In this document: positions 1 to 64,000 of the stretch, piece after piece | How the letters are laid out: each line of letters opens with the position of its first letter | How positions within the stretch are numbered: the first letter of the stretch is position 1 | IMG/VR virus record: IMGVR_UViG_3300045988_119033 | Source: a virus | Length of the DNA: 64,000 nt | Strand: one strand, 5' to 3' | Notes under the pieces: model-generated | What the model saw: the letters and a program-made list of their open reading frames with translations, nothing else | What the model was told of the DNA's origin: nothing | Database searches by the model: none | Program-made: the position numbers and the translations under genes

Positions 1-57
1 CCAGTTCCTTTAATAACTGGTATTGTAGAGGACTATATATATAAAGAATTAGAAGAC

Positions 58-3000
58 ATGGAGCACGTGTCTACCGACTATTTATATACAACCGGAGGTG
101 AGAACCAAAATAAGTATTCTGTTCTATTCAATTATGATACAATGGATTCTTTATCTGAATGGATGGATAAAGCATTTTTTGGTGATAACGCGGGTGATGT
201 ATCCGGCGATGGCGAACGACATCTTTGTTCTGAATTTTATCCGTACTTACAGCCAGGAAGCATATTAAAGACCGTATCTGATGCTATATACGTTCTTGAT
301 ACTATGCCTTGTACATGTGGATGTTATATTGAAAATTATTGTTCGGATCCTACTGTTTCAAGGTCTGATTATAATAACTTTCAAAACAACAATTACATCC
401 TTGGAGGATATATTTTACATATAGATGGGTGGAGTCAAAAGATAAATGGAAAAGGTAATTGGAGGGCTGGTAGATCAACGAGTACGGTAATAAATGATCA
501 ATACCGGTCAAAGAACGGACCGAAATATTGCATTGAACAGTTCTGGCCTGATGCGTCCAACAAGCTCCAGGATATGATATACAAAAATTCGGACACCGGA
601 ATACCTGAAACCGATTGGGAATTTGAGGGATATGCAAATAATGCCACATTCGAAAATCCTACTGGAGATAAACTTAATATAGGATTTGCTTCTGAGTTTG
701 TAGTTCGTAAGTTCGTGAGGAATGTAATGACCAATGCCAGGTTTATTAGAATCAATAGACCGGAGGAATGGGATATAGAAGGATATAAGGAAGAAAATAA
801 GGTCCTTTATCTTGAAGCCCTTGGGAAGATAGATGGTATAATGGATGCTGTGTCTACCAATTACGTTCGTGTTTCTTTTTGGAAGGATATAGAGACATGG
901 AATCCACTTGGCACAATACCGGTAGATTTCGATAGGCCTGAACATGCTTCAGGACATTCGGTTATTATTAATATAGCAAGACCTGCATGGGGAACTATAG
1001 ATGATAAATTCTTTAAAGAAACGATAAAGCAAAATTATTTTTATGTAACAATAGAATCGCCGGTTGTAGCTGTTCCTTGGATAATGACATTCAGGAAAAT
1101 ACAATTCTGTGAATATAAGAATAAGGATACTCCAGACGAGGAGGAGGAACCAAGCAAGAAGCCGTCTCGTGCTATTTTAGGCGTTTCTTTTGTTACAGGT
1201 AAAACTATATATCCGTATATTTTTGGTATAAGAGAAAAGGAGGTAAATAAGATTGATTTGTCTGTGGATTCTATAACACTTAGATCAACTGTCTTATTTG
1301 CATCAAAATGTCAGACATGTGGAGATAGGCCCATCAATTGCAAGCCTCGTCCTTATAAATACGGGGATTTTGCATATTGGGAATCATCTGAGAAATATCC
1401 TGCTAATTTTGAACTTTATGATAGTAGCAGGATGAAAATAGACACAGGCAGATCTTATGATGATCCAAAAAAAACAGAAGCTTATTCTAATATTATGAAT
1501 AAGTTAACAGAATATTATGGTGCTCCTTTGTCAGACAAAAATGGATTATCTTATTTCAAGGGTCATTCTTATGGAGGGATAGATACTTCTACCATATTTT
1601 GTCAACAACCTATACGTCATTACCGGTTCCCAGATAATAAGCATATACCGTTCATGAACAGTGACGAACGTGGATATGACATAGCTTCTGAAATATATCC
1701 GGTAGGTATTATGGTAGATGAGAATACCATACAAGTGTTTTTGGATTTTGCAGTGGATTCTGGTTTGATTACGCAACAACAAAGAGACACGATTGTAGGA
1801 TATGAACTGTATCGTGGAGATAGGAGACTAAATAGGTCGGTTGTGGCTTCAGGATTAGCCTATGATATGCTTAGATACATAGGAGACGATGGTAATGTGA
1901 ATATCTATCCTAATTATCCATATAATGACCTGTCACAAGATCAATATAATTATACGTCTGGCAAAAGAGACGAGTTTATATCTCATCCTTTCGACAAAGG
2001 AGGAAACGTGTGGTATTCATTCTGTTCACCTGATATTTATTTCAACAAGCCAGAACTTCCAAATGAAGTATGTATAGACGGGTTTCAAAGAGGAATGTCT
2101 GTGGGCAGTTTCGTACCTGTAGAAGATCATCCAAAATGGACTATCTTAGGTCCTGCCGCATACACGATGGCTGCGTCGCTTGCCGCAGTTGAATCAAGTG
2201 CCACAATAGCGGCTATGATAGCAGAAGAGCTTCAGATAAGGGCGCAGTCTGGATACATAGGAGGGTCGGCCGGTCTTACCGGAGGAGGATTCCTGACTAA
2301 TTTAAGTGTGGCCATGCTGTTTTCTTCAATGGTGTCAACCATCAGCCAGACTCTTGCTAAAGGCCCGATATTGTACGGTAAATATCGTTATGATTGGCTT
2401 AATACGTTTATAAACAATGGACCAAGACGTAATCATGCATGGTATTATACTTCTGTGGGATTATATAATTCAATGATAGGCATAACAGATCAGGATAAGT
2501 ATGAACGAAATTTTGCCCGTGGTTTATCTTCTGTTAAGTACATTAAGTCTGGCGTATATCCGATGATGGATGCCAGTATGTCTTCTAAATGGGGAACCGG
2601 TAGAAATGATAATGAGGGACGTTTCTTATTCGTTAATAATATAGATCGTGAATCTTCGTTATTTTTATCATTTGGTGATCCAGGTGAAAAAGGAGATGGT
2701 AAATCGAAATATTTATTGGAATATCCGAACTATGTTTACAATTACGACAGTAGCCGCATAGATGATTCGGTTATTGCTGGAAGTGATGTTGTAGCAGGAA
2801 GAACATTCGAGCAATCCAAAACAGTATCGTACATCTGTTCTCCGTATATGAGACTTATGCGATATAGGCCGGATCAATATGGACAGATAGAAGATATAAA
2901 ATGGATTTCCATAGGTGGATGTGGATTTTTCACTAATGAAAAGAAACTGATGTTCGGTGGCGATACGGTAATAACAAGATTCTCATTAAAAAGAAAATTC

Positions 3001-4932
3001 CCTGTTTTTTATAATAGCGCTTTTGGTATTGGAGACATGATACCATTCCCATACATGGATTACAGAAATGTAGGGTATCCAAGATATTTTGTTAATTATG
3101 ATACTGGAGAAGACGCTCTTGAGACAATAGATAACGAACGTTTCAATAGCTGGACATCATCTAATAAAGGAAGATACGCTTTTTATCCAAACAGGAAGAG
3201 CTTATACGAATTAAATGGTGACACATCCGGCAGGTACGTTAATGGAAGATTTTATACATGGTTCTATGGCATTCCTCAGTTCCTTGTAGAGTCTGAAATA
3301 AATTGTAATTTCAGATTAGAGGGCCCTCAGCCTTATGAATTATTCTATCCAAAAGTAGGAGATTTTGTTTGGTGGACACAAGAAAAGAACGTATCTATCC
3401 ATAGGGATAATGATTACAAGATAAGTCCTATCTATTCGTCGAGGATGACACTAACACCAAATGTATTGCCGGCAACGTACGAACGACGTTTTTATGACTG
3501 TGCTTACCAACGTCCTAATGGTGTTATATGGAGTAGGGCTGATGTATCTGAAAACAGTCAAACAGATCCGTGGCTGACGTACAAGCCTATGGACTATCAT
3601 GAGTTCCCAACCAACAACGGGAAGCTTATTCACATGAAGCGTATTGAATCCGATCAGATTCTTGTTAGATTCGAGGATCAGGTTTCGCTCCATAACGCCA
3701 TAGACGTAATCAAGGAGCGTACCTCCCCAGGGCGGGCTGAGATGGGCACCGGCGGTCTGTTCGCGTCCCGGCCTCTGGAGTACAACACGACCGACCTTGG
3801 CTATTCTGGAACCCAGAGTACTGAAATAATTAGTTCAGAATTTGGTCACTTCTGGGTGGATACTAAAAGAGCACAGGTGTTCATGACCGATCCAAATGGA
3901 CGCAATCTTAAGGAACTTAGTGTAGGTATCAGACATTGGCTTAAGCGTCATCTTCCGTTTAAGATCCTTAGATACGGAATAACTAATATCTTAACCGGTA
4001 CAGAGATGACAGAAGAAGATACAGACAATAAATTTATCGGTCTTGGTCTGTCTCTTGGATGGGATAACAGGTATAAGAGGGTACTTATCACGAAAAAAGA
4101 TTATATACCTGTTAAGAACCCGGCATATTATAAATATGATGGTGGAAGGTTCTTGTACAATGAAACAGAGGTGCTGTCAAACGATAAGAAAATATCTTTA
4201 AAAGACGAACAGTATTTCAAGGACGTGTCGTTCACTATCGGATATTCGTGTCTGAAACAAGAATGGATTTCTTATTATTCATTCTGTCCTGACTATTATA
4301 TAGAACAGCAACAATATTTCCAGACAGGAATAAACTTCCCGGCATCGGATGAAGAAGGTGGCTTATGGAGCCATTTGCTGACGAATAAGAGCTTTCAGAC
4401 ATTTTACGGAGCAACATATCCATTTATATTAGAAGTGCCGATAAAAGAGAAATATAACGGTTCTACGCTGGCTTCTGTTGAGTATGAGCTTGATGCGAGG
4501 AAATACGTCGATGATGTGAATTACACTCTTGACAGGAAAGTAGGTTTAGATACGATAACTATCTACAACGACACAAACAACTCAGGCGAAATTCATCTTG
4601 TTCCAGAAAAAAAGAATAATTTAGCGCAGCGTATATCGTATCCGAAGATCGTAGGCGACCATACTGAGATTCTGGATACCGAGGTATATAGAAGACATAA
4701 GTTAAACGACTTCTTTAATAGGGTTGACGATGACCGATCTGAAACACCTATCTGGATCAAGGACGATAACGATATAAATAAGTCGGTTAATCCTGATGCT
4801 CTTAATTTTAGACGGTCATGGCTTGATAGGTTAAGAGGAAGTTGGATGCTGATGAGGATAAAGAAAGTAATTAGCAACCGGAAGATTATATTCCAGTGGT
4901 TGATTTCTGAAGATAAGATTAAGAATAGATGA
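58..4932 (+). CDS. Giant virion-associated protein (1624 aa), possibly a tail fibre/spike-like structural protein; function not recognisable
   Basis: Uninterrupted 4.9 kb ORF in the plus-strand structural block, followed immediately by a Gly-rich fibre-like gene. No motif recognised. Confidence 0.45.
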   Translation: MEHVSTDYLYTTGGENQNKYSVLFNYDTMDSLSEWMDKAFFGDNAGDVSGDGERHLCSEFYPYLQPGSILKTVSDAIYVLDTMPCTCGCYIENYCSDPTVSRSDYNNFQNNNYILGGYILHIDGWSQKINGKGNWRAGRSTSTVINDQYRSKNGPKYCIEQFWPDASNKLQDMIYKNSDTGIPETDWEFEGYANNATFENPTGDKLNIGFASEFVVRKFVRNVMTNARFIRINRPEEWDIEGYKEENKVLYLEALGKIDGIMDAVSTNYVRVSFWKDIETWNPLGTIPVDFDRPEHASGHSVIINIARPAWGTIDDKFFKETIKQNYFYVTIESPVVAVPWIMTFRKIQFCEYKNKDTPDEEEEPSKKPSRAILGVSFVTGKTIYPYIFGIREKEVNKIDLSVDSITLRSTVLFASKCQTCGDRPINCKPRPYKYGDFAYWESSEKYPANFELYDSSRMKIDTGRSYDDPKKTEAYSNIMNKLTEYYGAPLSDKNGLSYFKGHSYGGIDTSTIFCQQPIRHYRFPDNKHIPFMNSDERGYDIASEIYPVGIMVDENTIQVFLDFAVDSGLITQQQRDTIVGYELYRGDRRLNRSVVASGLAYDMLRYIGDDGNVNIYPNYPYNDLSQDQYNYTSGKRDEFISHPFDKGGNVWYSFCSPDIYFNKPELPNEVCIDGFQRGMSVGSFVPVEDHPKWTILGPAAYTMAASLAAVESSATIAAMIAEELQIRAQSGYIGGSAGLTGGGFLTNLSVAMLFSSMVSTISQTLAKGPILYGKYRYDWLNTFINNGPRRNHAWYYTSVGLYNSMIGITDQDKYERNFARGLSSVKYIKSGVYPMMDASMSSKWGTGRNDNEGRFLFVNNIDRESSLFLSFGDPGEKGDGKSKYLLEYPNYVYNYDSSRIDDSVIAGSDVVAGRTFEQSKTVSYICSPYMRLMRYRPDQYGQIEDIKWISIGGCGFFTNEKKLMFGGDTVITRFSLKRKFPVFYNSAFGIGDMIPFPYMDYRNVGYPRYFVNYDTGEDALETIDNERFNSWTSSNKGRYAFYPNRKSLYELNGDTSGRYVNGRFYTWFYGIPQFLVESEINCNFRLEGPQPYELFYPKVGDFVWWTQEKNVSIHRDNDYKISPIYSSRMTLTPNVLPATYERRFYDCAYQRPNGVIWSRADVSENSQTDPWLTYKPMDYHEFPTNNGKLIHMKRIESDQILVRFEDQVSLHNAIDVIKERTSPGRAEMGTGGLFASRPLEYNTTDLGYSGTQSTEIISSEFGHFWVDTKRAQVFMTDPNGRNLKELSVGIRHWLKRHLPFKILRYGITNILTGTEMTEEDTDNKFIGLGLSLGWDNRYKRVLITKKDYIPVKNPAYYKYDGGRFLYNETEVLSNDKKISLKDEQYFKDVSFTIGYSCLKQEWISYYSFCPDYYIEQQQYFQTGINFPASDEEGGLWSHLLTNKSFQTFYGATYPFILEVPIKEKYNGSTLASVEYELDARKYVDDVNYTLDRKVGLDTITIYNDTNNSGEIHLVPEKKNNLAQRISYPKIVGDHTEILDTEVYRRHKLNDFFNRVDDDRSETPIWIKDDNDINKSVNPDALNFRRSWLDRLRGSWMLMRIKKVISNRKIIFQWLISEDKIKNR

Positions 4933-4933
4933 C

Positions 4934-5827
4934 ATGAGAAGAAGGTTTGAGGCATATAAACAACAACCAAAATTGGTGAAATTAATGGGTAATCTAGGGG
5001 TAGATCAGAATTATACGATAGAAAAAGGATATCGTTATTTTGATTTACTTGTAGTTGGAGGTGGCGGCGGAGGTGGCACAAACAGTGGTGGCGGTGGAGC
5101 TTCTGGAACAATAGCATTTGCTCGTAATATAAAAATCTCTTTGCTACCGAAAACTTTGACTTGTAAAATTGCAAAGCCTGTAAATGCACAAACTGATGGG
5201 GATAGTACAACTCTTGAAATAAACGGGGATACGATAATCTGTGCTGGAGGGCAAAGAGGTAATAGTGAGGGAGCAGGAGGGCTTGGTAATGGCTCTAAAA
5301 TACCAGACAGTATATATACCATTCTATCAAAGTTGGTAGAAAACCCATCTTCCGATATCGCGATTTGTAATAATGGTGGAGGCTCTCCTGGTTATTGGAA
5401 TGGTTCTTACGGTTATGCTGGTGGTTCAGGCGCATCTATGTCGGGTAATGGAAATTCATCGTCAGGAATGACCGGTGGAAACAGTGTAAGTAATGCAGAT
5501 GGTATGGGCGGTTATAAAGGTGGAAATAGTCAATCTTATCAAGGTGGTACAGGATATAAATATAACAATGTACTTATTCCTATTGGCCTATTTGGAGGAG
5601 GTGGAACTTCGGGGAAAGGCTCGAACGGATCTGGTTCGGATGGATCTGGAGCAGGTGGTGGGGCGGCAGGTCTTGAATCAGGTGGAAATGGTGGAAATTC
5701 AGGGTCAAGCAATCCTACGAATGGCGGAAATGGTGGCATTGGAGCTGGTGGCGGAGGAGGTGGTGGTCTGTCACGTAAAGGAGGAAAAGGAGGACAGGGT
5801 ATAATTTGTTTATATTATCATAATTGA
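4934..5827 (+). CDS. Glycine-rich collagen-like fibre protein with N-terminal MRRRFE motif
   Basis: Poly-Gly/GGxGG runs throughout. The start codon sits 1 nt after the upstream stop. The N-terminus MRRRFE is shared with the ORF at 42978 and is near-identical to the ORF at 25412. Antisense Pro-rich ORFs here are mirror artefacts. Confidence 0.5.
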   Translation: MRRRFEAYKQQPKLVKLMGNLGVDQNYTIEKGYRYFDLLVVGGGGGGGTNSGGGGASGTIAFARNIKISLLPKTLTCKIAKPVNAQTDGDSTTLEINGDTIICAGGQRGNSEGAGGLGNGSKIPDSIYTILSKLVENPSSDIAICNNGGGSPGYWNGSYGYAGGSGASMSGNGNSSSGMTGGNSVSNADGMGGYKGGNSQSYQGGTGYKYNNVLIPIGLFGGGGTSGKGSNGSGSDGSGAGGGAAGLESGGNGGNSGSSNPTNGGNGGIGAGGGGGGGLSRKGGKGGQGIICLYYHN

Positions 5828-5863
5828 TTTATTTATTCAAATTAATGTATTTTTAAATATTTT

Positions 5864-5896
5864 AATTTGATAATTAGATTTTAGTCTTTATATTTG
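5864..5896 (+). promoter_or_regulatory. Candidate Bacteroidetes-type promoter (-33 TTTG / -7 TATATTTG) driving the tRNA-like array
   Basis: TTTG at 5864-5867 and TATATTTG at 5889-5896, about 21 nt apart. This matches the Bacteroidetes sigma-A consensus TTTG-N19-21-TAnnTTTG. Confidence 0.4.
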
Positions 5897-5927
5897 CATC
5901 GTAATCAAGAGAGATTATGATATAAGA

Positions 5928-6017
5928 CAGTGGTGATGGAAGGTGATACTTCGGTTTGTGTCATAGGTTCGAGTCCTATATTTTTCATGCAAGAAAAATT
6001 AGATCAGTTGGTAGATC
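5928..6017 (+). ncRNA. tRNA-like element with permuted-looking order: T-arm plus 3' acceptor-like strand, then 5' acceptor-like strand plus D-arm
   Basis: T-arm ATAGG-TTCGAGT-CCTAT at 5963-5979, followed by ATTTTTC at 5980-5986. After a 6-nt spacer, GAAAAAT at 5993-5999 is its exact complement, then TA, then D-arm GATC-AGTTGGTA-GATC at 6002-6017. No anticodon arm found. Confidence 0.3.
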
Positions 6018-6099
6018 AAAACTTCCTTTCATATCAAAACACATTCCAGGTTTTCCCTGTTTTAATAAAATATACAGATGGTGAGGAGTTCGGTTACTT

Positions 6100-6172
6100 C
6101 GAAAATTAGCATAGTGGATAATGCGGTATTCTGTAAAAATACTTTTCATTGGTTCGAATCCAATATTTTCAT
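6100..6172 (+). tRNA. tRNA, anticodon GUA (Tyr-type), class I cloverleaf with a C1:A72 mismatch
   Basis: Hand-folded. Acceptor CGAAAAT/ATTTTCA (6 of 7 pairs); D-stem GCAT/ATGC with loop AGTGGATA; anticodon stem GTATT/AATAC with loop CTGTAAA; 5-nt variable loop; T-arm ATTGG-TTCGAAT-CCAAT; discriminator T. Confidence 0.55.
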
Positions 6173-6247
6173 TTTAATCATCCGGCTCCGTTTTTCCTCT
6201 GTTTGAAATATATAAAAACTAATGAGTGGTGATGGGGTTAGTTACTT

Positions 6248-6320
6248 CGAATTTAGCTCAGATGGATAGAGCGATACTCTTTTAAAGTATAGGTCAATGG
6301 TTCAAATCCATTATTTCATT
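6248..6320 (+). ncRNA. tRNA-like element (anticodon-loop UUU, Lys-type) with a degenerate acceptor stem; possible Y-RNA-like module
   Basis: D-arm GCTC-AGATGGATA-GAGC; anticodon stem ATACT/AGTAT with loop CTTTTAA; T-arm AATGG-TTCAAAT-CCATT. The acceptor strands do not pair (at best 4 of 7). A possible closing helix joins AATGAG(T)GG at 6221-6229 with CCCTCATT at 6343-6350. Confidence 0.4.
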
Positions 6321-6378
6321 GTTTACACTAACTTCAGCTTTTCCCTCATTGAGTATTCATTTTGATATATTTTTTTCA

Positions 6379-6409
6379 AGCAGTGGTAGTAATATCACTG
6401 CTTTTTTTG
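6379..6409 (+). terminator. Rho-independent terminator ending the tRNA-like array
   Basis: Stem AGCAGTG/CACTGCT with a 10-nt loop, followed by TTTTTTTGT. Confidence 0.6.
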
Positions 6410-6434
6410 TATAACACTTTAAAGAAAACAACAA

Positions 6435-8069
6435 ATGGGAAAGTTTAACAAAAAGGATGAAGGTGTTAAACCTACGATCGTGAATCACATGGGAGAGAAG
6501 GCGTATAAGCCTAACGCAGAAGAAGAGTTGGTATCTACGGTAATGACTACCATGTTATCTGATTCTTATTATGAGAAAGAAAAAGATAAAGTAGAAAGAA
6601 TTAAGAGCCTTATGGATCAAATAGATCCGTATTTCGCAGCACAAACAGCATTGTATGTCAGGAAAGAAGGAAAGCTTAGGTCAGTAACGCATCTTATGGC
6701 TTCTGTCCTTGCCAGCAAAGCATCGGGTAAGGAATGGGCTTCAAGGTTCTATAACAAGATCGTTATGCGTCCTGATGATATGAGCGAAATCCTTGGCTGT
6801 TATGCGGCTCTTAACGACAAAAATCCAAAGAAGTTAAGAGGAATATCCAGCGCTATTAAGAAAGGATTTAAGACGGCTTTGGAAGGTCTTGATCCGTATC
6901 GGATTGATAAGTATAAGATGGACAGTAGGGTCATTACTATGGTTGACTTAGTAAACTTATTTCACCCTAAAGGCAATCAGGCTAACAAAACGGCTTTCCA
7001 GTACCTTATAGAAGGTAGGTCTTTGTCTGGATTATACGAAAGCAAGATTCTTGAAAAAGAAATGTCTAAAGCCGGACAGGATAAGAAAGATAATAAGGAA
7101 AAGAAAGAAGCTTTAGGTGACGCTATTCGGGACGTGGTTTCTAATGTAAAAGGTATGCCTATTTTTAATATGGTTCGTAACCTTGTAAACATAATCAAAT
7201 ACGCACCTGATCAAATAGATGAAGTTTGTAGGCAGCTTACAATAGAAGAGAAGGTGCTTAATTCGAAGATGCTTCCTTTCCGTTTTGCTTCAGCTTTCAA
7301 AGAGGTTGAAAATATGGGCACTGATGGTTCCGATAACGATATTGTATTTGAGTCGGATAAAAAACGAGCTAAATTAACAGCGCGTAATAAATATAAGATT
7401 TTAGATGCGTTGGAGAAAGCCATAACCATCTCCTGCAAGAACTTGCCGGTATTGGAGGGGCGGTCGGCTATCCTGATTGACCACTCTGGCTCTGTACGTG
7501 GAGATATGGGAGGATCTTCTGAAGTGTCTGCCTTTAGCAAAACAAATACGGCTGTCATTGGTAACTTGTTTGGCTGTATGATTGCTTCTGTGCTTCCTGA
7601 CGTATTTATTGGTATGTTTGGTGACAAACTTATCAATTACGAATATGATAGAAGCAGAGGTGTTTTATGGAACAACAAAAAATCTTTTACTGCCGGAGGA
7701 GAATGCGGTGGTGCTACTGAAAACGGTCTTTTTGCATTCTTGGAAAAGTGCATCAAAGATAAGATAAAAGTAGATAACTTGTACGTTATTTCAGATATGC
7801 AGATAGGAGATGGCGAATCTATTGTATGGGAAAAAAGTTCCAATTATGAATATGGTAAATTCGCTGAACTTTTGAAAAAGTTCAAGAAAGTGAATCCAAA
7901 TTGCAAAATCGTTTCTATTTCTATTCAAGGATATGGAAGTGAGATGTTTTACAGAGGATCTAATATCTTGAACATAGCTGGCTGGTCAGAATCTATCTTC
8001 GATGTTATTAACAGCAAGTTCTGCGGATATAAGAATATGATTGAGGAAATTAAGAAAATAAAAATATAA
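6435..8069 (+). CDS. rsr: Ro60/Rsr orthologue (TROVE domain plus C-terminal vWA domain with a DxSGS MIDAS motif)
   Basis: 544 aa, the size of Ro60. The N-terminal TROVE-like stretch (SDSYYEKEK ... FAAQTALYVRKEG) aligns by eye to Ro60. The C-terminal vWA region carries ILIDHSGSV (DxSGS), AGGECG and LYVISDMQ in the order of the Ro60 vWA domain. Confidence 0.7.
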   Translation: MGKFNKKDEGVKPTIVNHMGEKAYKPNAEEELVSTVMTTMLSDSYYEKEKDKVERIKSLMDQIDPYFAAQTALYVRKEGKLRSVTHLMASVLASKASGKEWASRFYNKIVMRPDDMSEILGCYAALNDKNPKKLRGISSAIKKGFKTALEGLDPYRIDKYKMDSRVITMVDLVNLFHPKGNQANKTAFQYLIEGRSLSGLYESKILEKEMSKAGQDKKDNKEKKEALGDAIRDVVSNVKGMPIFNMVRNLVNIIKYAPDQIDEVCRQLTIEEKVLNSKMLPFRFASAFKEVENMGTDGSDNDIVFESDKKRAKLTARNKYKILDALEKAITISCKNLPVLEGRSAILIDHSGSVRGDMGGSSEVSAFSKTNTAVIGNLFGCMIASVLPDVFIGMFGDKLINYEYDRSRGVLWNNKKSFTAGGECGGATENGLFAFLEKCIKDKIKVDNLYVISDMQIGDGESIVWEKSSNYEYGKFAELLKKFKKVNPNCKIVSISIQGYGSEMFYRGSNILNIAGWSESIFDVINSKFCGYKNMIEEIKKIKI

Positions 8070-8128
8070 TCATTGATTTTGCTTCAAATGTAATTTCCAT
8101 AGTAAAAAAGTTTTAGCTTTAAAGGTAT

Positions 8129-8167
8129 AGCCGAAGAAGTACGTGAGTATATCTTCGGCTTTTTTTA
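8129..8167 (+). terminator. Rho-independent terminator after rsr
   Basis: Stem AGCCGAAGA/TCTTCGGCT with a 14-nt loop, followed by a T7 run. Confidence 0.7.
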
Positions 8168-8169
8168 TT

Positions 8170-8177
8170 TACCTTTG
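8170..8177 (+). promoter_or_regulatory. Bacteroidetes-type -7 box TACCTTTG
   Basis: TAnnTTTG motif 18 nt upstream of the ATG at 8195. Confidence 0.4.
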
Positions 8178-8194
8178 TTAAAAAACAGTTTGTT

Positions 8195-8608
8195 ATGAAA
8201 CAAGTATTATATAAAAATGATATATACCCCTATAATGTAAGGGTATTGCTTGGAGCAGATGAAGAGTATATAGTTAAGACGTTCGCCAACCTGGAAGTAG
8301 AAGATCAGAGCTGGGAGGGGTGGACTGATGATTATGGTGGCAGAACTATTTTCGTAGGAAACCGAACCAATCACAGGAAAGAAATATGTTTCTTATTTCA
8401 TTCGCTGTCTGATATGGATGTTAGAACCATAGGACACGAATGCCTGCACGGTCTTTCTATTTATTGTAAGTATCTTAATATGGATTACGGTTTTGAAGTC
8501 GGAGGAGATGAGCATGCCGCCTGTCTGATGGGATGGTTAGTTGATAAGGTTTGTGGTGCTTACCACAAATTTAAGAAGGAGGAAGAAAAAAATGGCAAAG
8601 AAGACTAA
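8195..8608 (+). CDS. Small HExxH zinc-metallopeptidase-like protein (137 aa)
   Basis: The only recognisable feature is GHECLHG (HExxH). Its own promoter and terminator context lies between rsr and the tail lysin gene. Confidence 0.4.
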   Translation: MKQVLYKNDIYPYNVRVLLGADEEYIVKTFANLEVEDQSWEGWTDDYGGRTIFVGNRTNHRKEICFLFHSLSDMDVRTIGHECLHGLSIYCKYLNMDYGFEVGGDEHAACLMGWLVDKVCGAYHKFKKEEEKNGKED

Positions 8609-10994
8609 AAATTATGTAAGAGACAAACAACCAAAAACATTATGGAGTAAAATTGGTCCGTTTGTAAAACTTAGAGAATATCTGGCATCTAATATAACAC
8701 CTGACGTGTATGCTAATGAAAGAGGATTAAAAACCAAAATAATGGAATTTTTTGGTCAAGATGTTCCGAAAGCCAATGTAGATGATTTTAGTCAGAATCT
8801 TTGGTTTAGATTCTTAAACCAACCAAATAATCTGAAAGAAGAAAATGGGATTGTCAGAATACCAGACAATATCAAATCCATTATATCTGACAGGATAAAT
8901 GGTGGGTGGGAGAAAATGGCTAAAAAATATGGAAGGGAGCTTGATTCCTTAGATAATAAGATAATTGATGGAAAAGTTGCAGGCAAGGACGTATCTGATT
9001 TGGAGGAGTTAAGGGATGTAACAAGTAGGAAACTTGGAATGGTAGAAGAGGGTATAGATCTCTTAAAAAAAGCCAGAACCGGGGAACATCAGGTATTTAA
9101 CGAATATAATTTTATACCGGATGCTTACGGAGATTTAAATGATTTATCAGGCTTATCAAGTTTTACCATGTACCGTGATGATAGAGGTAGGATGGTTGTG
9201 AAAGATAAGTACGATTTTTATAGAAGCGATCAACCTTTTGGTGTTGGGGTTGTTACTAAGACTCTTGATACAATAGGATATCCTTTTGAAATAAGGGATT
9301 ATGTAGAAGATAAAATCCCATACGAAGAGAATGATCCAAACAAGATCCTGTTTAGATCCATTATTGATTCAAAGAATGATTTGGATAAAAGGATGGAGAT
9401 AAGATCCAAAAAACAAGGAGGGGATTCTTCTAAGCCGGAAATAGATTGGGATTTATTCAAATCCAAATATGAAAATATGAAGCGTGTGGGTAAGGGTAAG
9501 CATCGTACTATGGACGTAGAAGGGATGAATATGATCTATGATGCTTTATATGATAAAGGTTTTAATCAACGCCAGATAGAAGCCGTACTTGGAAATATTA
9601 TTGAAGAATCTGGTGGAAACCCCTACGCTGTATCTGAGGATGGAAAATTTAGGGGACTTTTTCAAGAATATTACAAAAGATATCCGCCAAAAGAGTTTGA
9701 AAGAGATAAAGAGAGATTTAAGAGCGATAAGCGTGGATATATCAACTATATGATAGACAGATTTTATGATCATGTTCAAGATGCTGGGAAGTATAGTATA
9801 AAAGATACTAAATACAAAAAAGCTATTCATGCAGTAAACGAATTTATGTCAGAAGATCCAGATACGGATTATTCGTATCCACTTGTATATGCTTTTGAAG
9901 CTCCATCAGATAAAGAAGGAACTTATAAAAACAGAAAGAGCGTATCAAATTTGATAAGTCAATCTTATGTTTTGGATAATGTTGATAAAAATGATAATAC
10001 TATTGTTGATGCTATTCTTGGAATAAAAAATGATCTTGAGCTACAAGACTCTATTTCCACTACAAGAGGTGAAGCCTTTAAAGAAGCCAGGAAAAGAGGT
10101 CTTAAGGAATTTACATGGAATGGAAAGAGATACAATACCAACATCAAGAAGGAAGGTGGCGTAGTTGGCAAGCAGCGTGAAGCATATGAATACTTTACTA
10201 ATAAGCGCGGCATGTCCAAGATACAGGCGCTCGCCATCATAGGTAACCTCATGGCTGAATCTGGCCTTAAAGATGACATATACGGAGACAACAGAACATC
10301 ATACGGCATACAGCAATGGCACAACGAACGCATGGATAAGCTATTCAAGCACGCCAAAAAGAAAGGACATTCTACACCCACATTCAAAGACCAACTTGAG
10401 TTCTTGGCTGACGAATACGAAGGGAAAACCGGATATTCTAATTTCTTATACACAAGAAAAGGAAAAGAAGGACCAGGGTATTACAACTACAGCCGGCAGG
10501 ATTTTATGAACGCCGATAACCTTAAGGATGCTGTAGTAGCTTGGAACCAAGGAGCAGGACGTCCTCATAAGAGTGTTATAAGAAATGATGATCGTTATGA
10601 CTATGCTATGGAAGTTGCTAAAAATCTTGGTTTGGAAATTGAAGAAAATTCCGTATCTTTGTATGGTCAAATGGGATTCGGAGATGATGGAGAAATAGCA
10701 GCATCGGTAACACTTCCAGAGGTAGAAGTGGCAGCCGCCCTCCCTAACCCGGAAGCCCAGTCCCAGGAGAGACAGTCCGAGGAAGAGAGATTCCGTACAT
10801 GGACTGAAACGTATGGTAAAGACATCGTAAATCATTTACTGACGTTAGACGGGAAAAAGGATGGTGATGACAGTGATTACAGCATGATGTATAGACAGCA
10901 TCAAAAAGAAAGCGAAGAGGATAAGAAAATGGCTTTGATTAATGCCGTGCTTCCCAATATACAACTTCGCATTAAAGGCGTCACTGATAATTAG
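8592..10994 (+). CDS. Tail-associated peptidoglycan hydrolase with two phage-tail-lysozyme-like domains
   Basis: Two copies of the GNxxxESG motif: LGNIIEESGGNPY, and IGNLMAESG followed by YGIQQW. The start is revised to the ATG at 8592, which is preceded by the SD-like AAGGAGG at 8576-8582. The track start at 8541 overlaps the previous gene. Confidence 0.6.
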   Translation: MAKKTKNYVRDKQPKTLWSKIGPFVKLREYLASNITPDVYANERGLKTKIMEFFGQDVPKANVDDFSQNLWFRFLNQPNNLKEENGIVRIPDNIKSIISDRINGGWEKMAKKYGRELDSLDNKIIDGKVAGKDVSDLEELRDVTSRKLGMVEEGIDLLKKARTGEHQVFNEYNFIPDAYGDLNDLSGLSSFTMYRDDRGRMVVKDKYDFYRSDQPFGVGVVTKTLDTIGYPFEIRDYVEDKIPYEENDPNKILFRSIIDSKNDLDKRMEIRSKKQGGDSSKPEIDWDLFKSKYENMKRVGKGKHRTMDVEGMNMIYDALYDKGFNQRQIEAVLGNIIEESGGNPYAVSEDGKFRGLFQEYYKRYPPKEFERDKERFKSDKRGYINYMIDRFYDHVQDAGKYSIKDTKYKKAIHAVNEFMSEDPDTDYSYPLVYAFEAPSDKEGTYKNRKSVSNLISQSYVLDNVDKNDNTIVDAILGIKNDLELQDSISTTRGEAFKEARKRGLKEFTWNGKRYNTNIKKEGGVVGKQREAYEYFTNKRGMSKIQALAIIGNLMAESGLKDDIYGDNRTSYGIQQWHNERMDKLFKHAKKKGHSTPTFKDQLEFLADEYEGKTGYSNFLYTRKGKEGPGYYNYSRQDFMNADNLKDAVVAWNQGAGRPHKSVIRNDDRYDYAMEVAKNLGLEIEENSVSLYGQMGFGDDGEIAASVTLPEVEVAAALPNPEAQSQERQSEEERFRTWTETYGKDIVNHLLTLDGKKDGDDSDYSMMYRQHQKESEEDKKMALINAVLPNIQLRIKGVTDN

Positions 10995-11030
10995 AACAAG
11001 ATTGTTTTATTTCTCATATTAATAAAGCGA

Positions 11031-11101
11031 AGCCGGATTTGAGACTCGTTATGCGTATAACGAAGGTTGAAGAACGATATCAAGATAATCCGGCTTTTTT
11101 G
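11031..11101 (+). terminator. Rho-independent terminator with a large structured loop, after the lysin gene
   Basis: AAGCCGGATT at 11031-11040 pairs with AATCCGGCTT at 11088-11097, followed by TTTTT. The loop contains an internal hairpin CGTTAT-GCGT-ATAACG. Confidence 0.55.
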
Positions 11102-11255
11102 TGCGATTTAGTGAAGGATGGAACTATCATCGCCTTGGTTGGACGGAACAGACCTACGTACTTTCACTGTCCTGACGGGCATGGGCGCTCGTCTCGCCTA
11201 CTCCCTGCCTAATTCTCCACTGGCTACCTAATATAACTATTAACGTCACTCCATC

Positions 11256-11280
11256 ACCTATCTCCCTTCAGTCGATAGGT
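11256..11280 (+). repeat. Hairpin 1 of a three-member family with conserved loop TCCCTTCRGTC (C-UUCR-G core) and a variable stem
   Basis: Stem ACCTATC/GATAGGT with loop TCCCTTCAGTC. Confidence 0.5.
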
Positions 11281-11313
11281 TCAGTCGTTTTTAAATATTA
11301 TAAGTTCTTTCGC

Positions 11314-11334
11314 ATCGTTCCCTTCGGTCACGAT
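11314..11334 (+). repeat. Hairpin 2 of the same family
   Basis: Stem ATCGT/ACGAT with loop TCCCTTCGGTC (C-UUCG-G tetraloop core). Confidence 0.5.
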
Positions 11335-11405
11335 ACTCAATCTTTTCACACAATTAGGCAAACAATACAATAGACGGAAAAAGTAATTTGTCAATCCGTT
11401 CACTC

Positions 11406-11430
11406 ACTTAACTCCCTTCGGTCGTTAAGT
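11406..11430 (+). repeat. Hairpin 3 of the same family
   Basis: Stem ACTTAAC/GTTAAGT with loop TCCCTTCGGTC. Confidence 0.5.
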
Positions 11431-11653
11431 TCATTCACTGCAAACAATTATATGAATAAATGGTAAAGTATATAAAATAATATAAATAATATAATGAGTA
11501 AGATCATTGAAAATGGTCTTAATATTAAGGAAAACGGAGACTATTAATAGGCGTAGTTTTAATTCAAGATTTGATGTCCCACCTCTGACGGTCAGTCGGT
11601 TACGTTTCGAGCCGTTCTTTTGTCTCTTATCTAAACCGTCATAAAATAAAAAA

Positions 11654-11688
11654 CCTTGTATCCTATTTCTCTCAAACCGGATACAAGG
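11654..11688 (+). other. 10-bp hairpin CCTTGTATCC/GGATACAAGG (15-nt loop) followed by a T-rich tract; possible terminator at the end of the 660-bp intergenic region
   Basis: Perfect 10-bp inverted repeat. It overlaps the first codons of track ORF 11656, which argues for the downstream ATG as the true start. Confidence 0.4.
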
Positions 11689-11712
11689 CCGTGCATTTTC
11701 TTATTTGAACAT

Positions 11713-12771
11713 ATGATGAAAAATCATATCTTTGCACTAAAGAACATAATTATGGAGACAAAGTTAATCGAAATAATAGATCCTCACAAGTTACACGACG
11801 AACTCTTTAAGAAAGAGCAAGTCTCTCCGATAGAAGTTATTTACAATAGTTTCAGTAATTTAGGGTACAATGTGGTACGCCGCCCAGCTGGTCAATGTTT
11901 AGGAAATTTGAGATATTTTAACCTGTTTTACGATAAGAATACTCATCATTTTTATCAGAAGGATAAGAAGTTGAGATATTGTAGTAATTTTCTGATATCC
12001 GATTATTGGAAAGATAGGGTGAGGTGTTTTATAGTTTGGAATTTTGGTTTTGGGAGATTCTTCCCGTACAATGACTTCATAGAGGCTATGGTCTATGACT
12101 ATCTCCGATATGGGAGGAAGTCAGTTCCTTATCTTAAGAGTGTGCAAGAAGCTGAAGAAAAGTGTGTAAGGTTCTACATTAGATCTCAAATAGATATGCT
12201 TCGTAAGGAAGGATATGCTGCATACCGGGCTAAGTTCAAGGAAGAATGTCCTCAGTATTTTATCGGAGACGATAGGACGGTGTTCAGATGTCTTGACAGC
12301 TCTTTAAAAAGAGAAGAGAAGATTGCCGCATGCGTAGCTCACAAAAGAGCTTTAAAAGAGGTGGTTATAACTTCTTTTATTAACCATCTCAAGAAACATC
12401 CTACCACCTTGTATTCCTGGTTTTCATCAGAGGTAGACAGCGAAGGGAAGAACAGGCTTTGTTTATCTGATAAGGCTGTTTCTTATTTAAACAAAAGATT
12501 GGTTCGCAATGGGTTAAAGGTTCTTTCAGCATCATATCTTTTTAGACTATTTAGGAAAATGGTCAAGAATTTGTTTGGCTCCAATGTTAGGTCGTTCTTG
12601 AATAGCTGTCTGATGTCTGTTTCAACAGAAGAGGTTTTAACCAAATCTATGAAGAAAATAGTTTCCAAGACGGTGCTGTTTTTGTACAAGAGAGTGCTTA
12701 AGAACTATCGTATGGCATGCGGTCTTAAGTACGACCCTGATTCGGGTGGTTTGTCTGCCGTACATGATTGA
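11713..12771 (+). CDS. Hypothetical protein (353 aa from the revised start)
   Basis: Long ORF. The start is moved to the in-frame ATG at 11713 because the annotated start lies inside a stable hairpin. No recognisable domain. Confidence 0.5.
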   Translation: MMKNHIFALKNIIMETKLIEIIDPHKLHDELFKKEQVSPIEVIYNSFSNLGYNVVRRPAGQCLGNLRYFNLFYDKNTHHFYQKDKKLRYCSNFLISDYWKDRVRCFIVWNFGFGRFFPYNDFIEAMVYDYLRYGRKSVPYLKSVQEAEEKCVRFYIRSQIDMLRKEGYAAYRAKFKEECPQYFIGDDRTVFRCLDSSLKREEKIAACVAHKRALKEVVITSFINHLKKHPTTLYSWFSSEVDSEGKNRLCLSDKAVSYLNKRLVRNGLKVLSASYLFRLFRKMVKNLFGSNVRSFLNSCLMSVSTEEVLTKSMKKIVSKTVLFLYKRVLKNYRMACGLKYDPDSGGLSAVHD

Positions 12772-12817
12772 TTTTTAAACGTATCCCATAACGTTGGATT
12801 TTCTCGTTTGTTTCTCT

Positions 12818-12825
12818 TATCTTTG
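12818..12825 (+). promoter_or_regulatory. -7 box TATCTTTG upstream of ORF 12841
   Basis: TAnnTTTG motif 15 nt before the ATG. Confidence 0.35.
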
Positions 12826-12840
12826 TGAAAAAAGATAAGT

Positions 12841-15672
12841 ATGAAATTACGAATCATAAAAAATCGTCCGGTATTCGCTCCTGGTGGTAGTGTTCAGGAT
12901 AAAAAACAGGATATTAATGTATCCTCTACTCAGCCTATTCTTGATTATGGAACACCTGTTAATAAATGGGGTAAATCTGATATTCAGAATATATATATGC
13001 CTTATGATGTGACTTTAGAAGCAGAGGAGGGGGAGATAAATCCATTTAGCAATATGCCTACATCTGATCCATTCTTTGAAAATCATGATGCAGGATATGC
13101 AGGATATCTTGCTGATAATAGGAGCATGGTTAAAAACGTAGAGAAATCAGTTGTTAATAATGCAATGAATGTAGGTGGCTCTGATGCTGATTCTTCTAAA
13201 GAAAAGCGATCACAAGATGGAAATCCTTTGGATCCTATGACTGCTCCTTATTATTCTTCTGATCTTGCTGGTAGGTCCCAGATGTTTGGTGCGAGTTTGG
13301 GAAGAATAAGGGCTGGAAACAAAACCGGTGCTAACATAGCGGAGGCGGCTTTATCCGGTCTTAGTCTTGGGATGGGTCTTACCCGTAATATTATGGGGGC
13401 TTCTTCTGAGGCTTATGCCGCCAGTAGAGACGAACAAGCGGCAAGAGAGAAACTTGCCGAGAATCGCCGTCAGCAGTTTATCCGATGGGAGCGTGAAGGG
13501 GGAGGTATTAATCTTGGAAATGGTCAGAGAATAGATACGTCTGATATGACAGGGGAATATATTTATCCTCTTCCTAAATCTATGGAGGATAATGCCAATG
13601 TTGAGATAGAAAAAGGAGAATATGTTTCGACTCCGGATGATGTTGGCCCTATGGAGGCAAAAGGTAGCAGGCATGAAGACGGCGGCACTCCTGTTGATTT
13701 ACCCGAAGCTCATATTATTTCAGATTACCGTACTATCGATGATGATTTTGCCTCTTACATAAGGGAAAATTATGGCATTAGAGCTACGGAAAAAGATACG
13801 TATGCTACGCTTCTTGATAGGTACAAGAAAAAAATAGGATTGTCTGAAAAGTATGATGATCAGGAACGTGTTTTCAAGAGGTTGGAAAAGAATAAGGATG
13901 TTAAGGATAAAAACACTTCTGAGTTAAATAAGTCCATTCTTTCTAAGTACGTAAATGATAATCAAAAGGAAATAGACGAACTTGAGGCGCAATTCAGGTC
14001 TTTTGCTGACATCGTTTATAACAAGCAAGAGGAATCCAAGCGCCAAGAAAAGATAGATGCTTTCTTTAGAGATGGCGGAAAAGTTGATTTAAATGCTGTG
14101 AGAAAACAAGCTAAGGCTCTTAACGTATCTGAATCTGATGCTAAAAATTGGATATATGATGAGTATGTAAAGAGAGTTAGGAAAATGGCTGAAGGCGGTC
14201 CTACCAAGGAACAGATAGAGTGGGGTAAGAAAGTACAGCAGCTTTTAATGAAGCAGTTTGGACGTACTCTTAATATGTCTATAGTAGATGTTGCGGACAG
14301 AGAGCAGATTCTTAATCCTGATTCTGGTGTAAATTCTAATCAAAATCTGCAACATAGAAGTAGTGCCGGTTATGGTAGGGTAAATAACAAGGCTATTTCT
14401 AATTTGCTTGATATTAACCGTTGGGCTAATAAATACAATACGGATGGTGATTTTAATACAGAAGGATTCCAGACTGGATACAATAGCCAACTAAATAGCC
14501 TATGGGCTTTGGCGGAATCAGGTGCTATAGCCAATGCCGAAAAAGCCAAGAAATTTAGAGACGAATACGGATTTTGGGGAGAAGATGCTGGTAAGTACGA
14601 CCAAGGAAGTAAATCGGCATATAACTCATTTGCCGTAGATGACAAATTTGGACAAACTACGGCAACCAGATCATTTTATGGATTGGATGTAGTTACTCCT
14701 GAACAAAAAAGATTGTTGAACGAAAAAGGAATAAAAAATTATGTTGACTTATTTGGTGATAAATCTGATGCAGCTAAGAAGATTCTGGGTGCCGATTATA
14801 ATAAGTTTGCTGCTTTAAAAGATAGTGGTTTGATGTCGGAAATGGACTTTGTTTTAGAAGCCGTAAACCCAGCATCAAAACCTATAGAAGCTGAACCTGT
14901 AGGAACCGGTTCTAAATCTCCCAACCCAGGTTCTCCGGGCAGGATAGAAGTGAAGGAAGAAAATCCTGTTATTAATACTACTGTAGAAACGGATGTAGAT
15001 GAAGAGGATGATACAAACAGAAGCAAGGGCATGGGCCCTGCTTTATCAGGTCCTATATTCCCTGAGATGTTGAGGATGCTTGATACCGGATTAGAGATAG
15101 AGGGACTGGAAAGGCATCAGGCTCCGAGAATAGACCCGGTTCTGCAATCTGCTGATCAGTATATCAACGAGCTTAACCGTGCGACATCGGCTCAGTTGGA
15201 CGCAATAGGTGACGTGCCCGACTCCCAGCGTTCCGCTATTCTGGCTAATATGAACGCCATAGCTGGAAGCAATATAGCCAAGTACATTAACGAAGTAAAT
15301 TTCAATAACGCAAGGCAAATAAACGAAGCTGATAGATTTAACGAAATGGCTTATGTTCAAACAGATGATAAGAACATAGCGGAAAGGCAACGTTATGAAT
15401 CCGGATTATTGAAGGCTATGGCTATAAGGGATGAAAATCTTGCTCGTTATTATGACAGTATAAACAGCGAGATACAGAATAAGTTTAATGTTAGAACTTC
15501 ATTGAACACCATAGCTTCCATAGCTCCGAATATGAGAATGCTTCCAAGTGGTCAAATTATTTACGTTCAAGGTGATCAGGATGTGATGAATATGGGTGAT
15601 TATTCCACACCTTACTTGAGAAGTTTAAATGAAGAAGATGATGAAACTAAAAGAAGAAGGAGGACCAAATAG
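12841..15672 (+). CDS. Large virion protein (943 aa), function unknown
   Basis: Long ORF in the structural block with Gly/Ala-rich and charged coiled-coil-like segments. Confidence 0.5.
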   Translation: MKLRIIKNRPVFAPGGSVQDKKQDINVSSTQPILDYGTPVNKWGKSDIQNIYMPYDVTLEAEEGEINPFSNMPTSDPFFENHDAGYAGYLADNRSMVKNVEKSVVNNAMNVGGSDADSSKEKRSQDGNPLDPMTAPYYSSDLAGRSQMFGASLGRIRAGNKTGANIAEAALSGLSLGMGLTRNIMGASSEAYAASRDEQAAREKLAENRRQQFIRWEREGGGINLGNGQRIDTSDMTGEYIYPLPKSMEDNANVEIEKGEYVSTPDDVGPMEAKGSRHEDGGTPVDLPEAHIISDYRTIDDDFASYIRENYGIRATEKDTYATLLDRYKKKIGLSEKYDDQERVFKRLEKNKDVKDKNTSELNKSILSKYVNDNQKEIDELEAQFRSFADIVYNKQEESKRQEKIDAFFRDGGKVDLNAVRKQAKALNVSESDAKNWIYDEYVKRVRKMAEGGPTKEQIEWGKKVQQLLMKQFGRTLNMSIVDVADREQILNPDSGVNSNQNLQHRSSAGYGRVNNKAISNLLDINRWANKYNTDGDFNTEGFQTGYNSQLNSLWALAESGAIANAEKAKKFRDEYGFWGEDAGKYDQGSKSAYNSFAVDDKFGQTTATRSFYGLDVVTPEQKRLLNEKGIKNYVDLFGDKSDAAKKILGADYNKFAALKDSGLMSEMDFVLEAVNPASKPIEAEPVGTGSKSPNPGSPGRIEVKEENPVINTTVETDVDEEDDTNRSKGMGPALSGPIFPEMLRMLDTGLEIEGLERHQAPRIDPVLQSADQYINELNRATSAQLDAIGDVPDSQRSAILANMNAIAGSNIAKYINEVNFNNARQINEADRFNEMAYVQTDDKNIAERQRYESGLLKAMAIRDENLARYYDSINSEIQNKFNVRTSLNTIASIAPNMRMLPSGQIIYVQGDQDVMNMGDYSTPYLRSLNEEDDETKRRRRTK

Positions 15673-18600
15673 TGGCTTCACAGTATAGTATTTTAAGGCA
15701 ATATGCCCCGTATGTTAGTCCTTACAACATAGATCTTGTTAAGGACGTTATGATGTACAAACAGCAGAAGGTTGATGCTGCTCGTGAAAAGATCTATACC
15801 CAGGTAGATTATCTTATGGGTCAAGAGATAGATAAGCCTGAAGCCCGCGCTTATATGGAAGATAAGATGTCAGGTGTGATTGCTAACATCAATCAAAAAT
15901 TCAAAGGCGTGGATCTTTCTTCTGATGGTGTTACGAGAGCCATACAAGGAGAGATTAGCTCGGTGTTGGATGATACGGTCATTAACGCGATTGCCGGCAC
16001 AAAAGAAGGCAAGAGAATGCATAAAATTATCTCTGATTTACAAATAAATAATCCAGAACTTTATTCTGCTGCGAATGCTTATGTGGCTTTAAAGCCGTAT
16101 AATGAATGGGTAAATGATGGAAAGGCTGGTTCCCGTCTTGCTCCTCTTCAATATACTCCTTATACTGATTATAATAAGGAATTAAAAGATAGGATAGATT
16201 TTATAAGTAAGCTTCATAAAGGAGCTAAAGTTCAGATTCCTATTCTTGACAAGGATGGTCATCCTACTGGGGCAGTACAAGAAGTAACTAAGGATATGCT
16301 TACTCCTGAACAGATAGCTTCTTTTGCATTGTCAGGGTTATCAGATAAAGCAAGGCAGCAGATGCAGGTGGAGGCTATTTACATGGTAGACTCTAATCCA
16401 TCTTTATATTCGTATAATTCTGTTCTTGGTTTTATGGATAAGCAGATAAGTGATAAGCAGAAGTATGTTGATGCTCTTACCGCCGATCTTTCTGGTTTGG
16501 GTTCTGATCCTGCAAAGAAAGAAATGGTTGAAAATGAAATAAAGAGAGCCAAATCTGAAATAGCTTCCATGAAATCTGAATTTAGTAGAATAGATGAAAG
16601 GACTTATGATCCGTATCTTGGAGCTATGAAGGTTATTGAAAATAATTTTATTAATAATGCTGCTGCTTCATATGCTTATGATAATTCGTCTTTCATAATC
16701 AAAGCCGATGAGCTTTACTGGAAAACCAAAGAATATAATCAGAGGGAAAGATTAGCTAATTTGAATTTCGAAAAATGGAAGATGGAATTTGAATACGAAA
16801 GAAATAAGGATATTGCAGAGTTTGAATATGATAAGAATAAGGATGAAGCCAGATTTGGATTAGACGAAGAACGTCTGAAGATGCAGAATAGGCTTAATGA
16901 AGCCAAAATAGCAAAACTTATGTCTTCTGGTGCAGGAGCGGCAGGCGGCAGAGCTGGAAGCCGAGCCATGCAGGTGGGCGTCGGCATAAATTCTGGTGGA
17001 ACTATTTCAGCTAATCCTATTGAAACGAAAAATATTAGCATATCAGAAGAAACTCATAAGAAGTTTAATAAGGCATACACGGATCTTGTGACATCCGGAA
17101 GTAGATTATCTACGGCGCTTGGCGCTGAAAACATGAAAAATATTCAAGCTGCCATATCAAGAAATATGACGGATGAAACATCAGGATACAAGTATCTTAT
17201 GGATGAAGAAAAACTCCTTAAGTATATAAAGGATAATGGAGGTCTCTCTAATGATATGTTTGATAAGCTACCTATGGCAGAGAGAAAAGCTGCCACAGAC
17301 GCTTATATGCAGCTTAATAGTGCTGTAGACAAGATGGATATAGAGAATGATAGAATTAAGAAGGAGAATAAGATTTATGATAATATTGTATCTGAAATAG
17401 CAAATGCGATCGTGCAGAAGGAAGGAGGTGAACCCGAAGAATATATAGCCTATGCTACGGCGTTATCTCTTAATGATATTTTAAGAAAAAATAGAGGTAC
17501 AGTCGGCGATGTAGAATCTGGAATAAGATATTATGAAAAAGGATTTTCACCTGCTGATGTAGCTACTATAAGAAAGAGGGTGAAAAATGATGGCATTGAT
17601 TTATCTAAAGTATTTGAGAGGGATAGCAAAAGTGGCAGGGATTTCTTAAAAAAATACGATGATGTAAAAAATAGTTTCTCCTCGGATGGTGACGAAAAGG
17701 TGTTTTTTGATGCACTGTATTCTATTAGCGGAATGGAGGGCGTTGGAGATTATGCGGTAAGTGATATTAATATAGCTAATCAAATAACTAAGGTTCAGGA
17801 TGATGGTATAAATGAGATACGTAAAGAATATCTCGAATTGTATTCTCCTAACACAGTAACATATTCAACTAAATTAACCTCTAAGGAGGCTGGTTATAGA
17901 GAGATGGGTGTTCTCAGGGATCTATTTACTAAAAAAATGGCAGAGCATCCTGTTGGTAAATCTAAATCATCATCGGCAACTATTGAATCATTTTCTTTGA
18001 CAGAATCGGGAATAGCCGACAATGGAGAGAAGACTTACAGTTTGGTTGCTAATCATACTGGTGAAAGAGAGGAAATAGATATTGTTGAGGTATCTGAAAC
18101 AGAGTTGATAAATAATGGCATAGATCCTGGTATTAATACTCCTTCCGTCGATATAGGTGGATATGAAAGTGGTATTATAAGACCTACATTTGGAAGTGAT
18201 ACCAATATGTGGTATCCGAAGATGCTTGAAAATTCAGATATATCACCCGCTTATGCTTCTGTATCTTCAATGATGAAAGTGTTATCAGATATGATAAATG
18301 AATCTGGTAATAATTTAGATGATATGCCAGAACAAAAGGTTTGGCTTCTTAATGCAGCTAAAGATATATTGGATAACAGTGGAAAGCTTGGTGTAAAGGT
18401 TGAAGGTTATGATCCTAAGACAAGTTACGGTTATGGATATGAGACAAGGCTTTATCTTATGGAGAATGGTAAACCTGAGTTAATAGATTCGTTTGATACT
18501 CCTAATGTATGGTTTGCGGATAATGTGTCTAAAGAACTTGCTGTTGCGCCTCAGAAAAAAATAGTTGATTTTGTTGTGGCAGCCATAACAGAAGAGATTA

Positions 18601-18698
18601 AGGATATGGTGGCGGCAAAAGAAAGGGGTGATTTACCTACGTCTTTGAATAAAAACGGCAAGTTGATGAAGTTGTTGAATAGTGTAAATAGGGAATAA
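15672..18698 (+). CDS. Large virion protein (1008 aa), function unknown
   Basis: Long ORF. The putative GTG start overlaps the upstream stop by 1 nt; alternative internal ATG starts are possible. Confidence 0.5.
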   Translation: MASQYSILRQYAPYVSPYNIDLVKDVMMYKQQKVDAAREKIYTQVDYLMGQEIDKPEARAYMEDKMSGVIANINQKFKGVDLSSDGVTRAIQGEISSVLDDTVINAIAGTKEGKRMHKIISDLQINNPELYSAANAYVALKPYNEWVNDGKAGSRLAPLQYTPYTDYNKELKDRIDFISKLHKGAKVQIPILDKDGHPTGAVQEVTKDMLTPEQIASFALSGLSDKARQQMQVEAIYMVDSNPSLYSYNSVLGFMDKQISDKQKYVDALTADLSGLGSDPAKKEMVENEIKRAKSEIASMKSEFSRIDERTYDPYLGAMKVIENNFINNAAASYAYDNSSFIIKADELYWKTKEYNQRERLANLNFEKWKMEFEYERNKDIAEFEYDKNKDEARFGLDEERLKMQNRLNEAKIAKLMSSGAGAAGGRAGSRAMQVGVGINSGGTISANPIETKNISISEETHKKFNKAYTDLVTSGSRLSTALGAENMKNIQAAISRNMTDETSGYKYLMDEEKLLKYIKDNGGLSNDMFDKLPMAERKAATDAYMQLNSAVDKMDIENDRIKKENKIYDNIVSEIANAIVQKEGGEPEEYIAYATALSLNDILRKNRGTVGDVESGIRYYEKGFSPADVATIRKRVKNDGIDLSKVFERDSKSGRDFLKKYDDVKNSFSSDGDEKVFFDALYSISGMEGVGDYAVSDINIANQITKVQDDGINEIRKEYLELYSPNTVTYSTKLTSKEAGYREMGVLRDLFTKKMAEHPVGKSKSSSATIESFSLTESGIADNGEKTYSLVANHTGEREEIDIVEVSETELINNGIDPGINTPSVDIGGYESGIIRPTFGSDTNMWYPKMLENSDISPAYASVSSMMKVLSDMINESGNNLDDMPEQKVWLLNAAKDILDNSGKLGVKVEGYDPKTSYGYGYETRLYLMENGKPELIDSFDTPNVWFADNVSKELAVAPQKKIVDFVVAAITEEIKDMVAAKERGDLPTSLNKNGKLMKLLNSVNRE

Positions 18699-18701
18699 TA
18701 T

Positions 18702-21700
18702 ATGGAAAATGAGGAACAGACATTGGTAGAGAAATCAGGTTTCTTACCATCTACTGGATTAAGAGGGTATAATGCCGGAGTTCCTACGCGATATGAAGAA
18801 GAATCTTCTCTTATTGAGGGAGCAAAAAGAGAGATGGAGAGGATGAAAGTAGGATCATACACTCCCCCAGTATCAGCCATAAATCCTGATGATGATTCAG
18901 AAAAAGGATCTGATATTAGCGGAATAGATACTTCTTTTGATGTAGACACATCTTTTTCTGGATTAAAATCGGCTCTGAATGGTGGAGATGACCCAAGAAA
19001 GAAGAAAGAGGAATCTTATAATAAGTTAAATTCCATGATAAAATCTATTCAAGATAAATCAAGGAATACTTATTCTGGTAAACAAACGTCTTATGGTGAG
19101 GTTATAGCTGGTAATCAACAGTCATCTGCTGCTGATTTTGGTGTATTTGGTAAAGGAAGAACTATTAAGTTAGATGAAGCATATGACTTTTTATCCGATG
19201 GAAACATCGGTCTTGCAAAGTTTAAAAGTTATATGCCAGGAAGGGATAATGAAGATTATTACGGAAGAAGGCAAACTACTTGGAATAAGGCTGTTAATGG
19301 CATAGGAAAGCTTGTAACAAAAACAGCATTATATGGTGTATCAGGAGTAGTAGGTATTATCCCGGCTGCGTATAATCTTATAAAGACTGGTACGTTATCT
19401 TCTGCATTTGACAATGATTTTACACGGACCATAAATGATATAGATGAAAGAATAAACCACTCTCTTCCTCATTATTATACAAGAGAAGAGCGTGATATGG
19501 GATTTTTGCAGAGTCTTGGAACTGCAAATTTTATTTTTAATGATGTTATTGGAAATGGTCTATCGTTTACGACAGGAGCTATTCTGTCTGCCTACCTTAC
19601 AGGTGGGATGGGTGTGTCAAGTCTTGGAGCTGTTGGCGCTAAAGTAGGGATGAAAGTGGCCGGCAAGATGGCAGCATCTAAGATTGCAGCAAGTGCTGTA
19701 AAATCCGCTTTTGGAGCGTATAGAGCAGGAGCGATGTACGGCAGAGCTATCGGCAATATGGCCAAGGTAGGAGTAAATACGTTCGTGGGAGCCGGCTGGG
19801 AGTCTGCTGTGGAAGCTCAGTCCTTCATGAAAGACTCTGAAAGTAAATACAAAGAATATTTTAAAAATATGTATGGTCGGAATCCTAATCAGTCCGAGAT
19901 GGCTGAATTTAAGAGTTCTATTTCCGATACAGCAAACAGCATATTTTTAGCCAATATGGGTATAGTTGGATTATCCAATTATCTCCTTCTGGGAAAATAT
20001 CTTGGAGTAGACACTGGTTTTGCTTCTAAATACATACCTGGATTAAAGGGTGTATCAGATACATATAGAGGATCAAAGAGTTTTATAGATCGTTATTTGT
20101 TTGGATTAGGAACTAAGAAGGTAGCGGGTGATGCTGGAAGGTTACAGACATTAAAAGCAAATTTATTCCAGAAATCCTTAGCTACTGTCTGGAATGTGTC
20201 TAAAAGGCCCATATCTGAAGGCGTATGGGAGGAAGGCATGCAAGGTGTTGCTCAGCGCATGGGGGAAGATTTTATTAGATCAAGATATGATAAGACGTAT
20301 CTTGATGCCACATCTTCTATAGTTGATTCTTTTTCTAAGGCTATAGCTGAACAATTTACAACCAAAGAAGGATTGAAAGAGATTGGCATAGGAGCCCTAA
20401 TTGGTGGTTTATTTGGAGCCAGAAATGGTGCTTTTGGTTTATATGAAAGAAGAAATAAAGAGCGTACTATTAATACCGATGTTGAGAAATTTAATAGCAA
20501 TAATGCCTTTACTTCTCAATCCGTAAAAGACTCTATGCGAAATTTAGCCGAATTTAATGCTCAAATGAATGATCCTGAATCAGATTATTATTCTAAATTT
20601 GAATTATCTGATAGAATGGGAATGTTAGAGGATACGGCTAACAATTTCAGGTCAATGGTTAAAAGCCTTGACGAAGGTGAGCTGGCTTCTGAAATGAAAG
20701 TAGATGAAGAAACTGTCAAAAAATATAAGGAAGATATTATAAAAGATTTTGATAAGAAGTTGGCCAATTATAAAAAAGCTTCTTCTTTTGCTGAGGCTAT
20801 TACTGCTGAGACTTCATCTGATCTTTATCGATCTAATGTTGCTAATGCTGTGTTTAAGGGGTTGGATGCAGAGGATATAGCAATGGAAGCATCAAATGAT
20901 ATTGCTGATTATGTAAATGACAATAATTTTTTTGATGATATAAATACGTTTTATTCATTATCAAGTCAAGCTTTTGATACAGCTAATCAGTTAAGGGAAT
21001 TGCGTAATGAGATCAATGATCTGAATGCTGAAATAGAGAGGTTGGCTACAACTCCGAGAAGAGTAGAGGATGGCAATGATACCGAAGCAGAGGCTATAAA
21101 ACAAAAAACTATTAAATACGATAATCTTAATAAGGAATATAGAAGGTTGTCAGAAGAACTTCTTAGTAGTTATAAAGAAGTATTTTATTCTTTTGATCCT
21201 GGAGTATTAGCTCTTGAGTTGTTTAAATCTGAAACGATAACTGCTGAAGATATATTGAAGGCTTATGACTCTGTAGCTTCTTTAAGTACTTATATTGAGA
21301 ATAATAAAGGAAAGAAAGAAGCAGAGGATTTAAGAAATATGGTTGTGAAATATCAGCAAGCCATTACCCAATATAAGGTTTTACGGTCATTTATGAACTC
21401 CATACAGGATAAGAAATTCATGAGACATGATTTTTCTTTATTTTCTAAGTTCTTAAATGATATGGTATCTTCTAATACTGAATCTATAGAAAGTGATCGT
21501 TTTTATCAGACAGAGGGTAATAATGTCAGTTTGGATGAAAAAATAGATGAACTTCTGAATAATGGAGAAATAAATTTAGATGAAGCATTTACCATGAAAG
21601 TATTTGGTCATCTAAACGATGGTATAACTCAGAAGCCGAAAGAGGATATATTGTCTGATTTTGATTATGAGTTGGCAATGAAAGATCTTTTGTCTGCACC

Positions 21701-24700
21701 TATAGAGGTTAGAGAACGTATCGTAGATAAGATATATACAGGTAATCAAGATCTTTTATCTCCAAGGGAGAAGGAGATATATGAAAAGTATAAACAGGAT
21801 ATTGATGATTATATATCATATCTTGGTGATAGTCCGGCTAAGATGATAAAAGATTTATCGGATAAAGTTAAGAGACTTACTGAACCTCGATCTGTGTATG
21901 AGGATAATAAGATCATTATTGATATGGCTAAATCCAATTTAGAACCAGATCAAAGGAAGGAACTTGATGATGCTATTTCTTCGTATGTGGATATAATGAA
22001 CAGACGGGACAAAGGGGAGAAAGTTGATGAAGATAAGCTTGCTGATTCAGTATTTACCATAGAAGATCTTGGTCAGGCTGGAAACATCACGGATCTCCTT
22101 CCTTATATCGAACAAAACAGGATTATTGACAAAGGTCGTATTTCTGAATCTACGTTGAGTAATTTTGGGGAAGATGATGCTAATATAGATTCTCTTGTAA
22201 ATGAGTTAGATGAATCCGATAATACGCTGGGAGCTAACATAGATAGTGCCCAGAATCCAGAGACGTTGATGGTAAGAAGAATATCCAACGATGGCAATGA
22301 AAGGTATGAAATTGCGGGTCTTAGAGCCGATAAATTTATATCTTCAATAAAATCATTGGTTCCTATTCAAATAAGTTCTGAAACGAACGCTAATGGCACT
22401 AAAAGGTATTCTCTTAACATAGGTGGAGAAACGGCTACTATAATTGAACTTCCTTATCATGCGAGATGGTCTATAGACAAAGAATCGGCTCGTGTTCTTA
22501 ACCGTTACACAGATGTGTCTATTCAGGACGTGGGTAATTCCTATTCTTTGGTTTATAAGCGTCTTGATTCAGATGAGTTGGTTCCGTACAGAACAGGTGT
22601 TGGATTCGGGGAGAATGAAGTAGATAAAATAGACCAAGAAGCATTATCTTCTTTGAAAAAAGGAGATAAGGTTAATCTTGAGATAGATGTCAATGATACT
22701 TATAATCAGTCTCTTTTTACCGAATATGATAACGCTGTTCAGTCCGGAGATAGAAATAAAATAGAATCTGCCGAAAATAAGTTGGTATCCAATATGGTTA
22801 TCAAGGTCATGAGTGGAAACAGATTCGTTTCTGTTGTAAAAGCTGACACGGGTGGCATAGATGGTATAAGTAAAATAAGGAGAACGGCCTTTAATAAGTG
22901 GAAGAAGGATGCTGGTCGGTCGGCCACCATCAACGTCGGCACACATGTTGTTGCCCAGACCCTTCCCGGAAGACCGGTGTTTAACATGAGAGTAAATGGA
23001 CAAGGATATGGACAGGTAGAGAATCTTCCTATTACCGAAAAAGGAGCTGAAAAAGTATCTGATGTGGGGTATGTCTTAAACGGCAAAGTCGCGCTTAAGA
23101 ACGGTTCTAAATACACAGGATTCCCATTTGCTTATTCTATATTAAACGATAAGAAAAACAATTACAAAAATGTAAGAGTTCCGGTAGTCGTTATCAAGGG
23201 TAAAAATGGTCTTAATTATCTTTTCCCTGTTAGTCTACGTTCTGTAGAATCAGAGGAAGGAAATAAATGGATGTCTTTTATAGATATGTTGCTTGAATCT
23301 GGTGATTCTGAATTGCTACAGATAGGTCAAGATGACATACAAGATCTCAATGCGTATCTAACCAAGTTAGGCCTTGATCCGGCTTCATATCAGGTATCGT
23401 ATTTGAATCCTGTTTCAGGGCTTAGGAAAGCTCGTGAGGCTATAGAAAAATTATCTACGGTCCCTGATGTTGTTAAGTGGGTAGAAGATGGAAGTAGGAG
23501 TGTGAAAGATATTGTGACGTCTGAAGTAGAATCTGGAATAGATTTCGAAGGTGAGATGTTTGTTGCTCCTAAGATCAGGATTCAGTTTGGTAAATCATCT
23601 TCCAGACCCAAATCACTTATAGAGGATGAACTTCCTTTCTCCGATGAGGGTAAGACCATTACTTCTAAAGAAGACGTGGATGTTTATGAAGAGGAAACGC
23701 CAGAGGAAGAGCCTGTCCAGGCGACTCAGCCGACGCCATCAACTCAGCCGGCTCCTGCGGCACAAGCTGCGCAGTCTTTACCTGGCAAGAAGCGTACCTC
23801 CAGAAAAAACTTCTCTCTTATGTTAAACGAAATAGAATCTCATATAGAAAAAGAAGGATTGCCGCCTTATGCTAATATTTTTGATTTTATAGCAAGGAAG
23901 ATTGTAGGAGGCGATTTGAGGTTTCTTCGTGAGAGAGGTAATCCAAAAAGTCTTAAAGAGGAAATGGGATTAGAACCTAAAGGAACAGTAGGTGATAAAA
24001 TATCCACTCCTTCCAGTAAAGGTGGTAAGACTTTAGAAGAATACGTTTCTTGGCTTCGTTCTCAAACAGATCAGGTAGTAGCGGATTATGTTAGTCCAAG
24101 ATCTGACGAACAAATTATATCAGAGTTGAAAAACTTTTTGAAATATATTAATTTTGTTCCAAGCAAGGCTTTGAATTATTCTCTTAGAGTCAATGGCATG
24201 GATACCCTAAAAGAATATGGCACAAAAGAGGAAGTAGAAAAAATGGAATCTGACATCAATAGTTTGGTTTCTGAAGTTTTGTCTACGGTGGATAACCAAA
24301 CTGTAGAAGATGTTTCTACTGCAATAGAATCAAACAACTTGCCTGCCATATGGGGGCCCGTGGAAAGTCTTGATATGACAAACGAGGAAAAAATAGAGTT
24401 TTTGAATAACGTAGCAGATTTCCTTAGTGGCATTCCAGAGTATGATGCTGTTGTGGAGTCTATAGAGTCAGAATCAGATAATATTTTAAATGATGGGAAA
24501 GAAGGAAGTGCAGAAGGCGGTGCAGTACGCACTGAGGAAGATGGTGATAAAAAGGGAGATGGAGAAGGCAAAGGACAATCCAGAACAAATGTCGAAGTTG
24601 AAGGAAATGTCGAATTACCTGGATCTGAAGAAGGAAGAGTAGATAACTATAGGAAGAACGGAGATAAGTTCTCTGACATTGCTGAAGTTACTTTATGGCT

Positions 24701-25418
24701 ACTTAGAAGGGCTGCCGGCATAACCTCTATCCCGGAAGGAGAAGAGGTTTATGTAGAGGGAGATGAGGTTAATAGTATTATGACCGATATGGAATCAAGG
24801 TATGGTATAGACACCATCAATCACTCGCATACGACTAAGGCTATAAGGGATCTTAACGGCGTATCAGGTTATAAAGTAGAATACGGCTTAACCTTTTTGA
24901 CATACGATCCTTTTATTAGAATATCCAATCTAAGGAAAGGATCTAAGGCTGCGAAAGACGAACCTCGTATATCCGAAGAGTCGCTTACTCACATATCAAG
25001 GGTGACAACCCCTTATTTCCTGTACGGCGGCGATGAAGCATATACATCTGTTCCGGCTAAGGTAGAACCTATACCGGAGAAGATAATGGGTCGTAATGGC
25101 ATTAAATTTGGTATGAGTGTAGTCGAGCTAACCAAATTAGGATACAAAAAAGCTGGTGGAAACTGGATATATAAATTCTATATGAACTCAGGTGTGTATG
25201 ATTTGTATAATATCAGTACCGGTGAAGCGTTTAGGGCAAAACCGGATCTTGGAGTTAAGATAAGTTCCAGCGCATTCATCCGTTCTTTATCTCAATCTGG
25301 TAGAAAAATACAAAATATGATGAGTAACATGAGCCAGGAAGAGATAGATAGAAATAAGAATCTTGTAGAAGGTTCTGATAATTCAGATTCGATAAATGAG
25401 TTAAATAAGGAGTGTTGA
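18702..25418 (+). CDS. Giant virion protein (2238 aa) with glycine-zipper/TM-like segments; tape-measure- or ejection-protein-like
   Basis: 6.7 kb ORF. Residues around 210-350 are rich in small-residue hydrophobic repeats such as GVSGVVGIIPAAY and GAVGAKVGMKVAGKMAASKIAASAV. It has long coiled-coil-like regions and a Pro/Ala/Gln-rich linker near the C-terminus. Confidence 0.5.
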   Translation: MENEEQTLVEKSGFLPSTGLRGYNAGVPTRYEEESSLIEGAKREMERMKVGSYTPPVSAINPDDDSEKGSDISGIDTSFDVDTSFSGLKSALNGGDDPRKKKEESYNKLNSMIKSIQDKSRNTYSGKQTSYGEVIAGNQQSSAADFGVFGKGRTIKLDEAYDFLSDGNIGLAKFKSYMPGRDNEDYYGRRQTTWNKAVNGIGKLVTKTALYGVSGVVGIIPAAYNLIKTGTLSSAFDNDFTRTINDIDERINHSLPHYYTREERDMGFLQSLGTANFIFNDVIGNGLSFTTGAILSAYLTGGMGVSSLGAVGAKVGMKVAGKMAASKIAASAVKSAFGAYRAGAMYGRAIGNMAKVGVNTFVGAGWESAVEAQSFMKDSESKYKEYFKNMYGRNPNQSEMAEFKSSISDTANSIFLANMGIVGLSNYLLLGKYLGVDTGFASKYIPGLKGVSDTYRGSKSFIDRYLFGLGTKKVAGDAGRLQTLKANLFQKSLATVWNVSKRPISEGVWEEGMQGVAQRMGEDFIRSRYDKTYLDATSSIVDSFSKAIAEQFTTKEGLKEIGIGALIGGLFGARNGAFGLYERRNKERTINTDVEKFNSNNAFTSQSVKDSMRNLAEFNAQMNDPESDYYSKFELSDRMGMLEDTANNFRSMVKSLDEGELASEMKVDEETVKKYKEDIIKDFDKKLANYKKASSFAEAITAETSSDLYRSNVANAVFKGLDAEDIAMEASNDIADYVNDNNFFDDINTFYSLSSQAFDTANQLRELRNEINDLNAEIERLATTPRRVEDGNDTEAEAIKQKTIKYDNLNKEYRRLSEELLSSYKEVFYSFDPGVLALELFKSETITAEDILKAYDSVASLSTYIENNKGKKEAEDLRNMVVKYQQAITQYKVLRSFMNSIQDKKFMRHDFSLFSKFLNDMVSSNTESIESDRFYQTEGNNVSLDEKIDELLNNGEINLDEAFTMKVFGHLNDGITQKPKEDILSDFDYELAMKDLLSAPIEVRERIVDKIYTGNQDLLSPREKEIYEKYKQDIDDYISYLGDSPAKMIKDLSDKVKRLTEPRSVYEDNKIIIDMAKSNLEPDQRKELDDAISSYVDIMNRRDKGEKVDEDKLADSVFTIEDLGQAGNITDLLPYIEQNRIIDKGRISESTLSNFGEDDANIDSLVNELDESDNTLGANIDSAQNPETLMVRRISNDGNERYEIAGLRADKFISSIKSLVPIQISSETNANGTKRYSLNIGGETATIIELPYHARWSIDKESARVLNRYTDVSIQDVGNSYSLVYKRLDSDELVPYRTGVGFGENEVDKIDQEALSSLKKGDKVNLEIDVNDTYNQSLFTEYDNAVQSGDRNKIESAENKLVSNMVIKVMSGNRFVSVVKADTGGIDGISKIRRTAFNKWKKDAGRSATINVGTHVVAQTLPGRPVFNMRVNGQGYGQVENLPITEKGAEKVSDVGYVLNGKVALKNGSKYTGFPFAYSILNDKKNNYKNVRVPVVVIKGKNGLNYLFPVSLRSVESEEGNKWMSFIDMLLESGDSELLQIGQDDIQDLNAYLTKLGLDPASYQVSYLNPVSGLRKAREAIEKLSTVPDVVKWVEDGSRSVKDIVTSEVESGIDFEGEMFVAPKIRIQFGKSSSRPKSLIEDELPFSDEGKTITSKEDVDVYEEETPEEEPVQATQPTPSTQPAPAAQAAQSLPGKKRTSRKNFSLMLNEIESHIEKEGLPPYANIFDFIARKIVGGDLRFLRERGNPKSLKEEMGLEPKGTVGDKISTPSSKGGKTLEEYVSWLRSQTDQVVADYVSPRSDEQIISELKNFLKYINFVPSKALNYSLRVNGMDTLKEYGTKEEVEKMESDINSLVSEVLSTVDNQTVEDVSTAIESNNLPAIWGPVESLDMTNEEKIEFLNNVADFLSGIPEYDAVVESIESESDNILNDGKEGSAEGGAVRTEEDGDKKGDGEGKGQSRTNVEVEGNVELPGSEEGRVDNYRKNGDKFSDIAEVTLWLLRRAAGITSIPEGEEVYVEGDEVNSIMTDMESRYGIDTINHSHTTKAIRDLNGVSGYKVEYGLTFLTYDPFIRISNLRKGSKAAKDEPRISEESLTHISRVTTPYFLYGGDEAYTSVPAKVEPIPEKIMGRNGIKFGMSVVELTKLGYKKAGGNWIYKFYMNSGVYDLYNISTGEAFRAKPDLGVKISSSAFIRSLSQSGRKIQNMMSNMSQEEIDRNKNLVEGSDNSDSINELNKEC

Positions 25419-25951
25419 GTATAAGAAGGAGATTTTTTAATGCTGCGGATAATTTTGTGGGAGGATGTTATAATAAGTTATCTAATGAAGATATAAAAAG
25501 GCTTGGAGGAAAAAGACCTTATGTATGTCAGTTTAATAAAATTCATATACATATAGGGCCTGTATTAAAAGATTATGATTCCGAAGAAAGTTATATAATG
25601 TTTAATAGTGATTGGAATCATGGTGGTTATGAATCTAAGGTTTATCATCATAGCAATAATGGCATTTTTATATTAGGTGAAAACAAAATTGGTAATATAG
25701 AAGATCATATACAGGATCTAACATATTGGTACGAATATGATCCAAACATTAATGAAAATTATTGTTATTGTTATTATGAAGCTGATAACAGCGGAAATGC
25801 TATTAAGTTGAGCCGTGAGTTTGGTGATGTTTGCACTGTTTTTAATATTCCCAGTTTGAAAGTTACTACTCTTCGTGATGGCGGTTTGAGTTTCCCAGAG
25901 ATTTATATAGAAGGAGTTTGGGATTCGTTATTGTATAAGTCGGTTTTATAA
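25412..25951 (+). CDS. Hypothetical protein with an RRRFF N-terminal motif (start uncertain: GTG 25412, TTG 25415 or ATA 25421)
   Basis: ORF overlapping the stop of the giant gene. The codon at 25421-25423 is ATA where homologous ORFs 4934 and 42978 have ATG (ATAAGAAGGAGATTTTTT versus ATGAGAAGAAGGTTTGAG). Confidence 0.4.
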   Translation: MLSIRRRFFNAADNFVGGCYNKLSNEDIKRLGGKRPYVCQFNKIHIHIGPVLKDYDSEESYIMFNSDWNHGGYESKVYHHSNNGIFILGENKIGNIEDHIQDLTYWYEYDPNINENYCYCYYEADNSGNAIKLSREFGDVCTVFNIPSLKVTTLRDGGLSFPEIYIEGVWDSLLYKSVL

Positions 25952-25952
25952 T

Positions 25953-25960
25953 TAACTTTG
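25953..25960 (+). promoter_or_regulatory. -7 box TAACTTTG upstream of ORF 25978
   Basis: TAnnTTTG motif 17 nt before the ATG. Confidence 0.35.
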
Positions 25961-25977
25961 CAAAAAAGTTAATTATT

Positions 25978-28236
25978 ATGGGTGTCAAATGTCAGATAGA
26001 AAAAAAGGAAAATGAAATAAAACGGGTTAAGGCTCCTAACGGGGAGCCTTCCGTTCTTTACGAAAGTGCTTTAAAGGTATTAGGAAACAGTGAGCGGGCT
26101 CTTCAGGTATGGGCTAAGGCTTACACTCCTGGTTTTTTGTCGTATTACGGTCATTGGAATAACCCGGCTCCAGGGGAGATGTTTAATACCGATCCCAATG
26201 GCGAACCTCTTTTAGAAGACGTGCTGTCGTATATGAAGCGTCAGACTTATTTTGCTGATCCTTTAACGGCTCAGGACATTAAGGATGTAAGGGATTTCCT
26301 TTTGTCTACTCATTATTTTTTCAATGCGTCTTCATTGTCTAATGCTATCCTCTTCGATTTTTATGTAGATGGCAGTTTGATACTGAATGAGCAGAAATTA
26401 AGGAGATCCGGTTTGTATGATGAAACAGAGATAAGTCGTATCTTATCCGATCCTTCTGTTTTAAATGAGGTTTCGACTTCCATGAGAAAGTTAATAGATT
26501 GTTCTATTAACGAACATGATAGGGAAAAGGATAATTATTTTATGTCTGTTGACTATCAGTATGGTCCTATTGTTTACAAGGAGGGAGTGTTTAACCAATT
26601 TGGTAAAAAAGTGCCATATAATCCTTCTGAGCTTTATTATGCTATGCGTAAAACAGTAGCCGGCATAAAAAACTTTTCTGAATTTTCATCTGCTTTTGAA
26701 TCGTTGAGAAACTCATATCCTGAACTGGTTGAGAAATTCGTTTCTGATAAAGAATTTGCCGAATCTATGTTTGATGAGTTTTCATCTACGAATAAGATTC
26801 CGGTAATAAACATAGAAGGGGATGATATGGTAGAAGGCAAGAGAAGATCTTTGTCTAAGCTACAAGATCTTTCTTATTACAATTCCGGCAAAATAGAGTT
26901 CCTAAGAGCTCGTATATCAGCTTATTTACATAGGGTTAATGCCGACACCGAATCCGATTTAAGAAGCATGATATGGGATATAGAAGAGGCTTGTACGTGG
27001 TTTGGCATAGATATAATAGGGACATCGGAAACTTATGATGGCACAGAAGAATCTTTGAATAAGATAGATAATTTGATGCTGGATCTTGATATTTATGTGG
27101 CCAGGCACAATGATGTAAATTATGCTCCTACGTTGGCATCTTCTATTGATGATGTTCTTGGTGATAGTACAGACTATTATTTTGGATTATTGCCGGAGTA
27201 TATGGATAATTTGAATATCGTTTATTCTGAATCCAATATAGACCCAGTAGAAGCATTTGAGAAACATTCATTGCTTAAGGTAGGAGATAATCTATATCAA
27301 AGGATCAGCAAAGATGATCTTAACGAGATGTATCAAATATCAACAGTATTAGCCAAGCACAACCTAACTCATTTTTCTACTAAAATATATCCTGAATCTT
27401 GTTTTAAGAACGGCGTTTTGGATAAAGAGAAAGTACGGAACGTAGATAATAATACGCTCATGGATTCCATTAAAAAATACGTCAGATCGTTCATGGATTC
27501 TCAAAACACAGAGGACATGATAATGACCAGGATGGCGTTTGGGCACCCGGCGGTACTTGACATTTCTTACGCGGATATGGATCGGGAGTATAGTCGATAC
27601 ATGAACAAAAAACAAGATAGCGAAAACCCATTATCCTTATTCGATTTATACCAATCTTACCTTGACAACAAACTCCATAAAACAAAATTATATGATAATG
27701 CCTATAAGTATCTTGACTTCAAACCTGGTCCATCTTTGGGCCTTATTTCTGATGATCCTGATATTCTGAAATCAATAGAATTATCTTTATCTGGAAAAGA
27801 CAGGTTGATGTTGTTTGATTATAGCATGACCAGCACCGATCCTTCTTTATCAAAATTGTTTTATTTGGATAGGTATGACCCTTCGTATGCCGATAATGAT
27901 TTTGAACATTATTTTTACACCAGGCACCCGTATCTGTTAAAAGAAAAATCGGGTCCTAATATCGTAGAGCAAGATGGTGTTATAACAGCCGAAGGTATTT
28001 ATGATAATTTTATAAGAGTAGGTAATAAGATATGGTCTAAAGTAAGCGAAAGTAGTTCCGGCTCTATCTACCAAAATCTGACAGGAACCGAATCGGAGGT
28101 GAAATACGATTCTACTCAGAAGGTTAAGACGGTAGAAACCGATTACGCTCCATACCAAAACAGATCTGGCCTGACGCAAGATATGATCGTAAGCAAGTCT
28201 GAATTGGATGATCTTAATAAATTGGAATGCAGGTAA
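25978..28236 (+). CDS. Large virion protein (752 aa), function unknown
   Basis: Long ORF followed by a terminator at 28282-28310. Confidence 0.5.
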   Translation: MGVKCQIEKKENEIKRVKAPNGEPSVLYESALKVLGNSERALQVWAKAYTPGFLSYYGHWNNPAPGEMFNTDPNGEPLLEDVLSYMKRQTYFADPLTAQDIKDVRDFLLSTHYFFNASSLSNAILFDFYVDGSLILNEQKLRRSGLYDETEISRILSDPSVLNEVSTSMRKLIDCSINEHDREKDNYFMSVDYQYGPIVYKEGVFNQFGKKVPYNPSELYYAMRKTVAGIKNFSEFSSAFESLRNSYPELVEKFVSDKEFAESMFDEFSSTNKIPVINIEGDDMVEGKRRSLSKLQDLSYYNSGKIEFLRARISAYLHRVNADTESDLRSMIWDIEEACTWFGIDIIGTSETYDGTEESLNKIDNLMLDLDIYVARHNDVNYAPTLASSIDDVLGDSTDYYFGLLPEYMDNLNIVYSESNIDPVEAFEKHSLLKVGDNLYQRISKDDLNEMYQISTVLAKHNLTHFSTKIYPESCFKNGVLDKEKVRNVDNNTLMDSIKKYVRSFMDSQNTEDMIMTRMAFGHPAVLDISYADMDREYSRYMNKKQDSENPLSLFDLYQSYLDNKLHKTKLYDNAYKYLDFKPGPSLGLISDDPDILKSIELSLSGKDRLMLFDYSMTSTDPSLSKLFYLDRYDPSYADNDFEHYFYTRHPYLLKEKSGPNIVEQDGVITAEGIYDNFIRVGNKIWSKVSESSSGSIYQNLTGTESEVKYDSTQKVKTVETDYAPYQNRSGLTQDMIVSKSELDDLNKLECR

Positions 28237-28281
28237 TTTTTGTGTACATATATATAGTTTTTTCATAGTTATAATTTGGGA

Positions 28282-28310
28282 AGTGAGGCTTGTGAAAGTC
28301 TCACTTTTCT
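28282..28310 (+). terminator. Rho-independent terminator
   Basis: Stem AGTGAG/CTCACT with a 12-nt loop, followed by TTTTCT. Confidence 0.55.
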
Positions 28311-28459
28311 CATATATGTACGTATATCAATAACATACAAGAAAAGTTAGATTTTCGTTGTTTATGAATTATTTTTATTAAGTTTGCAATATTAGTTTCA
28401 GGAAGGGATTATAGAAAATAGGGAAGGTAAGAACAGAACGTAACTAATAACGGTAGGAA

Positions 28460-28657
28460 ATGAGAATCAGTACCATCAAACGTAATAACAGCATTCATCT
28501 TATGTATAAAAACATTATGAATGATTTAGGTCAATTAAGAACTGTAGTTTCAAAATCCTATATTTATAATCTGATACGAAATCAAACCGGATTAAGTATC
28601 AGAACTATATCCCATGTCTTGAATCACACGAAAGAACAGGATACAGATTCTTTGTGA
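28460..28657 (+). CDS. Small protein (65 aa) with a LacI-type helix-turn-helix signature
   Basis: TGLSIRTISHVLNH resembles the LacI-family HTH consensus (GVSxxTVSRVLN). It sits alone in a 750-bp otherwise non-coding region that contains palindromes. Confidence 0.35.
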   Translation: MRISTIKRNNSIHLMYKNIMNDLGQLRTVVSKSYIYNLIRNQTGLSIRTISHVLNHTKEQDTDSL

Positions 28658-28740
28658 AAACCATACATTTTCATACATTTGTGTGTTCTTTAGTTTTTAG
28701 ATTTAAGTTTTTCATGGTATTAGTTTAGATTAGTGTAGAT

Positions 28741-28775
28741 CAGGGTTCGCAGTGATGCGGGCCCTGGTTTGTTTT
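28741..28775 (+). terminator. GC-rich hairpin followed by GTTTGTTTT; likely terminator of the small HTH gene
   Basis: CAGGG...CCCTG outer stem with inner CGCA/TGCG pairing, followed by a T-rich run. Confidence 0.45.
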
Positions 28776-28823
28776 ACAGTGCTTTACCCAAAATGGGAAA
28801 GGCAAAAGTTTATGATTATCAGG

Positions 28824-28846
28824 TTTTCCCCTTAAATGGGGGAAAA
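28824..28846. promoter_or_regulatory. Near-perfect 23-bp palindrome TTTTCCCC-TTAAAT-GGGGGAAAA; candidate operator
   Basis: Inverted repeat with an AT-rich centre. A related shorter CCCAAAATGGG lies at about 28786-28796. Confidence 0.4.
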
Positions 28847-28944
28847 TTAATTATTGTGTATTATACTTCCGTTTTTGCTGAAAATACTTCTCTTCTATAG
28901 GAAACAAACACACCTGTATTCCACCCTGCAATCATGATCTTTGT

Positions 28945-28963
28945 TACGTGCTTCATGCACGTA
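28945..28963. promoter_or_regulatory. Perfect palindrome TACGTGC-TTCA-TGCACGTA about 30 nt upstream of the ATG at 28991; candidate operator
   Basis: Perfect 7 to 8-bp inverted repeat with a 4-nt spacer, overlapping the likely promoter region of the island's first gene. Confidence 0.4.
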
Positions 28964-28990
28964 TGTTTAACAATTAAATACTATAAAATT

Positions 28991-29998
28991 ATGGGTGGTG
29001 ATAAAATCGTCCTTTTAGATGGAGCCGGGGCTAACGGTGGTGGTGCAGCCACTAACGGTCTTCTTTCAATGATTCCCGGCATGTTTGCTAATTTGATAGG
29101 TGGTAATAAAATGGATCCGAATCTGGTGGCGGCTTTGATGAACGGTCGTAATAACCAGGACGGTTTCGGTGGGGCTAACGGTTGGTGGCTCTGGATAATT
29201 GTTTTGTTCTGGCTGTGGGGTGGACGCGGCTTCGGTAACGGTTTTGGAAATGGTGGTGATTGTTGCGCCAATGGTTTACCCGCTCAGTTGAATAACGATT
29301 ACGGTCGTGAGCTTCTGATGCAGGCAATTCAAGGTAATCGTAGCGCTATAGATCAGATCGCTTCTGCTTTGAACTGTTCTACTACTCAACTTCAGAACGC
29401 TATCTGCAACGTACAGGGTGCTATTGATAAAGTAGCTGGTCAGGTAGGTATGACTTCTCAGGCTGTTATCAACGCAGTTCAACAACAAGGTTGTGAAATC
29501 GGAAATCAAATCAGCTCTTGCTGCTGCAATCTGAGTTCGTTGATCAATCAAAGCACTTGCCAGACTCAGGGAATGATTACTCAGCAAGGTTTTGATAACC
29601 AGCTTCGCACGTTGGAACAAACCAATATCTTGCAGAACGGTCTCAACCAAGGTCTGGCTAACAATCGTGAGCAAGCTACAAGCCAATTCAATATCTTGTC
29701 TGCGAAACTTGACGCTCAAACCGTTATGATCAACGACAAATTCTGTCAGTTGGAAATGAGGGAGATGCAGAACACTATTGCTCAACTTCGTGAAGAAAAA
29801 GCGGCTTTGACAGCTTCGGCATTATCTCAGCAACAGACCCAGAATATCGTTGGTCAATTACGTCCTTGTCCGGTTCCTGCTTATCCCTCTTGTTCTCCTT
29901 ATCAGTCCTATACTTGGGGACAGGTATTCGGAGGAGGTTGCTGCAATAACGGATGTGGATGTAACAACGGATGTTGCAATAACAACGCTGCTGTCTGA
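28991..29998 (+). CDS. Q/N/G-rich low-complexity protein with a Trp-rich hydrophobic segment and a Cys-rich C-terminus
   Basis: GAGANGGGAATNG; the hydrophobic stretch WWLWIIVLFWLW; long Gln/Asn-rich heptad-like repeats; C-terminal GGGCCNNGCGCNNGCCNNN. The start is revised to the ATG at 28991. Antisense ORFs 29276-29785 and 29775-30431 are judged to be artefacts. Confidence 0.5.
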   Translation: MGGDKIVLLDGAGANGGGAATNGLLSMIPGMFANLIGGNKMDPNLVAALMNGRNNQDGFGGANGWWLWIIVLFWLWGGRGFGNGFGNGGDCCANGLPAQLNNDYGRELLMQAIQGNRSAIDQIASALNCSTTQLQNAICNVQGAIDKVAGQVGMTSQAVINAVQQQGCEIGNQISSCCCNLSSLINQSTCQTQGMITQQGFDNQLRTLEQTNILQNGLNQGLANNREQATSQFNILSAKLDAQTVMINDKFCQLEMREMQNTIAQLREEKAALTASALSQQQTQNIVGQLRPCPVPAYPSCSPYQSYTWGQVFGGGCCNNGCGCNNGCCNNNAAV

Positions 29999-30021
29999 TT
30001 TTATTAAGAGAGGAGGCTAAT

Positions 30022-30435
30022 ATGGCTTGTGTTTCTAAAATAGGATCGTTGTATGAGATGGTTACGAAGAATGTTATTGTCAGTACGACAAATACAATCT
30101 TCGGTATTAACCCACGGGCTTGGATCGCCCTTCCGTGTGAGGGTCTTATCCTTCTTAAGATAAGGCAAGTAGTCCCCACAGCCGGAAGTGCTCTACCGGT
30201 ACAGATTGCGGTCCCGGCAAACAGCACAGTTTCAACAGTAGGAGCCGACACCTGTTGCCCGGTTACGGGAGTGAATGTCGTGAACCCTATTAACGTAGCT
30301 GTCACGGGTGATGCTATGGTAAATGGCACAGAACGCCTTCTGTACTTCAATAAAGTTCGTGGCGTGTTAAGATTAATGGATTGCTGTGTTCCAGTAGCGG
30401 CAGCCCAGGCGTCTGAAACTAAGGTAAGCAAATGA
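30022..30435 (+). CDS. Hypothetical protein (137 aa), Val/Thr/Cys-rich
   Basis: Plus-strand ORF consistent with the flow of neighbouring genes. No domain recognised. Confidence 0.4.
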   Translation: MACVSKIGSLYEMVTKNVIVSTTNTIFGINPRAWIALPCEGLILLKIRQVVPTAGSALPVQIAVPANSTVSTVGADTCCPVTGVNVVNPINVAVTGDAMVNGTERLLYFNKVRGVLRLMDCCVPVAAAQASETKVSK

Positions 30436-30506
30436 TTTTTAGTAGGGTGATAAACCTGGTCATAGGGACTATCACCCTATTTTTCTAACAGATAAATATT
30501 TCGGTC

Positions 30507-30995
30507 ATGTTTTCAGATTTAAAGAAAGGGTTTCAGGTACATACCCTTGATACTAATACAGTACCTAAATACGAATTGGGAAGAGTGGTAGCCGTATCGG
30601 AACCAAGATACCTTCCTCCGCAGCCTGGACAATACCAGACCATGCAGACGCGCGTGGTGGATCTTACAGTGGAGCTTACAGGAGAAACCAAGACCTATAC
30701 AGTTCCCGAATCTCAGAATGTGGCTAAAGCAATGGGAATAACATTGTCTACAAGCATAGATCCTATTATGAATGAATTGAATGCTATAAAAAACACCAGT
30801 CAGGAAATAATAGATAGCGTAGATACTCATCGTGCAAAGATCGAAGCTTGTGAATCCATATTGGAAGAAGTTAACCCAGCATTTAAACAGACAAGAGAGC
30901 AAGATCGTAAAATAGCTGGTATAGAAAATAAGGTCAATGATCTTACTGATTCATTTGAAGATTTAAAGAAGTTGATTGTAGAACGTTTGAAATAA
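30507..30995 (+). CDS. Hypothetical protein (162 aa) with a C-terminal coiled-coil
   Basis: ORF with a beta-rich N-terminal half and a helical charged C-terminus. Confidence 0.45.
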   Translation: MFSDLKKGFQVHTLDTNTVPKYELGRVVAVSEPRYLPPQPGQYQTMQTRVVDLTVELTGETKTYTVPESQNVAKAMGITLSTSIDPIMNELNAIKNTSQEIIDSVDTHRAKIEACESILEEVNPAFKQTREQDRKIAGIENKVNDLTDSFEDLKKLIVERLK

Positions 30996-31002
30996 GTATA
31001 AT

Positions 31003-31374
31003 ATGATAGTATATGATTTAAATTCAGGACAAAGAGAATATCCTGGATATGACGAGATAGAAGATAGACGAGGCAGAGGTCGTAGTCGTCGTTCTGATGG
31101 GACGTACATGGGTTACGGACATGGATTCCTTCCTCCTTATGACCATTATGGTATGCATGAAAAAATGAAAGAGATGGAAGAACGTGAAAACGAGTTGGAA
31201 GAAAGAGAAAGAAGACTCGAAGAACGCGAACGCCGTCATGAAATGGAGGACCGGGAATACCGGAGGATGGGTTACGAATCTTACCCGACCGATTATTATG
31301 GAGACGACAGATACTACGGTGATGGTCCCCAGATGCGTAGAGGTAGGGGAAGAGGTCGTGGTCGTTCTTATTGA
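31003..31374 (+). CDS. RG/RGG-, Tyr- and Glu/Arg-rich low-complexity protein (123 aa)
   Basis: RGRGRSRRS ... ERERRLEERERRHE ... DYYGDDRYYGDG ... RRGRGRGRGRSY. Ends at a TGA that is in frame with ORF 31468. Confidence 0.5.
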   Translation: MIVYDLNSGQREYPGYDEIEDRRGRGRSRRSDGTYMGYGHGFLPPYDHYGMHEKMKEMEERENELEERERRLEERERRHEMEDREYRRMGYESYPTDYYGDDRYYGDGPQMRRGRGRGRGRSY

Positions 31375-31467
31375 GGAGCAGACGCAGAGGATCCAGCTTA
31401 TCAGAAATATGTAGACACTTACGGCTATCATTTCTCTAATGAACTTGCTGACGAAGCGGTTAAGAAA

Positions 31468-31761
31468 ATGGTTAACGTCGATGGATCTAAAAGGATCTGG
31501 AAGCAGTCGGAGATAAAAGATATTTTTGAAAAGTGCGGAGCGAAGAAGCCGGATAAAGCGACATGGGGCGATGTCCAATATGTCTTTGCAATGTACTATT
31601 CGGATGGCTTCCCGAAGATCTTCAAATGTGAGAACGAGCTGGTGAAAGCTACGTTAATGTATTTGAATGATCCGGATGCCCCCGAAGGAGTAGCCTTTAT
31701 AAGATGGCTTGCCGTGCAAGATTACCTCGGCGAAAAAATAAGCTGGAAGGATCTGACCTGA
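31468..31761 (+). CDS. Hypothetical protein (97 aa). Same frame as the RG-rich gene, separated from it by a single TGA and 31 sense codons
   Basis: First ATG at 31468. The in-frame upstream stretch GADAEDPAYQKYVDTYGYHFSNELADEAVKK has no start codon. Confidence 0.4.
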   Translation: MVNVDGSKRIWKQSEIKDIFEKCGAKKPDKATWGDVQYVFAMYYSDGFPKIFKCENELVKATLMYLNDPDAPEGVAFIRWLAVQDYLGEKISWKDLT

Positions 31762-31867
31762 GATCCAGACCCAAGTCCTTCCGGCGGTGCGGGAGCCATA
31801 GTAAAAAATATGATTCCCGCATTCCCGTTTTTCCCGAAAGGGAATAAAAAGAATAAAAAATATGATA

Positions 31868-31909
31868 CCGGTCGGCGGGCAATAGAATACCCGTGGCCGG
31901 TTTGTTTTT
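31868..31909 (+). terminator. GC-rich hairpin followed by a TTTGTTTTT terminator
   Basis: CCGGTCGGCGGG...CCCGTGGCCGG imperfect stem with a T-run. Confidence 0.45.
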
Positions 31910-31921
31910 ATAGCATTTTTT

Positions 31922-32104
31922 TTGGACATGAATACAGCGCATGAATCTAAGTCGAATAAGACTCTTTTGCATATAATAGGAGAACTAATAGGTGTGCCAA
32001 ATACGGTTATAGATACGGCATTGCACGATCTGAAAGACAAAATAGATAAAGATCCTCAATATAAAGACATTAAAAAATGGCTTGAGTCTTTGCCTAAGAT
32101 CTGA
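31922..32104 (+). CDS. Small hypothetical protein (60 aa)
   Basis: ORF bracketed by two terminators. Confidence 0.3.
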   Translation: MDMNTAHESKSNKTLLHIIGELIGVPNTVIDTALHDLKDKIDKDPQYKDIKKWLESLPKI

Positions 32105-32125
32105 CTATGTTTTATGCTTGATACC

Positions 32126-32160
32126 AAACCCGATATACTTTAACGTATCGGGTTTTTATT
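32126..32160 (+). terminator. Rho-independent terminator
   Basis: 10-bp stem AAACCCGATA/TATCGGGTTT, followed by TTTATTTT. Confidence 0.65.
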
Positions 32161-32234
32161 TTAATATACATTGTATTATTTTAAATCAAATTGATTTATA
32201 TATATCTTACTTTTGTTGAAAAAAATAAGATATA

Positions 32235-32461
32235 TGGAAAATAAAGAAGATTACATTGGGTACGAAGATCAAGAGCTGTGTAACCAATATTACAAAGAGG
32301 CGGAGGCCATAAGACAAAAGCAGGACTGGCCTCGGCTTAGGGCTGTCGCTGCTCCGGCAAAGGGAACGCCATCGCCCGGCTGGGGTCAGCTTGGACGTGG
32401 AAACGATGTCCGTGTTAAGTACGTTAGCATCAATTCGGGATTGGGAGGAGACAGGTTATGA
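32235..32461 (+). CDS. Small hypothetical protein (75 aa from the revised start)
   Basis: A -7-like box TACTTTTG at 32203-32210 favours the ATG at 32235 over the one at 32213. The stop overlaps the next start (ATGA). Confidence 0.4.
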
Positions 32462-32676
32462 CAGTAGAAGAATTGGCTAACAAAAGATACGGTGGTGAGT
32501 TTGTTTTCATGTTTGGTCATCTTGAAGGTAGAACAAGATTCGTTTTTGAATGCTTTGATCCCAGGCCTGATCACGAAGGTAAAAATACCTATATGGTTTC
32601 TTATTTTGAGAAGGAACTTCATAGAAGAGATGTGGTAGATGTACCGTATTATATGAATGTTTCAGCGAAATCATGA
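32458..32676 (+). CDS. Small hypothetical protein (72 aa)
   Basis: Translationally coupled (ATGA overlaps at both ends). Confidence 0.45.
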   Translation: MTVEELANKRYGGEFVFMFGHLEGRTRFVFECFDPRPDHEGKNTYMVSYFEKELHRRDVVDVPYYMNVSAKS

Positions 32677-32876
32677 AAACACTACTTTTAAACGTACCTT
32701 CTTTCTCTGGTAAGATAGTTTCTCCTACCTGGATTAAAGCCGTAAGAGATTTCCAATCCAGATCGAAGGCAGAAAGAGACTCGTATTGTTCGATTTATGG
32801 ATGCACAGGAGGGTGTAACTTGTGTGATGATATAAGTAAATATAGGATTTCAGAACAATTAAAATATTATAGATAA
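32673..32876 (+). CDS. Small Cys-containing hypothetical protein (67 aa)
   Basis: Overlapping-stop coupling with its neighbours. Confidence 0.45.
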   Translation: MKTLLLNVPSFSGKIVSPTWIKAVRDFQSRSKAERDSYCSIYGCTGGCNLCDDISKYRISEQLKYYR

Positions 32877-32877
32877 T

Positions 32878-33513
32878 ATGGTTAGAATCGCATATTTCGG
32901 AACCAATGGCTGCCCTGGTCATCACGTTATTCCAATACGAGGTAAATTTACGGAAGAGGATGTTAAGGTAATAGAATCTGTAGATTGTGATGATTTCTAT
33001 AAGGTGTTTGATGTCATGCGTTTTAAGATAGCTGAGTTTAAAGGATGGACGATATTGGGAATCCCGGCAAGCTTAGACGATCATAGACCTGGAAGCAAAA
33101 CCGTTATCTTCATAGAGGGTAAAGCTAACGAAGCTGACTTTATGGAAGTCATACAAGAGTATTCTTTTCTTAAAAATAAGGTAAAGAAACTTGCCGAATT
33201 GTATCATGATGGAGAATGGCTTGCGACTGGTAAATTGAATCAAGATCCGCCTACTAACGAGGAGCGGTTTCAATTTACGTTAGACAAGGATGATATTATT
33301 AACATGATTAGGGGAGTCGATTTAGATCCTTATTCTGATGTGGCGAATGAAATGGAGAAAATTGGATTGGGGAAATCATCTGATTCTTCATATGATGGTC
33401 CCATATGGTCTTGGTTTGCTAACAAAGTAGATCTTTTGCAGAAGAATAATGTATGGGATGTTTTTTCTGCTAAGTTCTTATGGGATTTGTATTGTAGGAT
33501 AAAGAAAGTATAG
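32878..33513 (+). CDS. Hypothetical protein (211 aa)
   Basis: ORF starting 2 nt after the upstream stop. No domain recognised. Confidence 0.5.
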   Translation: MVRIAYFGTNGCPGHHVIPIRGKFTEEDVKVIESVDCDDFYKVFDVMRFKIAEFKGWTILGIPASLDDHRPGSKTVIFIEGKANEADFMEVIQEYSFLKNKVKKLAELYHDGEWLATGKLNQDPPTNEERFQFTLDKDDIINMIRGVDLDPYSDVANEMEKIGLGKSSDSSYDGPIWSWFANKVDLLQKNNVWDVFSAKFLWDLYCRIKKV

Positions 33514-33524
33514 TAACAATTAAT

Positions 33525-34295
33525 TTGAAACAAATTATGGAATTAAAAGATTTTAAAGATGTAGTTAGAGCAATGACAAAAGAAGAGTTCGAATCAGCAA
33601 TCAACGAAGATATTAAATTCGTTGAAAGATTTAAGCATTTTTTTAAACATGATGATGTTGCGAGGATAATAGAACACGTAAAGTCAGTGTTAGAAGCATC
33701 AGTGGACTACTGCTATCCGAATCATCCTGAACCTAAAGCAGAACCTGGAGACATGGGAGAGGTTTCTGATGGATACCATACTTTCAATGAATTGTATCGG
33801 TACCGCATGTTGTATAACGCCGCCTTTTTTAATCTATTAGCCAGAAATGGACAGGTTGAAGTTTGCAAATCAAGAAAGCACAGCGATGGAGAAAAATGTT
33901 TCGGTTCTGATGACTGGTTTATTGTGATGGCGATCCTGCCTACCGGTCAGGTATCTAATCACTATAAAAGCAAATACTGGGATTTGTTTGATGTTCCTGA
34001 AAGAGAAACCGCTTTCGAATACGATGGCCATACACCAAATGAAGCTGCTGATAGGATAGAAAAGTACCTTAAGTTGCCTTGTTACGGTATGACGTTTGAA
34101 AAGGCTTTGGAATCACTCAAATTGGGTCACAAGATAAAGAGAACTGATTGGGGTGGAAAGTATATCCAGATGTTTGTTTCGTATTCTAACATAATTTTAT
34201 TAATGGTAGATACAGATCAAAAGTCGACAACAGAATGGATCCCTTCTTATAACGATATAGTGTCTAACGACTGGATAGTATTACAATTACAATGA
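33525..34295 (+). CDS. Two-domain protein: unknown N-terminal domain plus a C-terminal DUF2829-like domain
   Basis: The C-terminus MTFEKALESLKLGHKIKRTDWGGKYI ... WIPSYNDIVSNDWIVLQ fits the remembered DUF2829 pattern (MxFxEALxxLKxGKKVxRxGWxGK ... W.P...DLL..DW). Confidence 0.5.
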   Translation: MKQIMELKDFKDVVRAMTKEEFESAINEDIKFVERFKHFFKHDDVARIIEHVKSVLEASVDYCYPNHPEPKAEPGDMGEVSDGYHTFNELYRYRMLYNAAFFNLLARNGQVEVCKSRKHSDGEKCFGSDDWFIVMAILPTGQVSNHYKSKYWDLFDVPERETAFEYDGHTPNEAADRIEKYLKLPCYGMTFEKALESLKLGHKIKRTDWGGKYIQMFVSYSNIILLMVDTDQKSTTEWIPSYNDIVSNDWIVLQLQ

Positions 34296-34567
34296 GTTTA
34301 TTTGTATGTTCAAAGTGTGGCTGTATAGATAATACAGCCACATCATGTTACTGGGCTCTTATAAGACCTTGTAAGAATCGTATTTACGATAAGTCGCTAA
34401 AGGGATATGAAGGCAAGCCTCTTTGTTCTGAATGTGCCGCTATTGAATATAGTAAGGGAGACGAAGTGGTGGTAGTTCCTGGAACGTGGCACGGTAAGTT
34501 CAAGAAAGAATGGCCTACTGAAGAAGAAAAGAAGCATATTGGTAAAAATGGTATTTTAAATTATTGA
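34292..34567 (+). CDS. Zinc-ribbon protein (91 aa)
   Basis: CxxC ... C ... C and CxxC spacing. Start overlaps the upstream stop. Confidence 0.45.
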   Translation: MSLFVCSKCGCIDNTATSCYWALIRPCKNRIYDKSLKGYEGKPLCSECAAIEYSKGDEVVVVPGTWHGKFKKEWPTEEEKKHIGKNGILNY

Positions 34568-34570
34568 TTT

Positions 34571-34876
34571 ATGTGTGATAAGGAAATTGTTATATGCGCA
34601 GCTATCTGGGTTCAAGATTACAAGAATAAGCCTCACGGTCCAATAAATATACCATCCGGAACCGTATTTTGTGGATTGAGACATTGTTCTATCATTTCTC
34701 AGTTTGCAGCTTATGGTATTGCCCATAAAAACCGTAGTATTCAAGGATTTTTGACAAGCAAGAACCGGTTTCTAACAAGAGAGGAAGCATCTGAACTTGT
34801 TAGAAACAATAATCAAGAAATGGTAGTAGATAGGAATGCCATTAGAGAACAATTGTATTCGGAAGATTTATATTAA
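34571..34876 (+). CDS. Hypothetical protein (101 aa)
   Basis: ORF in the coupled operon. Confidence 0.45.
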   Translation: MCDKEIVICAAIWVQDYKNKPHGPINIPSGTVFCGLRHCSIISQFAAYGIAHKNRSIQGFLTSKNRFLTREEASELVRNNNQEMVVDRNAIREQLYSEDLY

Positions 34877-34892
34877 CTAAAAACAAAATAAT

Positions 34893-35249
34893 ATGGGATT
34901 TAGAATCAGAAAGTCAATCTTTTATGATATGATGGACGGCAATCAGTTAGAGTACGAATCTGACAACAAGAATTTAGATCATATCACATTTAAAGGTGAT
35001 GGCAAAGAATCTTTTTCATTTAACAGAGTTCTTGTTGAAAATTTAATTGAGACATTTGAGACCATGCAGGATATATACTCCGATAATTATAGGCTTAAGG
35101 TTTATACTGGTAATTGCATAATTCAATTGAACGCAAATCCAAAGGACCCCAGTAAATCCTTTTTTGACGTATATGATAGAGATGAGATGAAATTGATATA
35201 CGGAATAAAGATCAGTATTCTGAAAGAAATGTTTGGCATATGCATATGA
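34893..35249 (+). CDS. Hypothetical protein (118 aa)
   Basis: ORF in the operon. Confidence 0.45.
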   Translation: MGFRIRKSIFYDMMDGNQLEYESDNKNLDHITFKGDGKESFSFNRVLVENLIETFETMQDIYSDNYRLKVYTGNCIIQLNANPKDPSKSFFDVYDRDEMKLIYGIKISILKEMFGICI

Positions 35250-35569
35250 TTACTAAACAAGATATACAAGCAGCAGCATCGTATATTTTCCGAAGCAGTT
35301 TTGTCTCAGAAAACCAGGCAAGGAAAGTAACGATAAGAGCCGGTAATAAAGCTACCAAGAACCTTGTCAAGACCTTCAGAGGAAAGTTGTTCAAGAAGGC
35401 TTTTGGAAGAGCTCGTAGAGGAAAGGATATCAGTTCTTTTGAAAGACAAGAAAAAGAAAGTGGTTTTAATTTCCTTTACAATCTTAATAATGGTCGTATG
35501 CGAAGCGGTCATATTATAATAGACGGAATTGGTCTGTTTAAACAAATAATCTATGAAGTTCAACATTAA
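35240..35569 (+). CDS. Basic hypothetical protein (109 aa)
   Basis: Lys/Arg-rich ORF overlapping its neighbours. Confidence 0.4.
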   Translation: MHMITKQDIQAAASYIFRSSFVSENQARKVTIRAGNKATKNLVKTFRGKLFKKAFGRARRGKDISSFERQEKESGFNFLYNLNNGRMRSGHIIIDGIGLFKQIIYEVQH

Positions 35570-35735
35570 AGGTAAAAAAGCTGATATTCGTTTAGGCAGA
35601 GGTCTGGCGAATCAGATTAAAATAAACAAAACCATCCCAACGTCTCATAAACCAAAAGAAGAACGTAGAATGATGTTTATTTGTGGTGATGATATTGCTT
35701 CTCTTATAAAGCGGTTTGAAAACGAATCAAAGTAA
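35553..35735 (+). CDS. Small basic protein (60 aa)
   Basis: ORF followed by a strong terminator. Confidence 0.3.
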   Translation: MKFNIKGKKADIRLGRGLANQIKINKTIPTSHKPKEERRMMFICGDDIASLIKRFENESK

Positions 35736-35741
35736 AAAAAG

Positions 35742-35771
35742 GTCGGACATGTATCTTGTCCGACTTTTTTT
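35742..35771 (+). terminator. Rho-independent terminator
   Basis: Stem GTCGGACA/TGTCCGAC with loop TGTATCT, followed by a T7 run. Confidence 0.7.
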
Positions 35772-35784
35772 ATATATTTGCGCT

Positions 35785-36108
35785 ATGGCAAGAGGTTATT
35801 ATTGGATACCACAAACAGATGAAACGTTAAATGGCATAAGCTATTACGTGGCTAAGGTAGTAGGAGATATCACATTTGATACCAAACGAAAAAGAATCGT
35901 ATTTCAAGCTGATAGATATTTCCCTGTAGGATCTGTTTTCCATTTTACACACAATTGCTTCAATTATATCATAACTTGCCGACTTCGCAAGCCAGGGCTT
36001 TGGTTTGAAGCCAGGAGAGAAGATTCGGGCCCTATTTGCCCTGAAGATATTGAACGTTTTGAATCGGGAAGGTTTATTCATAGAAATGGGTACAAATACA
36101 ATGCATAA
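35785..36108 (+). CDS. Hypothetical protein (107 aa from the revised start)
   Basis: The track start at 35716 lies upstream of, and would read through, the terminator hairpin; the ATG at 35785 is preferred. Confidence 0.4.
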   Translation: MARGYYWIPQTDETLNGISYYVAKVVGDITFDTKRKRIVFQADRYFPVGSVFHFTHNCFNYIITCRLRKPGLWFEARREDSGPICPEDIERFESGRFIHRNGYKYNA

Positions 36109-36159
36109 GCGTAACTTGACGATTTGCGTCAGATTATAATTTTTTTTCATATTATTTTT

Positions 36160-36198
36160 AAGCCATCAGACTGAGAAGTTAGATGGCTTAATTTTTTA
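36160..36198 (+). terminator. Rho-independent terminator closing the small-gene island
   Basis: Stem AAGCCATC/GATGGCTT with a 14-nt loop, followed by AATTTTTTAT. Confidence 0.6.
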
Positions 36199-36217
36199 TG
36201 ATATGCTTGATTTTTGG

Positions 36218-36225
36218 CTACCTTT
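36218..36225 (+). promoter_or_regulatory. -7 box TACCTTTG upstream of the 2138-aa gene
   Basis: TAnnTTTG motif about 25 nt before the ATG at 36250. The octamer is identical to the one at 8170. Confidence 0.4.
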
Positions 36226-36249
36226 GTCTCATAACAAAAATGTTTTATC

Positions 36250-39200
36250 ATGGTATCAACGTGTATTATTAAAAGAGATAATAAAAAGAAAGTTGTTTCT
36301 GTCTCTACCAGATCAGGGGACAGGTCTATGTTATTCGATAAGATAGCATCTATTCCTCTTATGGAAAATAGGGAACGGGCTACTACTGTTTTTAAAACCG
36401 TATTTTCTAATAAGTTCTTAAAGGCTTTTGGTGACTGGAGAAGGAATGTGCCTATCAACAAACAGGCTTACAATAAGGTAAAATCTAACATCGGCCTTAT
36501 TCCAGAGACCTATAGAGAAAGGGTGCTGGATAAGGCTTCTAAGATGAGTAACCCTATTCTTGTGTCGAAATCAGATGCACCTTATGGGATTCAAGAATCA
36601 GGCTTTGGATTCTATAGCCAAGATCTGGGTGATAATATTATGTTGGTGGATGCTATGGTTCCGTCAAGTATCTCCGTGCCGGAAGAACCAGGAATAGACT
36701 CAGGGCAGTATCTACAAGATGCTATATCTTCGGACTTCACTCCCGTATCTATGGTACAGGATAATGATGTTAATTATATGGTTATAAAAGACGGTCTTAA
36801 GATATTTAGTCCAGAAGAGCTACCAGAAACAGATTCTAATCCTGTGGGTGTAACGTATCAGACTGGAGAACCTCGTTTGTTTTTTATGAATGATCGTAAT
36901 CAATTATTTGAAGATTACGGAGAAGCTCTTCGCTCTGGCGGGAATGATATCAGAATAGGATTCTTATCTGGCACCGTTCAAGAATCTGCCTGGGATGGCG
37001 TGGCAGACATTACTTACAAGGCTGGAAAGTATGTCCTTAACAACCCCAAATCTTTTATACCTGTTATGACCGCCTCTGCTTCCACTTCTTTATCAACAAA
37101 AGGTGGGATAATAAACTACCTTATAAAGAAAGGTCTTTTGTCAGGATCCAAGATATTCGATCCGGAAACAAGAAGCTATTATCTTACAGGAGAAGGACAT
37201 GCAGGACAAATTAGACTTTTCAATTCAGCCTTAGCTTATACCGAACTTCGTAATCATTTCAGTTCTGATGTTTCCATGAATGATCAAGGCATGATAACCA
37301 TAAATTCATTGGATAATAGTAAGGTGACTATGAGACTCGCCACCGGAGGAACAGAAAGAGTTAGCAAGGAGCAGATAAAGAGCGATCTTAAGTCTGGAAG
37401 ATACAATGAATTGGATGCTAAATACGATCACTTTGATGCGCTTGTAGTTTCATTTATATTAGAAGACAATGATCTTTATGCTGATACTAAAGCTAAGATA
37501 GTATCGGATTATAGCCAAGAGGAACGTAATCAACGAAATTCTATTGTTGAGATACTGAAAACGCTGGGCGTTAGTGTCGTTGGCATGACCGATTATATAG
37601 AGAAGTACCAAACTAAATACGGACACGAACCTTCTGCTAAAGCATTGGCGGATATTGCCAATAACGTAATAGCAGTCGGTGAAGATGCTACTTTGTCTGA
37701 CTTAGTAGAAGAAACAGCCCACTTCCTTGTAGAGGCGTACAGAGATCAGAATGCTGTTGAATCTGTTTTGCAAGACGTAGAAGGCACTGAAGAATGGAAT
37801 CAGTATGCAAATCAGTATTATAATACATACGGTAAGGTATATGAAGGAACTGAACTTGACAATGTAGTTAGGAAAGAAATTCTTGGAAAGATCCTTGCCA
37901 GGGAGATGCAGGACAGAACGGCGCCCATAGAGCCCACCTCCTTCCTGGGACGCGTCCGGCAGCTTCTCTCTGGAATCGTAAACTGGCTTAAATCAGCTTT
38001 ATCTACCCAAAGACAAGATTTGAATAACGTTATTAAAAACATTCGTGATCTTGCTATTACCGACATAGATAAAGGATTTGATACTTCTCTTTTAAAGGAT
38101 AATGATTTTACATTATACTCTCTTTCCTCTATGAACAAGAACAAGTTTCTTGAGTCTAAGATCAGGGCATTGAGAAAAACATTGAGAGACTTACGTCAGA
38201 TAAGCTCTGATAGGGCTGTAACTACATCTATGACCCTTGCTCAACTTAAGACCATAGAAGATAAGATAAATAAGGTAGAGACCGAAATAGACAAAAATGA
38301 GATGGCGGCTGCCATGAATAGCATGATCTCCACAGCCGAAGCTCAGGTCAGATACTTAAGCAATGTAGTAAATACTATCCTTCATGGTGATACCAAAGAC
38401 GGTAAACTTCATTTCAATACCAATGATCGAAAGAACGTAGATATTATCAACAATCAGGTTCTTCCGATCATGAACGATCTTCGAGGATATATCCGTAACA
38501 GAAGTACCGAATTTGACGAACGTGAAAAGCAAGATTATACAAATAGGATCAATACCGTCATTGCCGACATCAATGGTATTCAGTCTGATATTAAATCAGT
38601 ACAAGATCTTGATGAAAGTACGTTGCTTGACAAGTTAATGAACGAACTTCATGTGCCGGCAGATAAGGTAAAGAAAGTAAAAGAGTTCTTTGATAAAGTC
38701 CAACACGATGTGTCCTGGATAAGTAGGTGGTTTGGTATATTAGAACATTCTTCCAGCCCGTTTAATAACGCTCTTGGAGCTATGATTGCCAAAGACAATT
38801 ATAATGCGATGGTGAATGCCCAGCCAGCCATATCCGACTTCCTGGCATATGCGAAAAAACATGGTTTCAATAAATCTGAATTTGAAAAACTGCTTCAGAA
38901 AGTAGACGGCAAGACTTCTAATTATCTTCGTAGTGCTCTTGATATGGCTAAATACGATCGTAATAAGAAGCTGGCGCAGATGCGAGCGTTTGCAACTGCC
39001 ATGAACATAGAGATATCAGAAGAAGAAATCAATGATGTGGTTGACAATAACCGTAATTATGTGTTTAAAAGAGAAGTAGTTGACAAGGACGGAAATACGG
39101 TTACTGAGAACGCTAAATTCAAACCTTCTTCTGATAGGGTTAATACCGACATCTTTACCATCGAGCAGGAAAGGATTTATACAGAACAGATGGAGAAGTG

Positions 39201-42200
39201 GGATGCTGAAAATTCAGAACTGGAATTTAGTGAAAGTTATGCCACAAGAATGGAATCCATATACAAAAAGGCTGAAGAAGAATTGGGGTATCCGGTTTCT
39301 CAAACAACTAAAGAATATCTTAATGCTCTTTCCCGGCAAAAACGGATATTGAGGCAACCTTTTATTGATAGCAATGGTAATTTTGATGAAGTTGCTTACT
39401 TCAAGAGCAGTAATTATGAAGAAGAAGGACTGCTTCGTAAACAACGTAAGGAAGCAGCTTCAGAATACATATATGTAGGAACCAGAAGAGTCGATAAAAC
39501 CGGTGATCAACTCAAGATGGCTAAAGAAATACAAGCTATAAATGAAGTATGGAGAAAAGAATCAAATAATGTTACTAATGCCGTATCAGAATCATTTTTG
39601 GAAAGATTGAGAACGATTCAGCGTGAGTCTGGAGGGGAGGCTGCACTGAGAACGCTTATGTTAGGAGGACACCTGGCTTTTAATGATCAGTTTTGGAATG
39701 ATATAGAGTCAGATCAGTCGGCACGCACCGAATCAAACAACAAGGCTTCGTATCTTAAAATGGCGCATGATATCATTAATTCTACGACAAGTGATAGAGA
39801 TGCGACAGACGTAGAAGCTATTGTGAAAGATATAGAAAAAAACAGGGCTATCATCAAGGAAATAATTGGGAATAACCGCGATGTGGCTGATATCGGAGAA
39901 ATCAATGAAGCGACATTTACCTCATCTGAAAGAGATGCTTTTAGGGCTGCATCTGAAGCTATTGAAACCGACTACGCTATTTTAATAGATTATGCTAAGA
40001 TGGTGGGTCTTGAAGATATTGATAAATACCTTACTAAAAGCAGTAAGGCTGAAAACGAAGTCAATCAATCTTATTTAAATGCTCTTGCTGACTCCAAGGA
40101 AGTGGAATGGAAGTTTGTGCAACGTCATACTACGGCAAAGAAAGCAAAAAGGATTCAAGCCTTAAGGGATAAACTATTTAAGGCTGCTGATAACCGATAT
40201 TTGTTTACTGTATCTGAAACCAACTACTTGTCAGAAAAGCTTGGAATAAGCAAAGAATTAGACGGTAGAGATTTTAGGAATGCTGTCAATACTAAGATGG
40301 CCAGCTTGTTTTTAAATAACACAAGAGAATCAGGTATAGAAGAGGCTAATGCTATTGTTAATGAATTTGCCAGAAGTCAAGTCTTTTCATATTACAAACG
40401 CATGGCTCCTACCGGATATGCGGCTATGCTTGGTAAAATAGGTCGAGGTGAGATAGACGTGGCACAGATGGTTAAAGACGTACAGAACGGGACATCCACA
40501 CAAGATTATGGTATGAATATATCGTACCTGTCTTTCGACCCTGCAAGAGCGTGGGTGGCTGAATCTGAAGCTGAAAATAGCGGTCGTAACCCAGATTATG
40601 TAAAAGATCATGGGTATGGTTATCGTATGCCCAAGAAGAGCCTGTATCGTGATGAATCGTATTTCAATGACTTCGGCATTAGATATGATGCTGATGGTAA
40701 TGAGATTGCTACTAAAAACGTAGAGCAATGGAATATGATTCAAAAACTTAAGGAAATAAAAAGACAATCCCTTTCCTTATACAAAGAGCAGAGCCCCAAT
40801 TTGTATGCTATTCCACAGATATCCAAACAAGATATAGAACGTATGGAGGGATTGGGTATCAACTTCAAAAATACGGTTCGTAATTTTGTATCAGATCTCT
40901 GTCTGGACAGAGTAGACGATTCTCTATACGGTAAAACCAGACAAGGGGAAGTATATGATCCAGAAGATAGGATTAGGTCTATACCTAAATACTACATATA
41001 TGAATTAGAGAACCAAGATGACGTATCTCATGATTTTGGTTATTCTTATTCGATGCTTATGATGCAATCATCGTTATACAACGAAAAGCAGAAGTCTATA
41101 GAGCTTGCCCAAGGACTGGAGCAGATGTTACTGAATAAGCAATTTGAAGGCGGTAAGAAAGCTGAGGCAACTCAAGCATACCAGATGTTTAGAGACTTCT
41201 TTAATGACCATTATTATGGCATTAGGATGAACACCAAGAAACTTACGGTTAACATCGGTGGATACACGATAGATCTTACAAGAATTATGATGGCCGTTGA
41301 AAGGTTTATGTCGGTCATGAACTTAGCGCTGTCCCCGTTTGTGGCAGCTACCGGCGCTCTGACAGGTCATATTAACCTCATCATGGAATCTGCCGTAGGA
41401 CAATATATAAGCAAAGATTCCCTTAAATATGCATCGGCTGAGTTTTCACGTCTTGCGCCATCTTGTATAGCAGAAACCGGAGACATAGATAGAAAAAGCA
41501 AATTATATGCCATAGGTGAGAGAATGGGGATATTCAATATCCGAAATCGTATGTATGGTGCCGGATATAATAGGGTGGCCCGGACCTTAATGCGTTCACC
41601 GATGTATGCTTTTATGGAAATCATGAACTACCCTCTTGATCCGCAGGTTATGATCGCTACTATGGATAACGTTCGTTATTACAAAGGTCGGTTCTACACG
41701 TTCCAGGATTTCAAGATGGAAAAAGAACGTGGTAAAGAACAGAGCACCATAAAAAGAGAATGGGATGCATTAAAAGATCGTACTTTATGGAGTATGGCAG
41801 ATGTCGTAGACGGCAAGGTGGTTGTGAAACCAGGATCGGGTGTTACTGTTGAGGAGGTTGAAACTCAGATGGCTATAACCCGAAATCAGGTTCGTAGCCT
41901 GTCTCAGATATGTAACGGATCTTTGAATGAAGAAAACCGGACCGCCGCATCCCGCAACTGGATAGCCAGGTTCATGACTGCCCACCGAGGATGGCTGGTG
42001 CTGGCGGCTCAACGTCTGTGGAAAAGAAGGGGATTCAATTTCCAGACAATGCAAGAAGAGGAAGGGCTGTCAATTACGTTAAAGAATATGATAGCTAAAA
42101 CATTTAGCTTAGCTTCCGAGCCTGGTATGAAAAATATCATAGATGCCTGGAACGAAAATAAAGATAAGATGGGTGAGGTGGAAAAGACTAATCTTAAACG

Positions 42201-42666
42201 CCTCAGTGTTTATGCCGGCACGTTCCTCATCATGCAGGCCGTGTCTATGCTTCTTGCCGGATGGCGTGATGATGATGAAAACGAGGAAAGCTGGCTTACT
42301 CAATTCGGATCTTATGTAGGATTTAGAACCATAAATGAAATAGCTTCACAGATGCCGTTTATTATGGAGCTTAATGTGGTGGATATCATTAATGACCCAT
42401 TTGTCATGGGACGGAAACTGAAGGATCTCACCGATCTCAGGAACTACTCACTTGATAAAGTAACATCTGGTACATATAAAGGTGAGTCTAAGTTATTTAG
42501 ACAACTCGCTAAACAGACGTTTATCAAACAATGGTATAACATTAAGACGCCGGAAGACGTAGCACGTGCCTATAACTGGTGGCAGCAGACGAACAACAAG
42601 TCAATGATGTTTTTCATCGGTGCCACTCCTGATTCAGAAGGAGACGATGATGTGAGCTACAAGTAG
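36250..42666 (+). CDS. Giant virion protein (2138 aa), function unknown
   Basis: 6.4 kb uninterrupted ORF. Largely alpha-helical and charged with no canonical catalytic motif. A clear terminator follows. Confidence 0.55.
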   Translation: MVSTCIIKRDNKKKVVSVSTRSGDRSMLFDKIASIPLMENRERATTVFKTVFSNKFLKAFGDWRRNVPINKQAYNKVKSNIGLIPETYRERVLDKASKMSNPILVSKSDAPYGIQESGFGFYSQDLGDNIMLVDAMVPSSISVPEEPGIDSGQYLQDAISSDFTPVSMVQDNDVNYMVIKDGLKIFSPEELPETDSNPVGVTYQTGEPRLFFMNDRNQLFEDYGEALRSGGNDIRIGFLSGTVQESAWDGVADITYKAGKYVLNNPKSFIPVMTASASTSLSTKGGIINYLIKKGLLSGSKIFDPETRSYYLTGEGHAGQIRLFNSALAYTELRNHFSSDVSMNDQGMITINSLDNSKVTMRLATGGTERVSKEQIKSDLKSGRYNELDAKYDHFDALVVSFILEDNDLYADTKAKIVSDYSQEERNQRNSIVEILKTLGVSVVGMTDYIEKYQTKYGHEPSAKALADIANNVIAVGEDATLSDLVEETAHFLVEAYRDQNAVESVLQDVEGTEEWNQYANQYYNTYGKVYEGTELDNVVRKEILGKILAREMQDRTAPIEPTSFLGRVRQLLSGIVNWLKSALSTQRQDLNNVIKNIRDLAITDIDKGFDTSLLKDNDFTLYSLSSMNKNKFLESKIRALRKTLRDLRQISSDRAVTTSMTLAQLKTIEDKINKVETEIDKNEMAAAMNSMISTAEAQVRYLSNVVNTILHGDTKDGKLHFNTNDRKNVDIINNQVLPIMNDLRGYIRNRSTEFDEREKQDYTNRINTVIADINGIQSDIKSVQDLDESTLLDKLMNELHVPADKVKKVKEFFDKVQHDVSWISRWFGILEHSSSPFNNALGAMIAKDNYNAMVNAQPAISDFLAYAKKHGFNKSEFEKLLQKVDGKTSNYLRSALDMAKYDRNKKLAQMRAFATAMNIEISEEEINDVVDNNRNYVFKREVVDKDGNTVTENAKFKPSSDRVNTDIFTIEQERIYTEQMEKWDAENSELEFSESYATRMESIYKKAEEELGYPVSQTTKEYLNALSRQKRILRQPFIDSNGNFDEVAYFKSSNYEEEGLLRKQRKEAASEYIYVGTRRVDKTGDQLKMAKEIQAINEVWRKESNNVTNAVSESFLERLRTIQRESGGEAALRTLMLGGHLAFNDQFWNDIESDQSARTESNNKASYLKMAHDIINSTTSDRDATDVEAIVKDIEKNRAIIKEIIGNNRDVADIGEINEATFTSSERDAFRAASEAIETDYAILIDYAKMVGLEDIDKYLTKSSKAENEVNQSYLNALADSKEVEWKFVQRHTTAKKAKRIQALRDKLFKAADNRYLFTVSETNYLSEKLGISKELDGRDFRNAVNTKMASLFLNNTRESGIEEANAIVNEFARSQVFSYYKRMAPTGYAAMLGKIGRGEIDVAQMVKDVQNGTSTQDYGMNISYLSFDPARAWVAESEAENSGRNPDYVKDHGYGYRMPKKSLYRDESYFNDFGIRYDADGNEIATKNVEQWNMIQKLKEIKRQSLSLYKEQSPNLYAIPQISKQDIERMEGLGINFKNTVRNFVSDLCLDRVDDSLYGKTRQGEVYDPEDRIRSIPKYYIYELENQDDVSHDFGYSYSMLMMQSSLYNEKQKSIELAQGLEQMLLNKQFEGGKKAEATQAYQMFRDFFNDHYYGIRMNTKKLTVNIGGYTIDLTRIMMAVERFMSVMNLALSPFVAATGALTGHINLIMESAVGQYISKDSLKYASAEFSRLAPSCIAETGDIDRKSKLYAIGERMGIFNIRNRMYGAGYNRVARTLMRSPMYAFMEIMNYPLDPQVMIATMDNVRYYKGRFYTFQDFKMEKERGKEQSTIKREWDALKDRTLWSMADVVDGKVVVKPGSGVTVEEVETQMAITRNQVRSLSQICNGSLNEENRTAASRNWIARFMTAHRGWLVLAAQRLWKRRGFNFQTMQEEEGLSITLKNMIAKTFSLASEPGMKNIIDAWNENKDKMGEVEKTNLKRLSVYAGTFLIMQAVSMLLAGWRDDDENEESWLTQFGSYVGFRTINEIASQMPFIMELNVVDIINDPFVMGRKLKDLTDLRNYSLDKVTSGTYKGESKLFRQLAKQTFIKQWYNIKTPEDVARAYNWWQQTNNKSMMFFIGATPDSEGDDDVSYK

Positions 42667-42804
42667 ACGAAGAATATTGGGCTTATATTACTACAATATG
42701 GCTCTAATATGCTATCTTAGCATTGTCAAAGAGTAGACTATACGTTTTTTTGTTCTTACTTTAAAGGTTATGTAGGTTTAATTTTTTCTGAAATTGTTTT
42801 CTTA

Positions 42805-42847
42805 CCAGTTCTCAGTCAGCGATGATAGAGAACTGGTTTCTTTTGTT
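42805..42847 (+). terminator. Rho-independent terminator after the 2138-aa gene
   Basis: 9-bp stem CCAGTTCTC/GAGAACTGG, followed by TTTCTTTTGTT. Confidence 0.65.
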
Positions 42848-42977
42848 ATGAAAAAAAATGCTATCTTGCAAAAAATAAGGTGATTATATACAACTTTACA
42901 CCATATTTTATAGATACTATACATATAATAAAGACAATAAGTGATTTTGTTGCACCTGATACTTACTTAAAAGGAAT

Positions 42978-43712
42978 ATGAGAAGAAGATTTGAAACATC
43001 ATTAAAAATATATGAATATCAAATAGTTAGCAACTGTATAGGGGGGGGGGTAATCATTGATGATGAAATAGTCGGTACCGTTCCACAAAGTGGTGTATTT
43101 ACCTTTCTTTCTATAAAACAACGTCTGGGTTCTATAAGTATCCAAGGAGGAGTCCCATCTAATACAAAAGAGACTATCAGCGAACAAACAGAATCTACGA
43201 AAGAGCTTGTAGAGAAGGATGACATTAAACTTATTATAGGTAGAGTAGAATCTCCTTCTTTAGGTTTTTTGATACGTCTTTATTTGCCTGACCAGTTTAC
43301 AGTGAGAGAACAAGAAAAGAAATATGTAACATATCGTGAAATACTATATACTGCTCCTGGTAAAAAATACAATGTAAACAATGATAATCCTATTGTAATG
43401 AATTACACCAGTGAGCAACATGAGTACCCAGATACGATAATAGGAGATCCTGTAGATAAGGTCTACGAAACTGGCTCAGATACATCATGGAGTTGCGAAC
43501 TTGTTGAAACTAATATCGAACCAGAGCCTTCTCCTACATCTTTTCAATATTTGACCCTAACATCAATAGTCAGACCTATTATAACCAGGTTGGGTCAAGG
43601 CACTTTATATGCCACCTATTCCGCTCATATAAAACTTGAATTATATTCTAAAACACATGGAAGTATAGGTGAATATGTGGTAACATCGGAGACAGTTACG
43701 TTCGACAATTAA
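42978..43712 (+). CDS. Hypothetical protein (244 aa) with an MRRRFE N-terminus and an in-frame G10 homopolymer
   Basis: The N-terminus is identical to ORF 4934. G10 at 43041-43050 encodes GGG within codons 22-24. Last plus-strand gene before the convergent junction. Confidence 0.5.
   Translation: MRRRFETSLKIYEYQIVSNCIGGGVIIDDEIVGTVPQSGVFTFLSIKQRLGSISIQGGVPSNTKETISEQTESTKELVEKDDIKLIIGRVESPSLGFLIRLYLPDQFTVREQEKKYVTYREILYTAPGKKYNVNNDNPIVMNYTSEQHEYPDTIIGDPVDKVYETGSDTSWSCELVETNIEPEPSPTSFQYLTLTSIVRPIITRLGQGTLYATYSAHIKLELYSKTHGSIGEYVVTSETVTFDN
43041..43050 (+). repeat. Homopolymeric G10 tract inside the coding sequence
   Basis: Ten consecutive G in a roughly 35% GC genome. Confidence 0.8.
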
Positions 43713-43717
43713 AACAA

Positions 43718-43756
43718 TTCTGCATATAGACTCTATACTATCGTCTATATGCAGAA
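43718..43756. terminator. Bidirectional terminator at the junction of the convergent plus and minus modules
   Basis: Perfect 14-bp inverted repeat TTCTGCATATAGAC/GTCTATATGCAGAA with an 11-nt loop. TTGTTTT follows on the minus strand. Confidence 0.65.
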
Positions 43757-43770
43757 TTGCATATAACTTC

Positions 43771-43989
43771 CTAAAGTAATAGCGGATCTATATATGCATT
43801 ACCTCGTAATACGGATAAAGAATCATTTTTGTCTTTAATTATTAATGCTACACCTCTACCTTTAAATATAAATTCTTTTTGTGTATCATTATTTAGAAAT
43901 TGCTTAAATTCTTCTATTTCTTTATCAGAAGGTCTAAACTCTTTTGCAAATACATAAACTTTTTGTTCGAATGTTAACTTTTCGTTCAT
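43771..43989 (-). CDS. Small hypothetical protein (72 aa from the revised start MNEKLTFEQK...)
   Basis: The revised start at 43987-43989 sits directly downstream (minus sense) of a conserved 25-nt element also found before ORF 44494-44649. Confidence 0.4.
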   Translation of the reverse strand: MNEKLTFEQKVYVFAKEFRPSDKEIEEFKQFLNNDTQKEFIFKGRGVALIIKDKNDSLSVLRGNAYIDPLLL

Positions 43990-44020
43990 AACTCTAATTT
44001 TTAAAAGTGAATAATTAATT
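43990..44020 (-). promoter_or_regulatory. Conserved upstream element (plus-strand sequence TAAT TTTTAAAAGTGAATAATTAATT), copy 1
   Basis: Identical over about 24 nt to 44650-44680. It ends 6 to 7 nt before the ATG of a small minus-strand gene. Confidence 0.45.
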
Positions 44021-44311
44021 AAGGTTGCCAAAAGAAAGGAAAATAAGTTCTTTAATACAAGCTTTTGGTATGGTCATTATACCAGAAGCTTGTTCTAATG
44101 TATTGGAATTACCAACAGCATAATGACCAGCTACAGATATAGATCTTTCATTTTCATGTACAACAATACCATAGCTCTCTATTTCTGATATATCTGTTTC
44201 GTAATCCTCCAGATCTACCCATGTTCTTTCTGATAGGTTGGAATCTATCCACTTAACTAATACCCGCTTGTTTAAAAGCGATTCTTTTCTTTTATTTCTA
44301 CTCTTTTTCAT
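44015..44311 (-). CDS. Hypothetical protein (98 aa)
   Basis: ORF. Its stop lies inside conserved element copy 1. Confidence 0.4.
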   Translation of the reverse strand: MKKSRNKRKESLLNKRVLVKWIDSNLSERTWVDLEDYETDISEIESYGIVVHENERSISVAGHYAVGNSNTLEQASGIMTIPKACIKELIFLSFGNLN

Positions 44312-44344
44312 AACTTGTTATATTGATTTTTTAGTAAACGAAAA

Positions 44345-44374
44345 GAGATTGTGCCAGCATTTTGACACAATCTC
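44345..44374 (-). terminator. Hairpin GAGATTGTG/CACAATCTC, followed on the minus strand by a T-rich run
   Basis: 9-bp stem with a 12-nt loop. TTTTCGTTT follows in the minus sense. Confidence 0.45.
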
Positions 44375-44493
44375 AATTATATGAGAATAATACTAAGAAA
44401 AGGTGTAAAGTGGTATATAATTACCATTTAGAATAAATGAGATTTTAAACATCCCTAACGCTTATCCTTCTCAAAACATTTCATTGGATATCG

Positions 44494-44649
44494 CTATGAT
44501 GTTGCTTTCTTTGCGATTAGATCATTGATAGAATCAAGCAGTTTTCGGTCGTGAGGAGAATCGTAATTTTTAAGTTTTTCCTTACAAATTTCTCTCATTT
44601 TGATAAGACGATTCAATTCTTGTTGTCCATTTTCTTTTGATGTTTTCAT
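44494..44649 (-). CDS. Small hypothetical protein (51 aa), not in the supplied ORF track
   Basis: Manual translation of the minus strand: MKTSKENGQQELNRLIKMREICKEKLKNYDSPHDRKLLDSINDLIAKKATS. Preceded by conserved element copy 2. Confidence 0.35.
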   Translation of the reverse strand: MKTSKENGQQELNRLIKMREICKEKLKNYDSPHDRKLLDSINDLIAKKATS

Positions 44650-44680
44650 AATTGTAACTTTTAAAAGTGAATAATTAATT
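44650..44680 (-). promoter_or_regulatory. Conserved upstream element, copy 2
   Basis: AATTGTAACTTTTAAAAGTGAATAATTAATT, to be compared with copy 1. Confidence 0.45.
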
Positions 44681-44683
44681 GAT

Positions 44684-45163
44684 TTATAAAAAATGTACCC
44701 TATCCGTAAAAACTAAACCAACGCCATTCATAATATATCCTACTACAGGAGCTTTGTCAAATTCCTCCTTCGTAGCCCAAGTAGCATTATCAGGCATCAG
44801 ATCCTTAAATGCATCCGAAACATCACCCTGACACCAGCAATTGTTTGATGCAACAATACCCTTCCCTTCGATATTGACATACATTTTTCTTCCACCGCAT
44901 CCAAGGCTATTCCATCCTCTTGGTACGTTTTCTACCATAGGCTTAAGCACCCAGCTTTCACCGTCTATCCTAATCCATCCAGGATCGTCTTTGTGCTTGT
45001 CGTACATATTTTGCCAAAAAGAGCATTCGTAGCACCATCCCTTGTCTTCCATGATAGTTCTTATCTCACACCTTTCAAATCCATCTGCATCCATCGTGTG
45101 CGGAGAATGAGGCTGGTGAGGGGTGCCACATTTTGGGCATACGAGTTTTAAATTCTTTTCCAT
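44684..45163 (-). CDS. Cys/Trp-rich hypothetical protein (159 aa)
   Basis: ORF with multiple CxxC pairs (CPKCG, CYEC, CWCQ). Confidence 0.45.
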   Translation of the reverse strand: MEKNLKLVCPKCGTPHQPHSPHTMDADGFERCEIRTIMEDKGWCYECSFWQNMYDKHKDDPGWIRIDGESWVLKPMVENVPRGWNSLGCGGRKMYVNIEGKGIVASNNCWCQGDVSDAFKDLMPDNATWATKEEFDKAPVVGYIMNGVGLVFTDRVHFL

Positions 45164-45175
45164 ATTATTTCACTT

Positions 45176-46520
45176 TTACGATCTTTAACAAATCCCCTGC
45201 TTTTAAGCAGGGGATCAATGATTCTTTTATTCATATATGTATTTTTAAATAATTGATTCTGATATATGCCAAAAAGTTATTATTATATTTGTATCATAAA
45301 TGTGGTTAAAAATGATTTCATACAAATATAACATATATTATTCAAAGAAAACGAAGTATCTTGTCAAGATACTTCGCGAATGCTGTTTTGTATGGAATCA
45401 TGCTTTAGCTCTACAACGTAGGTATTACAAACTGTTTGGGAAATATATCTCAGTTGGCAAGATGCAAAAACATTTCTCTAAAAGAATTAAGAGAAATCTT
45501 CTTCATTCCCAAACAACACAAGAAATTATTCAAAGGTTAGATTCAGCATACAATCGCTTCTTCAAGAAGTTGGCTAAACGACCTCCTAAGTTTAAATCAC
45601 CGGAGAAATTCAATTCTTTTGTATTCAAACAAGGAGGGTTTACCCTGAATGGAAATTGTCTAACAATTAACAAAGGAAAGAAACATTTTAAGTTTTCATA
45701 CAGTAGACCTTATGAAGGTAATGTTAAACAAATTAGAATAGTTAGAGAAACCTGTTCCCGTTTTAGTTTGATTATAGTTACAGACCATAATCCTGTAAAC
45801 TCTTATAGAAAGACACATGATGGTGCATCTATCGGATTGGATTTTGGTCTGAAAACTTATCTAACTAAAAGTGATGGTAGCAAAATCGATTCTCCATTAT
45901 TCCTCAAACAATATCAAAACAAGATTAGAAAACTAAACAAACGGTTTTCTAATGCAAAGAAAGGATCCAATAATAAAAGAAGGAGACTGTTTGAACTACA
46001 ACAAGCGTATCGTAAAATAAACAATCTTCGATCAGACTTTCAATGGAAATTAGCTCATGATTTGTGTAAACAATATGATTATATTTTTATTGAAGATCTA
46101 AACATTGAAGGAATGAAACGTTTGTGGGGAAAGAAAGTTTCTGATCTCAGTCATTCTTCTTTTATTGACAAACTTACATATATTGCTTCAAAGTATGGAG
46201 TGATAGTACATAAGATTGACAAATGGTATCCTTCTTCCAAAACTTGTGAATGTGGCTGCATTAATAAAGGACTGTCGTTACGCGACCGCACGTGGGTATG
46301 CCCGTCGTGCGGCGCGGTCAACGACCGTGATGTTCTTGCATCCCGTAATATACTTCGGAAGGGCATTTCCGAATTGGAGAGTAAGAGTAATTCCAACGAT
46401 AGTAATGTCGGGGTTTCTTGCGTTTGTATCCAAGAATCCCATTTGCTTTAGCGATGGGAGTATGTCAAGATCTTAATAGAATCTCCGATATTGTATTCCC
46501 CTTGGTATCCAACGAATTTT
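45176..46520 (+). mobile_element. Putative IS200/IS605-family element carrying tnpB only (IS1341-like); boundaries approximate
   Basis: TTAC at 45176-45179 followed 12 nt later by the subterminal hairpin ATCCCCTGC-TTTTAA-GCAGGGGAT (45192-45215). The 3' 100 nt of tnpB is GC-rich and hairpin-forming. No tnpA in the window. Confidence 0.45.
45300..46451 (+). CDS. tnpB: TnpB (IS200/IS605 OrfB-family RNA-guided endonuclease)
   Basis: The N-terminus YKYNIYYSKKTKYLVKILRECCFVWNHALALQRRYYKLFGKYIS matches the TnpB consensus. The C-terminus has a RuvC-like IFIEDLNIEG and a CxxC...CxxC zinc finger, CECGCINKG...WVCPSCGAVNDRDVLASRNI. Confidence 0.85.
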   Translation: MWLKMISYKYNIYYSKKTKYLVKILRECCFVWNHALALQRRYYKLFGKYISVGKMQKHFSKRIKRNLLHSQTTQEIIQRLDSAYNRFFKKLAKRPPKFKSPEKFNSFVFKQGGFTLNGNCLTINKGKKHFKFSYSRPYEGNVKQIRIVRETCSRFSLIIVTDHNPVNSYRKTHDGASIGLDFGLKTYLTKSDGSKIDSPLFLKQYQNKIRKLNKRFSNAKKGSNNKRRRLFELQQAYRKINNLRSDFQWKLAHDLCKQYDYIFIEDLNIEGMKRLWGKKVSDLSHSSFIDKLTYIASKYGVIVHKIDKWYPSSKTCECGCINKGLSLRDRTWVCPSCGAVNDRDVLASRNILRKGISELESKSNSNDSNVGVSCVCIQESHLL

Positions 46521-46687
46521 ATAAATCTATTACTGTTAAATATTGAAAATCTTCCGTCTTCACCATAATACATTATACATCCACCATCTAAAGGACGTAG
46601 ATCATATATAACCCATCCGTCATTAACCCGAATATCATGCGAACATGATGATAACACAAGTGCCATCAATAAAACAAAATACCTCAT
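46448..46687 (-). CDS. Small lipoprotein (79 aa; signal peptide with lipobox LSSC)
   Basis: MRYFVLLMALVLSSCSHD. Convergent with tnpB, overlapping its stop by 4 nt. Confidence 0.5.
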   Translation of the reverse strand: MRYFVLLMALVLSSCSHDIRVNDGWVIYDLRPLDGGCIMYYGEDGRFSIFNSNRFIKFVGYQGEYNIGDSIKILTYSHR

Positions 46688-46694
46688 ATTATTT

Positions 46695-46886
46695 TCAGCA
46701 TAAAAATTTGTAACCTGGTTTTACGGCCTCTGCTTCTTCTCTCGTATCAAACATTAAGGTAGTGACAGCTCCTATGCCTTCACAAACGTAAGATACTTTC
46801 ACCCACCACCTAAAAATCCCAGAGCCGTAATCATCATAGTACGGCTCAGAAAGAACCTCTTCTACGTACCCATCTAAGTAATTCAT
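46695..46886 (-). CDS. Small hypothetical protein (63 aa)
   Basis: ORF in the minus operon. Confidence 0.35.
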   Translation of the reverse strand: MNYLDGYVEEVLSEPYYDDYGSGIFRWWVKVSYVCEGIGAVTTLMFDTREEAEAVKPGYKFLC

Positions 46887-47599
46887 GATCGTTCCTCCTT
46901 GTTTTTAGGTTCTGCCTCTTCGAGTATGCTGATCACCTTGTCAACAATATCCGAATCAGACATTTTCTCAATAAAAACATCCATTGCCTTAGTTATGTCA
47001 TTGGCTTCTTTTTCTTCAAGAGCTATTTCTCCACCGGTAATAGCATCAGATAATAATGTAGATAAGTGTCTTATCTTATCAATGCTCATAAACGTAAATG
47101 GATTACCACCCAAGCCTCCACCCATTTCTTTCATGATCTGATATCCACCTGAGATAAGTCTGCCTGATGTCGTGGCCAAGGAGGATACGATTAGGGACAG
47201 TACCGCCGCTTCCGTCCGCTCCTCGGACACACCCCTCGACCACACGGCTGCCCTTATAGCGCCGGCCAGATCGTCTATGTATGGCATGAGGCAATCTTCC
47301 ATCGCTTGTGTTATATCAGCTATAACCTCACTACGCTCTTTATTTATGTAGTAGATAGAAGCATTGTACCTCTTTATCTCTTTGTCCATATCATTTAAAA
47401 GACGCTTGATATTGTGCTTATACATAGGACTGGTTTTAATTACTTCCTTTAGCTTAAGAATGTAATTATAAGCCTGGTCGTTTACGAACAACGTCATGGT
47501 CTCAACCGTTGAATGAAGTGTGTTAAGACTGTTAAGAATCTTATCGAAATTGTTTATCAAATAAGCTCTTCTGGCTTTTGCTGCGTAGTTAATCATCAC
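46883..47599 (-). CDS. Hypothetical protein (238 aa)
   Basis: ORF; no domain recognised. Confidence 0.5.
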   Translation of the reverse strand: MMINYAAKARRAYLINNFDKILNSLNTLHSTVETMTLFVNDQAYNYILKLKEVIKTSPMYKHNIKRLLNDMDKEIKRYNASIYYINKERSEVIADITQAMEDCLMPYIDDLAGAIRAAVWSRGVSEERTEAAVLSLIVSSLATTSGRLISGGYQIMKEMGGGLGGNPFTFMSIDKIRHLSTLLSDAITGGEIALEEKEANDITKAMDVFIEKMSDSDIVDKVISILEEAEPKNKEERS

Positions 47600-47873
47600 A
47601 TTCGAATTTTAGATTTTCAAGTTCATTCAATTGTTTCTTAGTCAATTCGATCAGGTACGTTCTCCGTTCCTCTGCATGTTTTAAAGCTTCTTCTTTGCTC
47701 TCAAAAGCATCCCTTCCTATTTCATAAGGAGTGATCCTATCAGGAATGTCGGCTAACAAAAGACCACCATACTCTTCTATTTTAGCTTTTACTTTTCTTA
47801 TTATACCGTCTCTCATGCACGCATCTGTAATCCATATAAACCTATCACATTCTTCTAATTCCCTTTCGTACAA
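47589..47873 (-). CDS. Hypothetical protein (94 aa)
   Basis: ORF. Confidence 0.4.
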   Translation of the reverse strand: MYERELEECDRFIWITDACMRDGIIRKVKAKIEEYGGLLLADIPDRITPYEIGRDAFESKEEALKHAEERRTYLIELTKKQLNELENLKFECDD

Positions 47874-47927
47874 TTCATACCATTCTGGTTTAGGAAATCT
47901 TAATGTAAATCTAATCTCGGTATCTTT

Positions 47928-48119
47928 TTATAAGACATTAATATCATACGCCTCCGGCCACAGCTCTTTTATACTGTTCTCGTCTTCAGCATATGCTACC
48001 AATACAAATGAATTACTGGATTCTGCACTACACCAATATGGATATTTTATAGGCCATTTGACTGGACGGTAATCATTGTTACAGTCATCCTTTCTAATGT
48101 AAAATCTTGCTTTAATCAT
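47928..48119 (-). CDS. Small hypothetical protein (63 aa)
   Basis: ORF. Confidence 0.3.
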   Translation of the reverse strand: MIKARFYIRKDDCNNDYRPVKWPIKYPYWCSAESSNSFVLVAYAEDENSIKELWPEAYDINVL

Positions 48120-48120
48120 G

Positions 48121-48429
48121 TTATTCTACTTTTTTGATTTCGCTTAAATCGTCTTCATGCACCAAATAAGATCCTCTTCCCGGTCTTCCTTCTTTATTAA
48201 CTTCCTGGATTGTAAATATAACTGTTCCAGGACTCATGATTTGCACGCTCTTAAAAAAACCAACAAGAGGCTCTTTCGAACGTTTGTAAAAAACGCTCAC
48301 TTTATCTCCCTTCTTTAACCCATAAACAGAATCGAAATACTCTTTTTTGATTCTATCAATATTGTCTTTATGATTTCTTATAGCACGAAGCTCTTTTTCC
48401 CATAAATAATTTAGCTGTTCTTTTGTCAT
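48121..48429 (-). CDS. Hypothetical protein (102 aa)
   Basis: ORF coupled to its downstream neighbour. Confidence 0.4.
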   Translation of the reverse strand: MTKEQLNYLWEKELRAIRNHKDNIDRIKKEYFDSVYGLKKGDKVSVFYKRSKEPLVGFFKSVQIMSPGTVIFTIQEVNKEGRPGRGSYLVHEDDLSEIKKVE

Positions 48430-48992
48430 TTCTTTTCCTCCTTACTTAAAGGCATTAACCCTTTTCCGTGCTTGTCATACCACAGCATAGCTATACAGTT
48501 CCATGCACATTGTGCAAGATGAAAACATCCTGTATCGGAATCCACTCTTTCCCCTTTCATGTATTCCATTAGGTGTCTAAACATTGCAGCTCGATACCGT
48601 TCAAATCCGTCGTCAAGATTCTGCCAATTATTAGACCCATATTTCTTGGCTCCGGCATGATAGACTCTTACAATGTCTTCAATCTCTTCCATCGGAAGCA
48701 AATCCCATCGTAGTTTGTCGTCAATGATGTCATTTTTCACTGATTTTATTGAAGTACTTTTTTCTGGATCTCCTATACGAATAAGTTCCATAATGTCTGT
48801 TTCTATAATAATTGCGTCTCCATTGTAATAAACTTCAGCAAACTTGTCATTTTCTTTTATGTTTGTTGCTGAAGTCACTAAAGATCCTTTGTATATTATA
48901 GTGTTTTTATTTATCTTATCATCTTTCAGTGTTTGAAAAATAGATCCTTTTGGATAAAGGATGTTTTTAGTATTATTGTCCATTTTTTCCAT
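48426..48992 (-). CDS. Protein resembling the N-terminal domain of phage dATP/dGTP diphosphohydrolases (tentative)
   Basis: VYHAGAKKYGSNNW ... HLAQCAWNCIAMLWY is reminiscent of the GAxKY...NW signature. Memory-based, not verified. Confidence 0.3.
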   Translation of the reverse strand: MEKMDNNTKNILYPKGSIFQTLKDDKINKNTIIYKGSLVTSATNIKENDKFAEVYYNGDAIIIETDIMELIRIGDPEKSTSIKSVKNDIIDDKLRWDLLPMEEIEDIVRVYHAGAKKYGSNNWQNLDDGFERYRAAMFRHLMEYMKGERVDSDTGCFHLAQCAWNCIAMLWYDKHGKGLMPLSKEEKK

Positions 48993-49036
48993 CGTTTTAT
49001 CGTTGTTTTAATCAATTAGTATAATGATATAGTCCA

Positions 49037-49384
49037 TTATTTTTCTTCTTCGCCTATAAAGCGATCAAATTCTTCTCCGCTCATAACAATGCGGTTAATG
49101 ATAATTATGCCGTTATCGCTATAATCACCACTTTTAACTCCCATATCATCAAGCTCCTTCTTTAATTCTTCAAATGTGGGACCTGTCTTGCTTTTAAAAA
49201 ATAAAGTAGCATGTACAACCTTTCCGTTGTTTAGTTTTACTCTCACGGTATAGACATATCCTTTTTCCTCTTCATCCTTTTTGTTGACACCATCAAGGAT
49301 GCTATTTATCATGTTCTTATCCTCACGTGATAGGTTAGATATGGCTATTCTGCCCTTTAACCTAAATATTTCGTTTTCGTTCAT
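49037..49384 (-). CDS. Hypothetical protein (115 aa)
   Basis: ORF. Confidence 0.4.
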   Translation of the reverse strand: MNENEIFRLKGRIAISNLSREDKNMINSILDGVNKKDEEEKGYVYTVRVKLNNGKVVHATLFFKSKTGPTFEELKKELDDMGVKSGDYSDNGIIIINRIVMSGEEFDRFIGEEEK

Positions 49385-49668
49385 AACCTTCCATTTTTGT
49401 TGTTTTCAAAATATTGTCTTACGACTTCTATAGCCTTATCATCATCAAAAGCCTCTTCAAACTCCGTATAGAACCTATCTCGTTCCATGCAGAACGTGTT
49501 CTTCCCTTCTGGTATAGGACGGAATACAACCACCCTCTCTTTGTCGTGATTGGTTCCTATTATGTTATTATCTAAGATAATAGAATACCTTCTTGAACTC
49601 TTGTTGATAACAACATCATGTTGAAGACCATACAATTTAAGTATTTCCCTTAATTCATTTGTTTCCAT
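49381..49668 (-). CDS. Hypothetical protein (95 aa)
   Basis: ORF. Confidence 0.4.
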   Translation of the reverse strand: METNELREILKLYGLQHDVVINKSSRRYSIILDNNIIGTNHDKERVVVFRPIPEGKNTFCMERDRFYTEFEEAFDDDKAIEVVRQYFENNKNGRL

Positions 49669-50025
49669 TTATATTATTCCTTCCAAATTTACTTTAATAG
49701 AACCATTTATAGTTTTAATGCTCCCATCTATGGTTGAAATCACATCATCTAAATCATTTATAATACCTTCCATGTCATCAACCACCTCCTCCATATAAGT
49801 TACAGCCTGATCTGATTCCCAATATCTTTCTGAGTCTTGTAACGATTCAGGTATATTATCTCTCGCCTCAGTCTCTTCGTCTAAAATCATATCAACATCA
49901 TCTTTGGCTGAATTTATGTTGTGCTTCAACTCTGACAACTTTGATTTGATGTATTCAAAATCCGTTTTATACTTATCTACGTTTTTAATAACACCCAATA
50001 TTTTTTTTCTTCTCTTGTCGTTCAT
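49669..50025 (-). CDS. Hypothetical protein (118 aa)
   Basis: ORF. Confidence 0.4.
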   Translation of the reverse strand: MNDKRRKKILGVIKNVDKYKTDFEYIKSKLSELKHNINSAKDDVDMILDEETEARDNIPESLQDSERYWESDQAVTYMEEVVDDMEGIINDLDDVISTIDGSIKTINGSIKVNLEGII

Positions 50026-51443
50026 GCCTTTATTCTATTATAATATTCGATAATCTTTTCTTTTCTATCTCCTGGTTTTACTGCCATATTCTCAGCCAAG
50101 AACCTAAAATACGACACCGGTATGTCCTTGAATCTAATCCCTTCATATTTACCAAACCACATTATTATACTGTCAAGATCGTCTTCTCTCCTACCATCTC
50201 CATTCACAGATTTAAGCGAGGCTGCCCGGCGAAGGATCTCGTCTTTGGTAATAATATCACCCATCCTTATATTGGACAGAAGTTGATCTCCGGCAAACAT
50301 ACACCAGCCCTTAGAAGGGAATTGTTCGATTGTCAAGTCTTCTATCCGACCGAAACGCCTCATGTTGTCGCAGCAATCAACTATCAGCGCCTCTTTCTTG
50401 TCAGGATGGATGCGGACGGCGCGGCCTAATATTTGGTAATATGTTGAATATGAGAATGTTGGGCGACCAAACATCACGCAATCAAGTTCAGGGAAATCAA
50501 ATCCGGTAGCAAGCGTTGAATAATTAAAAACCACCTTCAACTTACCTTCTTTGAAATCTGATATGATTTGCTCTCTTTTCTTTTTGGTTGTTAGCGATGT
50601 TACGACACCGGTTATGGCTCCCATCCTGGCATTCATGAACTCTGATATTCTATTACATGATTCGATAGAATCCATACAAACCAAAATGGCCTTACGTTCG
50701 TTCATAAGTTGAAGAAGGCGCTTGTAGATAGAGTTGTTTAAGCCGTTTCGTACAATACTTTCTTTAATAGATTCATTGGTATATTCGGCTCCGGTACTGT
50801 TTAACATCAGCGCCGATTCATCAAACGACCATCGTTCGTACTTAAGTGGACACCAAAAACCTTGAGAAGTTAGCTCTTGTATTTGAGTCACATGAACTAT
50901 TTTCTTGAAGAAGTTATGTTCGTCTTTCGTCAGCATATTAAGTTTGCTGTAGTTTCCTTCCAGCATGGAACTATAGGTTCGGAGGCGGCAGGGAGTGGCG
51001 GTGAAGCCCAGCACCTTCGCCTCTGGGAACCTGTTCATAAACTCCATAAATTCAGAACCTTCTTCAGGAGAATACCCGCTATGCACCTCATCTATCAATA
51101 ATGTGTCTATCCCTATATCTTTCAACCTTGCTACGTCTTTCTTTATGCTTTTAAGTGTAGCATAAGTCATAGCCGATAACTCTTTTTTTTTACATGAAGC
51201 AGAATATATGGTAGGTTTAGAACCGAATGATACAGCCTTCGCATAATTCTGCTCCAGAATCTCTTTAGATGGCTGTAATACAAGGATAGGTCTTTTTAAT
51301 TCATGAGCTATCTTGCTAATTATCAAAGACTTCCCCGCTGCACACGGCAAGACTTCTATGCCAGGCTTCTTGGATCTTCCTGTAAGGAACTTAAGCCCGG
51401 CATCTACTGCCTCTTTTTGGTAAGGTCTAAGTTCAAAGCCCAT
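50022..51443 (-). CDS. Superfamily-2 DEAD/DEAH-type helicase (ResIII-like)
   Basis: Walker A PCAAGKS, motif II LLIDEVH, motif III GFTATP, motif VI QILGRAVR. Confidence 0.8.
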   Translation of the reverse strand: MGFELRPYQKEAVDAGLKFLTGRSKKPGIEVLPCAAGKSLIISKIAHELKRPILVLQPSKEILEQNYAKAVSFGSKPTIYSASCKKKELSAMTYATLKSIKKDVARLKDIGIDTLLIDEVHSGYSPEEGSEFMEFMNRFPEAKVLGFTATPCRLRTYSSMLEGNYSKLNMLTKDEHNFFKKIVHVTQIQELTSQGFWCPLKYERWSFDESALMLNSTGAEYTNESIKESIVRNGLNNSIYKRLLQLMNERKAILVCMDSIESCNRISEFMNARMGAITGVVTSLTTKKKREQIISDFKEGKLKVVFNYSTLATGFDFPELDCVMFGRPTFSYSTYYQILGRAVRIHPDKKEALIVDCCDNMRRFGRIEDLTIEQFPSKGWCMFAGDQLLSNIRMGDIITKDEILRRAASLKSVNGDGRREDDLDSIIMWFGKYEGIRFKDIPVSYFRFLAENMAVKPGDRKEKIIEYYNRIKA

Positions 51444-51819
51444 CGCAATCTATTTTACTGTTTTTTGAAAGTTCTATTATCGCCTCTTTCAACATCTCCC
51501 TTGCTTTATCTTCGTTATCTTCAAACAGGCATACACTGCATGTGGCACCTTTGGAAGGGTAGTCTCTGTAAGCTTCTGCTCTTTCTGCTACGTACTCACA
51601 ACAGTAGTCGTGACTCATGTTTTTTGCTATACTTATAAAATGATCTTCTCCTTCCATCAACACACAGTATTCAGCATCGTTTTCGCATATAATAACGCCT
51701 TTGTATTTTTTTATGGATAGCACTTTATTTCCAAAAAGTCCAATATAGACCCATATATCTTTCCCTGCATTTTTGTAAAAATTATCCATCTCTTCTTTGA
51801 TTGTAACTTTCTTTTCCAT
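51433..51819 (-). CDS. Hypothetical protein (128 aa), Cys-containing
   Basis: ORF. Confidence 0.4.
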   Translation of the reverse strand: MEKKVTIKEEMDNFYKNAGKDIWVYIGLFGNKVLSIKKYKGVIICENDAEYCVLMEGEDHFISIAKNMSHDYCCEYVAERAEAYRDYPSKGATCSVCLFEDNEDKAREMLKEAIIELSKNSKIDCDGL

Positions 51820-51825
51820 AACCCC

Positions 51826-52140
51826 TTATTTTATATCAGTAATTAAAACATATCTTTCGACAATATCTTCAAGCTCCATAGAACATAACAAACTTGGGCT
51901 TTTTCCGTACTCGTACAGAGCGTACCCTTCCTTTATATCTAATATCTTGATTATATGCTTGCCTCTTTCAAATGGATCCATGAAGTAGCCTTTGTATTCG
52001 TATCTTTGACCTACTTTTATTTTGTCGGTTTTCTTCTTCATCTTATACCGATCTATCACTATGCTTATTTTTATAAGAATCGTTACAAACAGGTATAATA
52101 ATAAAAAGACCGCTGCTCCTGTTATCAATGCTTCTTTCAT
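51826..52140 (-). CDS. Small membrane protein (104 aa; N-terminal TM helix)
   Basis: AVFLLLYLFVTILIKISIVI. Confidence 0.4.
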   Translation of the reverse strand: MKEALITGAAVFLLLYLFVTILIKISIVIDRYKMKKKTDKIKVGQRYEYKGYFMDPFERGKHIIKILDIKEGYALYEYGKSPSLLCSMELEDIVERYVLITDIK

Positions 52141-52306
52141 TGTATTTATTTTAAATAGTTAAACCAAATAGCCTCAAGTTTCTCCTGGAACTCAAACGCC
52201 TTTTTAAAATTTCCGCACCGTACCGCCACGTTCCTCATCTCTTCAAGATATATAACTTCCGGATCTTGCCGGTATTTTGTTCTTAACTTTTGAACGTCCT
52301 CGTATT

Positions 52307-53326
52307 TCATCGTTTTATCTTTTTAGACGGATCCCAATCTGAAGAGAAAGGGCATTCGTTTTTGTTATGTAATCCAAAGTCACAATAATAACACAGTGCC
52401 GACGGGCAGGGCAGCTTGTTTTGCGAAACATGCTGGCTTAGGGTGGCACGCCGCTTGCTATATCTGGCCCCTTCTGCTCCCTGGATGTATGCTTGAAATG
52501 CTTTTACACTATTATCTTCAAAATCATACATTTTAGATAAAGTGTCATTTAGCATCTCTATAGATTTTGTTTTACGTTCCTCATCTACCTTAACCTTTTG
52601 GTACTGCCTGGTTCTGGTAAAGAAATAGATGTTCATATCTGGTAGAACCCCACCATATCTTCTATAGATGTAAAACGAATATATAGGATGCTGTAAATTT
52701 GTTTCCAGCTTCTTAGAATCAAAAACCTTATTTCCCGATTTCCAATCTATGACATAATGATGGATCACTCCTTTGCTTTTTATAGCCAGATGAAGGTCTA
52801 CCGACCCCACTATATACACATGAGTATGAACGGTCCCATTTATATCAACTGGCTTAGGAAGACGGTACGGCAGCACAAAATCTTCTTCGACTCCAACTAT
52901 AGCGCCGTGTCTGATAAGTTTCTCGCAGGGATTAAGATCACTATCAGCTATCATAAACCTATTGCCGTCTTTTTTGAACAGATCCACAATCCAAGCAAGA
53001 AGCTCTCCAGATTGCTTCATGGCTATCATCATATTTTCCGGTGATTGCCAAGGTATGTCTTCTTGGTAAGCATAGTAACTTATAGCTTCCCCCAGGTCTT
53101 TGCCAGAAGGCTGTCTTCCGTTCTTGAAGAAGTATTCCAGTGTCTTATGAATAACCGTACCATAAGACGTAGCTTCTTGTTTTTCCGTAGACCTTTTGCC
53201 CTCCACGTAAGTTTTATACCATTTCATTGGACAAGTAAGAAACGTATCTATCTGGGAATAAGATATGGCAAGACGTTTCACACCATTAAACTCCTTATAT
53301 AGCAAATGCGTTTCCGGGACCATCAT
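52307..53326 (-). CDS. Cas4/RecB-like PD-(D/E)xK nuclease with a C-terminal Cys cluster
   Basis: The N-terminus YSQIDTFLTCPMKWY is typical of the PDDEXK_1 family. The C-terminus has CPSALCYYC...ECPF. Confidence 0.55.
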   Translation of the reverse strand: MMVPETHLLYKEFNGVKRLAISYSQIDTFLTCPMKWYKTYVEGKRSTEKQEATSYGTVIHKTLEYFFKNGRQPSGKDLGEAISYYAYQEDIPWQSPENMMIAMKQSGELLAWIVDLFKKDGNRFMIADSDLNPCEKLIRHGAIVGVEEDFVLPYRLPKPVDINGTVHTHVYIVGSVDLHLAIKSKGVIHHYVIDWKSGNKVFDSKKLETNLQHPIYSFYIYRRYGGVLPDMNIYFFTRTRQYQKVKVDEERKTKSIEMLNDTLSKMYDFEDNSVKAFQAYIQGAEGARYSKRRATLSQHVSQNKLPCPSALCYYCDFGLHNKNECPFSSDWDPSKKIKR

Positions 53327-53682
53327 AAGTCATTGTCTTTAAATCCTTCCGGGTAATATACGACATACTTCTTACCGTCTTCTGGTGTCATGGCAAACTG
53401 CATGTAGTTATTACGATTACGATGCTTGCCATCCAATCCTCGTTTCCAATACAGGATACCGTCTATATCCACATAAGATCGGCCGCGGTCGGCTCTAACC
53501 ACGTCCGTGTGTAGCAGATACCCGTCGGAAGACACAATCCACACTTTATCCCCTTTGCTTAAATAAGATATTCTTTTTCTTACAACAACCCTTTTCTTAT
53601 TATCCAATACAAATTCCTCGTCAGTCATACTCTTCATCCTCCTCTTCTTCTGTTTCAAAATCAATTCCATAATACTGATCAT
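53323..53682 (-). CDS. Hypothetical protein (119 aa)
   Basis: ORF. Confidence 0.4.
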   Translation of the reverse strand: MISIMELILKQKKRRMKSMTDEEFVLDNKKRVVVRKRISYLSKGDKVWIVSSDGYLLHTDVVRADRGRSYVDIDGILYWKRGLDGKHRNRNNYMQFAMTPEDGKKYVVYYPEGFKDNDL

Positions 53683-53835
53683 AATGCTTGGTCAGTTCTT
53701 CTGGTTCTAAATCTTGTCCAAAATCCATGTTAAAAATATCGTAATTAGTAAAGCACTGTTCCTGCCGGCAGGAAATCTATGAATGCTGCTTTTATTTCTT
53801 CAATTAGGCCCAAGTGTAACCTTGGGCCATTGTAT

Positions 53836-55536
53836 TTATTTTTTGTCATCTCCTTTTAGCTTCTTTAAAGTATCTGCAATCGGAAGCTGATCAATGACTC
53901 CCAATGCCGGAGCGACGGTCTTAACAACATTGTTAAGGAAATTACCGGTACTGTTCTGACCGCCGTCAAATACCGTGATATTTCCGAGGTTAATGTGCTC
54001 AAATGCCTTAACCTGTTCTCCAGCAATTTCTTTCCACTGATTAACCATCTTGTACTGGATGGCTATCTGAGGATTGGATTCTGCTGCTTCCACCATAGCC
54101 TTAAATCCCTCTGCTTCTGCCATCAACGACTTTTTCTTACCTTCGGCTTCTGCTTCCAACTTCATCTTAATAGCCTTTGCTTCGGCTTCTGCTTTTGCCA
54201 AATTGGCTGCTGCTTCAGCGGCAGCCCGGCGTTTAATCTTTTCTGCTTCAGCATCAGCTTGCAAAATAGCTTCTTGCTTCTGGGTTTCAGCCGGCACAAT
54301 CTTTTCAGCTCGAAGCGCAGCTTGAACTTTCTCAGCCTTAGCCTCTTCCACTTCTTTATCAGCAAGCTCTTTTGCCGTTTTTACAGCCGCTTCCGACTTA
54401 ACCCTCTCTTCTCCAGCCTTCTTTTCTGATTGAGCTTTGATAACCTGTAATTCTGATTCTGATATAGCAACCTCTTTCTGGGCATTGTTATAACCCACAG
54501 ATGCGTTTTTCTCAGCTTCAGCTTTCTTGATCTGAGCTTCGGAATCTTGGATTGCTATAGCTGCTTGTTTATCAGCCTCAGCCTTATTCTTTCCGACTTC
54601 TTCCATTCTTTCAGCCTCAGCTTTGTTTACCTCAAGTTCTGCCTTAGATCTTGCAATCGCCGATTCTTTGTCAGCCAAAGTCTTTGCAATAACCGCAGCC
54701 CTATCTCTATCGGCTTGAGCTACACCGATCTGTTTTTCTTTATCGGTTAAAGCCAAAGCTACTTCTTTTTCTTTCTTTGTTTCAGCTACTACCGTTTCCT
54801 TTTCTTTTTCAGTATAGGCAATTTGAATCTCTTGCTCTTTTTGGGTATTAGCTACAGCCGTTTCTTTTTCCTTTTGCTGTACAGCAATCTTAATAGCACC
54901 CAGCTTTTCCTGTTCTTCGATATTAGCCTGTGCTTCGTTCAGGGCCTTACTTTCAGCTTCTTTGCCAAGATTCATGATATAGCCGGCTTCGTCTCTGATG
55001 TCACTGATGTTGATATTTAGGAGGTAAAGGCCTAACTTATTAAGTTCGTTATCAATGTTTTTTCTTGCCTTATCCAAAAACTCATCCCTGTCAGAATTAA
55101 GTTTTTCAATCGTCATTTCAGCAATGATCAAACGCATTTGGCCATAAACGATATCCGTAATAAGATTTTCAGTAGATTCAGTATCCATCCCCAAAAGCCT
55201 TTCTGCTGCATTCTGCATAATTTCAGGATTTGTGCTGATTGCTACTGTAATAGTAGTAGGTACATCCACTCTGATATTTTGAGACGACAAAGCACCGGTG
55301 AGCCTACAATCTATTTGCATAGGCTCCATAGACAAAATATCATAGCTTTGAATAATAGGCAAGACGAATGCCGCTCCACCATGATATAATTTCGCCGATT
55401 TCTTTTCCCCACCTGTCTTACCATAAACGACCAAGACTTGATTAGGCTTACATCTACGATACCTTGATAAGACTCCGATGATTGTCAAAATAATCACTAC
55501 AGCTAAAATAGCTGACACGTACATGATTGTTGTCAT
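53836..55536 (-). CDS. floT: Flotillin (FloT/YuaG-like SPFH/band-7 protein with EA-repeat coiled coil)
   Basis: N-terminal TM helix, then an SPFH core (KPNQVLVVYGKTGG, GGAAFVLPIIQSYDILS, ISDIRDEAGYIMNLGKEAESKA) that aligns closely with B. subtilis FloT. Long Glu/Ala/Lys-rich repeats follow. Confidence 0.8.
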   Translation of the reverse strand: MTTIMYVSAILAVVIILTIIGVLSRYRRCKPNQVLVVYGKTGGEKKSAKLYHGGAAFVLPIIQSYDILSMEPMQIDCRLTGALSSQNIRVDVPTTITVAISTNPEIMQNAAERLLGMDTESTENLITDIVYGQMRLIIAEMTIEKLNSDRDEFLDKARKNIDNELNKLGLYLLNINISDIRDEAGYIMNLGKEAESKALNEAQANIEEQEKLGAIKIAVQQKEKETAVANTQKEQEIQIAYTEKEKETVVAETKKEKEVALALTDKEKQIGVAQADRDRAAVIAKTLADKESAIARSKAELEVNKAEAERMEEVGKNKAEADKQAAIAIQDSEAQIKKAEAEKNASVGYNNAQKEVAISESELQVIKAQSEKKAGEERVKSEAAVKTAKELADKEVEEAKAEKVQAALRAEKIVPAETQKQEAILQADAEAEKIKRRAAAEAAANLAKAEAEAKAIKMKLEAEAEGKKKSLMAEAEGFKAMVEAAESNPQIAIQYKMVNQWKEIAGEQVKAFEHINLGNITVFDGGQNSTGNFLNNVVKTVAPALGVIDQLPIADTLKKLKGDDKK

Positions 55537-55567
55537 AACTTTTAAAATTTAATTGTTGATAAAAAAA

Positions 55568-56062
55568 TTAGATACTTAATTCTCCTTCTTCGTATTTTAT
55601 ATTCACCTTGTCACCGTTTTTGTAATTTTTTCCAGACAAGCACCTCACTCTCATCTGTTCCTGTCTTCCATTTTTAGAAATATTTACCATATAATGATTC
55701 TTACCTGATCTAAATACTATCTCCACCTCTCTGCCATTTAAATCTTCCGGACATTCGTACACCATTTCTTGTTTTAACTTAAGAAGTAACTTATATACGT
55801 AAAACAAAACGATAAAGAAAAATGACCCTATTACGACCCCTACTAAATGGGAACCCGAAAAGTATGTGGTCCAGCTATATCCAAGAATAAAATGTGTTAT
55901 GCCCTTGAATGATATGATGTCCGACAAAGACATGCTTAAATCAGAAGCGCTGTTAATGTCAATATCCGTATCCAGATCAGATCCTAATATCGATAACAAA
56001 AACTGTATAACAAAAGCAAATGACGCTATTAAAGCCATGCATAAAATTATATCACTTCCCAT
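55568..56062 (-). CDS. NfeD-family membrane protein (flotillin partner; TM helices plus C-terminal OB-fold)
   Basis: Three hydrophobic helices followed by the beta-rich GREVEIVF...GDKVNIKYEEGELSI. Sits immediately upstream of the flotillin gene, as in the floT-nfeD and yqiK-yqiJ operons. Confidence 0.6.
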   Translation of the reverse strand: MGSDIILCMALIASFAFVIQFLLSILGSDLDTDIDINSASDLSMSLSDIISFKGITHFILGYSWTTYFSGSHLVGVVIGSFFFIVLFYVYKLLLKLKQEMVYECPEDLNGREVEIVFRSGKNHYMVNISKNGRQEQMRVRCLSGKNYKNGDKVNIKYEEGELSI

Positions 56063-56303
56063 ATCCTTCTGTTATTATTTTGTAAACAAGATCAGTCATT
56101 TCTTTGATGGATTCTGTATAATAATCAATAATAACAATATTGAATTTTTGTTCCACCATCACATCAAGCTCAACTTTATCAATAGAATCTAATCCAAGTT
56201 CTTCAAACGACACATCTTCTTCATGAATCATATCCATTTCCGAATGAAGAAACTGAGTAATAATCATATCCTCTATGATCTTTCTGATTTCTACTTTTTC
56301 CAT
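56052..56303 (-). CDS. acpP: Acyl carrier protein
   Basis: 83 aa. SFEELGLDSIDKVEL aligns with the ACP phosphopantetheine-attachment motif (DSL) and helix II. Confidence 0.7.
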   Translation of the reverse strand: MEKVEIRKIIEDMIITQFLHSEMDMIHEEDVSFEELGLDSIDKVELDVMVEQKFNIVIIDYYTESIKEMTDLVYKIITEGYGK

Positions 56304-57004
56304 TGCTTTCTAATTTTATTAAATAAATACGTTTTTATGTTTTTCAACCTCTCTTTGTCTGTTTCCGAACTTCCGGTAAACAAATAATCCGGATTTCCTT
56401 TAGCCGGCGGCGTAGGCAATTTAGATACGGCAAACAACCAATCCATTTCCTTATTCTTCTTAGACTCCAAATAAGGCTCGGTAGCGATCTTAAATTTTTC
56501 AGCTATTAAGTCAAAGAGCTTTGAGTTTTTAAGGTTCATATGGACTGAAAAAGCCTGAGAAGGCGGTTTCCATATGAAGTTACATAAGCTCATTGTGTAA
56601 TCTCCTGACTCTGCTATATAAGATTCTGTTACCTGAAGTATGACCTCTTTCTTAAATGAGGTGTTACCCATAAACCAACACAATCTGGATTCCGCTTCTT
56701 TTCTGCTGACACCTATGTCTTTTGAATATGATTCGTACATTCCTATCATAATCTTCAACGTTTCCAGAACCTCGTCCGTCATTTCCGGTGTCTCTATATA
56801 ATTCACAAAAGACGTTCCTTTGTTGGTTAATCTCATCACGCCTGATTTTAATTTCTCAACCAGGCCAAGCTCTATATACCTCCCAGCATCTTCTTCCGGC
56901 ATGGCTTCGATCATAACCGAATCCTTCTGTCTTATGGCAAGAAGATTAGCGAGATCATTAGGAGTCATGTCTGATGCTGCAAGTTGTCTGAAATTGATGT
57001 ACAT
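56291..57004 (-). CDS. Hypothetical protein (237 aa) in the same operon as the ACP
   Basis: ORF overlapping the ACP start. Confidence 0.45.
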   Translation of the reverse strand: MYINFRQLAASDMTPNDLANLLAIRQKDSVMIEAMPEEDAGRYIELGLVEKLKSGVMRLTNKGTSFVNYIETPEMTDEVLETLKIMIGMYESYSKDIGVSRKEAESRLCWFMGNTSFKKEVILQVTESYIAESGDYTMSLCNFIWKPPSQAFSVHMNLKNSKLFDLIAEKFKIATEPYLESKKNKEMDWLFAVSKLPTPPAKGNPDYLFTGSSETDKERLKNIKTYLFNKIRKQWKK

Positions 57005-57006
57005 GC

Positions 57007-57213
57007 CTAATCAGCTTTAATAAAAATAACATCCTTGTTATCCTCCCTCTCCGCGTGATTACACGGACCTGCAACCACACCCACTGCCCCGCATGTAAAG
57101 TAATTAAATATACATCCTTCACATCCTGCATCTGGTGCCGTAGGTTCTACGCATTTTAATCTCACAAGTCCGGCATCAAACACTTCTCCTATTTTAAATT
57201 CCTTCTTTTCCAT
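57007..57213 (-). CDS. Small Cys-rich protein (68 aa)
   Basis: Five Cys: CVEP...CEGC...C...C. Confidence 0.4.
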   Translation of the reverse strand: MEKKEFKIGEVFDAGLVRLKCVEPTAPDAGCEGCIFNYFTCGAVGVVAGPCNHAEREDNKDVIFIKAD

Positions 57214-57228
57214 ATTTCCTCCTTGTTT

Positions 57229-57831
57229 TTAACTGTTGTATCCTTCTTTGATAATCGAATTTCTACCGGTAGATACCGACTGTCGAAGATCGTCATGTAC
57301 AGAATCTACCGTAGAATACTTGTTTCTGGTTGTAAAAATCACTTCCAGCATCTCCTTGTAATCACCTAAAGCCACTTCGTATCTTGGATCCACTTTGGCT
57401 TTTCTTTCAGCCTCGGCATTACTTTTAGCCAGCTCTCGGTCGAGAAGATCTTCTTTGATTCGGTCAGCAATCATATCAAGCTCTTTTTTGATTACTTCGC
57501 CGGCTGCCCGAAGTTGACCTTCTACGTCACCAAGCTGATCTTGGACGGTTCCTATTTCTTTCTTTAAACGATCGTATTCGTTAATCATACCCATATCACC
57601 TGCATAGCCGGAAAAGTCCTTGATTATTCTGGTTCCTTCTTTAAGGAGCTCAATAACTCGTCTTTTGCGTTCTCTGCTTATTAAAGACGGAAGACGATAA
57701 TTCATATCCGCCACCGCCTTGTCGTGTATGGAGTTGATTAAAAACATCTCTCTTTCATCCCCTGCGAACTCAGTAAGAACCAAAAGGAACTTACTTATCA
57801 GGTATTCGTTTTCTTCTACGGTAAGTCTCAT
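57229..57831 (-). CDS. Hypothetical coiled-coil protein (200 aa)
   Basis: ORF. Confidence 0.45.
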   Translation of the reverse strand: MRLTVEENEYLISKFLLVLTEFAGDEREMFLINSIHDKAVADMNYRLPSLISRERKRRVIELLKEGTRIIKDFSGYAGDMGMINEYDRLKKEIGTVQDQLGDVEGQLRAAGEVIKKELDMIADRIKEDLLDRELAKSNAEAERKAKVDPRYEVALGDYKEMLEVIFTTRNKYSTVDSVHDDLRQSVSTGRNSIIKEGYNS

Positions 57832-57844
57832 ACGTTTCTTTTTT

Positions 57845-58978
57845 TTAATATACTGACTGTTCTTCCTTTACCTCTTGTTCTTGATCTTGATTGTTCGTAA
57901 CGTCTTCCACAGTATAGAGCTTGGGCGGCGTCGGCGGCTGGTTGGGGTTCACGAACTTCGTCCCTCCCTCCCCGTACATCCATCCATGCCCCGGCAGGAT
58001 CTCTGGGTGGATTGTATTAGTAAGCTCTTCCATACTAACTTGCCTTACCTTCAGTATATGATGAAACACCAGTCCGGCTGTCCTGAATGATGTTTTGTTT
58101 TCAGTTTTAAACCGGTCAAGAGTCTGATACCAATCTTTCCCAAATATCATATACTTATCCAGTCCGTATCTGCGAGGATTATGCAAGCCTATCATTAACG
58201 TACATAACTGACCCAGCGTATCAGATTGGTAAAAATCAGAAAGACGCGGAGGCTGCTCTTGAGGGCTTTTTATCCTTCCTTCTATCTCTCTGTTGAATTG
58301 GGATATGATGAGGAAAAATATGTTTTTATATACTAATTTAGCCTCGTTCATAACCGCCACCAAATCATCTATAGCCGACTTAGGATCCAATCCCATTCTT
58401 TTTATCAAAGCAATATGATCGACTTTAAATATTATAAGACGTTTGTCTTTATGCTTAGTAGCTATATGATATACAGCCGCCTCAAACTCTTTTACCGTAC
58501 ACGGAGCGTCGATGTATATTATATTATTTCTGATTTCACCTTGAAGGATTTCAAACATCCTCATCTCTTCTACTGTATTAGAATCTTGCCTTCTTAATAT
58601 TTCAGGAGCCCGCTTTTTCATATCCTGACTCATTCTGCGAAGAAGAAGATCTTGAGGATTCATTTCGAACTCGCAATTGACAAGAAAATAATCTTCTGCT
58701 TGCGGGTTGATCATCGGATTCATCACATTTTCCAATATCTTTTGGGCCACATACGATTTACCTACAGATGGCCGGGCTCCTATGGCAATAGCGTGCTGAG
58801 GAAAAATACCTCCAAGCAAAGCCTCATCAATATAATCGTATCCGGTTTTAGCGGGGATAAGCTCTCCCCGCCTGTATTTCAAAATATTCTCATACGCCTC
58901 TTCCATAACCTGTTTAGAGGTCTTGAATATCCTTCTTATGTCTATCCTATTTGCTATCTCCTCGTGCATTTTTGTCAC
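57845..58978 (-). CDS. DnaB-like helicase, C-terminal (RecA-fold) domain
   Basis: Walker A GARPSVGKS and overall DnaB_C-like layout. At 377 aa it is too short to include the N-terminal DnaB domain. Confidence 0.6.
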   Translation of the reverse strand: MTKMHEEIANRIDIRRIFKTSKQVMEEAYENILKYRRGELIPAKTGYDYIDEALLGGIFPQHAIAIGARPSVGKSYVAQKILENVMNPMINPQAEDYFLVNCEFEMNPQDLLLRRMSQDMKKRAPEILRRQDSNTVEEMRMFEILQGEIRNNIIYIDAPCTVKEFEAAVYHIATKHKDKRLIIFKVDHIALIKRMGLDPKSAIDDLVAVMNEAKLVYKNIFFLIISQFNREIEGRIKSPQEQPPRLSDFYQSDTLGQLCTLMIGLHNPRRYGLDKYMIFGKDWYQTLDRFKTENKTSFRTAGLVFHHILKVRQVSMEELTNTIHPEILPGHGWMYGEGGTKFVNPNQPPTPPKLYTVEDVTNNQDQEQEVKEEQSVY

Positions 58979-59225
58979 CTTTTGTATCCGATTTGGATCC
59001 CCTATTAGCTTTTACTGATTTATACCTAAGACCGTTCTTGGTATGAGAACAATCCTTGCCTTTCCTCCAGCCCTTACCCTTCTTCTTGTCCGTTTCGTAG
59101 TTTTTACGACCAAGCTCCCGGCGTTTGGCTTTCTGTTCCGGTCTGGCATTTATCTCCTTGTCCTTTTTAGCCTTTTTCTTCCTGGCTTCGGGGTGAGTCC
59201 TGTAGTACTCTGTTGATCTGCCCAT
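58947..59225 (-). CDS. Highly basic small protein (92 aa)
   Basis: Lys/Arg-rich ORF. Confidence 0.35.
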   Translation of the reverse strand: MGRSTEYYRTHPEARKKKAKKDKEINARPEQKAKRRELGRKNYETDKKKGKGWRKGKDCSHTKNGLRYKSVKANRGSKSDTKGDKNARGDSK

Positions 59226-59277
59226 GTGCTTATATTTTTTTTGATTAATAATAGCACAAAGATAGGCAATTCGCGCC

Positions 59278-59844
59278 CTATTTCAACCTGCCGTAGCTCA
59301 TATCAGGATCACACCAGACATACCCGTCTTTCTCATCATGAAGATACTCAGGACATCCTCTACATGCGCTACTTCCTGACACTATTTGATTGTTTTTATT
59401 AGGGCACTTATCTCCGGGTTTATGCCATTCTATTCTCGAACCTGATCGTTCTTTGTTTACATGACAGAACTGAAAGACTTTTCCCATCGTCTTCTCGCCA
59501 AACATACCTATATGTGTGTACTCTTCCGGTATAGCGAGAAATTCAGATAAATCTTTATACATCCTTTCCCGTTCCTCCGGCGTAGACCATAGTCTGTCAA
59601 GTTCGGCATGGACTCTTATCTTAAGAGGCCTCAGTGATGGCCCCGCAAGCCGGCCTTTAGCTTTTCCCTTATTCGGCCCTGATTCATGAACACCGACATA
59701 AGCATTGCATGGTTTGCACATCATAACCATCCCTAAGCCTTTTCTGTTATATATTTTATCGGCATTGACCAGCTCAGTTTCTTTTCCGCAATAAGGACAA
59801 ATTTCGCCTCTTAAAACCCGTTGTTGGCGCTCATTAAGTTCCAT
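59278..59844 (-). CDS. Zinc-finger protein (188 aa)
   Basis: CPYCG ... CKPC and further Cys/His clusters. Confidence 0.45.
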   Translation of the reverse strand: MELNERQQRVLRGEICPYCGKETELVNADKIYNRKGLGMVMMCKPCNAYVGVHESGPNKGKAKGRLAGPSLRPLKIRVHAELDRLWSTPEERERMYKDLSEFLAIPEEYTHIGMFGEKTMGKVFQFCHVNKERSGSRIEWHKPGDKCPNKNNQIVSGSSACRGCPEYLHDEKDGYVWCDPDMSYGRLK

Positions 59845-60086
59845 ACCCTATTCTTTTGTTTTTCTTTAAACTTTTCATACAAACTGCTTTCAGTTTCCAT
59901 TTCTGAGATCTCTACCTCTACGTCCTCTCTTTTGAAAATTACTTTCTTGGCTGTCGGATACGCACATTTAGAGATACGAATAGCGTTACGAATAGCGTAA
60001 ACAAAATACGTTTCTGGTGACGATTCGATCACCACTACCTCATTTAAAGTGTTTTTGTAATTTTCCATATCATCTACTTGCTTCAA
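59811..60086 (-). CDS. Hypothetical protein (91 aa)
   Basis: ORF. Confidence 0.35.
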   Translation of the reverse strand: MKQVDDMENYKNTLNEVVVIESSPETYFVYAIRNAIRISKCAYPTAKKVIFKREDVEVEISEMETESSLYEKFKEKQKNRVWNLMSANNGF

Positions 60087-60420
60087 TTATATAACCCGGA
60101 TGATCTTCGCACGCCTCTTTATATTCGATAAGAAACTTAAGAAATGAATCATAAGACCCCCATCCATTTTCCGGCTCGTATTTCAAAAGACTTTTTCTCT
60201 TGGAGATCATAATACATATACCTTTTGTAAGTACATTCTTCATCTCATTGGTATATATTTCTCTATACAATTCTTCTGGTCTCCAAACATAATCGTACAG
60301 CGTTTCTTTATTTTCTGATACGAATATTCTTTGTGCCATCTTGTTCATGTTATGGGTGATGTTTGCAACCCATTCACGATCTTCTTCCTTCTTGTTCTTA
60401 ATATAAACATCCAGGCTCAT
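60070..60420 (-). CDS. Hypothetical protein (116 aa)
   Basis: ORF. Confidence 0.4.
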   Translation of the reverse strand: MSLDVYIKNKKEEDREWVANITHNMNKMAQRIFVSENKETLYDYVWRPEELYREIYTNEMKNVLTKGICIMISKRKSLLKYEPENGWGSYDSFLKFLIEYKEACEDHPGYIIEASR

Positions 60421-61411
60421 GATATTTTTCTTTTATTTTGTTGCTAATTATCAAATCTGCCACATCATCTCCGTCTCCTACATTTTCAACATTTTGAAGA
60501 TAGTCCGATACTTTTATCCTTGACTTCATCATCATCCCATCTATCTTTTTACTCCATGTCTCAAATGCTTGTCCTTTGTCCGGAAAAGCTACGGTCTTTC
60601 TATCTTTTAAAACATCTATCACTTCCGGCCTTAGATTCTGCAACCCACCGGTAGCTACAAATAACTCATCCGGTTTATTCACAGCGCATATAATAGCCGT
60701 CTTTTCTGATTCCACCAGATTAACCACCTTATCCGGATACTGGCTTAGAAGATGTTCTCCAAACAGGCATTGTCTAAACAAGAAGTCTCTTGCATGCAAC
60801 GAGTGATAAAACATAACATGAGGCCGCTCATTGTCACCGTCTTTTTCCTTCACTCTTTTTACATCAATCTCATTCCCCTGGCTGTCGGTCTTTATGTAAA
60901 AATCCATAATCTTGCCGGTTCTACATACAAAGTCCTTATCTATCTGCCAGAATATACAACACCCCTTCCATCCCCATAAGTCCATTGTTCCAACATGATA
61001 CCTTCTAAATACGTCAGATACCCTTTCTTTTCCCCATAGAGACGATAAAAATCTAAATACGGTGTTTCTATCGTCTGGAACTACAGTCCTCTCAAACTCG
61101 CTAAAAGGTATGTAATTTACAACGTCAGGATTTACAGGAGGACGATAAGCTCTTATGCACTTATTTCCCGAAATCCAAAGATCTTTGTCACCTACATCCT
61201 TGCCGGTAGGTCGTTTATCATAACCGCAAGTTCGTTCATGATCGCATCTTCCAAACTCATTGCCAACGACCTGACCGGTCGCCACATCAATATAAGGGGT
61301 AAGGCACCGGCTTTTCCCGCAAGCCGGGCAGGTTAGCTTCAGTCGGCTCCTGCCAGGCCTGCGGTCAAGTTGAAACCGAGGTACGTTTTCGTATTTTCTA
61401 AAATCAAGCAT
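60398..61411 (-). CDS. Putative DNA primase (N-terminal zinc ribbon plus TOPRIM-like domain)
   Basis: CPACGK...CDHERTC zinc-binding motif. VESEKTAIICAVNKPDELFVATGG...FPDKGQAFE resembles the TOPRIM Glu and Asp motifs. Confidence 0.45.
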   Translation of the reverse strand: MLDFRKYENVPRFQLDRRPGRSRLKLTCPACGKSRCLTPYIDVATGQVVGNEFGRCDHERTCGYDKRPTGKDVGDKDLWISGNKCIRAYRPPVNPDVVNYIPFSEFERTVVPDDRNTVFRFLSSLWGKERVSDVFRRYHVGTMDLWGWKGCCIFWQIDKDFVCRTGKIMDFYIKTDSQGNEIDVKRVKEKDGDNERPHVMFYHSLHARDFLFRQCLFGEHLLSQYPDKVVNLVESEKTAIICAVNKPDELFVATGGLQNLRPEVIDVLKDRKTVAFPDKGQAFETWSKKIDGMMMKSRIKVSDYLQNVENVGDGDDVADLIISNKIKEKYHEPGCLY

Positions 61412-61754
61412 TTTTAATTCCTCTCATTGCTTCTATGATTCTATCTGCTATAGTTATAGACCATGACACCACATCCGGTACATATACTCCGCAATCTATT
61501 TCACCTTTTCTATTTTGTGCTTTAATAAACTCAATAGAATAAGCCTTAACAAGATCGAATCTACGTTGCTCCCAGTCTACATCTTTGTTTTCATCATCCA
61601 CAGGAAGGGTATCGAGATAAAAATTTAAACTCTCACTTATCACACTCCCATTATTACCATAGAACTGTATTCTGTCATGGTCGCTTCTTGTAGTTGAGCT
61701 ACTAAAGGTGATTACGTCTATTATCTCTCCTGTTTTTCTAATTTTTCTCTTCAT
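61404..61754 (-). CDS. Hypothetical protein (116 aa)
   Basis: ORF. Confidence 0.4.
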   Translation of the reverse strand: MKRKIRKTGEIIDVITFSSSTTRSDHDRIQFYGNNGSVISESLNFYLDTLPVDDENKDVDWEQRRFDLVKAYSIEFIKAQNRKGEIDCGVYVPDVVSWSITIADRIIEAMRGIKNA

Positions 61755-61984
61755 ACTCTTCTTGTATTTCTGACCAGTATAGGCATTATTGTTTCAACGG
61801 TCTTGCCATATTTCTTATGAGATGCAAGTACGCATATTGCATATTTATCTCCTATTCTCAAATCTTTCGATAATCTTAATCTCGAACCCCTTTCGATATT
61901 AATAAAATAATCACCAAAAGGATTGATATGTATCGGTTTTACGATTTCCACATAATCTCCTTTAGGAATAACAATATCGCTCAT
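61751..61984 (-). CDS. Hypothetical protein (77 aa)
   Basis: ORF. Confidence 0.35.
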   Translation of the reverse strand: MSDIVIPKGDYVEIVKPIHINPFGDYFINIERGSRLRLSKDLRIGDKYAICVLASHKKYGKTVETIMPILVRNTRRV

Positions 61985-63309
61985 ATTACGAATCTTTTAG
62001 ACATTTCCTCTGCAATATCATATACAACAATATGATCCTCTTCATTGTACGGCTTATTGATATTCAACACTCCTTTTCTCACTTTGAACTTCTTATCTTT
62101 TCTAAGGTGATTCAACATACCTTGTTGGAACACACAGTCCGCCTTTTCAAGTGCCACACTGTCTTCTGTCCATTCTTTCAGCGTATATCCTTTACTGCTC
62201 GTGCTTTTTGGAGAAAAGTTCATAATACGTGCATCAATGCCATACCATGCTTTAACCATTCTTCTTTCAGCTTCCAATTGGAATGCATATGATTCCCATA
62301 TTCCTCCCGATTTAAAGTCAAGAATGACCACTTCTTCTTTTTCCACTTCTCTTACTTCCTTCTTCGGATCACCTTTTTTGAACTGTCCGGTAGCCCTTTG
62401 ATATACGGCTCCAAAATAACCTTCTTCTTTGTATTTGAATGTCATTTTAACCATCGCATCAATAGGTGTTGCTACAAGGTAATCCTCTAAAGAAAGGATT
62501 CTTTCTATCATCATCGGTTTCACCTTGTAATCAGAACAGAATTTGGCAAACTTCATGACCCTGACAATCATATCGTCAAGATCATCTATGCTATTAAAGA
62601 ACCGATCAAGATTTTTCTTAGATATCTTCAGCTTGCCTTCTTGCACTGTCTTAACTACAAAGCTTCGATTTAAGACCATATCTCTACCTGTTAGGTACAA
62701 TCCGTATAAGTAGTGCATGATCGTTCCCTTATCGGCTTCATACTGCGCTACCTCTTCTGGATTGCGACCAAGCATCTTCATCTCTTGTTTCCATTCCTGA
62801 AGTGCCGTCTTATCATCTACATACCCATCTTTGATTAAAGTTGTTACCGAAGCATATATCTTAGCCGTCCCATCATCCATCTTTCTTACATAAAAACGAT
62901 TATCGTCTAATGTCAATCTTACGAATTTGGGTGTCTCAATCTTCTTCAACTCATCACAGATATAAAACGGCTCTAACGTTTCCTGGTTTTCTGTAAACGG
63001 ATTCGAGTCTTCTTCTCCAGGGTTAGGAGCGGCTTCCTCCGCCGGAGCTTCCGGTTCCTCCTTCTGGGCCTGCTCTGGCTCAGAAGCCGGCTCTTCAACT
63101 ACTGGAACCTGTCCGCCTCTTTCTGCTATGTCTCTGTTCTTTATTAAAGACATAGCTTCCTTTTTTAATTGCTCCGGTGTTTGATTAGGATCTGATACTG
63201 ACATCACAACATCGTTCATTCTAAACAACGTATTTCCTTCTCCTTCCACCATAGGTACAAACCCTAAATCTATTAATATTTTAATCTTTTCTTCTATCAT
63301 ATCTATCAA
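61981..63309 (-). CDS. Possible PD-(D/E)xK-type nuclease with an acidic/Pro-rich N-terminal linker (tentative)
   Basis: GTIMHYLYG (G..hH), IDAMVKM and VVILDFKSG (hhDhK) followed by YAFQ, reminiscent of RecB-family motifs. Confidence 0.3.
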   Translation of the reverse strand: MIDMIEEKIKILIDLGFVPMVEGEGNTLFRMNDVVMSVSDPNQTPEQLKKEAMSLIKNRDIAERGGQVPVVEEPASEPEQAQKEEPEAPAEEAAPNPGEEDSNPFTENQETLEPFYICDELKKIETPKFVRLTLDDNRFYVRKMDDGTAKIYASVTTLIKDGYVDDKTALQEWKQEMKMLGRNPEEVAQYEADKGTIMHYLYGLYLTGRDMVLNRSFVVKTVQEGKLKISKKNLDRFFNSIDDLDDMIVRVMKFAKFCSDYKVKPMMIERILSLEDYLVATPIDAMVKMTFKYKEEGYFGAVYQRATGQFKKGDPKKEVREVEKEEVVILDFKSGGIWESYAFQLEAERRMVKAWYGIDARIMNFSPKSTSSKGYTLKEWTEDSVALEKADCVFQQGMLNHLRKDKKFKVRKGVLNINKPYNEEDHIVVYDIAEEMSKRFVI

Positions 63310-63799
63310 TTATTTCAATAATCAACCTACCTCTTTCCTTGATCATTCCTCTGCTTTCCATATCCAGTACCTTCTTTACCGCATACTTCCACACAAAAGG
63401 AAATTCTGTTTCAAGTTTATCAAATTCCATCCGGTCAAGATACATGTCGAATACCGTATGCTCCGATTCATGAAGGAAAACTATATTATCCCTGCAAGTA
63501 GCAACCGACTTATATATCCTTTTCGGAAGTATGTGACAGACGTTACATACTGTAGGAAAATGAATAGCTTTACCAGTCATAGACATTCGAATAGTATTCA
63601 ACTCCTCCAACATAAGACGAAAAAACCCGGATAAATCCGGGTTCTCTAACTTTTTCTTCTTGCTGCTGTTTTTAATGGATGTAATTCTGTCTTTTTTCTT
63701 CGGAGTCAACTCTTTGCTCCTGCAAGCCTGGCATAAGCCATGACTTCTTATCATCACTTTTCGTCCACATCTTTTGCAGACGTACAATTTCTTTTCCAC
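63281..63799 (-). CDS. Zinc-ribbon protein (172 aa)
   Basis: CKRCG...CQAC at the N-terminus; CNVCH and HESEH motifs. Confidence 0.4.
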   Translation of the reverse strand: MEKKLYVCKRCGRKVMIRSHGLCQACRSKELTPKKKDRITSIKNSSKKKKLENPDLSGFFRLMLEELNTIRMSMTGKAIHFPTVCNVCHILPKRIYKSVATCRDNIVFLHESEHTVFDMYLDRMEFDKLETEFPFVWKYAVKKVLDMESRGMIKERGRLIIEIIDRYDRRKD

Positions 63800-63984
63800 T
63801 TTTTATACTTCAATACAAGTGATATAATCGAAAAGGATACTGCCGTTAAAGATAACGTATATGGTACGTTCATTAACCATCTTGGCACTTCTTCTGTCTT
63901 GATCACTATCAGCAAAGTAGCACCTGCTACTACCAATAATACAATTGCCATCGCAAGTGCTACACGGGAAACAACATCACTCAT
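63754..63984 (-). CDS. Small membrane protein (76 aa, two TM helices)
   Basis: Hydrophobic helices ALAMAIVLLVVAGATLLIVI and LSLTAVSFSIISLVL. Confidence 0.35.
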   Translation of the reverse strand: MSDVVSRVALAMAIVLLVVAGATLLIVIKTEEVPRWLMNVPYTLSLTAVSFSIISLVLKYKKWKRNCTSAKDVDEK

Positions 63985-64000
63985 CAGTTTTCTTTTCTCC

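What the first reader, a model, noticed from the sequence alone, without database searches (positions are those of the whole stretch)
33525..34295. Fusion protein whose C-terminal 75 aa match the DUF2829 pattern (the fold used by Thoeris anti-defence Tad2)
The C-terminus MTFEKALESLKLGHKIKRTDWGGKYI...WIPSYNDIVSNDWIVLQ reproduces the hallmark spacing of DUF2829 (MxFxEAL..LK.GKK..R.GW.GK ... W.PSQ.DLL..DW). Tad2-type DUF2829 proteins sequester cyclic nucleotide immune signals. Here the domain is fused to a roughly 180-aa unknown N-terminal domain (YHTFNELYRYRMLYNAAFF...), which is not the stand-alone form usually described.
Basis: partly seen in the sequence, partly recalled or inferred. Interest (0 to 1): 0.6.

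Follow-up and report, generated by a model that had tools for sequence, protein, structure and literature searches.

The report
Phage WDGH–Tad2 fusion anti-defence candidate
A gut phage gene joins a minimal copy of the Tad2 "sponge" domain, which phages use to soak up bacterial immune alarm molecules, to a very widespread, very conserved phage domain (WDGH) with no known function or solved structure, which marks WDGH as a testable candidate for a new anti-immunity module.

Summary

The Tad2 module is a minimal form. The β2–β5 insertion is almost absent. The pocket residues W205, W234, S237 and D240 are kept, but the Asn of the GWNG motif is Gly.

The fusion is the norm in this roughly 150-kb human-gut phage clade (74 of 80 relatives). 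Some relatives are split by a 1-nt deletion, and others are disrupted by an HNH element. More distant relatives carry WDGH–Sequestin–Tad2.

The most likely function is a two-module counter-defence protein: a nucleotide-signal sponge plus a linked module of unknown activity. Tad2 fusions to other sponges are already published; the WDGH partner was not described in any paper I found. Interest is moderate.

The parts
33537..34295 (+). Coding sequence of the fusion protein, 252 aa plus stop. An alternative upstream TTG lies at 33525.
   Evidence: ORF list and sequence. The homologue WOZ57315.1 in phage csAssE-Sib is annotated with the same 252-aa extent. 1173 homologues were found.
33537..33746 (+). 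N-terminal leader, aa 1-70. Two long helices (15-35 and 39-59) are followed by a disordered linker. This is the variable module, and other N-terminal modules replace it in relatives.
   Evidence: AlphaFold2 model: pLDDT 72-86 for the helices and below 50 for residues 63-70. Alignment A1 shows alternative N-termini. Mean pairwise identity is 44%.
33756..34064 (+). WDGH domain (Pfam PF25311), aa 74-176. The fold is helix, three-stranded sheet, short helix, C-terminal helix. Invariant residues: D78 G79 H81 E85 R90 N99 K111 S112 H115 Q138 N141 H142 Y143 W148 D163 H165. Two DG(x)HT loops occur (SDGYHTF 77-83, YDGHTP 162-167), each leading into a helix.
34065..34088 (+). Inter-domain linker, aa 177-184 (YLKLPCYG). 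In the relative L007, a 1-nt deletion here (one T of the TT at 34082-34083) splits the gene in two.
   Evidence: DNA alignment A4. Gene calls in L007.
34089..34292 (+). Minimal Tad2-like (DUF2829, PF11195) module, aa 185-252. It begins with an internal ATG (34089-34091), which is the start codon of the stand-alone 68-aa gene in split relatives. Pocket-equivalent residues: W205 (34149-34151), G206 (Asn in solved Tad2s), W234 (34236-34238), S237, N239, D240 (34254-34256).
34292..34567 (+). Downstream 91-aa Cys-rich ORF. Its ATG overlaps the stop codon of the fusion gene (ATGA), so the two are probably co-translated. It matches phrog_11861, of unknown function. It is listed as context and is not shown to be part of the system.

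Best explanation
This is an accessory counter-defence gene of a large (about 150 kb) human-gut phage, and it encodes a modular protein.

C-terminal module (68 aa). It has a Tad2 fold. By analogy with solved Tad2 proteins it most likely assembles into a homo-oligomer, with pockets at the protomer interfaces lined by W205, W234, S237 and D240. Those pockets would bind and sequester a nucleotide-derived immune signal, so the host effector is never switched on. An ADP-ribose-type product of TIR/Thoeris systems is the most likely ligand class. The module lacks the beta2-beta5 insertion that forms the cyclic-dinucleotide pocket of HgmTad2, and it has Gly in place of the phosphate-contacting Asn. It is therefore probably a single-pocket sponge whose ligand preference differs from SPO1 Tad2 and HgmTad2.

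WDGH domain. It is carried on the same polypeptide and is functionally linked to the sponge. Its many invariant His, Asp, Lys, Ser and Arg residues and its extreme conservation suggest an enzyme or a high-specificity binder of a universal small molecule, plausibly a second immune signal or a related nucleotide metabolite. On that reading one protein neutralises two signals, as the published Acb4-Tad2 and Sequestin-Tad2 fusions do.

Shown here: domain identities, fold, residue conservation, architecture statistics, the split and disrupted variants, and the selection regimes.
Inferred: oligomerisation, ligand binding, any activity of WDGH, and the anti-defence phenotype.

For: 2. Pocket residues. 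SPO1 Tad2 binds gcADPR through W25, N26, W73, S76, T78 and D79. HgmTad2 uses W21, N22, G23, W87, S90, T92 and D93. The phmmer alignments map these to W205, G206, G207, W234, S237, N239 and D240. In 105 WDGH-Tad2 fusions, W205 is kept in 103, W234 in 99, D240 in 100 and S/T237 in 97.

3. Selection. The module is under purifying selection, dN/dS 0.28 over 75 close relatives.

4. Functional linkage by gene fusion and fission. 74 of 80 close viral relatives are fused. L007 and L068 are split into adjacent WDGH and 68-aa Tad2 genes, in L007 by a single-base deletion.

5. Sponge company. Relatives such as P0109 are WDGH-Sequestin-Tad2. Sequestin (PF21825) is an experimentally shown 3'cADPR sponge that was itself found through its fusion to Tad2.

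6. Dispensability. In 5 of 80 relatives the Tad2 module is truncated after GMTF. In 4 of these, and in L045, a 406-aa RRXRR-HNH gene follows the truncation point, while WDGH stays intact. This fits an accessory, conditionally useful module.

7. Setting. The gene lies in a block of small genes with no recognised function and variable content; the upstream 211-aa gene is present in 54 of 83 relatives.

8. WDGH as a candidate active module. 25 invariant columns in diverse sequences. dN/dS 0.06. 3,722 clusters at 50% identity.
Against: - No binding, oligomer or phenotype was tested or could be tested here.
- The Asn that contacts the diphosphate in SPO1 and HgmTad2 is Gly in this protein. In HgmTad2 the W21A/N22A double mutant loses binding.
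- Helix alpha2, part of the SPO1 Tad2 dimer interface, lies in the insertion that is missing here, so the tetramer may not form in the same way.
- About a quarter of the sponge homologues tested in PMC12393519 inhibited none of the seven systems tried.
- Across the WDGH family, Tad2 fusion is rare: 3 of 146 sequences scanned, namely the query and 2 of 145 diverse representatives.
- The few other recognisable WDGH partners include DNA-binding domains and a GNAT.
- Stand-alone WDGH genes have no conserved neighbours.
- WDGH conservation is far higher than is usual for sponges, and its overall pI is acidic, 5.3.
Confidence: 0.55

Rival explanations
1. WDGH is the main actor and has nothing to do with immune signals. 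It could be, for example, a nucleic-acid or nucleotide-metabolism enzyme, or a binder of a conserved host machine. The degenerate Tad2-like module then serves only as an oligomerisation, scaffolding or regulatory ligand-sensing appendage.
For: - WDGH is far more conserved than the Tad2 module: 83% against 44% pairwise identity, and dN/dS 0.06 against 0.28.
- WDGH survives when the Tad2 module is destroyed.
- Most WDGH proteins have no Tad2, and in prophages most are stand-alone proteins of 116-200 aa.
- Other partner domains include Bro-N, sigma70_r4, Myb, FaeA HTH and YccV.
- In the P22-like phage BTP1 the WDGH gene sits between the coat and adaptor genes.
- The pocket Asn is lost and the insertion is absent.
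Against: - The residues that line the ligand pocket in solved Tad2s (both Trp, the Asp, the Ser/Thr) are the best-conserved positions of the module. A mere oligomerisation tag would not need them.
- The module can exist as its own 68-aa gene.
- Relatives insert a second proven sponge (Sequestin) between WDGH and Tad2.
Confidence: 0.25
2. The fusion is incidental. Two independent neighbouring accessory genes, a WDGH gene and a small Tad2 sponge gene, have been joined by loss of a stop codon or a frame change. Each module works alone, so the fusion says nothing about WDGH.
For: - The Tad2 module starts with its own Met exactly at the domain boundary.
- One base separates the fused and split states.
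- pTM 0.48 against a mean pLDDT of 82 suggests that the domains do not pack against each other.
- Synonymous divergence of the Tad2 module (dS 0.53) is about three times that of WDGH (dS 0.16). Two distinct Tad2 module types sit behind a nearly constant WDGH, which indicates independent cassette exchange.
Against: - The fused state is kept in 74 of 80 close relatives.
- It also occurs in much more distant proteins with different N-termini, different Tad2 subtypes and an interposed Sequestin. The linkage has therefore been retained or re-created repeatedly.
Confidence: 0.17
3. The similarity is spurious, or the ORF is not a real gene.
For: None found.
Against: - Two Pfam hits lie far above their gathering thresholds.
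- 1173 homologues were found.
- Confident structure models were obtained.
- Both domains are under purifying selection.
Confidence: 0.01

Closest known systems
Tad2 sponges with solved structures: SPO1 Tad2 (gp34.65; 8sme/8smg), HgmTad2 = AcrIIA7 (8kbi-8kbm) and Myroides ModTad2 (9eib)
   Same: - Same Pfam family, PF11195.
- Same N-terminal motif M-x-F-x-x-A-L-x-x-L-K-x-G-x-x-x-x-R and same C-terminal W-x-P-S-x-x-D-x-x-x-x-D-W motif.
- Both pocket Trp residues, the Ser and the Asp are conserved.
- HgmTad2 is, like this protein, from a human gut metagenome and is attributed to Bacteroides phages.
   Different: - This module is the C-terminal third of a 252-aa protein, not a stand-alone protein of 89-104 aa.
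- Only 28 residues separate the two pocket Trp residues, against 47 in SPO1 Tad2 and 65 in HgmTad2. The insertion that holds helix alpha2 and the cyclic-dinucleotide pocket of HgmTad2 is therefore missing.
- GWNGK is DWGGK: the phosphate-contacting Asn is replaced by Gly.
- The residues next to the adenine differ: A78/T82/V84 of HgmTad2 correspond to D225/K229/T231.
- Ligand and oligomeric state are unknown.
Published sponge fusion proteins: Acb4-Tad2 (Pasteurella phage Pm86) and Sequestin(PF21825)-Tad2 or Sequestin-Acb4 (Tal et al. 2025 preprint, PMC12265669)
   Same: - A Tad2 module is joined in one polypeptide to another small phage module.
- Relatives of the window protein contain Sequestin between WDGH and Tad2 (P0109).
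- The guilt-by-fusion logic that led to Sequestin applies here in the same way.
   Different: - The partner here, WDGH (PF25311), has no demonstrated function.
- That paper does not mention it, and neither does any paper in the library.
- It is about 105 aa, alpha+beta, far more conserved than known sponges, and has no solved structural relative.
WDGH-domain proteins (PF25311), for example csAssE-Sib WOZ57315.1, Lactococcus phage P092 X4YUL7, Listeria phage P100 gp128 and Salmonella phage BTP1 gp06
   Same: The WDGH domain is the same, with all invariant residues. The csAssE-Sib protein is the 83%-identical orthologue with the same architecture.
   Different: Most family members are stand-alone or carry other, unannotated extensions. 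None has a known function.
AcrIIA7, 158-aa form (PDB 9kzr)
   Same: It is a solved Tad2-family protein in which the Tad2 domain (about residues 49-152) follows an N-terminal extension.
   Different: Its extension is about 48 aa and is not a WDGH domain. Its Tad2 part is the long-insertion HgmTad2 type.

Membership tests
Tad2-like / DUF2829 (Pfam PF11195) | Significant match to the family HMM above the curated gathering score | tested here: met
   45.4 bits against a cut-off of 25, E 1.2e-11, model positions 1-72 of 73, residues 185-248.
Tad2-like / DUF2829 (Pfam PF11195) | Tad2 core fold: an N-terminal helix packed on an antiparallel beta-sheet, superposable on solved Tad2 structures | tested here: met
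Tad2 sponges (functional class) | Conserved gcADPR-pocket residues: the Trp-Asn of GWNG, the second Trp, and the Ser and Asp of W-x-P-S-x-T-D | tested here: inconclusive
   W205, W234, S237 and D240 are present. The Asn is Gly206, and the Thr (T78 in SPO1, T92 in HgmTad2) is Asn239. Among 105 WDGH-Tad2 fusions the residue after the Trp is G in 43, K in 28 and N in 26.
Tad2 sponges (functional class) | Homotetramer with ligand pockets at protomer interfaces | not testable with these tools
   Only monomer prediction was available. Helix alpha2 of the SPO1 dimer interface lies in the insertion that is absent here.
Tad2 sponges (functional class) | Binds and sequesters an immune signalling nucleotide and rescues phage from Thoeris, CBASS or Pycsar | not testable with these tools
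   This needs biochemistry and phage assays.
HgmTad2-type dual sponge (second pocket for cyclic dinucleotides) | Long beta2-beta5 insertion (residues 32-72 of HgmTad2) that forms the cGG/cGAMP pocket | tested here: not met
   28 residues lie between the two pocket Trp residues, against 65 in HgmTad2. Long-insertion forms do occur in more distant WDGH-Tad2 relatives.
WDGH domain (Pfam PF25311) | Match to the family HMM above the gathering score, with the conserved (W/Y)DGH motif | tested here: met
   124.5 bits against a cut-off of 27, E 2.3e-36, residues 74-176. The motif is YDGH at 162-165. D163 and H165 are invariant in A1, A2 and A3.
Sequestin (Pfam PF21825) | Match to PF21825 in the window protein | tested here: not met
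   The window protein has no hit. The domain is present only in relatives such as P0109, at residues 177-238.
Two-sponge fusion proteins (Acb4-Tad2 and Sequestin-Tad2 type) | Both fused modules are signal-sequestering domains | not testable with these tools
   The Tad2 half is identified. WDGH has no assigned activity, no PDB relative and no literature.
Known signal-degrading anti-defence enzymes with solved folds (for example 2H-phosphoesterase Acb1 and MBL-fold Apyc1), considered for WDGH | Structural similarity of WDGH to a solved enzyme fold | tested here: not met

The most novel reading that the evidence does not exclude
WDGH (PF25311) is a previously unrecognised, very widespread phage counter-defence module with a new fold. 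It would be an enzyme or sponge acting on a nucleotide-derived immune signal or its precursor, and it is revealed here by its recurrent fusion to Tad2 and to Sequestin-Tad2. Sequestin itself was revealed by fusion to Tad2 in the same way. The two DG(x)HT loops at helix N-termini, together with invariant H115, H142, K111 and S112, would form the active or binding site.
Probability: 0.3. Interest if true: 0.8.

Novelty: new variant of a known kind. Interest (0 to 1): 0.55.

Why it matters
Sponge proteins are the main way phages are known to defeat signalling-based immunity (Thoeris, CBASS, Pycsar). New families have recently been found precisely by asking what is fused to Tad2.

This locus supplies such a lead. 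The fusion partner is a domain with about 3,700 clusters at 50% identity. It occurs in phages and prophages assigned to Bacteroidota, Bacillota, Actinomycetota and Pseudomonadota. It is 50-75% identical across those phyla, and it has no known function and no solved structural relative.

If WDGH targets an immune signal, it would add a large and unusually conserved family to the counter-defence repertoire, and possibly a new chemistry.

The minimal 68-aa Tad2 module (no insertion, Asn replaced by Gly) is also a natural test of which Tad2 features are needed for assembly and ligand choice.

If WDGH turns out to be unrelated to immunity, the finding reduces to one more member of the Tad2 family in a gut phage, which is ordinary.

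Tried and rejected
- **Literature on the WDGH domain.** Full-text searches for 'WDGH' and 'PF25311' found nothing relevant. A search for 'csAssE' returned only unrelated papers.
- **NCBIfam and PADLOC.** Neither had a hit for the protein.
- **Zinc site.** I considered a site made of C110, H115 and C121 and rejected it. C110 is His or Val in the wider family and is not among the invariant columns.
- **WDGH as Lockin or Acb5.** These are the new families of PMC12265669. Lockin is a beta-rich hexamer that was not found in any complete phage genome in INPHARED. Acb5 is found mainly in Streptomyces and Mycobacterium phages. Neither description fits WDGH, and the phage distributions differ: WDGH occurs in 191 INPHARED records, mostly Listeria, Bacillus and Salmonella phages. 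This comparison rests on published descriptions only, not on sequences.
- **Guilt by neighbourhood.** A Pfam scan of 126 flanking ORFs around 33 WDGH genes in bacterial genomes showed no recurrent neighbour. The annotated regions in phages Nate, P100, Shbh1, BTP1 and phiAsp2 are mostly hypothetical genes; a NADAR gene next to the Nate copy is a single case.
- **Archaeal host.** The Methanobrevibacter MAG locus L032 is 99.95% identical to the Bacilli MAG locus L030, so I treat it as a binning artefact.
- **'WDGH+RRXRR' as a true architecture.** P0069 is explained by an HNH-element insertion into the Tad2 module.
- **Unbiased sample of viral WDGH loci.** The viral-contig scan returned only near-identical relatives, so it served for population statistics rather than for architectural diversity.

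Full report
**1. The observation**

The ORF listing gives an ORF at 33525..34295 on the + strand, 256 aa from a TTG. An ATG at 33537 gives 252 aa. This is the extent annotated for the orthologue in the closest GenBank record, and I number residues from it.

Pfam finds two domains:
- PF25311 'WDGH domain', residues 74-176, E 2.3e-36, 124.5 bits against a gathering score of 27.
- PF11195 'Thoeris anti-defense 2-like domain', the former DUF2829, residues 185-248, E 1.2e-11, 45.4 bits against 25.

phmmer against all PDB sequences finds only Tad2-family entries:
- HgmTad2/AcrIIA7 8kbi, E 9e-9 with the isolated module.
- SPO1 Tad2 8sme, E 1.5e-7.
- Tad2 8v3e and ModTad2 9eib, E about 7e-6.
- SptTad2 8wjd, E 2e-3.

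**2. Structure**

An AlphaFold2 model was built from a 47-sequence alignment (A1). Mean pLDDT is 82 and pTM is 0.48. It shows:
- a helical hairpin, residues 15-59;
- a disordered linker, residues 63-70;
- an alpha+beta domain, residues 83-179, pLDDT 87-97;
- a C-terminal helix-plus-sheet module, residues 187-249.

The low pTM alongside high local confidence suggests beads on a string.

**3. What kind of Tad2 this is**

The SPO1 Tad2 paper lists W25, N26, W73 and D79 as the main gcADPR contacts. T78, I63 and T65 lie near the adenine, and waters are held by D67, H71 and S76. The HgmTad2 paper lists W21, N22, G23, M76, A78, T82, V84, W87, L88, S90, T92 and D93. It shows that W21A/N22A and S90A/T92A/D93A abolish binding.

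Using the phmmer alignments, these map as follows:

| HgmTad2 residue | Window protein |
|---|---|
| W21 | W205 |
| N22 | G206 |
| G23 | G207 |
| M76 | M223 |
| A78 | D225 |
| T82 | K229 |
| V84 | T231 |
| W87 | W234 |
| L88 | I235 |
| S90 | S237 |
| T92 | N239 |
| D93 | D240 |

The two Trp, the Ser and the Asp are kept. The phosphate-contacting Asn is lost, and the adenine-side residues differ.

Only 28 residues separate the two Trp, against 47 in SPO1 Tad2 and 65 in HgmTad2. The beta2-beta5 insertion is essentially absent. That insertion carries helix alpha2 of the SPO1 dimer interface and forms the cyclic-dinucleotide pocket of HgmTad2.

In 105 WDGH-Tad2 fusions:
- The conserved positions are F187, G197, R202, W205 (103 of 105), W234 (99), P236, S/T237 (97), D240 (100), D245 and W246.
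- The residue after W205 is G in 43, K in 28 and N in 26.
- Asn is retained in the long-insertion forms.

The Tad2 family is now known to bind 3'cADPR, His-ADPR, N7-cADPR, cyclic dinucleotides and cUMP/cCMP, depending on the member. About a quarter of the sponge homologues tested across three families (19 of 84) inhibited none of the seven systems tried. Family membership therefore does not name the ligand.

**4. The N-terminal partner**

WDGH is a Pfam family with no literature in the library searched. It has no NCBIfam or PADLOC model, and its PHROG families are all 'unknown function'.

An exhaustive HMMER search with residues 70-182 against 1.84 billion cluster representatives finds 3,722 proteins at E up to 1e-3 and 404 at E up to 1e-30. 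Their lengths range from 140 to 638 aa, and the domain sits at variable positions.

The domain is remarkably conserved. In a set filtered to below 72% identity, 25 columns are invariant: D78 G79 H81 F83 E85 Y87 R90 N99 K111 S112 H115 G118 F122 F128 L134 G137 Q138 N141 H142 Y143 W148 F151 D163 H165 R173.

Read directly from the sequence, two similar loops occur, SDGYHTF (77-83) and YDGHTP (162-167). Each leads into a helix.

A WDGH-only AlphaFold model is very confident (pLDDT 96.1, pTM 0.85). It nevertheless has no solved relative:
- The profile search of PDB sequences is empty.
- BFVD returns only other WDGH proteins.

A scan of one genome per GTDB species finds WDGH at 50-75% identity in genome or MAG contigs assigned to Bacteroidota, Vibrio, Shewanella, Bifidobacterium, Nocardia, Clostridia, Bacilli, Ignavibacteria, Chitinophagales and others. 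Where Pfam recognises the flanking genes they are mostly phage-type, such as terminase, primase (D5_N/VapE) and NinG. Most copies are stand-alone ORFs of 116-200 aa. The apparent archaeal case is a binning artefact.

**5. How common the fusion is, and in whom**

The window is about 90% identical to phage csAssE-Sib (OR575929.1; 151 kb; human gut). The orthologue there is annotated 'protein of unknown function (DUF2829)'.

About 100 of the 120 best homologues carry both domains. Variants carry Bro-N at the N-terminus or Sequestin (PF21825) between WDGH and Tad2.

Among 80 closely related IMG/VR contigs of 34-155 kb:
- 74 are fused.
- 1 is split.
- 5 end at '...GMTF*'.

Seen from the WDGH side the fusion is rare. 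Only 3 of the 146 sequences scanned (the query and 2 of 145 diverse representatives) have a Tad2-like hit, and most of the rest carry no other Pfam domain.

**6. Natural variants that bear on function**

(a) Split form. In L007 a single-T deletion in the linker (window 34082-34083) ends the WDGH ORF. A 68-aa Tad2-like ORF then starts at the internal Met185, with an ATGA overlap. L068 is also split. This is a Rosetta-stone relationship: the two modules are kept adjacent whether or not they are fused.

(b) Disrupted form. In L045, L088, L112 and L124 (and, as a partial match, L078), a 406-aa RRXRR+HNH gene follows a WDGH ORF that stops after the first codons of the Tad2 module, always at the same point. 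The Tad2 module is therefore dispensable for the phage, as expected of a conditionally useful accessory function, while WDGH is retained.

(c) Selection over 75 fused genes:

| Domain | dN/dS | dS |
|---|---|---|
| WDGH | 0.06 | 0.16 |
| Tad2 | 0.28 | 0.53 |

Both domains are under purifying selection. The Tad2 module is about three times more diverged even at synonymous sites. It falls into two types, and the window carries the minority type, 4 of 75. This points to exchange of Tad2 cassettes behind a nearly constant WDGH. Amino-acid identity in A1 tells the same story: 83% against 44%.

**7. Context**

The gene lies in a run of small, tightly packed + strand genes (31.0-36.1 kb) between very large genes; the csAssE-Sib counterpart of the 2,138-aa ORF downstream is annotated 'structural protein'. 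None of the small neighbours has a family with a recognised function. Replication genes lie on the - strand further on.

The 211-aa gene immediately upstream is present in only 54 of 83 relatives. This is therefore a variable accessory region.

**8. Mechanism**

The best-supported reading is a two-module counter-defence protein.

The C-terminal module most likely oligomerises like Tad2 and sequesters a nucleotide-derived immune signal in a Trp-lined interfacial pocket. An ADP-ribose-type TIR product is the likeliest ligand class. A cyclic-dinucleotide pocket of the HgmTad2 kind is excluded because the insertion is absent.

WDGH is functionally linked to it. Its dense set of invariant polar residues suggests an enzyme or a very specific binder of a universal small molecule.

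The precedent is direct:
- Acb4-Tad2 fusions inhibit both Thoeris and CBASS.
- Sequestin was discovered because it is fused to Tad2 and Acb4.
- Relatives of this protein are WDGH-Sequestin-Tad2.

What is shown here is identity, fold, conservation, architecture and population variation. Oligomerisation, ligand, WDGH activity and phenotype are inferred.

The rivals, with my estimates:
- WDGH has a non-immune role and the Tad2-like part is an appendage, 0.25.
- The fusion is an incidental joining of two independent accessory genes, 0.17.

**9. Comparison with what is known, and novelty**

The C-terminal module is a member of the Tad2-like family. The HMM and fold criteria are met. The pocket criterion is only partly met. 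Tetramer formation and ligand binding could not be tested.

It is not an HgmTad2-type dual sponge. The protein resembles the published sponge fusions in design, but its partner domain is uncharacterised.

The architecture is already catalogued implicitly, through Pfam domains and the GenBank 'DUF2829' annotation. I found no paper that describes or tests it. I therefore rate it a new variant of a known kind.

Interest is 0.55. A specialist would not be surprised by another Tad2 fusion. The WDGH partner is nevertheless a concrete, cheap-to-test lead to a possibly large new family.

Noticed in passing
L045:3416-4636; also L088, L112 and L124 at about 3710-4930, and L078 (partial). The equivalent insertion point in the window is about 34100.: In several close relatives a 406-aa RRXRR+HNH gene sits right after the truncated fusion gene. 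The WDGH ORF always ends at the same point, leaving '...GMTF*', and the Tad2 module and the 91-aa downstream gene are lost. I think it resembles IscB or a homing endonuclease, but I did not test that. It looks like a site-specific mobile element. It also explains the apparent 'WDGH+RRXRR' architecture of P0069.
   Followed up: partly
L007:3001-3749 and L068:2665-3527, against window 34065-34091: A single-base deletion in the linker converts the fused gene into two overlapping genes: WDGH, then a 68-aa Tad2-like gene that starts at the internal Met. The fused and split states differ by one nucleotide.
   Followed up: yes
window 32878-33513 (+): The 211-aa ORF immediately upstream of the fusion gene is present in 54 of 83 relatives and absent from csAssE-Sib and L007. 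It has no Pfam, PHROG or PDB-sequence match. It is a variable accessory gene next to a putative anti-defence gene, so it may be another counter-defence candidate.
   Followed up: partly
window 33756-34292 (WDGH part against Tad2 part of the same gene): Across 75 close relatives, synonymous divergence is about three times higher in the Tad2 module (dS 0.53) than in the adjacent WDGH domain (dS 0.16). Two Tad2 module types are present, and the window has the rare one (4 of 75). This suggests recombinational swapping of the sponge cassette.
   Followed up: partly
window 45300-46451 (+): A 383-aa ORF matches phage 'transposase' families strongly (phrog_506, E 3e-92). I suspect an IS605 OrfB/TnpB type, because such a gene was called in the related contig L004, but I did not test the window ORF for this. 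It suggests a mobile element inside this phage genome.
   Followed up: no
window 31003-31374 (+): A 123-aa ORF has an extremely charged, low-complexity sequence: an ...EERENELEERERRLEERERRHEMEDREYRR... stretch followed by an RGRGRGRGR tail. It has no family match.
   Followed up: no
window 31468-31761 (+): A 97-aa ORF matches Pfam DUF7841 (E 1.5e-9). It is conserved at the same relative position in L007.
   Followed up: no
L030 and L032 (genome contigs): A 7.5-kb WDGH-containing stretch is 99.95% identical between a 'Bacilli' MAG and a 'Methanobrevibacter' MAG, both from goat gut. This is probably the same phage or prophage binned into two genomes, so the archaeal occurrence of WDGH should not be trusted.
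   Followed up: yes
L002 (Salmonella phage BTP1, record 6401-6961) and L003 (Actinoplanes phage phiAsp2, pas24/pas25): In these phages the WDGH-containing gene sits inside the virion-morphogenesis gene block, which is an unusual place for an accessory gene. In BTP1 it lies between the coat and head-tail adaptor genes. In phiAsp2 it lies between the adaptor and the major tail protein.
   Followed up: no
P0144, P0150, P0161, P0170, P0219, P0228 (WDGH representatives of 480-640 aa): Many long WDGH proteins are mosaics of short repeated modules with no Pfam match. Examples are '...IRKEIISFL...WLEKQGE', 'EPKFKVGDW...', 'PATKEQRDLLFSKMKEAGYEWD...KKELKK' and 'WSEEDEKILN...DWLKSLK'. WDGH is embedded in a larger, undescribed modular protein system; I suspect a Bacteroidota origin but did not check it.
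   Followed up: no

Follow-up and report, generated by a model that had tools for sequence, protein, structure and literature searches.

The window, meaning the whole stretch of 64,000 nucleotides of viral DNA that was analysed (IMG/VR record IMGVR_UViG_3300045988_119033), derives from an epsilon crAss-like gut phage. The features considered here lie at the end of a long block of very large virion genes on the + strand (Table 1). The last gene of this block, encoding a protein of 244 amino acids, directly follows a gene that encodes 2138 amino acids and matches phrog_37651 ("virion structural protein"), and is oriented in the same way as the structural block. The sole phage in GenBank with a blastn match to the region was crAssE-Sib (OR575929, 151 kb), a member of the epsilon group for which a description has been published (PMC11054128), and the match extended over no more than the terminal part of the upstream structural gene and some of the intergenic sequence.

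Table 1. Coordinates of the G tract, of the gene that contains it and of the neighbouring elements in the window.
Feature	Position	Strand	Details
Upstream virion structural gene	36250-42666	+	2138 aa
Hairpin and U-rich stretch (inverted repeat I2), 3' of the 2138-aa gene	42804-42837	+	dG -19 kcal/mol, z -4.35, 0 of 200 shuffles as good
Motif AAAATGCTATCTTGC (direct repeat D1)	42855-42869	+	Second copy at 42706-42718
Gene for the 244-aa protein (MRRRFETSLKIYEYQIVSNCIGGGV... / MRRRFETSLKIYEYQIVSNCIGGGVIIDDE...)	42978-43712	+	ATG at 42978; in frame (ON) in this window
Conserved small N-terminal beta domain, residues ~10-56	43005-43145	+	AlphaFold2 model, invariant columns
G10 homopolymer, putative hypermutable element	43041-43050	+	Codons 22-24 (GGG GGG GGG) and first base of codon 25 (GTA)
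TAA read directly after the tract in the G9 (-1) state	43051-43053	+	GGG GGG GGG TAA; 24-aa product
TGA read in the G11 (+1) and G8 (-2) states	43058-43060	+	Products of 28 aa and 26 aa
Exchangeable C-terminal all-beta domain, residues ~63-244	43164-43709	+	At least 3 versions after the same N-terminus in relatives
Perfect 17-bp inverted repeat (I1)	43715-43759		dG -24.5 (+), -28.2 (-); z -9.7, -7.9
Convergent downstream gene	43771-44031	-	

Both ends of the 244-aa gene are flanked by elements of possible regulatory significance. Judged by its sequence, the hairpin with its U-rich stretch looks like an intrinsic terminator that would separate the 2138-aa gene from the 244-aa gene, and the 17-bp inverted repeat that separates the 244-aa gene from its convergent neighbour has the appearance of a bidirectional terminator. 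Because the 244-aa gene ends its unit at this putative terminator, a frameshift within it would be expected to have no polar effect downstream. The directly repeated motif AAAATGCTATCTTGC is a possible promoter element; GCTATCTTGC was also found immediately 5' of the first gene whose product begins with MRRRF in crAssE-Sib and in one related locus (L019). The motif GCTATCTTRC was counted weakly above chance, and a scan for sigma-70 promoter and terminator consensus sequences performed no better than on shuffled sequence, as expected for a Bacteroidota-type system.

The ten consecutive G residues that the first-pass annotation had placed in codons 22-24 of this gene were borne out by direct reading of the sequence, in the translation context SNCIGGGVI; the GC content of 35% given with them was recomputed as 37.9% for the window. 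This G10 is the only run of six or more G or C in the 64-kb window, where 0.005 G runs of ten or longer would be expected from an iid model and 0.017 from a first-order Markov model. GGG is the rarest glycine codon in the genes of the window (10%), so that, with so low an expectation for the run itself, the tract is far from what chance would produce. The window contains 11 other runs of three or more glycines, including the seven-glycine runs of a gene at 4934-5827 whose product begins with MRRRFE, and in these GGG accounts for 2 of 39 codons and never occurs twice consecutively.

The predicted consequence of a change of one G, truncation near residue 25, also holds: the product would have 24 residues after loss of a G and 28 after gain of one. 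Stop codons in both alternative frames come within 0 to 3 codons of the tract. Three other classes of element were considered for the site. A G-quadruplex is ruled out, since four G runs are required and one is present. A target of a diversity-generating retroelement (DGR) is unlikely, as the variation is a change of length that can be explained without reverse transcriptase or a template repeat, and reassignment of stop codons is unlikely too, given that the giant open reading frames are open under table 11 and that the stop codon of the out-of-frame (OFF) state is TAA.

Tract length in related phages

Related loci were taken from IMG/VR with three queries, and 93 of them were scored at the tract site. 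Pure G runs were present as G9 (38 loci), G10 (28), G8 (17) and G11 (2), and a few alleles were interrupted (G5AG4, G5TG4, G6AG3, G7AG2), so that uninterrupted runs account for about 90% of loci and interrupted alleles for about 10%. The tract is real, and a clade of epsilon crAss-like phages preserves it, as a pure G run, at the same codons. It is also concentrated at one place: in 1.76 Mb of related loci, 88 of the 103 runs of seven or more G or C are at this single site. A homopolymer at the same position in related phages, which the first-pass annotation had named as a check on its proposal, is thus found there at lengths of G8 to G11, with over half of the alleles out of frame, and orthologues that encode glycine without a homopolymer are a minority, comprising the interrupted alleles and some distant relatives that have GGT or GGS.

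The gene is in frame (240 to 245 aa) in 39 of the 93 loci and out of frame in 54, the latter ending after 24 to 45 codons; the product of the G8 state has 26 residues in the clade to which the window belongs and 44 in the clade of the TAATCG type. Wherever a substitution inside the tract has broken the run to seven or fewer G, the allele is in frame. In a sub-clade with TGT instead of GTA as the next codon, G9 is in frame and G8 is out of frame; thus, tract lengths follow each clade's own frame.

A second, independent sample was assembled from contigs found in ENA and Logan assemblies through the exact products of neighbouring genes (98 aa and 159 aa), and because the selection used neighbouring genes it is free of bias towards either state of the 244-aa gene. 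The 18 unique contigs of this sample, produced by SPAdes, MEGAHIT or Logan, have G9 (9 contigs), G8 (5) or G10 (4), and 14 of them (78%) are out of frame, with the downstream 219 codons open in all. Gene callers give fragments of 142 or 147 aa for them. Together the two samples indicate that about 55 to 80% of natural genomes carry the gene out of frame, with the rest of it intact and under purifying selection.

Among close relatives, the tract varies in length far beyond the level of background mutation. Among gene pairs that are less than 0.2% divergent, 62% differ in tract length, compared with 65% of pairs that are more than 10% divergent; tract length is therefore without phylogenetic signal. 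Open reading frames identical at all other 725 bases exist with G8, G9 and G10. The haplotype of the window itself occurs with G10, with G9 (L111/L120, L123, L124 and L126) and with G8 (L116), and another haplotype has three occurrences of each of these lengths. Apart from the tract, one of the G9 loci (L124) and the G8 locus (L116) differ from the window by one substitution each over 2.7 to 2.9 kb.

The preferred explanation of these observations, to which a probability of roughly 70% is assigned, is that the G10 run is a contingency locus that switches the 244-aa gene between in-frame (ON) and OFF states. Slipped-strand mispairing during replication of the phage DNA would add or remove a G; G10 would yield the 244-aa protein, and G8, G9 and G11 would lead to a stop within 24 to 28 codons. 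The changes would be reversible within a lineage, phage populations would be mixtures of ON and OFF genomes, and such mixtures may be selected as a form of bet-hedging. The phase-variation switch suggested by the first-pass annotation is in this respect well supported by the length variation among relatives and by OFF alleles that are mostly otherwise intact.

Homopolymer controls and maintenance of the gene

Insertions and deletions in homopolymers are the commonest class of error, and it is conceivable, though improbable, that the true tract is always G10 and that G8, G9 and G11 are errors of sequencing, PCR or assembly. The states scored here are consensus sequences from many independent samples and three assembly pipelines, and the -2 state is common among them (17 loci and 5 contigs as G8); -1 and -2 states at the level of the consensus, seen in most independent assemblies, are unlike Illumina error. 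The 10-kb flanks of the related loci were used for controls. The adjacent 6.4-kb giant gene has no frameshift in any of 69 loci, its frame of at least 2,100 codons being open in 69/69, and these frames contain more than 330 homopolymers of 6 or 7 bases (178 A6, 69 A7, 66 T6, 14 G6 and 5 G7). A coding A7 (79/79 loci) and a noncoding T8 (37/37) are invariant, and a G7 within the giant gene shows no change in 6/6 loci. Some observations would fit an artefact: the loci hold no other G9-G10 run as a like-for-like control, nearby intergenic A/T runs vary in length too, and at least one contig (L073) terminates exactly at the tract. However, the sub-clade with TGT after the tract is in frame at G9, so that lengths follow the frame of the clade, which argues against a tract that is always G10.

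The remainder of the gene is preserved in both states. Of the 54 OFF alleles, 51 remain open downstream for at least 205 codons and have no second lesion, and codons 1-60 and codons 61-244 have pN/pS values of 0.30 and 0.54, respectively. This pattern is that of a gene required often enough to be retained, which in most genomes would be one slip away from expression.

An alternative that is considered unlikely is that the tract is a tolerated mutational hot spot in a dispensable gene, the G run being an accident of Gly-Gly-Gly coding with no selected switching. A dispensable gene would likewise show OFF alleles as the majority (54/93 loci and 14/18 contigs), and because they are the majority the phages evidently persist without the protein; moreover, searches of PHROGs, Pfam, PDB and BFVD gave no functional assignment for it. 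A merely tolerated tract, however, would be expected to be erased fast by synonymous interruption, or else the gene to decay, whereas about 90% of loci, in clades with C-terminal domains that share only 40% identity or are unrelated, retain it as a pure run, in the rarest glycine codon and close to synonymous sites that do vary, and paralogues have comparable tracts. The scarcity of second lesions in OFF alleles (51/54 without one) and pN/pS values below 1 are also at odds with a tolerated hot spot.

The preponderance of OFF alleles with an intact downstream frame would also be explained if RNA polymerase or the ribosome slipped on the G run, such that every genotype gave some full-length protein and tract length set its level. 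Long homopolymers are known sites of transcriptional slippage, the subject of a review (PMC5009743). This explanation is nevertheless regarded as very improbable: four tract lengths occur, whereas programmed sites are fixed; the alternative frames stop within 0 to 3 codons, so that there would be no second product; and neither a stimulatory RNA structure nor an Rfam element was found, Rfam searches returning hairpin matches that were all far below threshold. A/T runs promote slippage more efficiently than G/C runs do. The locus likewise falls outside the class of programmed frameshift or slippage sites, in which a fixed slippery site joins two substantial open reading frames. Slippage in RNA is compatible with a switch at the DNA level and could make OFF genotypes leaky.

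The predicted protein and its paralogues

Metagenome assemblies yielded 118 homologues of the 244-aa protein, and the exact protein is encoded by at least 22 gut-metagenome contigs. An AlphaFold2 model based on 51 homologues is all-beta (mean pLDDT 93, pTM 0.63), with a small N-terminal domain and a larger C-terminal domain of long strands. The N-terminal 60 residues (MRRRFENNAKLYEYKIVSNCIGGGV...) are conserved among homologues, with 65 to 97% identity across types, whereas the C-termini are 40% identical or unrelated. Residues G22 and G23 are invariant and sit, in the model, in the loop that the tract encodes. An exhaustive phmmer search with the N-terminal domain indicated that it starts further small proteins bearing other C-termini and is also repeated within large BACON-domain proteins. 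Among large relatives that contain the domain, matches to PEGA were below threshold (15.6 to 18.4 bits; Pfam cutoff 20.8), and one relative matched TcaA_3rd_4th (31 bits; cutoff 27). A word-indexed search with the N-terminal 61 residues retrieved five truncated, OFF-state open reading frames only.

Searches for known relatives of the full-length protein were negative. No match was found in PHROGs, Pfam (even at an E value of 1) or PADLOC, a profile search of PDB gave nothing below E 0.49, Foldseek gave nothing below E 1e-3 against BFVD and PDB, and tblastn against 50,697 GenBank phage records gave no match to the gene family. Across PHROGs, Pfam, PADLOC, PDB and BFVD, nothing significant linked the protein by sequence or fold to a known fibre, spike or receptor-binding domain. 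The first-pass annotation had called the gene a putative fibre or adhesin gene for a component of the virion surface; the position of the gene and the division of its product into N-terminal and C-terminal parts agree with a surface component, and the Ig-like beta sandwiches of the structure model and the recurrence of the N-terminal domain in large BACON-domain proteins count in the same direction, but no significant match to a known fibre accompanies them. It had also drawn on the opening MRRRFE that the protein shares with a glycine-rich gene product. The gene at 4934-5827 does start with MRRRFE, but this by itself does not point to a fibre, because the motif consists of six residues and opens several unrelated small genes in these phages.

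From its architecture and the position of its gene, the likeliest role of the product is that of a dispensable accessory protein, on the virion surface or in host interaction, in which the N-terminal domain would be a putative docking or structural part and the C-terminal beta-sandwich modules would be exchangeable; these two features hint at a surface or host-interaction module that can be exchanged. One candidate is an accessory binding module, helpful on some host surface variants and harmful on others. By analogy with agt in T2, which is switched off to escape host defence (bioRxiv 10.1101/2025.10.21.683753), the product could alternatively set off a host defence, with the OFF state as the means of escape.

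Many relatives have an additional gene of the MRRRF type (MRRRFQIGMGV..., 205 aa) between the giant gene and the 244-aa gene, which is absent from the window. This paralogue has a 5' G run (G4, G5, G6, G8 or G9) and a T run (T7, T8 or T9), and 35 of 75 loci have it out of frame. The joint states of the paralogue and the G10 gene, in that order, are ON/ON in 20 loci, ON/OFF in 20, OFF/ON in 11 and OFF/OFF in 24. A third clade (P0124 type) has G10 too, and its adjacent paralogue reads GTA GGT GGT GAT. In a distant phage (L132), the homologue P0138 reads GAG GGT GGG GGT, and a neighbouring paralogue reads MRRRFYNSVEEYTYTILSDFN-G11-VIDSS, with the run at the same position and in the OFF state. A search of IMG/VR for related loci with P0124 and P0138 found none, and the contigs encoding them were recovered from assemblies. 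More distant relatives have GGT or GGS at the position of the tract. From these distant relatives and the tracts in paralogues it follows that the Gly-Gly is structural and the long G run an added, recurring feature.

A broader interpretation, held tentatively and at slightly less than even confidence, is that epsilon crAss-like phages carry a "phasome", that is, a set of MRRRF genes at the end of the virion module with homopolymer switches of their own, which would generate combinatorial variants of surface or host-interaction proteins against phase-variable Bacteroidales. The switches named in this interpretation are the poly-G tract of the 244-aa gene and the separate G and T runs of the neighbouring paralogue, and a poly-G tract at the same position recurs in distant lineages. 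The host features to be countered would be the phase-variable capsules and surface proteins of Bacteroidales.

Relation to known switches and significance

Phase-variable surface genes with 5' poly-G or poly-C tracts are found in Campylobacter jejuni, Neisseria meningitidis and Haemophilus influenzae. The 244-aa gene resembles these in its 5' tract with lengths of 8 to 11, its immediate stops in both wrong frames, the presence of ON or OFF alleles with no other lesion, and the combinatorial states of neighbouring loci. It differs in that the locus sits on a lytic-type phage genome copied by a phage polymerase, and in that the unit of population is a virion burst rather than a colony.

On the side of phages, hypermutable poly-G tracts in Campylobacter phages (Fletchervirus) reportedly create sub-populations with and without a host-interaction protein, in work from 2021 attributed to Sorensen and colleagues (Cell Rep 35:109214). 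The feature in common is a long G homopolymer of variable length inside a phage gene, amounting to phase variation by the phage. In contrast to Fletchervirus, the phages considered here belong to the epsilon group of Crassvirales, their presumed host is a member of the Bacteroidota, the protein family is unrelated, and the proposed switch is supported by comparative and metagenomic sequences. Campylobacter phages face a host with phase-variable surface structures, and poly-G switches are in use in Campylobacter itself. In Bacteroides, invertible promoters are the main means of switching, and so the phage that carries the 244-aa gene would not be copying the usual mechanism of its host.

Contingency loci have also been described in T2, T4 and other phages, where coding A runs of about 6 to 9 bases yield mutant frequencies of about 1e-3 in lysates in which the wild type dominates (Gomez, Barrick and Waters, bioRxiv 10.1101/2025.10.21.683753). 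The common element is a coding mononucleotide repeat, which in those phages frameshifts reversibly at a high rate and gives heterogeneous progeny as bet-hedging. Unlike those loci, the tract described here is a G10 in an AT-rich genome otherwise devoid of G/C runs, OFF is the consensus in most natural samples of this phage group, and the tract has been retained throughout a gene family whose C-terminal modules have been swapped. A further point of comparison is the DGR of crAss-like phages, present in the epsilon group, for example in crAssE-Sib (PMC11054128). Like the DGR, the poly-G tract would be a route to diversification of a host-binding protein, which is a candidate role here; the DGR rewrites codons of a C-type-lectin variable repeat by means of reverse transcriptase, whereas the poly-G tract toggles only presence and absence. 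The description of epsilon crAss-like phages in PMC11054128 makes no mention of frameshifts or homopolymers. Full-text literature searches for crAss-like phages and Crassvirales found no report of a poly-G, homopolymer or contingency switch.

The proposed mechanism is a known one in a new setting, and the signal at the scale of populations is unusually clear. In practical terms, gene callers split or truncate the gene in most assemblies (for example as calls of 142 aa and 24 aa), and the locus is a marker that can be scored in existing reads for ON/OFF dynamics within individuals. The phasome, if the interpretation is true, would be the first contingency-locus system described in Crassvirales, and would be visible already across human gut metagenomes, with OFF the commoner state.

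Few viruses of the human gut are as abundant as the crAss-like phages, whose long-term coexistence with Bacteroidales is usually ascribed to phase variation on the side of the host. A conserved, unstable poly-G switch would mean that crAss-like phages hedge their bets genetically as well. It would add a mechanism alongside the diversity-generating retroelements of these phages, and would single out a small gene family as a candidate determinant of interaction with the host.

Homopolymers in paralogues of the G10 gene

A 205-aa paralogue of the G10 gene (MRRRFQIGMGVNPS...) is found in most of the related phage loci L018-L097, and the window is without it. This paralogue contains two variable homopolymers, a 5' G run that is G4, G5, G6, G8 or G9 among loci and a T run that is T8 in 53 loci, T7 in 9 and T9 in 8. 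Its frame is lost in 35 of 75 loci, and across these 75 its ON (in frame) or OFF (out of frame) state is independent of that of the G10 gene. A paralogue in the distant phage L132 is out of frame and has a G11 run whose codon position matches that of the G10-gene tract; the start chosen by the gene caller is the ATG immediately 5' of the run.

Two loci, L049 and L058, have deletion alleles that fuse the upstream paralogue's 5' end (ATGAGACGAAGATTTCAAATAGGGATGGGGG) at the G run directly to the portion of the G10 gene beyond its tract (TAATCGTAGAAGG). The fusion reads MRRRFQIGMG joined to VIVEGKK..., with the frame kept in L049 and lost in L058. In these loci, recombination or a deletion seems to have used the G tracts of the paralogue and of the G10 gene as its junction. 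A 100,773-base IMG/VR contig (L073) terminates exactly at the poly-G tract, with G11 at its end (position 1). A break of the assembly graph at a position with within-sample heterogeneity would be expected to leave such an end; alternatively, it could result from low coverage of the tract or from sequencing errors there.

Features of the G10-gene family and of other genes in the window (L-numbers denote related phage loci or contigs)
Feature	Locus	Position	Strand	Remarks
205-aa paralogue	L019	9379-9999		neighbour of G10 gene
Paralogue MRRRFYNSVEEYTYTILSDFN-G11-VIDSSGK...	L132	735-1406; run about 1394-1404	-
Deletion allele	L049	10001-10060
Deletion allele	L058	about 9980-10010
Intergenic T7	window	42745-42751		just upstream of G10 gene
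Intergenic A8	window	42851-42858		just upstream of G10 gene
GCTATCTTGC motif	window	42706-42720; 42855-42869		near T7 and A8 runs
MRRR[FY][EQY] genes	window	4934-5827; 42978-43712
MRRR[FY][EQY] genes	L001	8282-8899; 8904-9353
MRRR[FY][EQY] genes	L130	321-782; 779-1504; 1501-2235
WDGH and Tad2-like fusion, 256 aa	window	33525-34295	+	within structural gene block
TnpB / IS605 OrfB-type gene	window	45300-46451	+	Pfam OrfB_IS605, Cas12f1-like_TNB; phrog_506 'transposase'

Intergenic runs and a shared protein start

Between a terminator-like hairpin and the start codon of the G10 gene, two intergenic runs vary in length among relatives (T6-T8 and A7-A9), and this variation may be neutral or may influence expression. 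The MRRR[FY][EQY] start is common to several otherwise unrelated small genes located 3' of giant virion genes, the products of which include proteins of 153, 205 and 241 aa and one Gly-rich protein (Pfam Gly_rich_2 match, 26.5 bits). This start could be a sign of shared descent, could serve as a targeting signal or could follow from a preference of the translation-initiation region.

TnpB and a candidate counter-defence gene

The TnpB insertion is polymorphic among otherwise near-identical loci, being present in L100, L101, L106 and L124, with its place taken by genes encoding 77 aa and 63 aa in L102, L103, L107 and others. Next to the homologue of the G10 gene in the distant phage L132 lies a TnpB gene similar to this one. 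Inside the structural gene block of the window, the gene for the 256-aa protein is a candidate for a function in counter-defence. In this protein a WDGH domain (E 2e-36) and a Tad2-like Thoeris anti-defence domain (E 1e-11) are fused.

Follow-up and report, generated by a model that had tools for sequence, protein, structure and literature searches.

A candidate translation-initiation leader upstream of small genes in an epsilon crAss-like phage recurs across Bacteroidota and their phages

Results

A recurrent candidate leader precedes two small genes of a crAss-like phage

The window analyzed here, a 64,000-nt stretch of DNA, belongs to an epsilon crAss-like phage that is ~91% identical to crAssE-Sib, and it carries two near-identical copies of a short element directly upstream of two small minus-strand genes. 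More than 100 unrelated genes of Bacteroidota and their phages have the 16-nt core of this element, TTATTCACTTTTAAAA, 7-13 nt ahead of the start codon. Judging by this distribution, the core is a recurrent leader, used throughout the phylum Bacteroidota by a minority of genes and also by many Bacteroidota phages. We propose, with a probability of roughly 0.5, that the element is a transcribed, portable translation-initiation leader whose copies coincide, in this lineage, with mosaic junctions of small-gene cassettes. The element would be expected to raise translation of the genes that it precedes.

Both sequences quoted by the original prediction, which described a near-identical element upstream of the two genes, are present inside the ranges it gave, but the extent of the element required revision. 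The plus-strand 26-mers (43995-44020 and 44655-44680) stop 5 nt, not 6-7 nt, from the start codons, which read CAT on the plus strand at 43987-43989 and 44647-44649. Instead of the predicted 25 nt, the repeated unit is a direct repeat of 36 nt (family D6; 43985-44020 versus 44645-44680, 33/36 identical) that extends through the ATG and two more bases. A 22-mer, TTTTAAAAGTGAATAATTAATT, is identical in both window copies and is devoid of G. Beyond these two copies, the 22-mer has no match in the 64-kb window at up to three mismatches (0 expected from 100 shuffles), and a looser scan of the window (at least 16 of 22 positions matching) returned five extra matches versus 5.85 expected, which is chance level.

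Read in the gene sense (minus strand), both copies are comprised of AATTAATTATTCACTTTTAAAA followed by 9 nt and the ATG. The core of copy 1 occupies 43999-44014 (minus strand) and is separated from the ATG at 43989-43987 by the 9-nt spacer ATTAGAGTT (43990-43998, minus strand), placing AAAA at -13 to -10 and A at -6. Copy 1 of the 36-nt repeat as a whole, consisting of the extended leader, the ATG, and 2 nt (43985-44020, minus strand), contains the stop codon of an upstream 98-aa ORF (44015-44017). The core of copy 2 (44659-44674, minus strand) is followed by the 9-nt spacer GTTACAATT (44650-44658, minus strand) and the ATG at 44649-44647, with AAAA at -13 to -10 and A at -6, -4, and -3. This second copy is a long, lineage-specific form of the repeat (TTTTTATAAATCA, AATTAATTATTCACTTTTAAAA, 9 nt, and ATG; 44645-44692, minus strand) that begins 3 nt past the stop codon of a 159-aa gene.

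The 72-aa gene behind copy 1 (43771-43989, minus strand) is the final gene of the minus-strand block and is found in L028 with the same leader, while a protein identical to the product of the 51-aa gene behind copy 2 (44494-44649, minus strand) is encoded in L009 and L297 at another genome site, again behind the same leader. These two genes are unrelated to each other. Neither protein matches a Pfam family, and PHROG matches, at most weak and to families of unknown function, are limited to the 72-aa protein; the 51-aa protein has no family match in either resource. An intrinsic terminator is located between the 51-aa gene and the 98-aa ORF (44345-44374, minus strand; -23.1 kcal/mol, z = -3.5). 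A long perfect hairpin between the convergent plus- and minus-strand gene blocks (43716-43759; -29.8 kcal/mol, z = -5.4), directly after the 72-aa gene, is likely a bidirectional terminator.

The core is sequence-specific and widely distributed

Further copies, for which the original prediction advised a genome search, proved plentiful outside the window, so the scenario of a sequence with neither further copies nor conservation does not apply. An exact 21-mer scan of IMG/VR returned 30 loci with at least 12 different genes downstream, and in all 30 the element ends 8-10 nt before the ATG. Scanning one genome per species with a 20-mer identified 37 loci, ~25 of them in Bacteroidota, where they are distributed over the NCBI classes Bacteroidia, Chitinophagia, Flavobacteriia, Sphingobacteriia, Cytophagia, and Saprospiria; at 16 of these ~25 loci a real gene begins 7-12 nt (once 17 nt) downstream, and the flanks are unrelated. 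A metagenome scan yielded at least 120 loci and, among the matches listed, 110 unique contexts, 67 of which open ORFs of at least 60 aa. Bacterial chromosomes also carry the core, as do unrelated phages with other morphotypes, and in other phages it precedes abundant structural genes. Copies per genome, estimated from scan counts, average well under one.

The genes downstream of the core have no regulon-like coherence. The 109 downstream proteins matched 51 Pfam families and include transposases, integrases, SSB, phage structural proteins, and metabolic enzymes. Superoxide dismutase, rubredoxin, Usp, and DUF892 proteins are also encoded by motif-bearing genes. We found no description of the element in Rfam or the searchable literature, where the motif strings matched unrelated primers only, and Rfam 15 covariance models gave chance-level matches only (E ≥ 0.029, far under gathering scores).

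The core is sequence-specific beyond AT-richness. Core + N7-10 + ATG is found in 54 unique IMG/VR contexts, 42 with an ORF of at least 60 aa, whereas two composition-matched permutations of the core, in which the first 8 nt were permuted, are found in 2 contexts, with 1 doubtful ORF, and in 19 contexts, none of which opens an ORF. Similarly, in an IUPAC scan the canonical bases at the four wildcard positions account for 30 of 95 loci and nearly all gene-start cases. The upstream profile averaged over other genes in the same loci has a general A enrichment at -14 to -10 alone; given that this average of neighboring genes shows the A peak without the motif, we excluded the possibility that the core is the tail of a generic consensus.

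Conservation of the core is nevertheless not strict. In one phage protein family, the members of which were sampled by protein similarity alone, the exact 16-mer is confined to members at ≥74% identity and decays stepwise (TTTTTCACACTTAAAA, TTTTTAACTCTTAAAA, TTTTTAAACTGATAAATC) as identity drops to 50%, while an upstream hairpin and T-tract are conserved. This unbiased series lends no support to strict purifying selection on the 16-mer, and, at the level of sequence, the core is not strictly required. Orthologous bacterial leaders, collected by exact match, retain the 16-mer while their flanks diverge.

Spacing, adenine positions, and low structure suggest a role in translation

Between the 3' end of the core and the ATG, the spacing is most often 8-10 nt and is 7-13 nt in nearly all gene-linked copies. 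Among the matches listed from an unconstrained 16-mer scan (at least 120 loci), an ATG follows at 7-10 nt in 49, at 11-13 nt in ~8, and further away in 2-3. The remaining listed matches, judged against protein-coding ORFs, lie mostly within long ORFs and otherwise in AT-rich non-genic sequence, and none is clearly upstream of a gene. This fixed distance suggests a ribosome-binding-like signal rather than a promoter-like one, for which spacing would vary. The spacing is as narrow as that of a Shine-Dalgarno (SD) site, and the element itself spans about -25 to -10, upstream of the SD position.

SD complementarity to the 3' end of 16S rRNA (GGAGG core) was not found, the core being without G, and both window leaders are G-free across it. 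Pairing with rRNA was rejected more generally, as the best duplex formed with E. coli 16S and 23S rRNA and a Bacteroides 16S sequence (-9.6 kcal/mol) is no better than those of shuffled motifs (-8.5 ± 1.6 kcal/mol). Nor does complementarity to rRNA account for the preference for TTATTCAC in particular.

Adenines at -3, -6, -12, and -13 stimulate initiation in F. johnsoniae, where mutation of the A-run at -14 to -10 of the EF-Tu leader lowers expression by up to 90% (PMC6847099). The same positions are A-rich here: the collected spacers carry A at -3 in 84% (10-nt spacers) and 67% (9-nt spacers) of cases and A at -6 in 80% (9-nt spacers). Of the window pair, copy 2 alone has the A at -3. The window leaders also have low predicted structure, with minimum free energies of -6.3 and -4.1 kcal/mol; 189/200 and 195/200 shuffles fold at least as well, and the leaders are less stable than shuffles (z = +1.4 and +1.7). 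The element therefore shares with the SD-independent A-rich initiation region of Bacteroidia (Baez et al. 2019, PMC6847099) the lack of an SD sequence and an A-tract at about -14 to -10, as well as A at -6/-3 in the window copies and collected contexts and low predicted structure in the window leaders. The A-rich region, however, is a loose base preference in most genes, whereas the element is a 16-mer with a fixed TTATTCAC upstream half found at few genes.

The surroundings of the core suit a transcribed leader. Perfect TAnnTTTG boxes, where present, end 12-23 nt upstream of the core at variable distance, which places the core inside the 5' UTR. Less favorable to this reading, a perfect -7 box lies within 60 nt upstream in only 8/67 gene-start contexts, as against 3/41 non-gene contexts, among the metagenome matches listed. 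The median 5' UTR of Bacteroidota is 24-32 nt (PMC7366714, PMC9723704). A co-directional ORF ends within 80 nt upstream in 46/101 contexts, suggesting that the element can function inside operons.

In the mechanism that we propose, the element would be transcribed within the mRNA and act on the ribosome, not on RNA polymerase. The leader would offer the small gene a G-free, unstructured ribosome landing site and set the A-tract at -13 to -10 and the A at -6 (in copy 2 also at -3), positions at which adenines promoted SD-independent initiation in experiments in Bacteroidia. A newly acquired small gene could thereby be translated within a polycistronic transcript, even with an upstream stop codon inside or adjoining the element. 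A more specific version, in which TTATTCACTTTTAAAA is a high-affinity ribosome-recruitment signal of Bacteroidota recognized by a conserved ribosomal component (bS1 or the anti-SD-hiding platform proteins), is tentative and we consider it possible but doubtful. If true, it would constitute a discrete SD substitute for a subset of host genes, borrowed by phages for structural genes and new cassettes.

Transcriptional, regulatory, and neutral alternatives

The 22-mer is G-free, confirming that the element contains no TAnnTTTG box, in which T-12, A-11, T-8, T-7, T-6, and G-5 are nearly invariant (PMC6847099). A promoter of the Bacteroidota primary sigma factor (-33 TTTG / -7 TAnnTTTG) shares with the element the same AT-rich upstream neighborhood of genes, but the core lacks both TTTG and a correctly placed TA, stands at a fixed rather than a variable distance from the ATG, and has canonical boxes upstream of it. 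The best register of the 22-mer fits four of six -7 positions, and such a promoter was rejected. True -7 boxes are present elsewhere in the window. A host promoter was likewise rejected for the phage copies, which have no TAnnTTTG or TTTG within them or just upstream; the best partial -7 matches (5/6) lie 10-11 nt upstream of both window copies, with none in the terminator-preceded form, and a sigma-70 consensus scan found nothing at the element.

An unlikely alternative, though the most probable of the rivals, is a non-canonical promoter at which an alternative sigma factor or an activator would direct host RNA polymerase to start a few bases before the AUG and produce very short leaders. The motif directly follows a strong terminator-like hairpin in 17/94 contexts, including one phage site in relatives, and the same abutment is seen in a large family of phage structural genes. 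A gene with a terminator directly upstream needs read-through or a new promoter, and a hairpin abutting the element leaves no room for any other promoter there, both of which favor this reading, as does conservation that is sharp over 16-21 nt, as with promoters of dedicated polymerases or sigma factors. A second non-canonical motif of B. thetaiotaomicron, PM2, is enriched at oxidative-stress genes (PMC7366714), and the presence of superoxide dismutase, rubredoxin, Usp, and DUF892 genes behind the motif makes PM2 a candidate relation only. Given the 7-13 nt to the ATG, however, a promoter would imply leaders of ~0-8 nt, and leaders that short are found in only ~4-6% of Bacteroidota mRNAs (PMC7366714, PMC9723704). 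Also unfavorable to a promoter are the G-free core that matches at most four of the six near-invariant -7 positions, the canonical -7 boxes at variable distance upstream of it, the near absence of copies far from a start codon among the matches listed from the unconstrained scan, and the copies located in short intergenic gaps within operons and overlapping upstream stop codons.

Translational repressors such as T4 RegA act at the ribosome landing zone, which the element overlaps. It could therefore be an operator at which a conserved host RNA-binding protein or small RNA represses or tunes translation, and both its specificity beyond AT-richness and a loose stress-related flavor among some bacterial targets fit this idea. 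We nonetheless judge an operator improbable, given the functionally mixed downstream genes (51 Pfam families in 109 proteins), a copy number well under one per genome, the lack of a palindrome outside a few copies, and free decay in the orthologous series. A palindromic operator in particular was rejected, as the 12-nt palindrome ACTTTTAAAAGT forms only where the spacer starts with GT and is absent in other copies. So was a site like that of IHF, the consensus of which is WATCAANNNNTTR: AATCAATTAATTA fits it only in the lineage-specific prefix, which is missing from copy 1 and from non-epsilon contexts. The original prediction had offered a shared translational operator or 5' UTR for co-regulated early genes, and its proposal of a 5' UTR element acting at the level of translation is the best supported of its ideas. 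The co-regulated early set does not hold, with only two copies in the 64-kb window and, over the 150 kb scanned, a diverged pair in crAssE-Sib.

A functionless scar of a recent duplication or recombination that copied a gene start would suit the 33/36 identity and the position of the copies at mosaic junctions, where the intervening block is rearranged versus relatives, but it is very improbable because the core stands before >100 unrelated genes, as its permuted controls do not, and because the two window genes behind the copies are unrelated. Least probable of all is the leading idea of the original prediction, a phage-specific promoter (e.g. of the crAss-like virion RNA polymerase) that co-regulates early genes: the element is unlike the host -7 box, and the small genes behind it, on the replication-side strand, are of unknown function, but 2-3 copies per epsilon crAss-like genome (two in 64 kb here, two diverged in the 150 kb scanned of crAssE-Sib) do not make up a whole temporal class, and the same core, far from being confined to one lineage, is shared by chromosomal genes of several Bacteroidota classes and by phages that are unrelated and differ in morphotype. 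In the one crAss-like phage studied, early transcripts of the virion polymerase have no common upstream motif (bioRxiv 10.1101/2020.03.07.982082).

Copies of the candidate leader border exchangeable cassettes

Epsilon crAss-like phages carry the long form of the proposed translation-initiation leader (up to ~46 nt, from TTTTTATAAATCA through the ATG) ahead of 2-3 small accessory genes in each genome, with three sites in all. At one site in relatives, the small gene behind the same hairpin and leader differs from genome to genome. In crAssE-Sib, the diverged pair of copies within the 150 kb scanned carries the variants CAC -> CAT and CAC -> CGA. The long leader form is the 5' edge of exchangeable gene cassettes in these phages.

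The two window copies bracket a mosaic block, delimited by alignment to L009 (44023-44692, minus strand). One piece, 44426-44692, matches L009:1746-2012 at 99.6% and reaches 44692, and the other, 44023-44429, matches L009:2929-3335 at 98%; relatives carry the two pieces at other places and in permuted order. Homology to the gene-32 region of relatives stops at 44023, the left edge of repeat copy 1. Comparison with relatives further identifies the 98-aa ORF (44015-44311, minus strand) as a 3'-truncated version of their 114-115-aa gene, with the truncation point at the junction with repeat copy 1, and the gene upstream of copy 2 as a conserved 159-aa gene (44684-45163, minus strand), the final codons of which (...HFL*) are a leader-carrying minority allele found in 5/80 relatives. 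Most likely, the leader copies mark where small gene cassettes were recombined here, and the 660-bp block between them was most likely built by recombination between leader copies, a process that the element itself may mediate.

Discussion

Several known systems resemble the element in part. Start-associated sequences (SAS), reportedly described by Pope and colleagues in 2011 in Cluster K mycobacteriophages, are said to have an SD-like purine core and to be restricted to one phage cluster. SAS resemble the element in being short and conserved, in standing directly before the start codons of some of the phage genes, with several copies per genome, and in having a proposed role in translation; in contrast, the element is G-free, common to the host phylum and unrelated phages, and without sequence similarity to SAS. 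The promoter-early stem-loop (PeSL) mobile cassettes of T4-type phages, which Arbiol and colleagues are said to have reported in 2010, reportedly combine a sigma-70 early promoter with a stem-loop. Both are repeated regulatory sequences next to small variable ORFs in plastic genome regions, and in both, for the element probably, genes are shuffled by recombination between copies. A PeSL-like border, with hairpin and leader followed by a variable small gene, is found here together with a window block rearranged at the copies. Unlike PeSL, the element has no host promoter consensus, and its distance to the start codon is fixed. The epsilon enhancer of the T7 gene 10 leader, UUAACUUUA, acts in E. 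coli in concert with an SD sequence. It shares with the element a U/A-rich composition upstream of the start of a highly expressed phage structural gene, and both have ACUUU followed by A-rich sequence, a resemblance that makes for a candidate relationship at most.

Bacteroidota ribosomes ignore SD sequences, and how start sites are chosen and ranked is partly understood. To our knowledge, what has been identified so far for start choice in Bacteroidota amounts to loose preferences for adenine. A leader of 16 defined bases that keeps its distance to the start codon and recurs throughout the phylum and its phages provides a concrete handle on this choice. Should it work as proposed, it would serve the engineering of gut Bacteroides as a compact expression part and, as a marker, would help to call gene starts and small genes in the genomes of phages, those of crAss-like phages among them. 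For phage biology, one short leader may both express small accessory genes and supply the homology for shuffling them.

A direct repeat ahead of two small minus-strand genes

The window is ~91% identical to crAssE-Sib (GenBank OR575929; deposited as 'csAssE-Sib'), an epsilon crAss-like phage of the human gut (PMC11054128). Structural genes occupy the plus strand up to 43712, and past a hairpin at 43716-43759 (17-bp perfect stem, -29.8 kcal/mol, z = -5.4) the rest of the window consists of minus-strand genes. Lying between the convergent structural and replication-side blocks, this hairpin is likely a bidirectional terminator; relatives with another allele of the region carry a different hairpin. 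TAnnTTTG boxes, found 17-26 nt upstream of the ATG of genes starting at 8195, 12841, 25978, 32234 and 36250 (plus strand) and 59225 (minus strand), fit a Bacteroidota host and suggest that these genes are transcribed by host RNA polymerase with very short leaders. A TnpB-type gene with OrfB_IS605 and Cas12f1-like TNB domains (45300-46451, plus strand) interrupts the strand bias of the minus-strand block; crAssE-Sib lacks it at the matching position and carries TnpB genes elsewhere.

Within this block, the two sequences named in the original prediction are present as 26-mers (43995-44020 and 44655-44680), with a gap to the start codon of 5 nt rather than 6 to 7. Their similarity extends further, as a 36-nt direct repeat (copy 1, 43985-44020; copy 2, 44645-44680) that is identical at 33 of 36 positions and includes the ATG of a 72-aa gene (43771-43989, minus) and a 51-aa gene (44494-44649, minus), respectively. 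In gene sense, both copies read AATTAATTATTCACTTTTAAAA, 9 nt, ATG. This repeat is genuine and not a chance occurrence: the 22-mer common to both copies is an exact match unique to these two places in the 64-kb window, no further copies with up to three mismatches were found there (shuffles expect none), and a looser scan of the window gave extra matches at chance level only. The search for further copies proposed at the outset returned none in the rest of the 64 kb; other phages and bacteria hold many.

Both copies sit in a polycistronic arrangement: a conserved 159-aa gene stops 3 nt ahead of copy 2, and a 98-aa ORF has its stop codon within copy 1, the two units being parted by an intrinsic terminator (44345-44374). 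This strong terminator lies inside ~180 nt without an ORF (44312-44493, minus) that separate the 51-aa gene from the 98-aa ORF in what is otherwise one apparent operon, ~120 nt from the stop codon.

Variable sites and recombination in epsilon crAss-like phages

The element is absent from the orthologous place in crAssE-Sib, where a scan of 149.8 kb found only two diverged copies, TTATTCGATTTTAAAA and TTATTCATTTTTAAAA, each ahead of a small gene. In IMG/VR, the exact 21-mer around the core occurs at 30 loci and in all 30 ends 8-10 nt before an ATG. Three sites carry the element in epsilon crAss-like genomes. Site A lies downstream of the 159-aa gene (44684-45163, minus), which, with its counterparts at loci L032-L111, has two alternative 3' ends in the population. 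The leader is joined to the form ending in HFL-stop, an allele present in only 5 of 80 relatives; most have the other ending, overlapping a different small gene or running into a different terminator. Site B lies between a Tad2-like gene and thymidylate synthase. The gene directly upstream of its leader encodes a Tad2-like (Thoeris anti-defence 2) domain protein (L005, L008, L011 and others; crAssE-Sib 13792-14061), so that small leader-bearing genes may sit among anti-defence genes. Site C, downstream of an outer-membrane-like gene, a lipoprotein gene and a terminator hairpin, has the exact 21-mer in 7 of 11 readable loci, one or two substitutions in 3, and only a shortened degenerate version in 1 (L118), and the small gene behind it differs by genome (52, 54, 56, 59, 72, 78 or >80 aa). 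In L002, L006, L007, L009, L017 and L021, this variable slot adjoins host-like outer-membrane beta-barrel-like and lipoprotein genes and often an IS1595-family transposase.

The block around the repeat copies is a mosaic. The segment containing the leader and 51-aa gene (44426-44692) is 99.6% identical to site C of L009, and 44023-44429 is 98% identical to an L009 gene region ~900 bp away there, with the order reversed relative to the window; in the window the gene is truncated exactly at the start of repeat copy 1. Recombination junctions therefore fall at the repeat copies, and the best-supported conclusion is that in this phage lineage the leader doubles as a junction at which small accessory genes recombine. 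By analogy, its cassette-border behaviour appears similar to that of the PeSL elements of T4-type phages.

A core found across Bacteroidota and unrelated phages

The exact 21-mer is found in unrelated phages too, ahead of tail or baseplate genes and with flanks that are likewise unrelated. A bacterial scan with the 20-mer, limited to one genome per species, gave 37 loci, ~25 of them in Bacteroidota (six NCBI classes). A real gene start follows 7-12 nt (once 17) downstream in 16 of these ~25, ahead of genes including those for superoxide dismutase, TonB-like proteins, porins and lipoproteins; most matches outside Bacteroidota have no such gene start. A phage-specific promoter, one of the readings originally proposed, is not supported, as the core is shared with Bacteroidota genes and unrelated phages. 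Scanning metagenomes for the last 16 nt plus ATG gave at least 120 loci, and the matches listed comprise 110 unique contexts, 67 of which open ORFs of at least 60 aa. In the metagenome contexts listed, conservation does not extend to the 5 nt preceding the 16-mer; the phylum-wide core is therefore TTATTCACTTTTAAAA, with the longer prefix a feature of the phage lineage. At loci L234 and L317, the motif lies 9 nt ahead of the recombinase gene of IS110-family elements, copies of which could carry the leader around genomes.

This core is not explained by AT-richness alone. An IMG/VR pattern of the first 8 nt, TTTTAAAA, N7-10 and ATG matched 54 unique contexts with the real TTATTCAC, 42 of them with an ORF of at least 60 aa; the permuted controls TATCTTAC and ATTTCATC matched 2 (one such ORF, doubtful) and 19 (none). 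When four positions of the 21-mer were allowed to vary, canonical bases occurred in 30 of 95 loci, and the clear gene-start cases were all canonical except three one-mismatch neighbours. In other genes at the same loci, the only signal is the known A enrichment at -14 to -10, which makes the element a distinct leader class rather than the high point of a general consensus.

Position of the core and proposed function

An unconstrained 16-mer scan gave at least 120 loci. Among the matches listed, an ATG follows at 7-10 nt in 49, at 11-13 nt in ~8 and further away in 2-3, the remainder being mostly inside long ORFs, where they look like chance, or in AT-rich non-genic sequence. This narrow spacing resembles that of a ribosome-binding signal. 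A 9-nt spacer puts the A-tract at -13 to -10, and across contexts the spacer has A at -3 in 67-84% and at -6 in 80%; in F. johnsoniae, adenines at these positions raise initiation, and loss of the A-run at -14 to -10 in the EF-Tu leader lowers expression by up to 90% (PMC6847099). Perfect -7 boxes, where found, end at a variable 12-23 nt upstream of the core, a co-directional gene ends within 80 nt upstream in nearly half of contexts, both window leaders have weaker predicted structure than shuffles, and the downstream proteins are functionally unrelated (109 proteins, 51 Pfam families). Together these features point to a transcribed, portable translation-initiation leader.

The main rival, that the motif is itself a non-canonical promoter, we regard as unlikely, given these upstream boxes and operon positions. 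A promoter would, however, also suit the layout of 17 of 94 contexts, where no more than 8 nt separate the motif from the end of a strong hairpin. Among these are site C and a large, widespread family of unrelated phages (L347-L349, L352, L360, L361, L398, L514-L532); there, downstream of a 306-358-aa gene, come in order a GC-rich hairpin (conserved, its stems covarying) and T-tract, the motif in intact or degenerate form, and a conserved protein of 169-191 aa. The upstream gene has no Pfam match; judged from sequence and neighbours, it is likely the major capsid gene. A further point against the leader reading comes from orthologs of the 169-aa protein: when these were sampled by protein similarity alone, avoiding ascertainment bias, the exact core was present only down to ~74% protein identity, one close ortholog had a one-base change, and at 50-65% identity the core decayed stepwise with hairpin and T-tract kept, so that the 16-mer is favoured but replaceable. 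Bacterial motif genes (L127, L129, L299, L313, L333 and others) encode superoxide dismutase, rubredoxin, a universal stress protein and a DUF892 protein; in B. thetaiotaomicron, oxidative-stress genes are reported to be enriched for a non-canonical promoter motif (PMC7366714).

Tested as a host promoter, as a phage-specific promoter and as a Shine-Dalgarno site, the element failed each time. Complementarity of the motif to rRNA (E. coli rRNA and a Bacteroides 16S sequence) is at chance level and does not account for the TTATTCAC half. It matches no Rfam family, and string searches of the accessible literature found no description of the motif. The epsilon crAss-like phage paper does not discuss promoters or such repeats (PMC11054128), and early transcripts of the one crAss-like phage studied showed no shared motif (bioRxiv 10.1101/2020.03.07.982082).

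In sequence, the element matches the SD-independent initiation region of Bacteroidia but differs in adding a specific upstream half. It may also be likened to the start-associated sequences of Cluster K mycobacteriophages and the T7 gene 10 epsilon enhancer. We give a probability of roughly 0.5 to the best-supported explanation, a translation mechanism in which a portable translation-start leader would be common to Bacteroidota and their phages. The element would be transcribed within the mRNA and act there as a portable translation-initiation leader, a reading that is directly testable.
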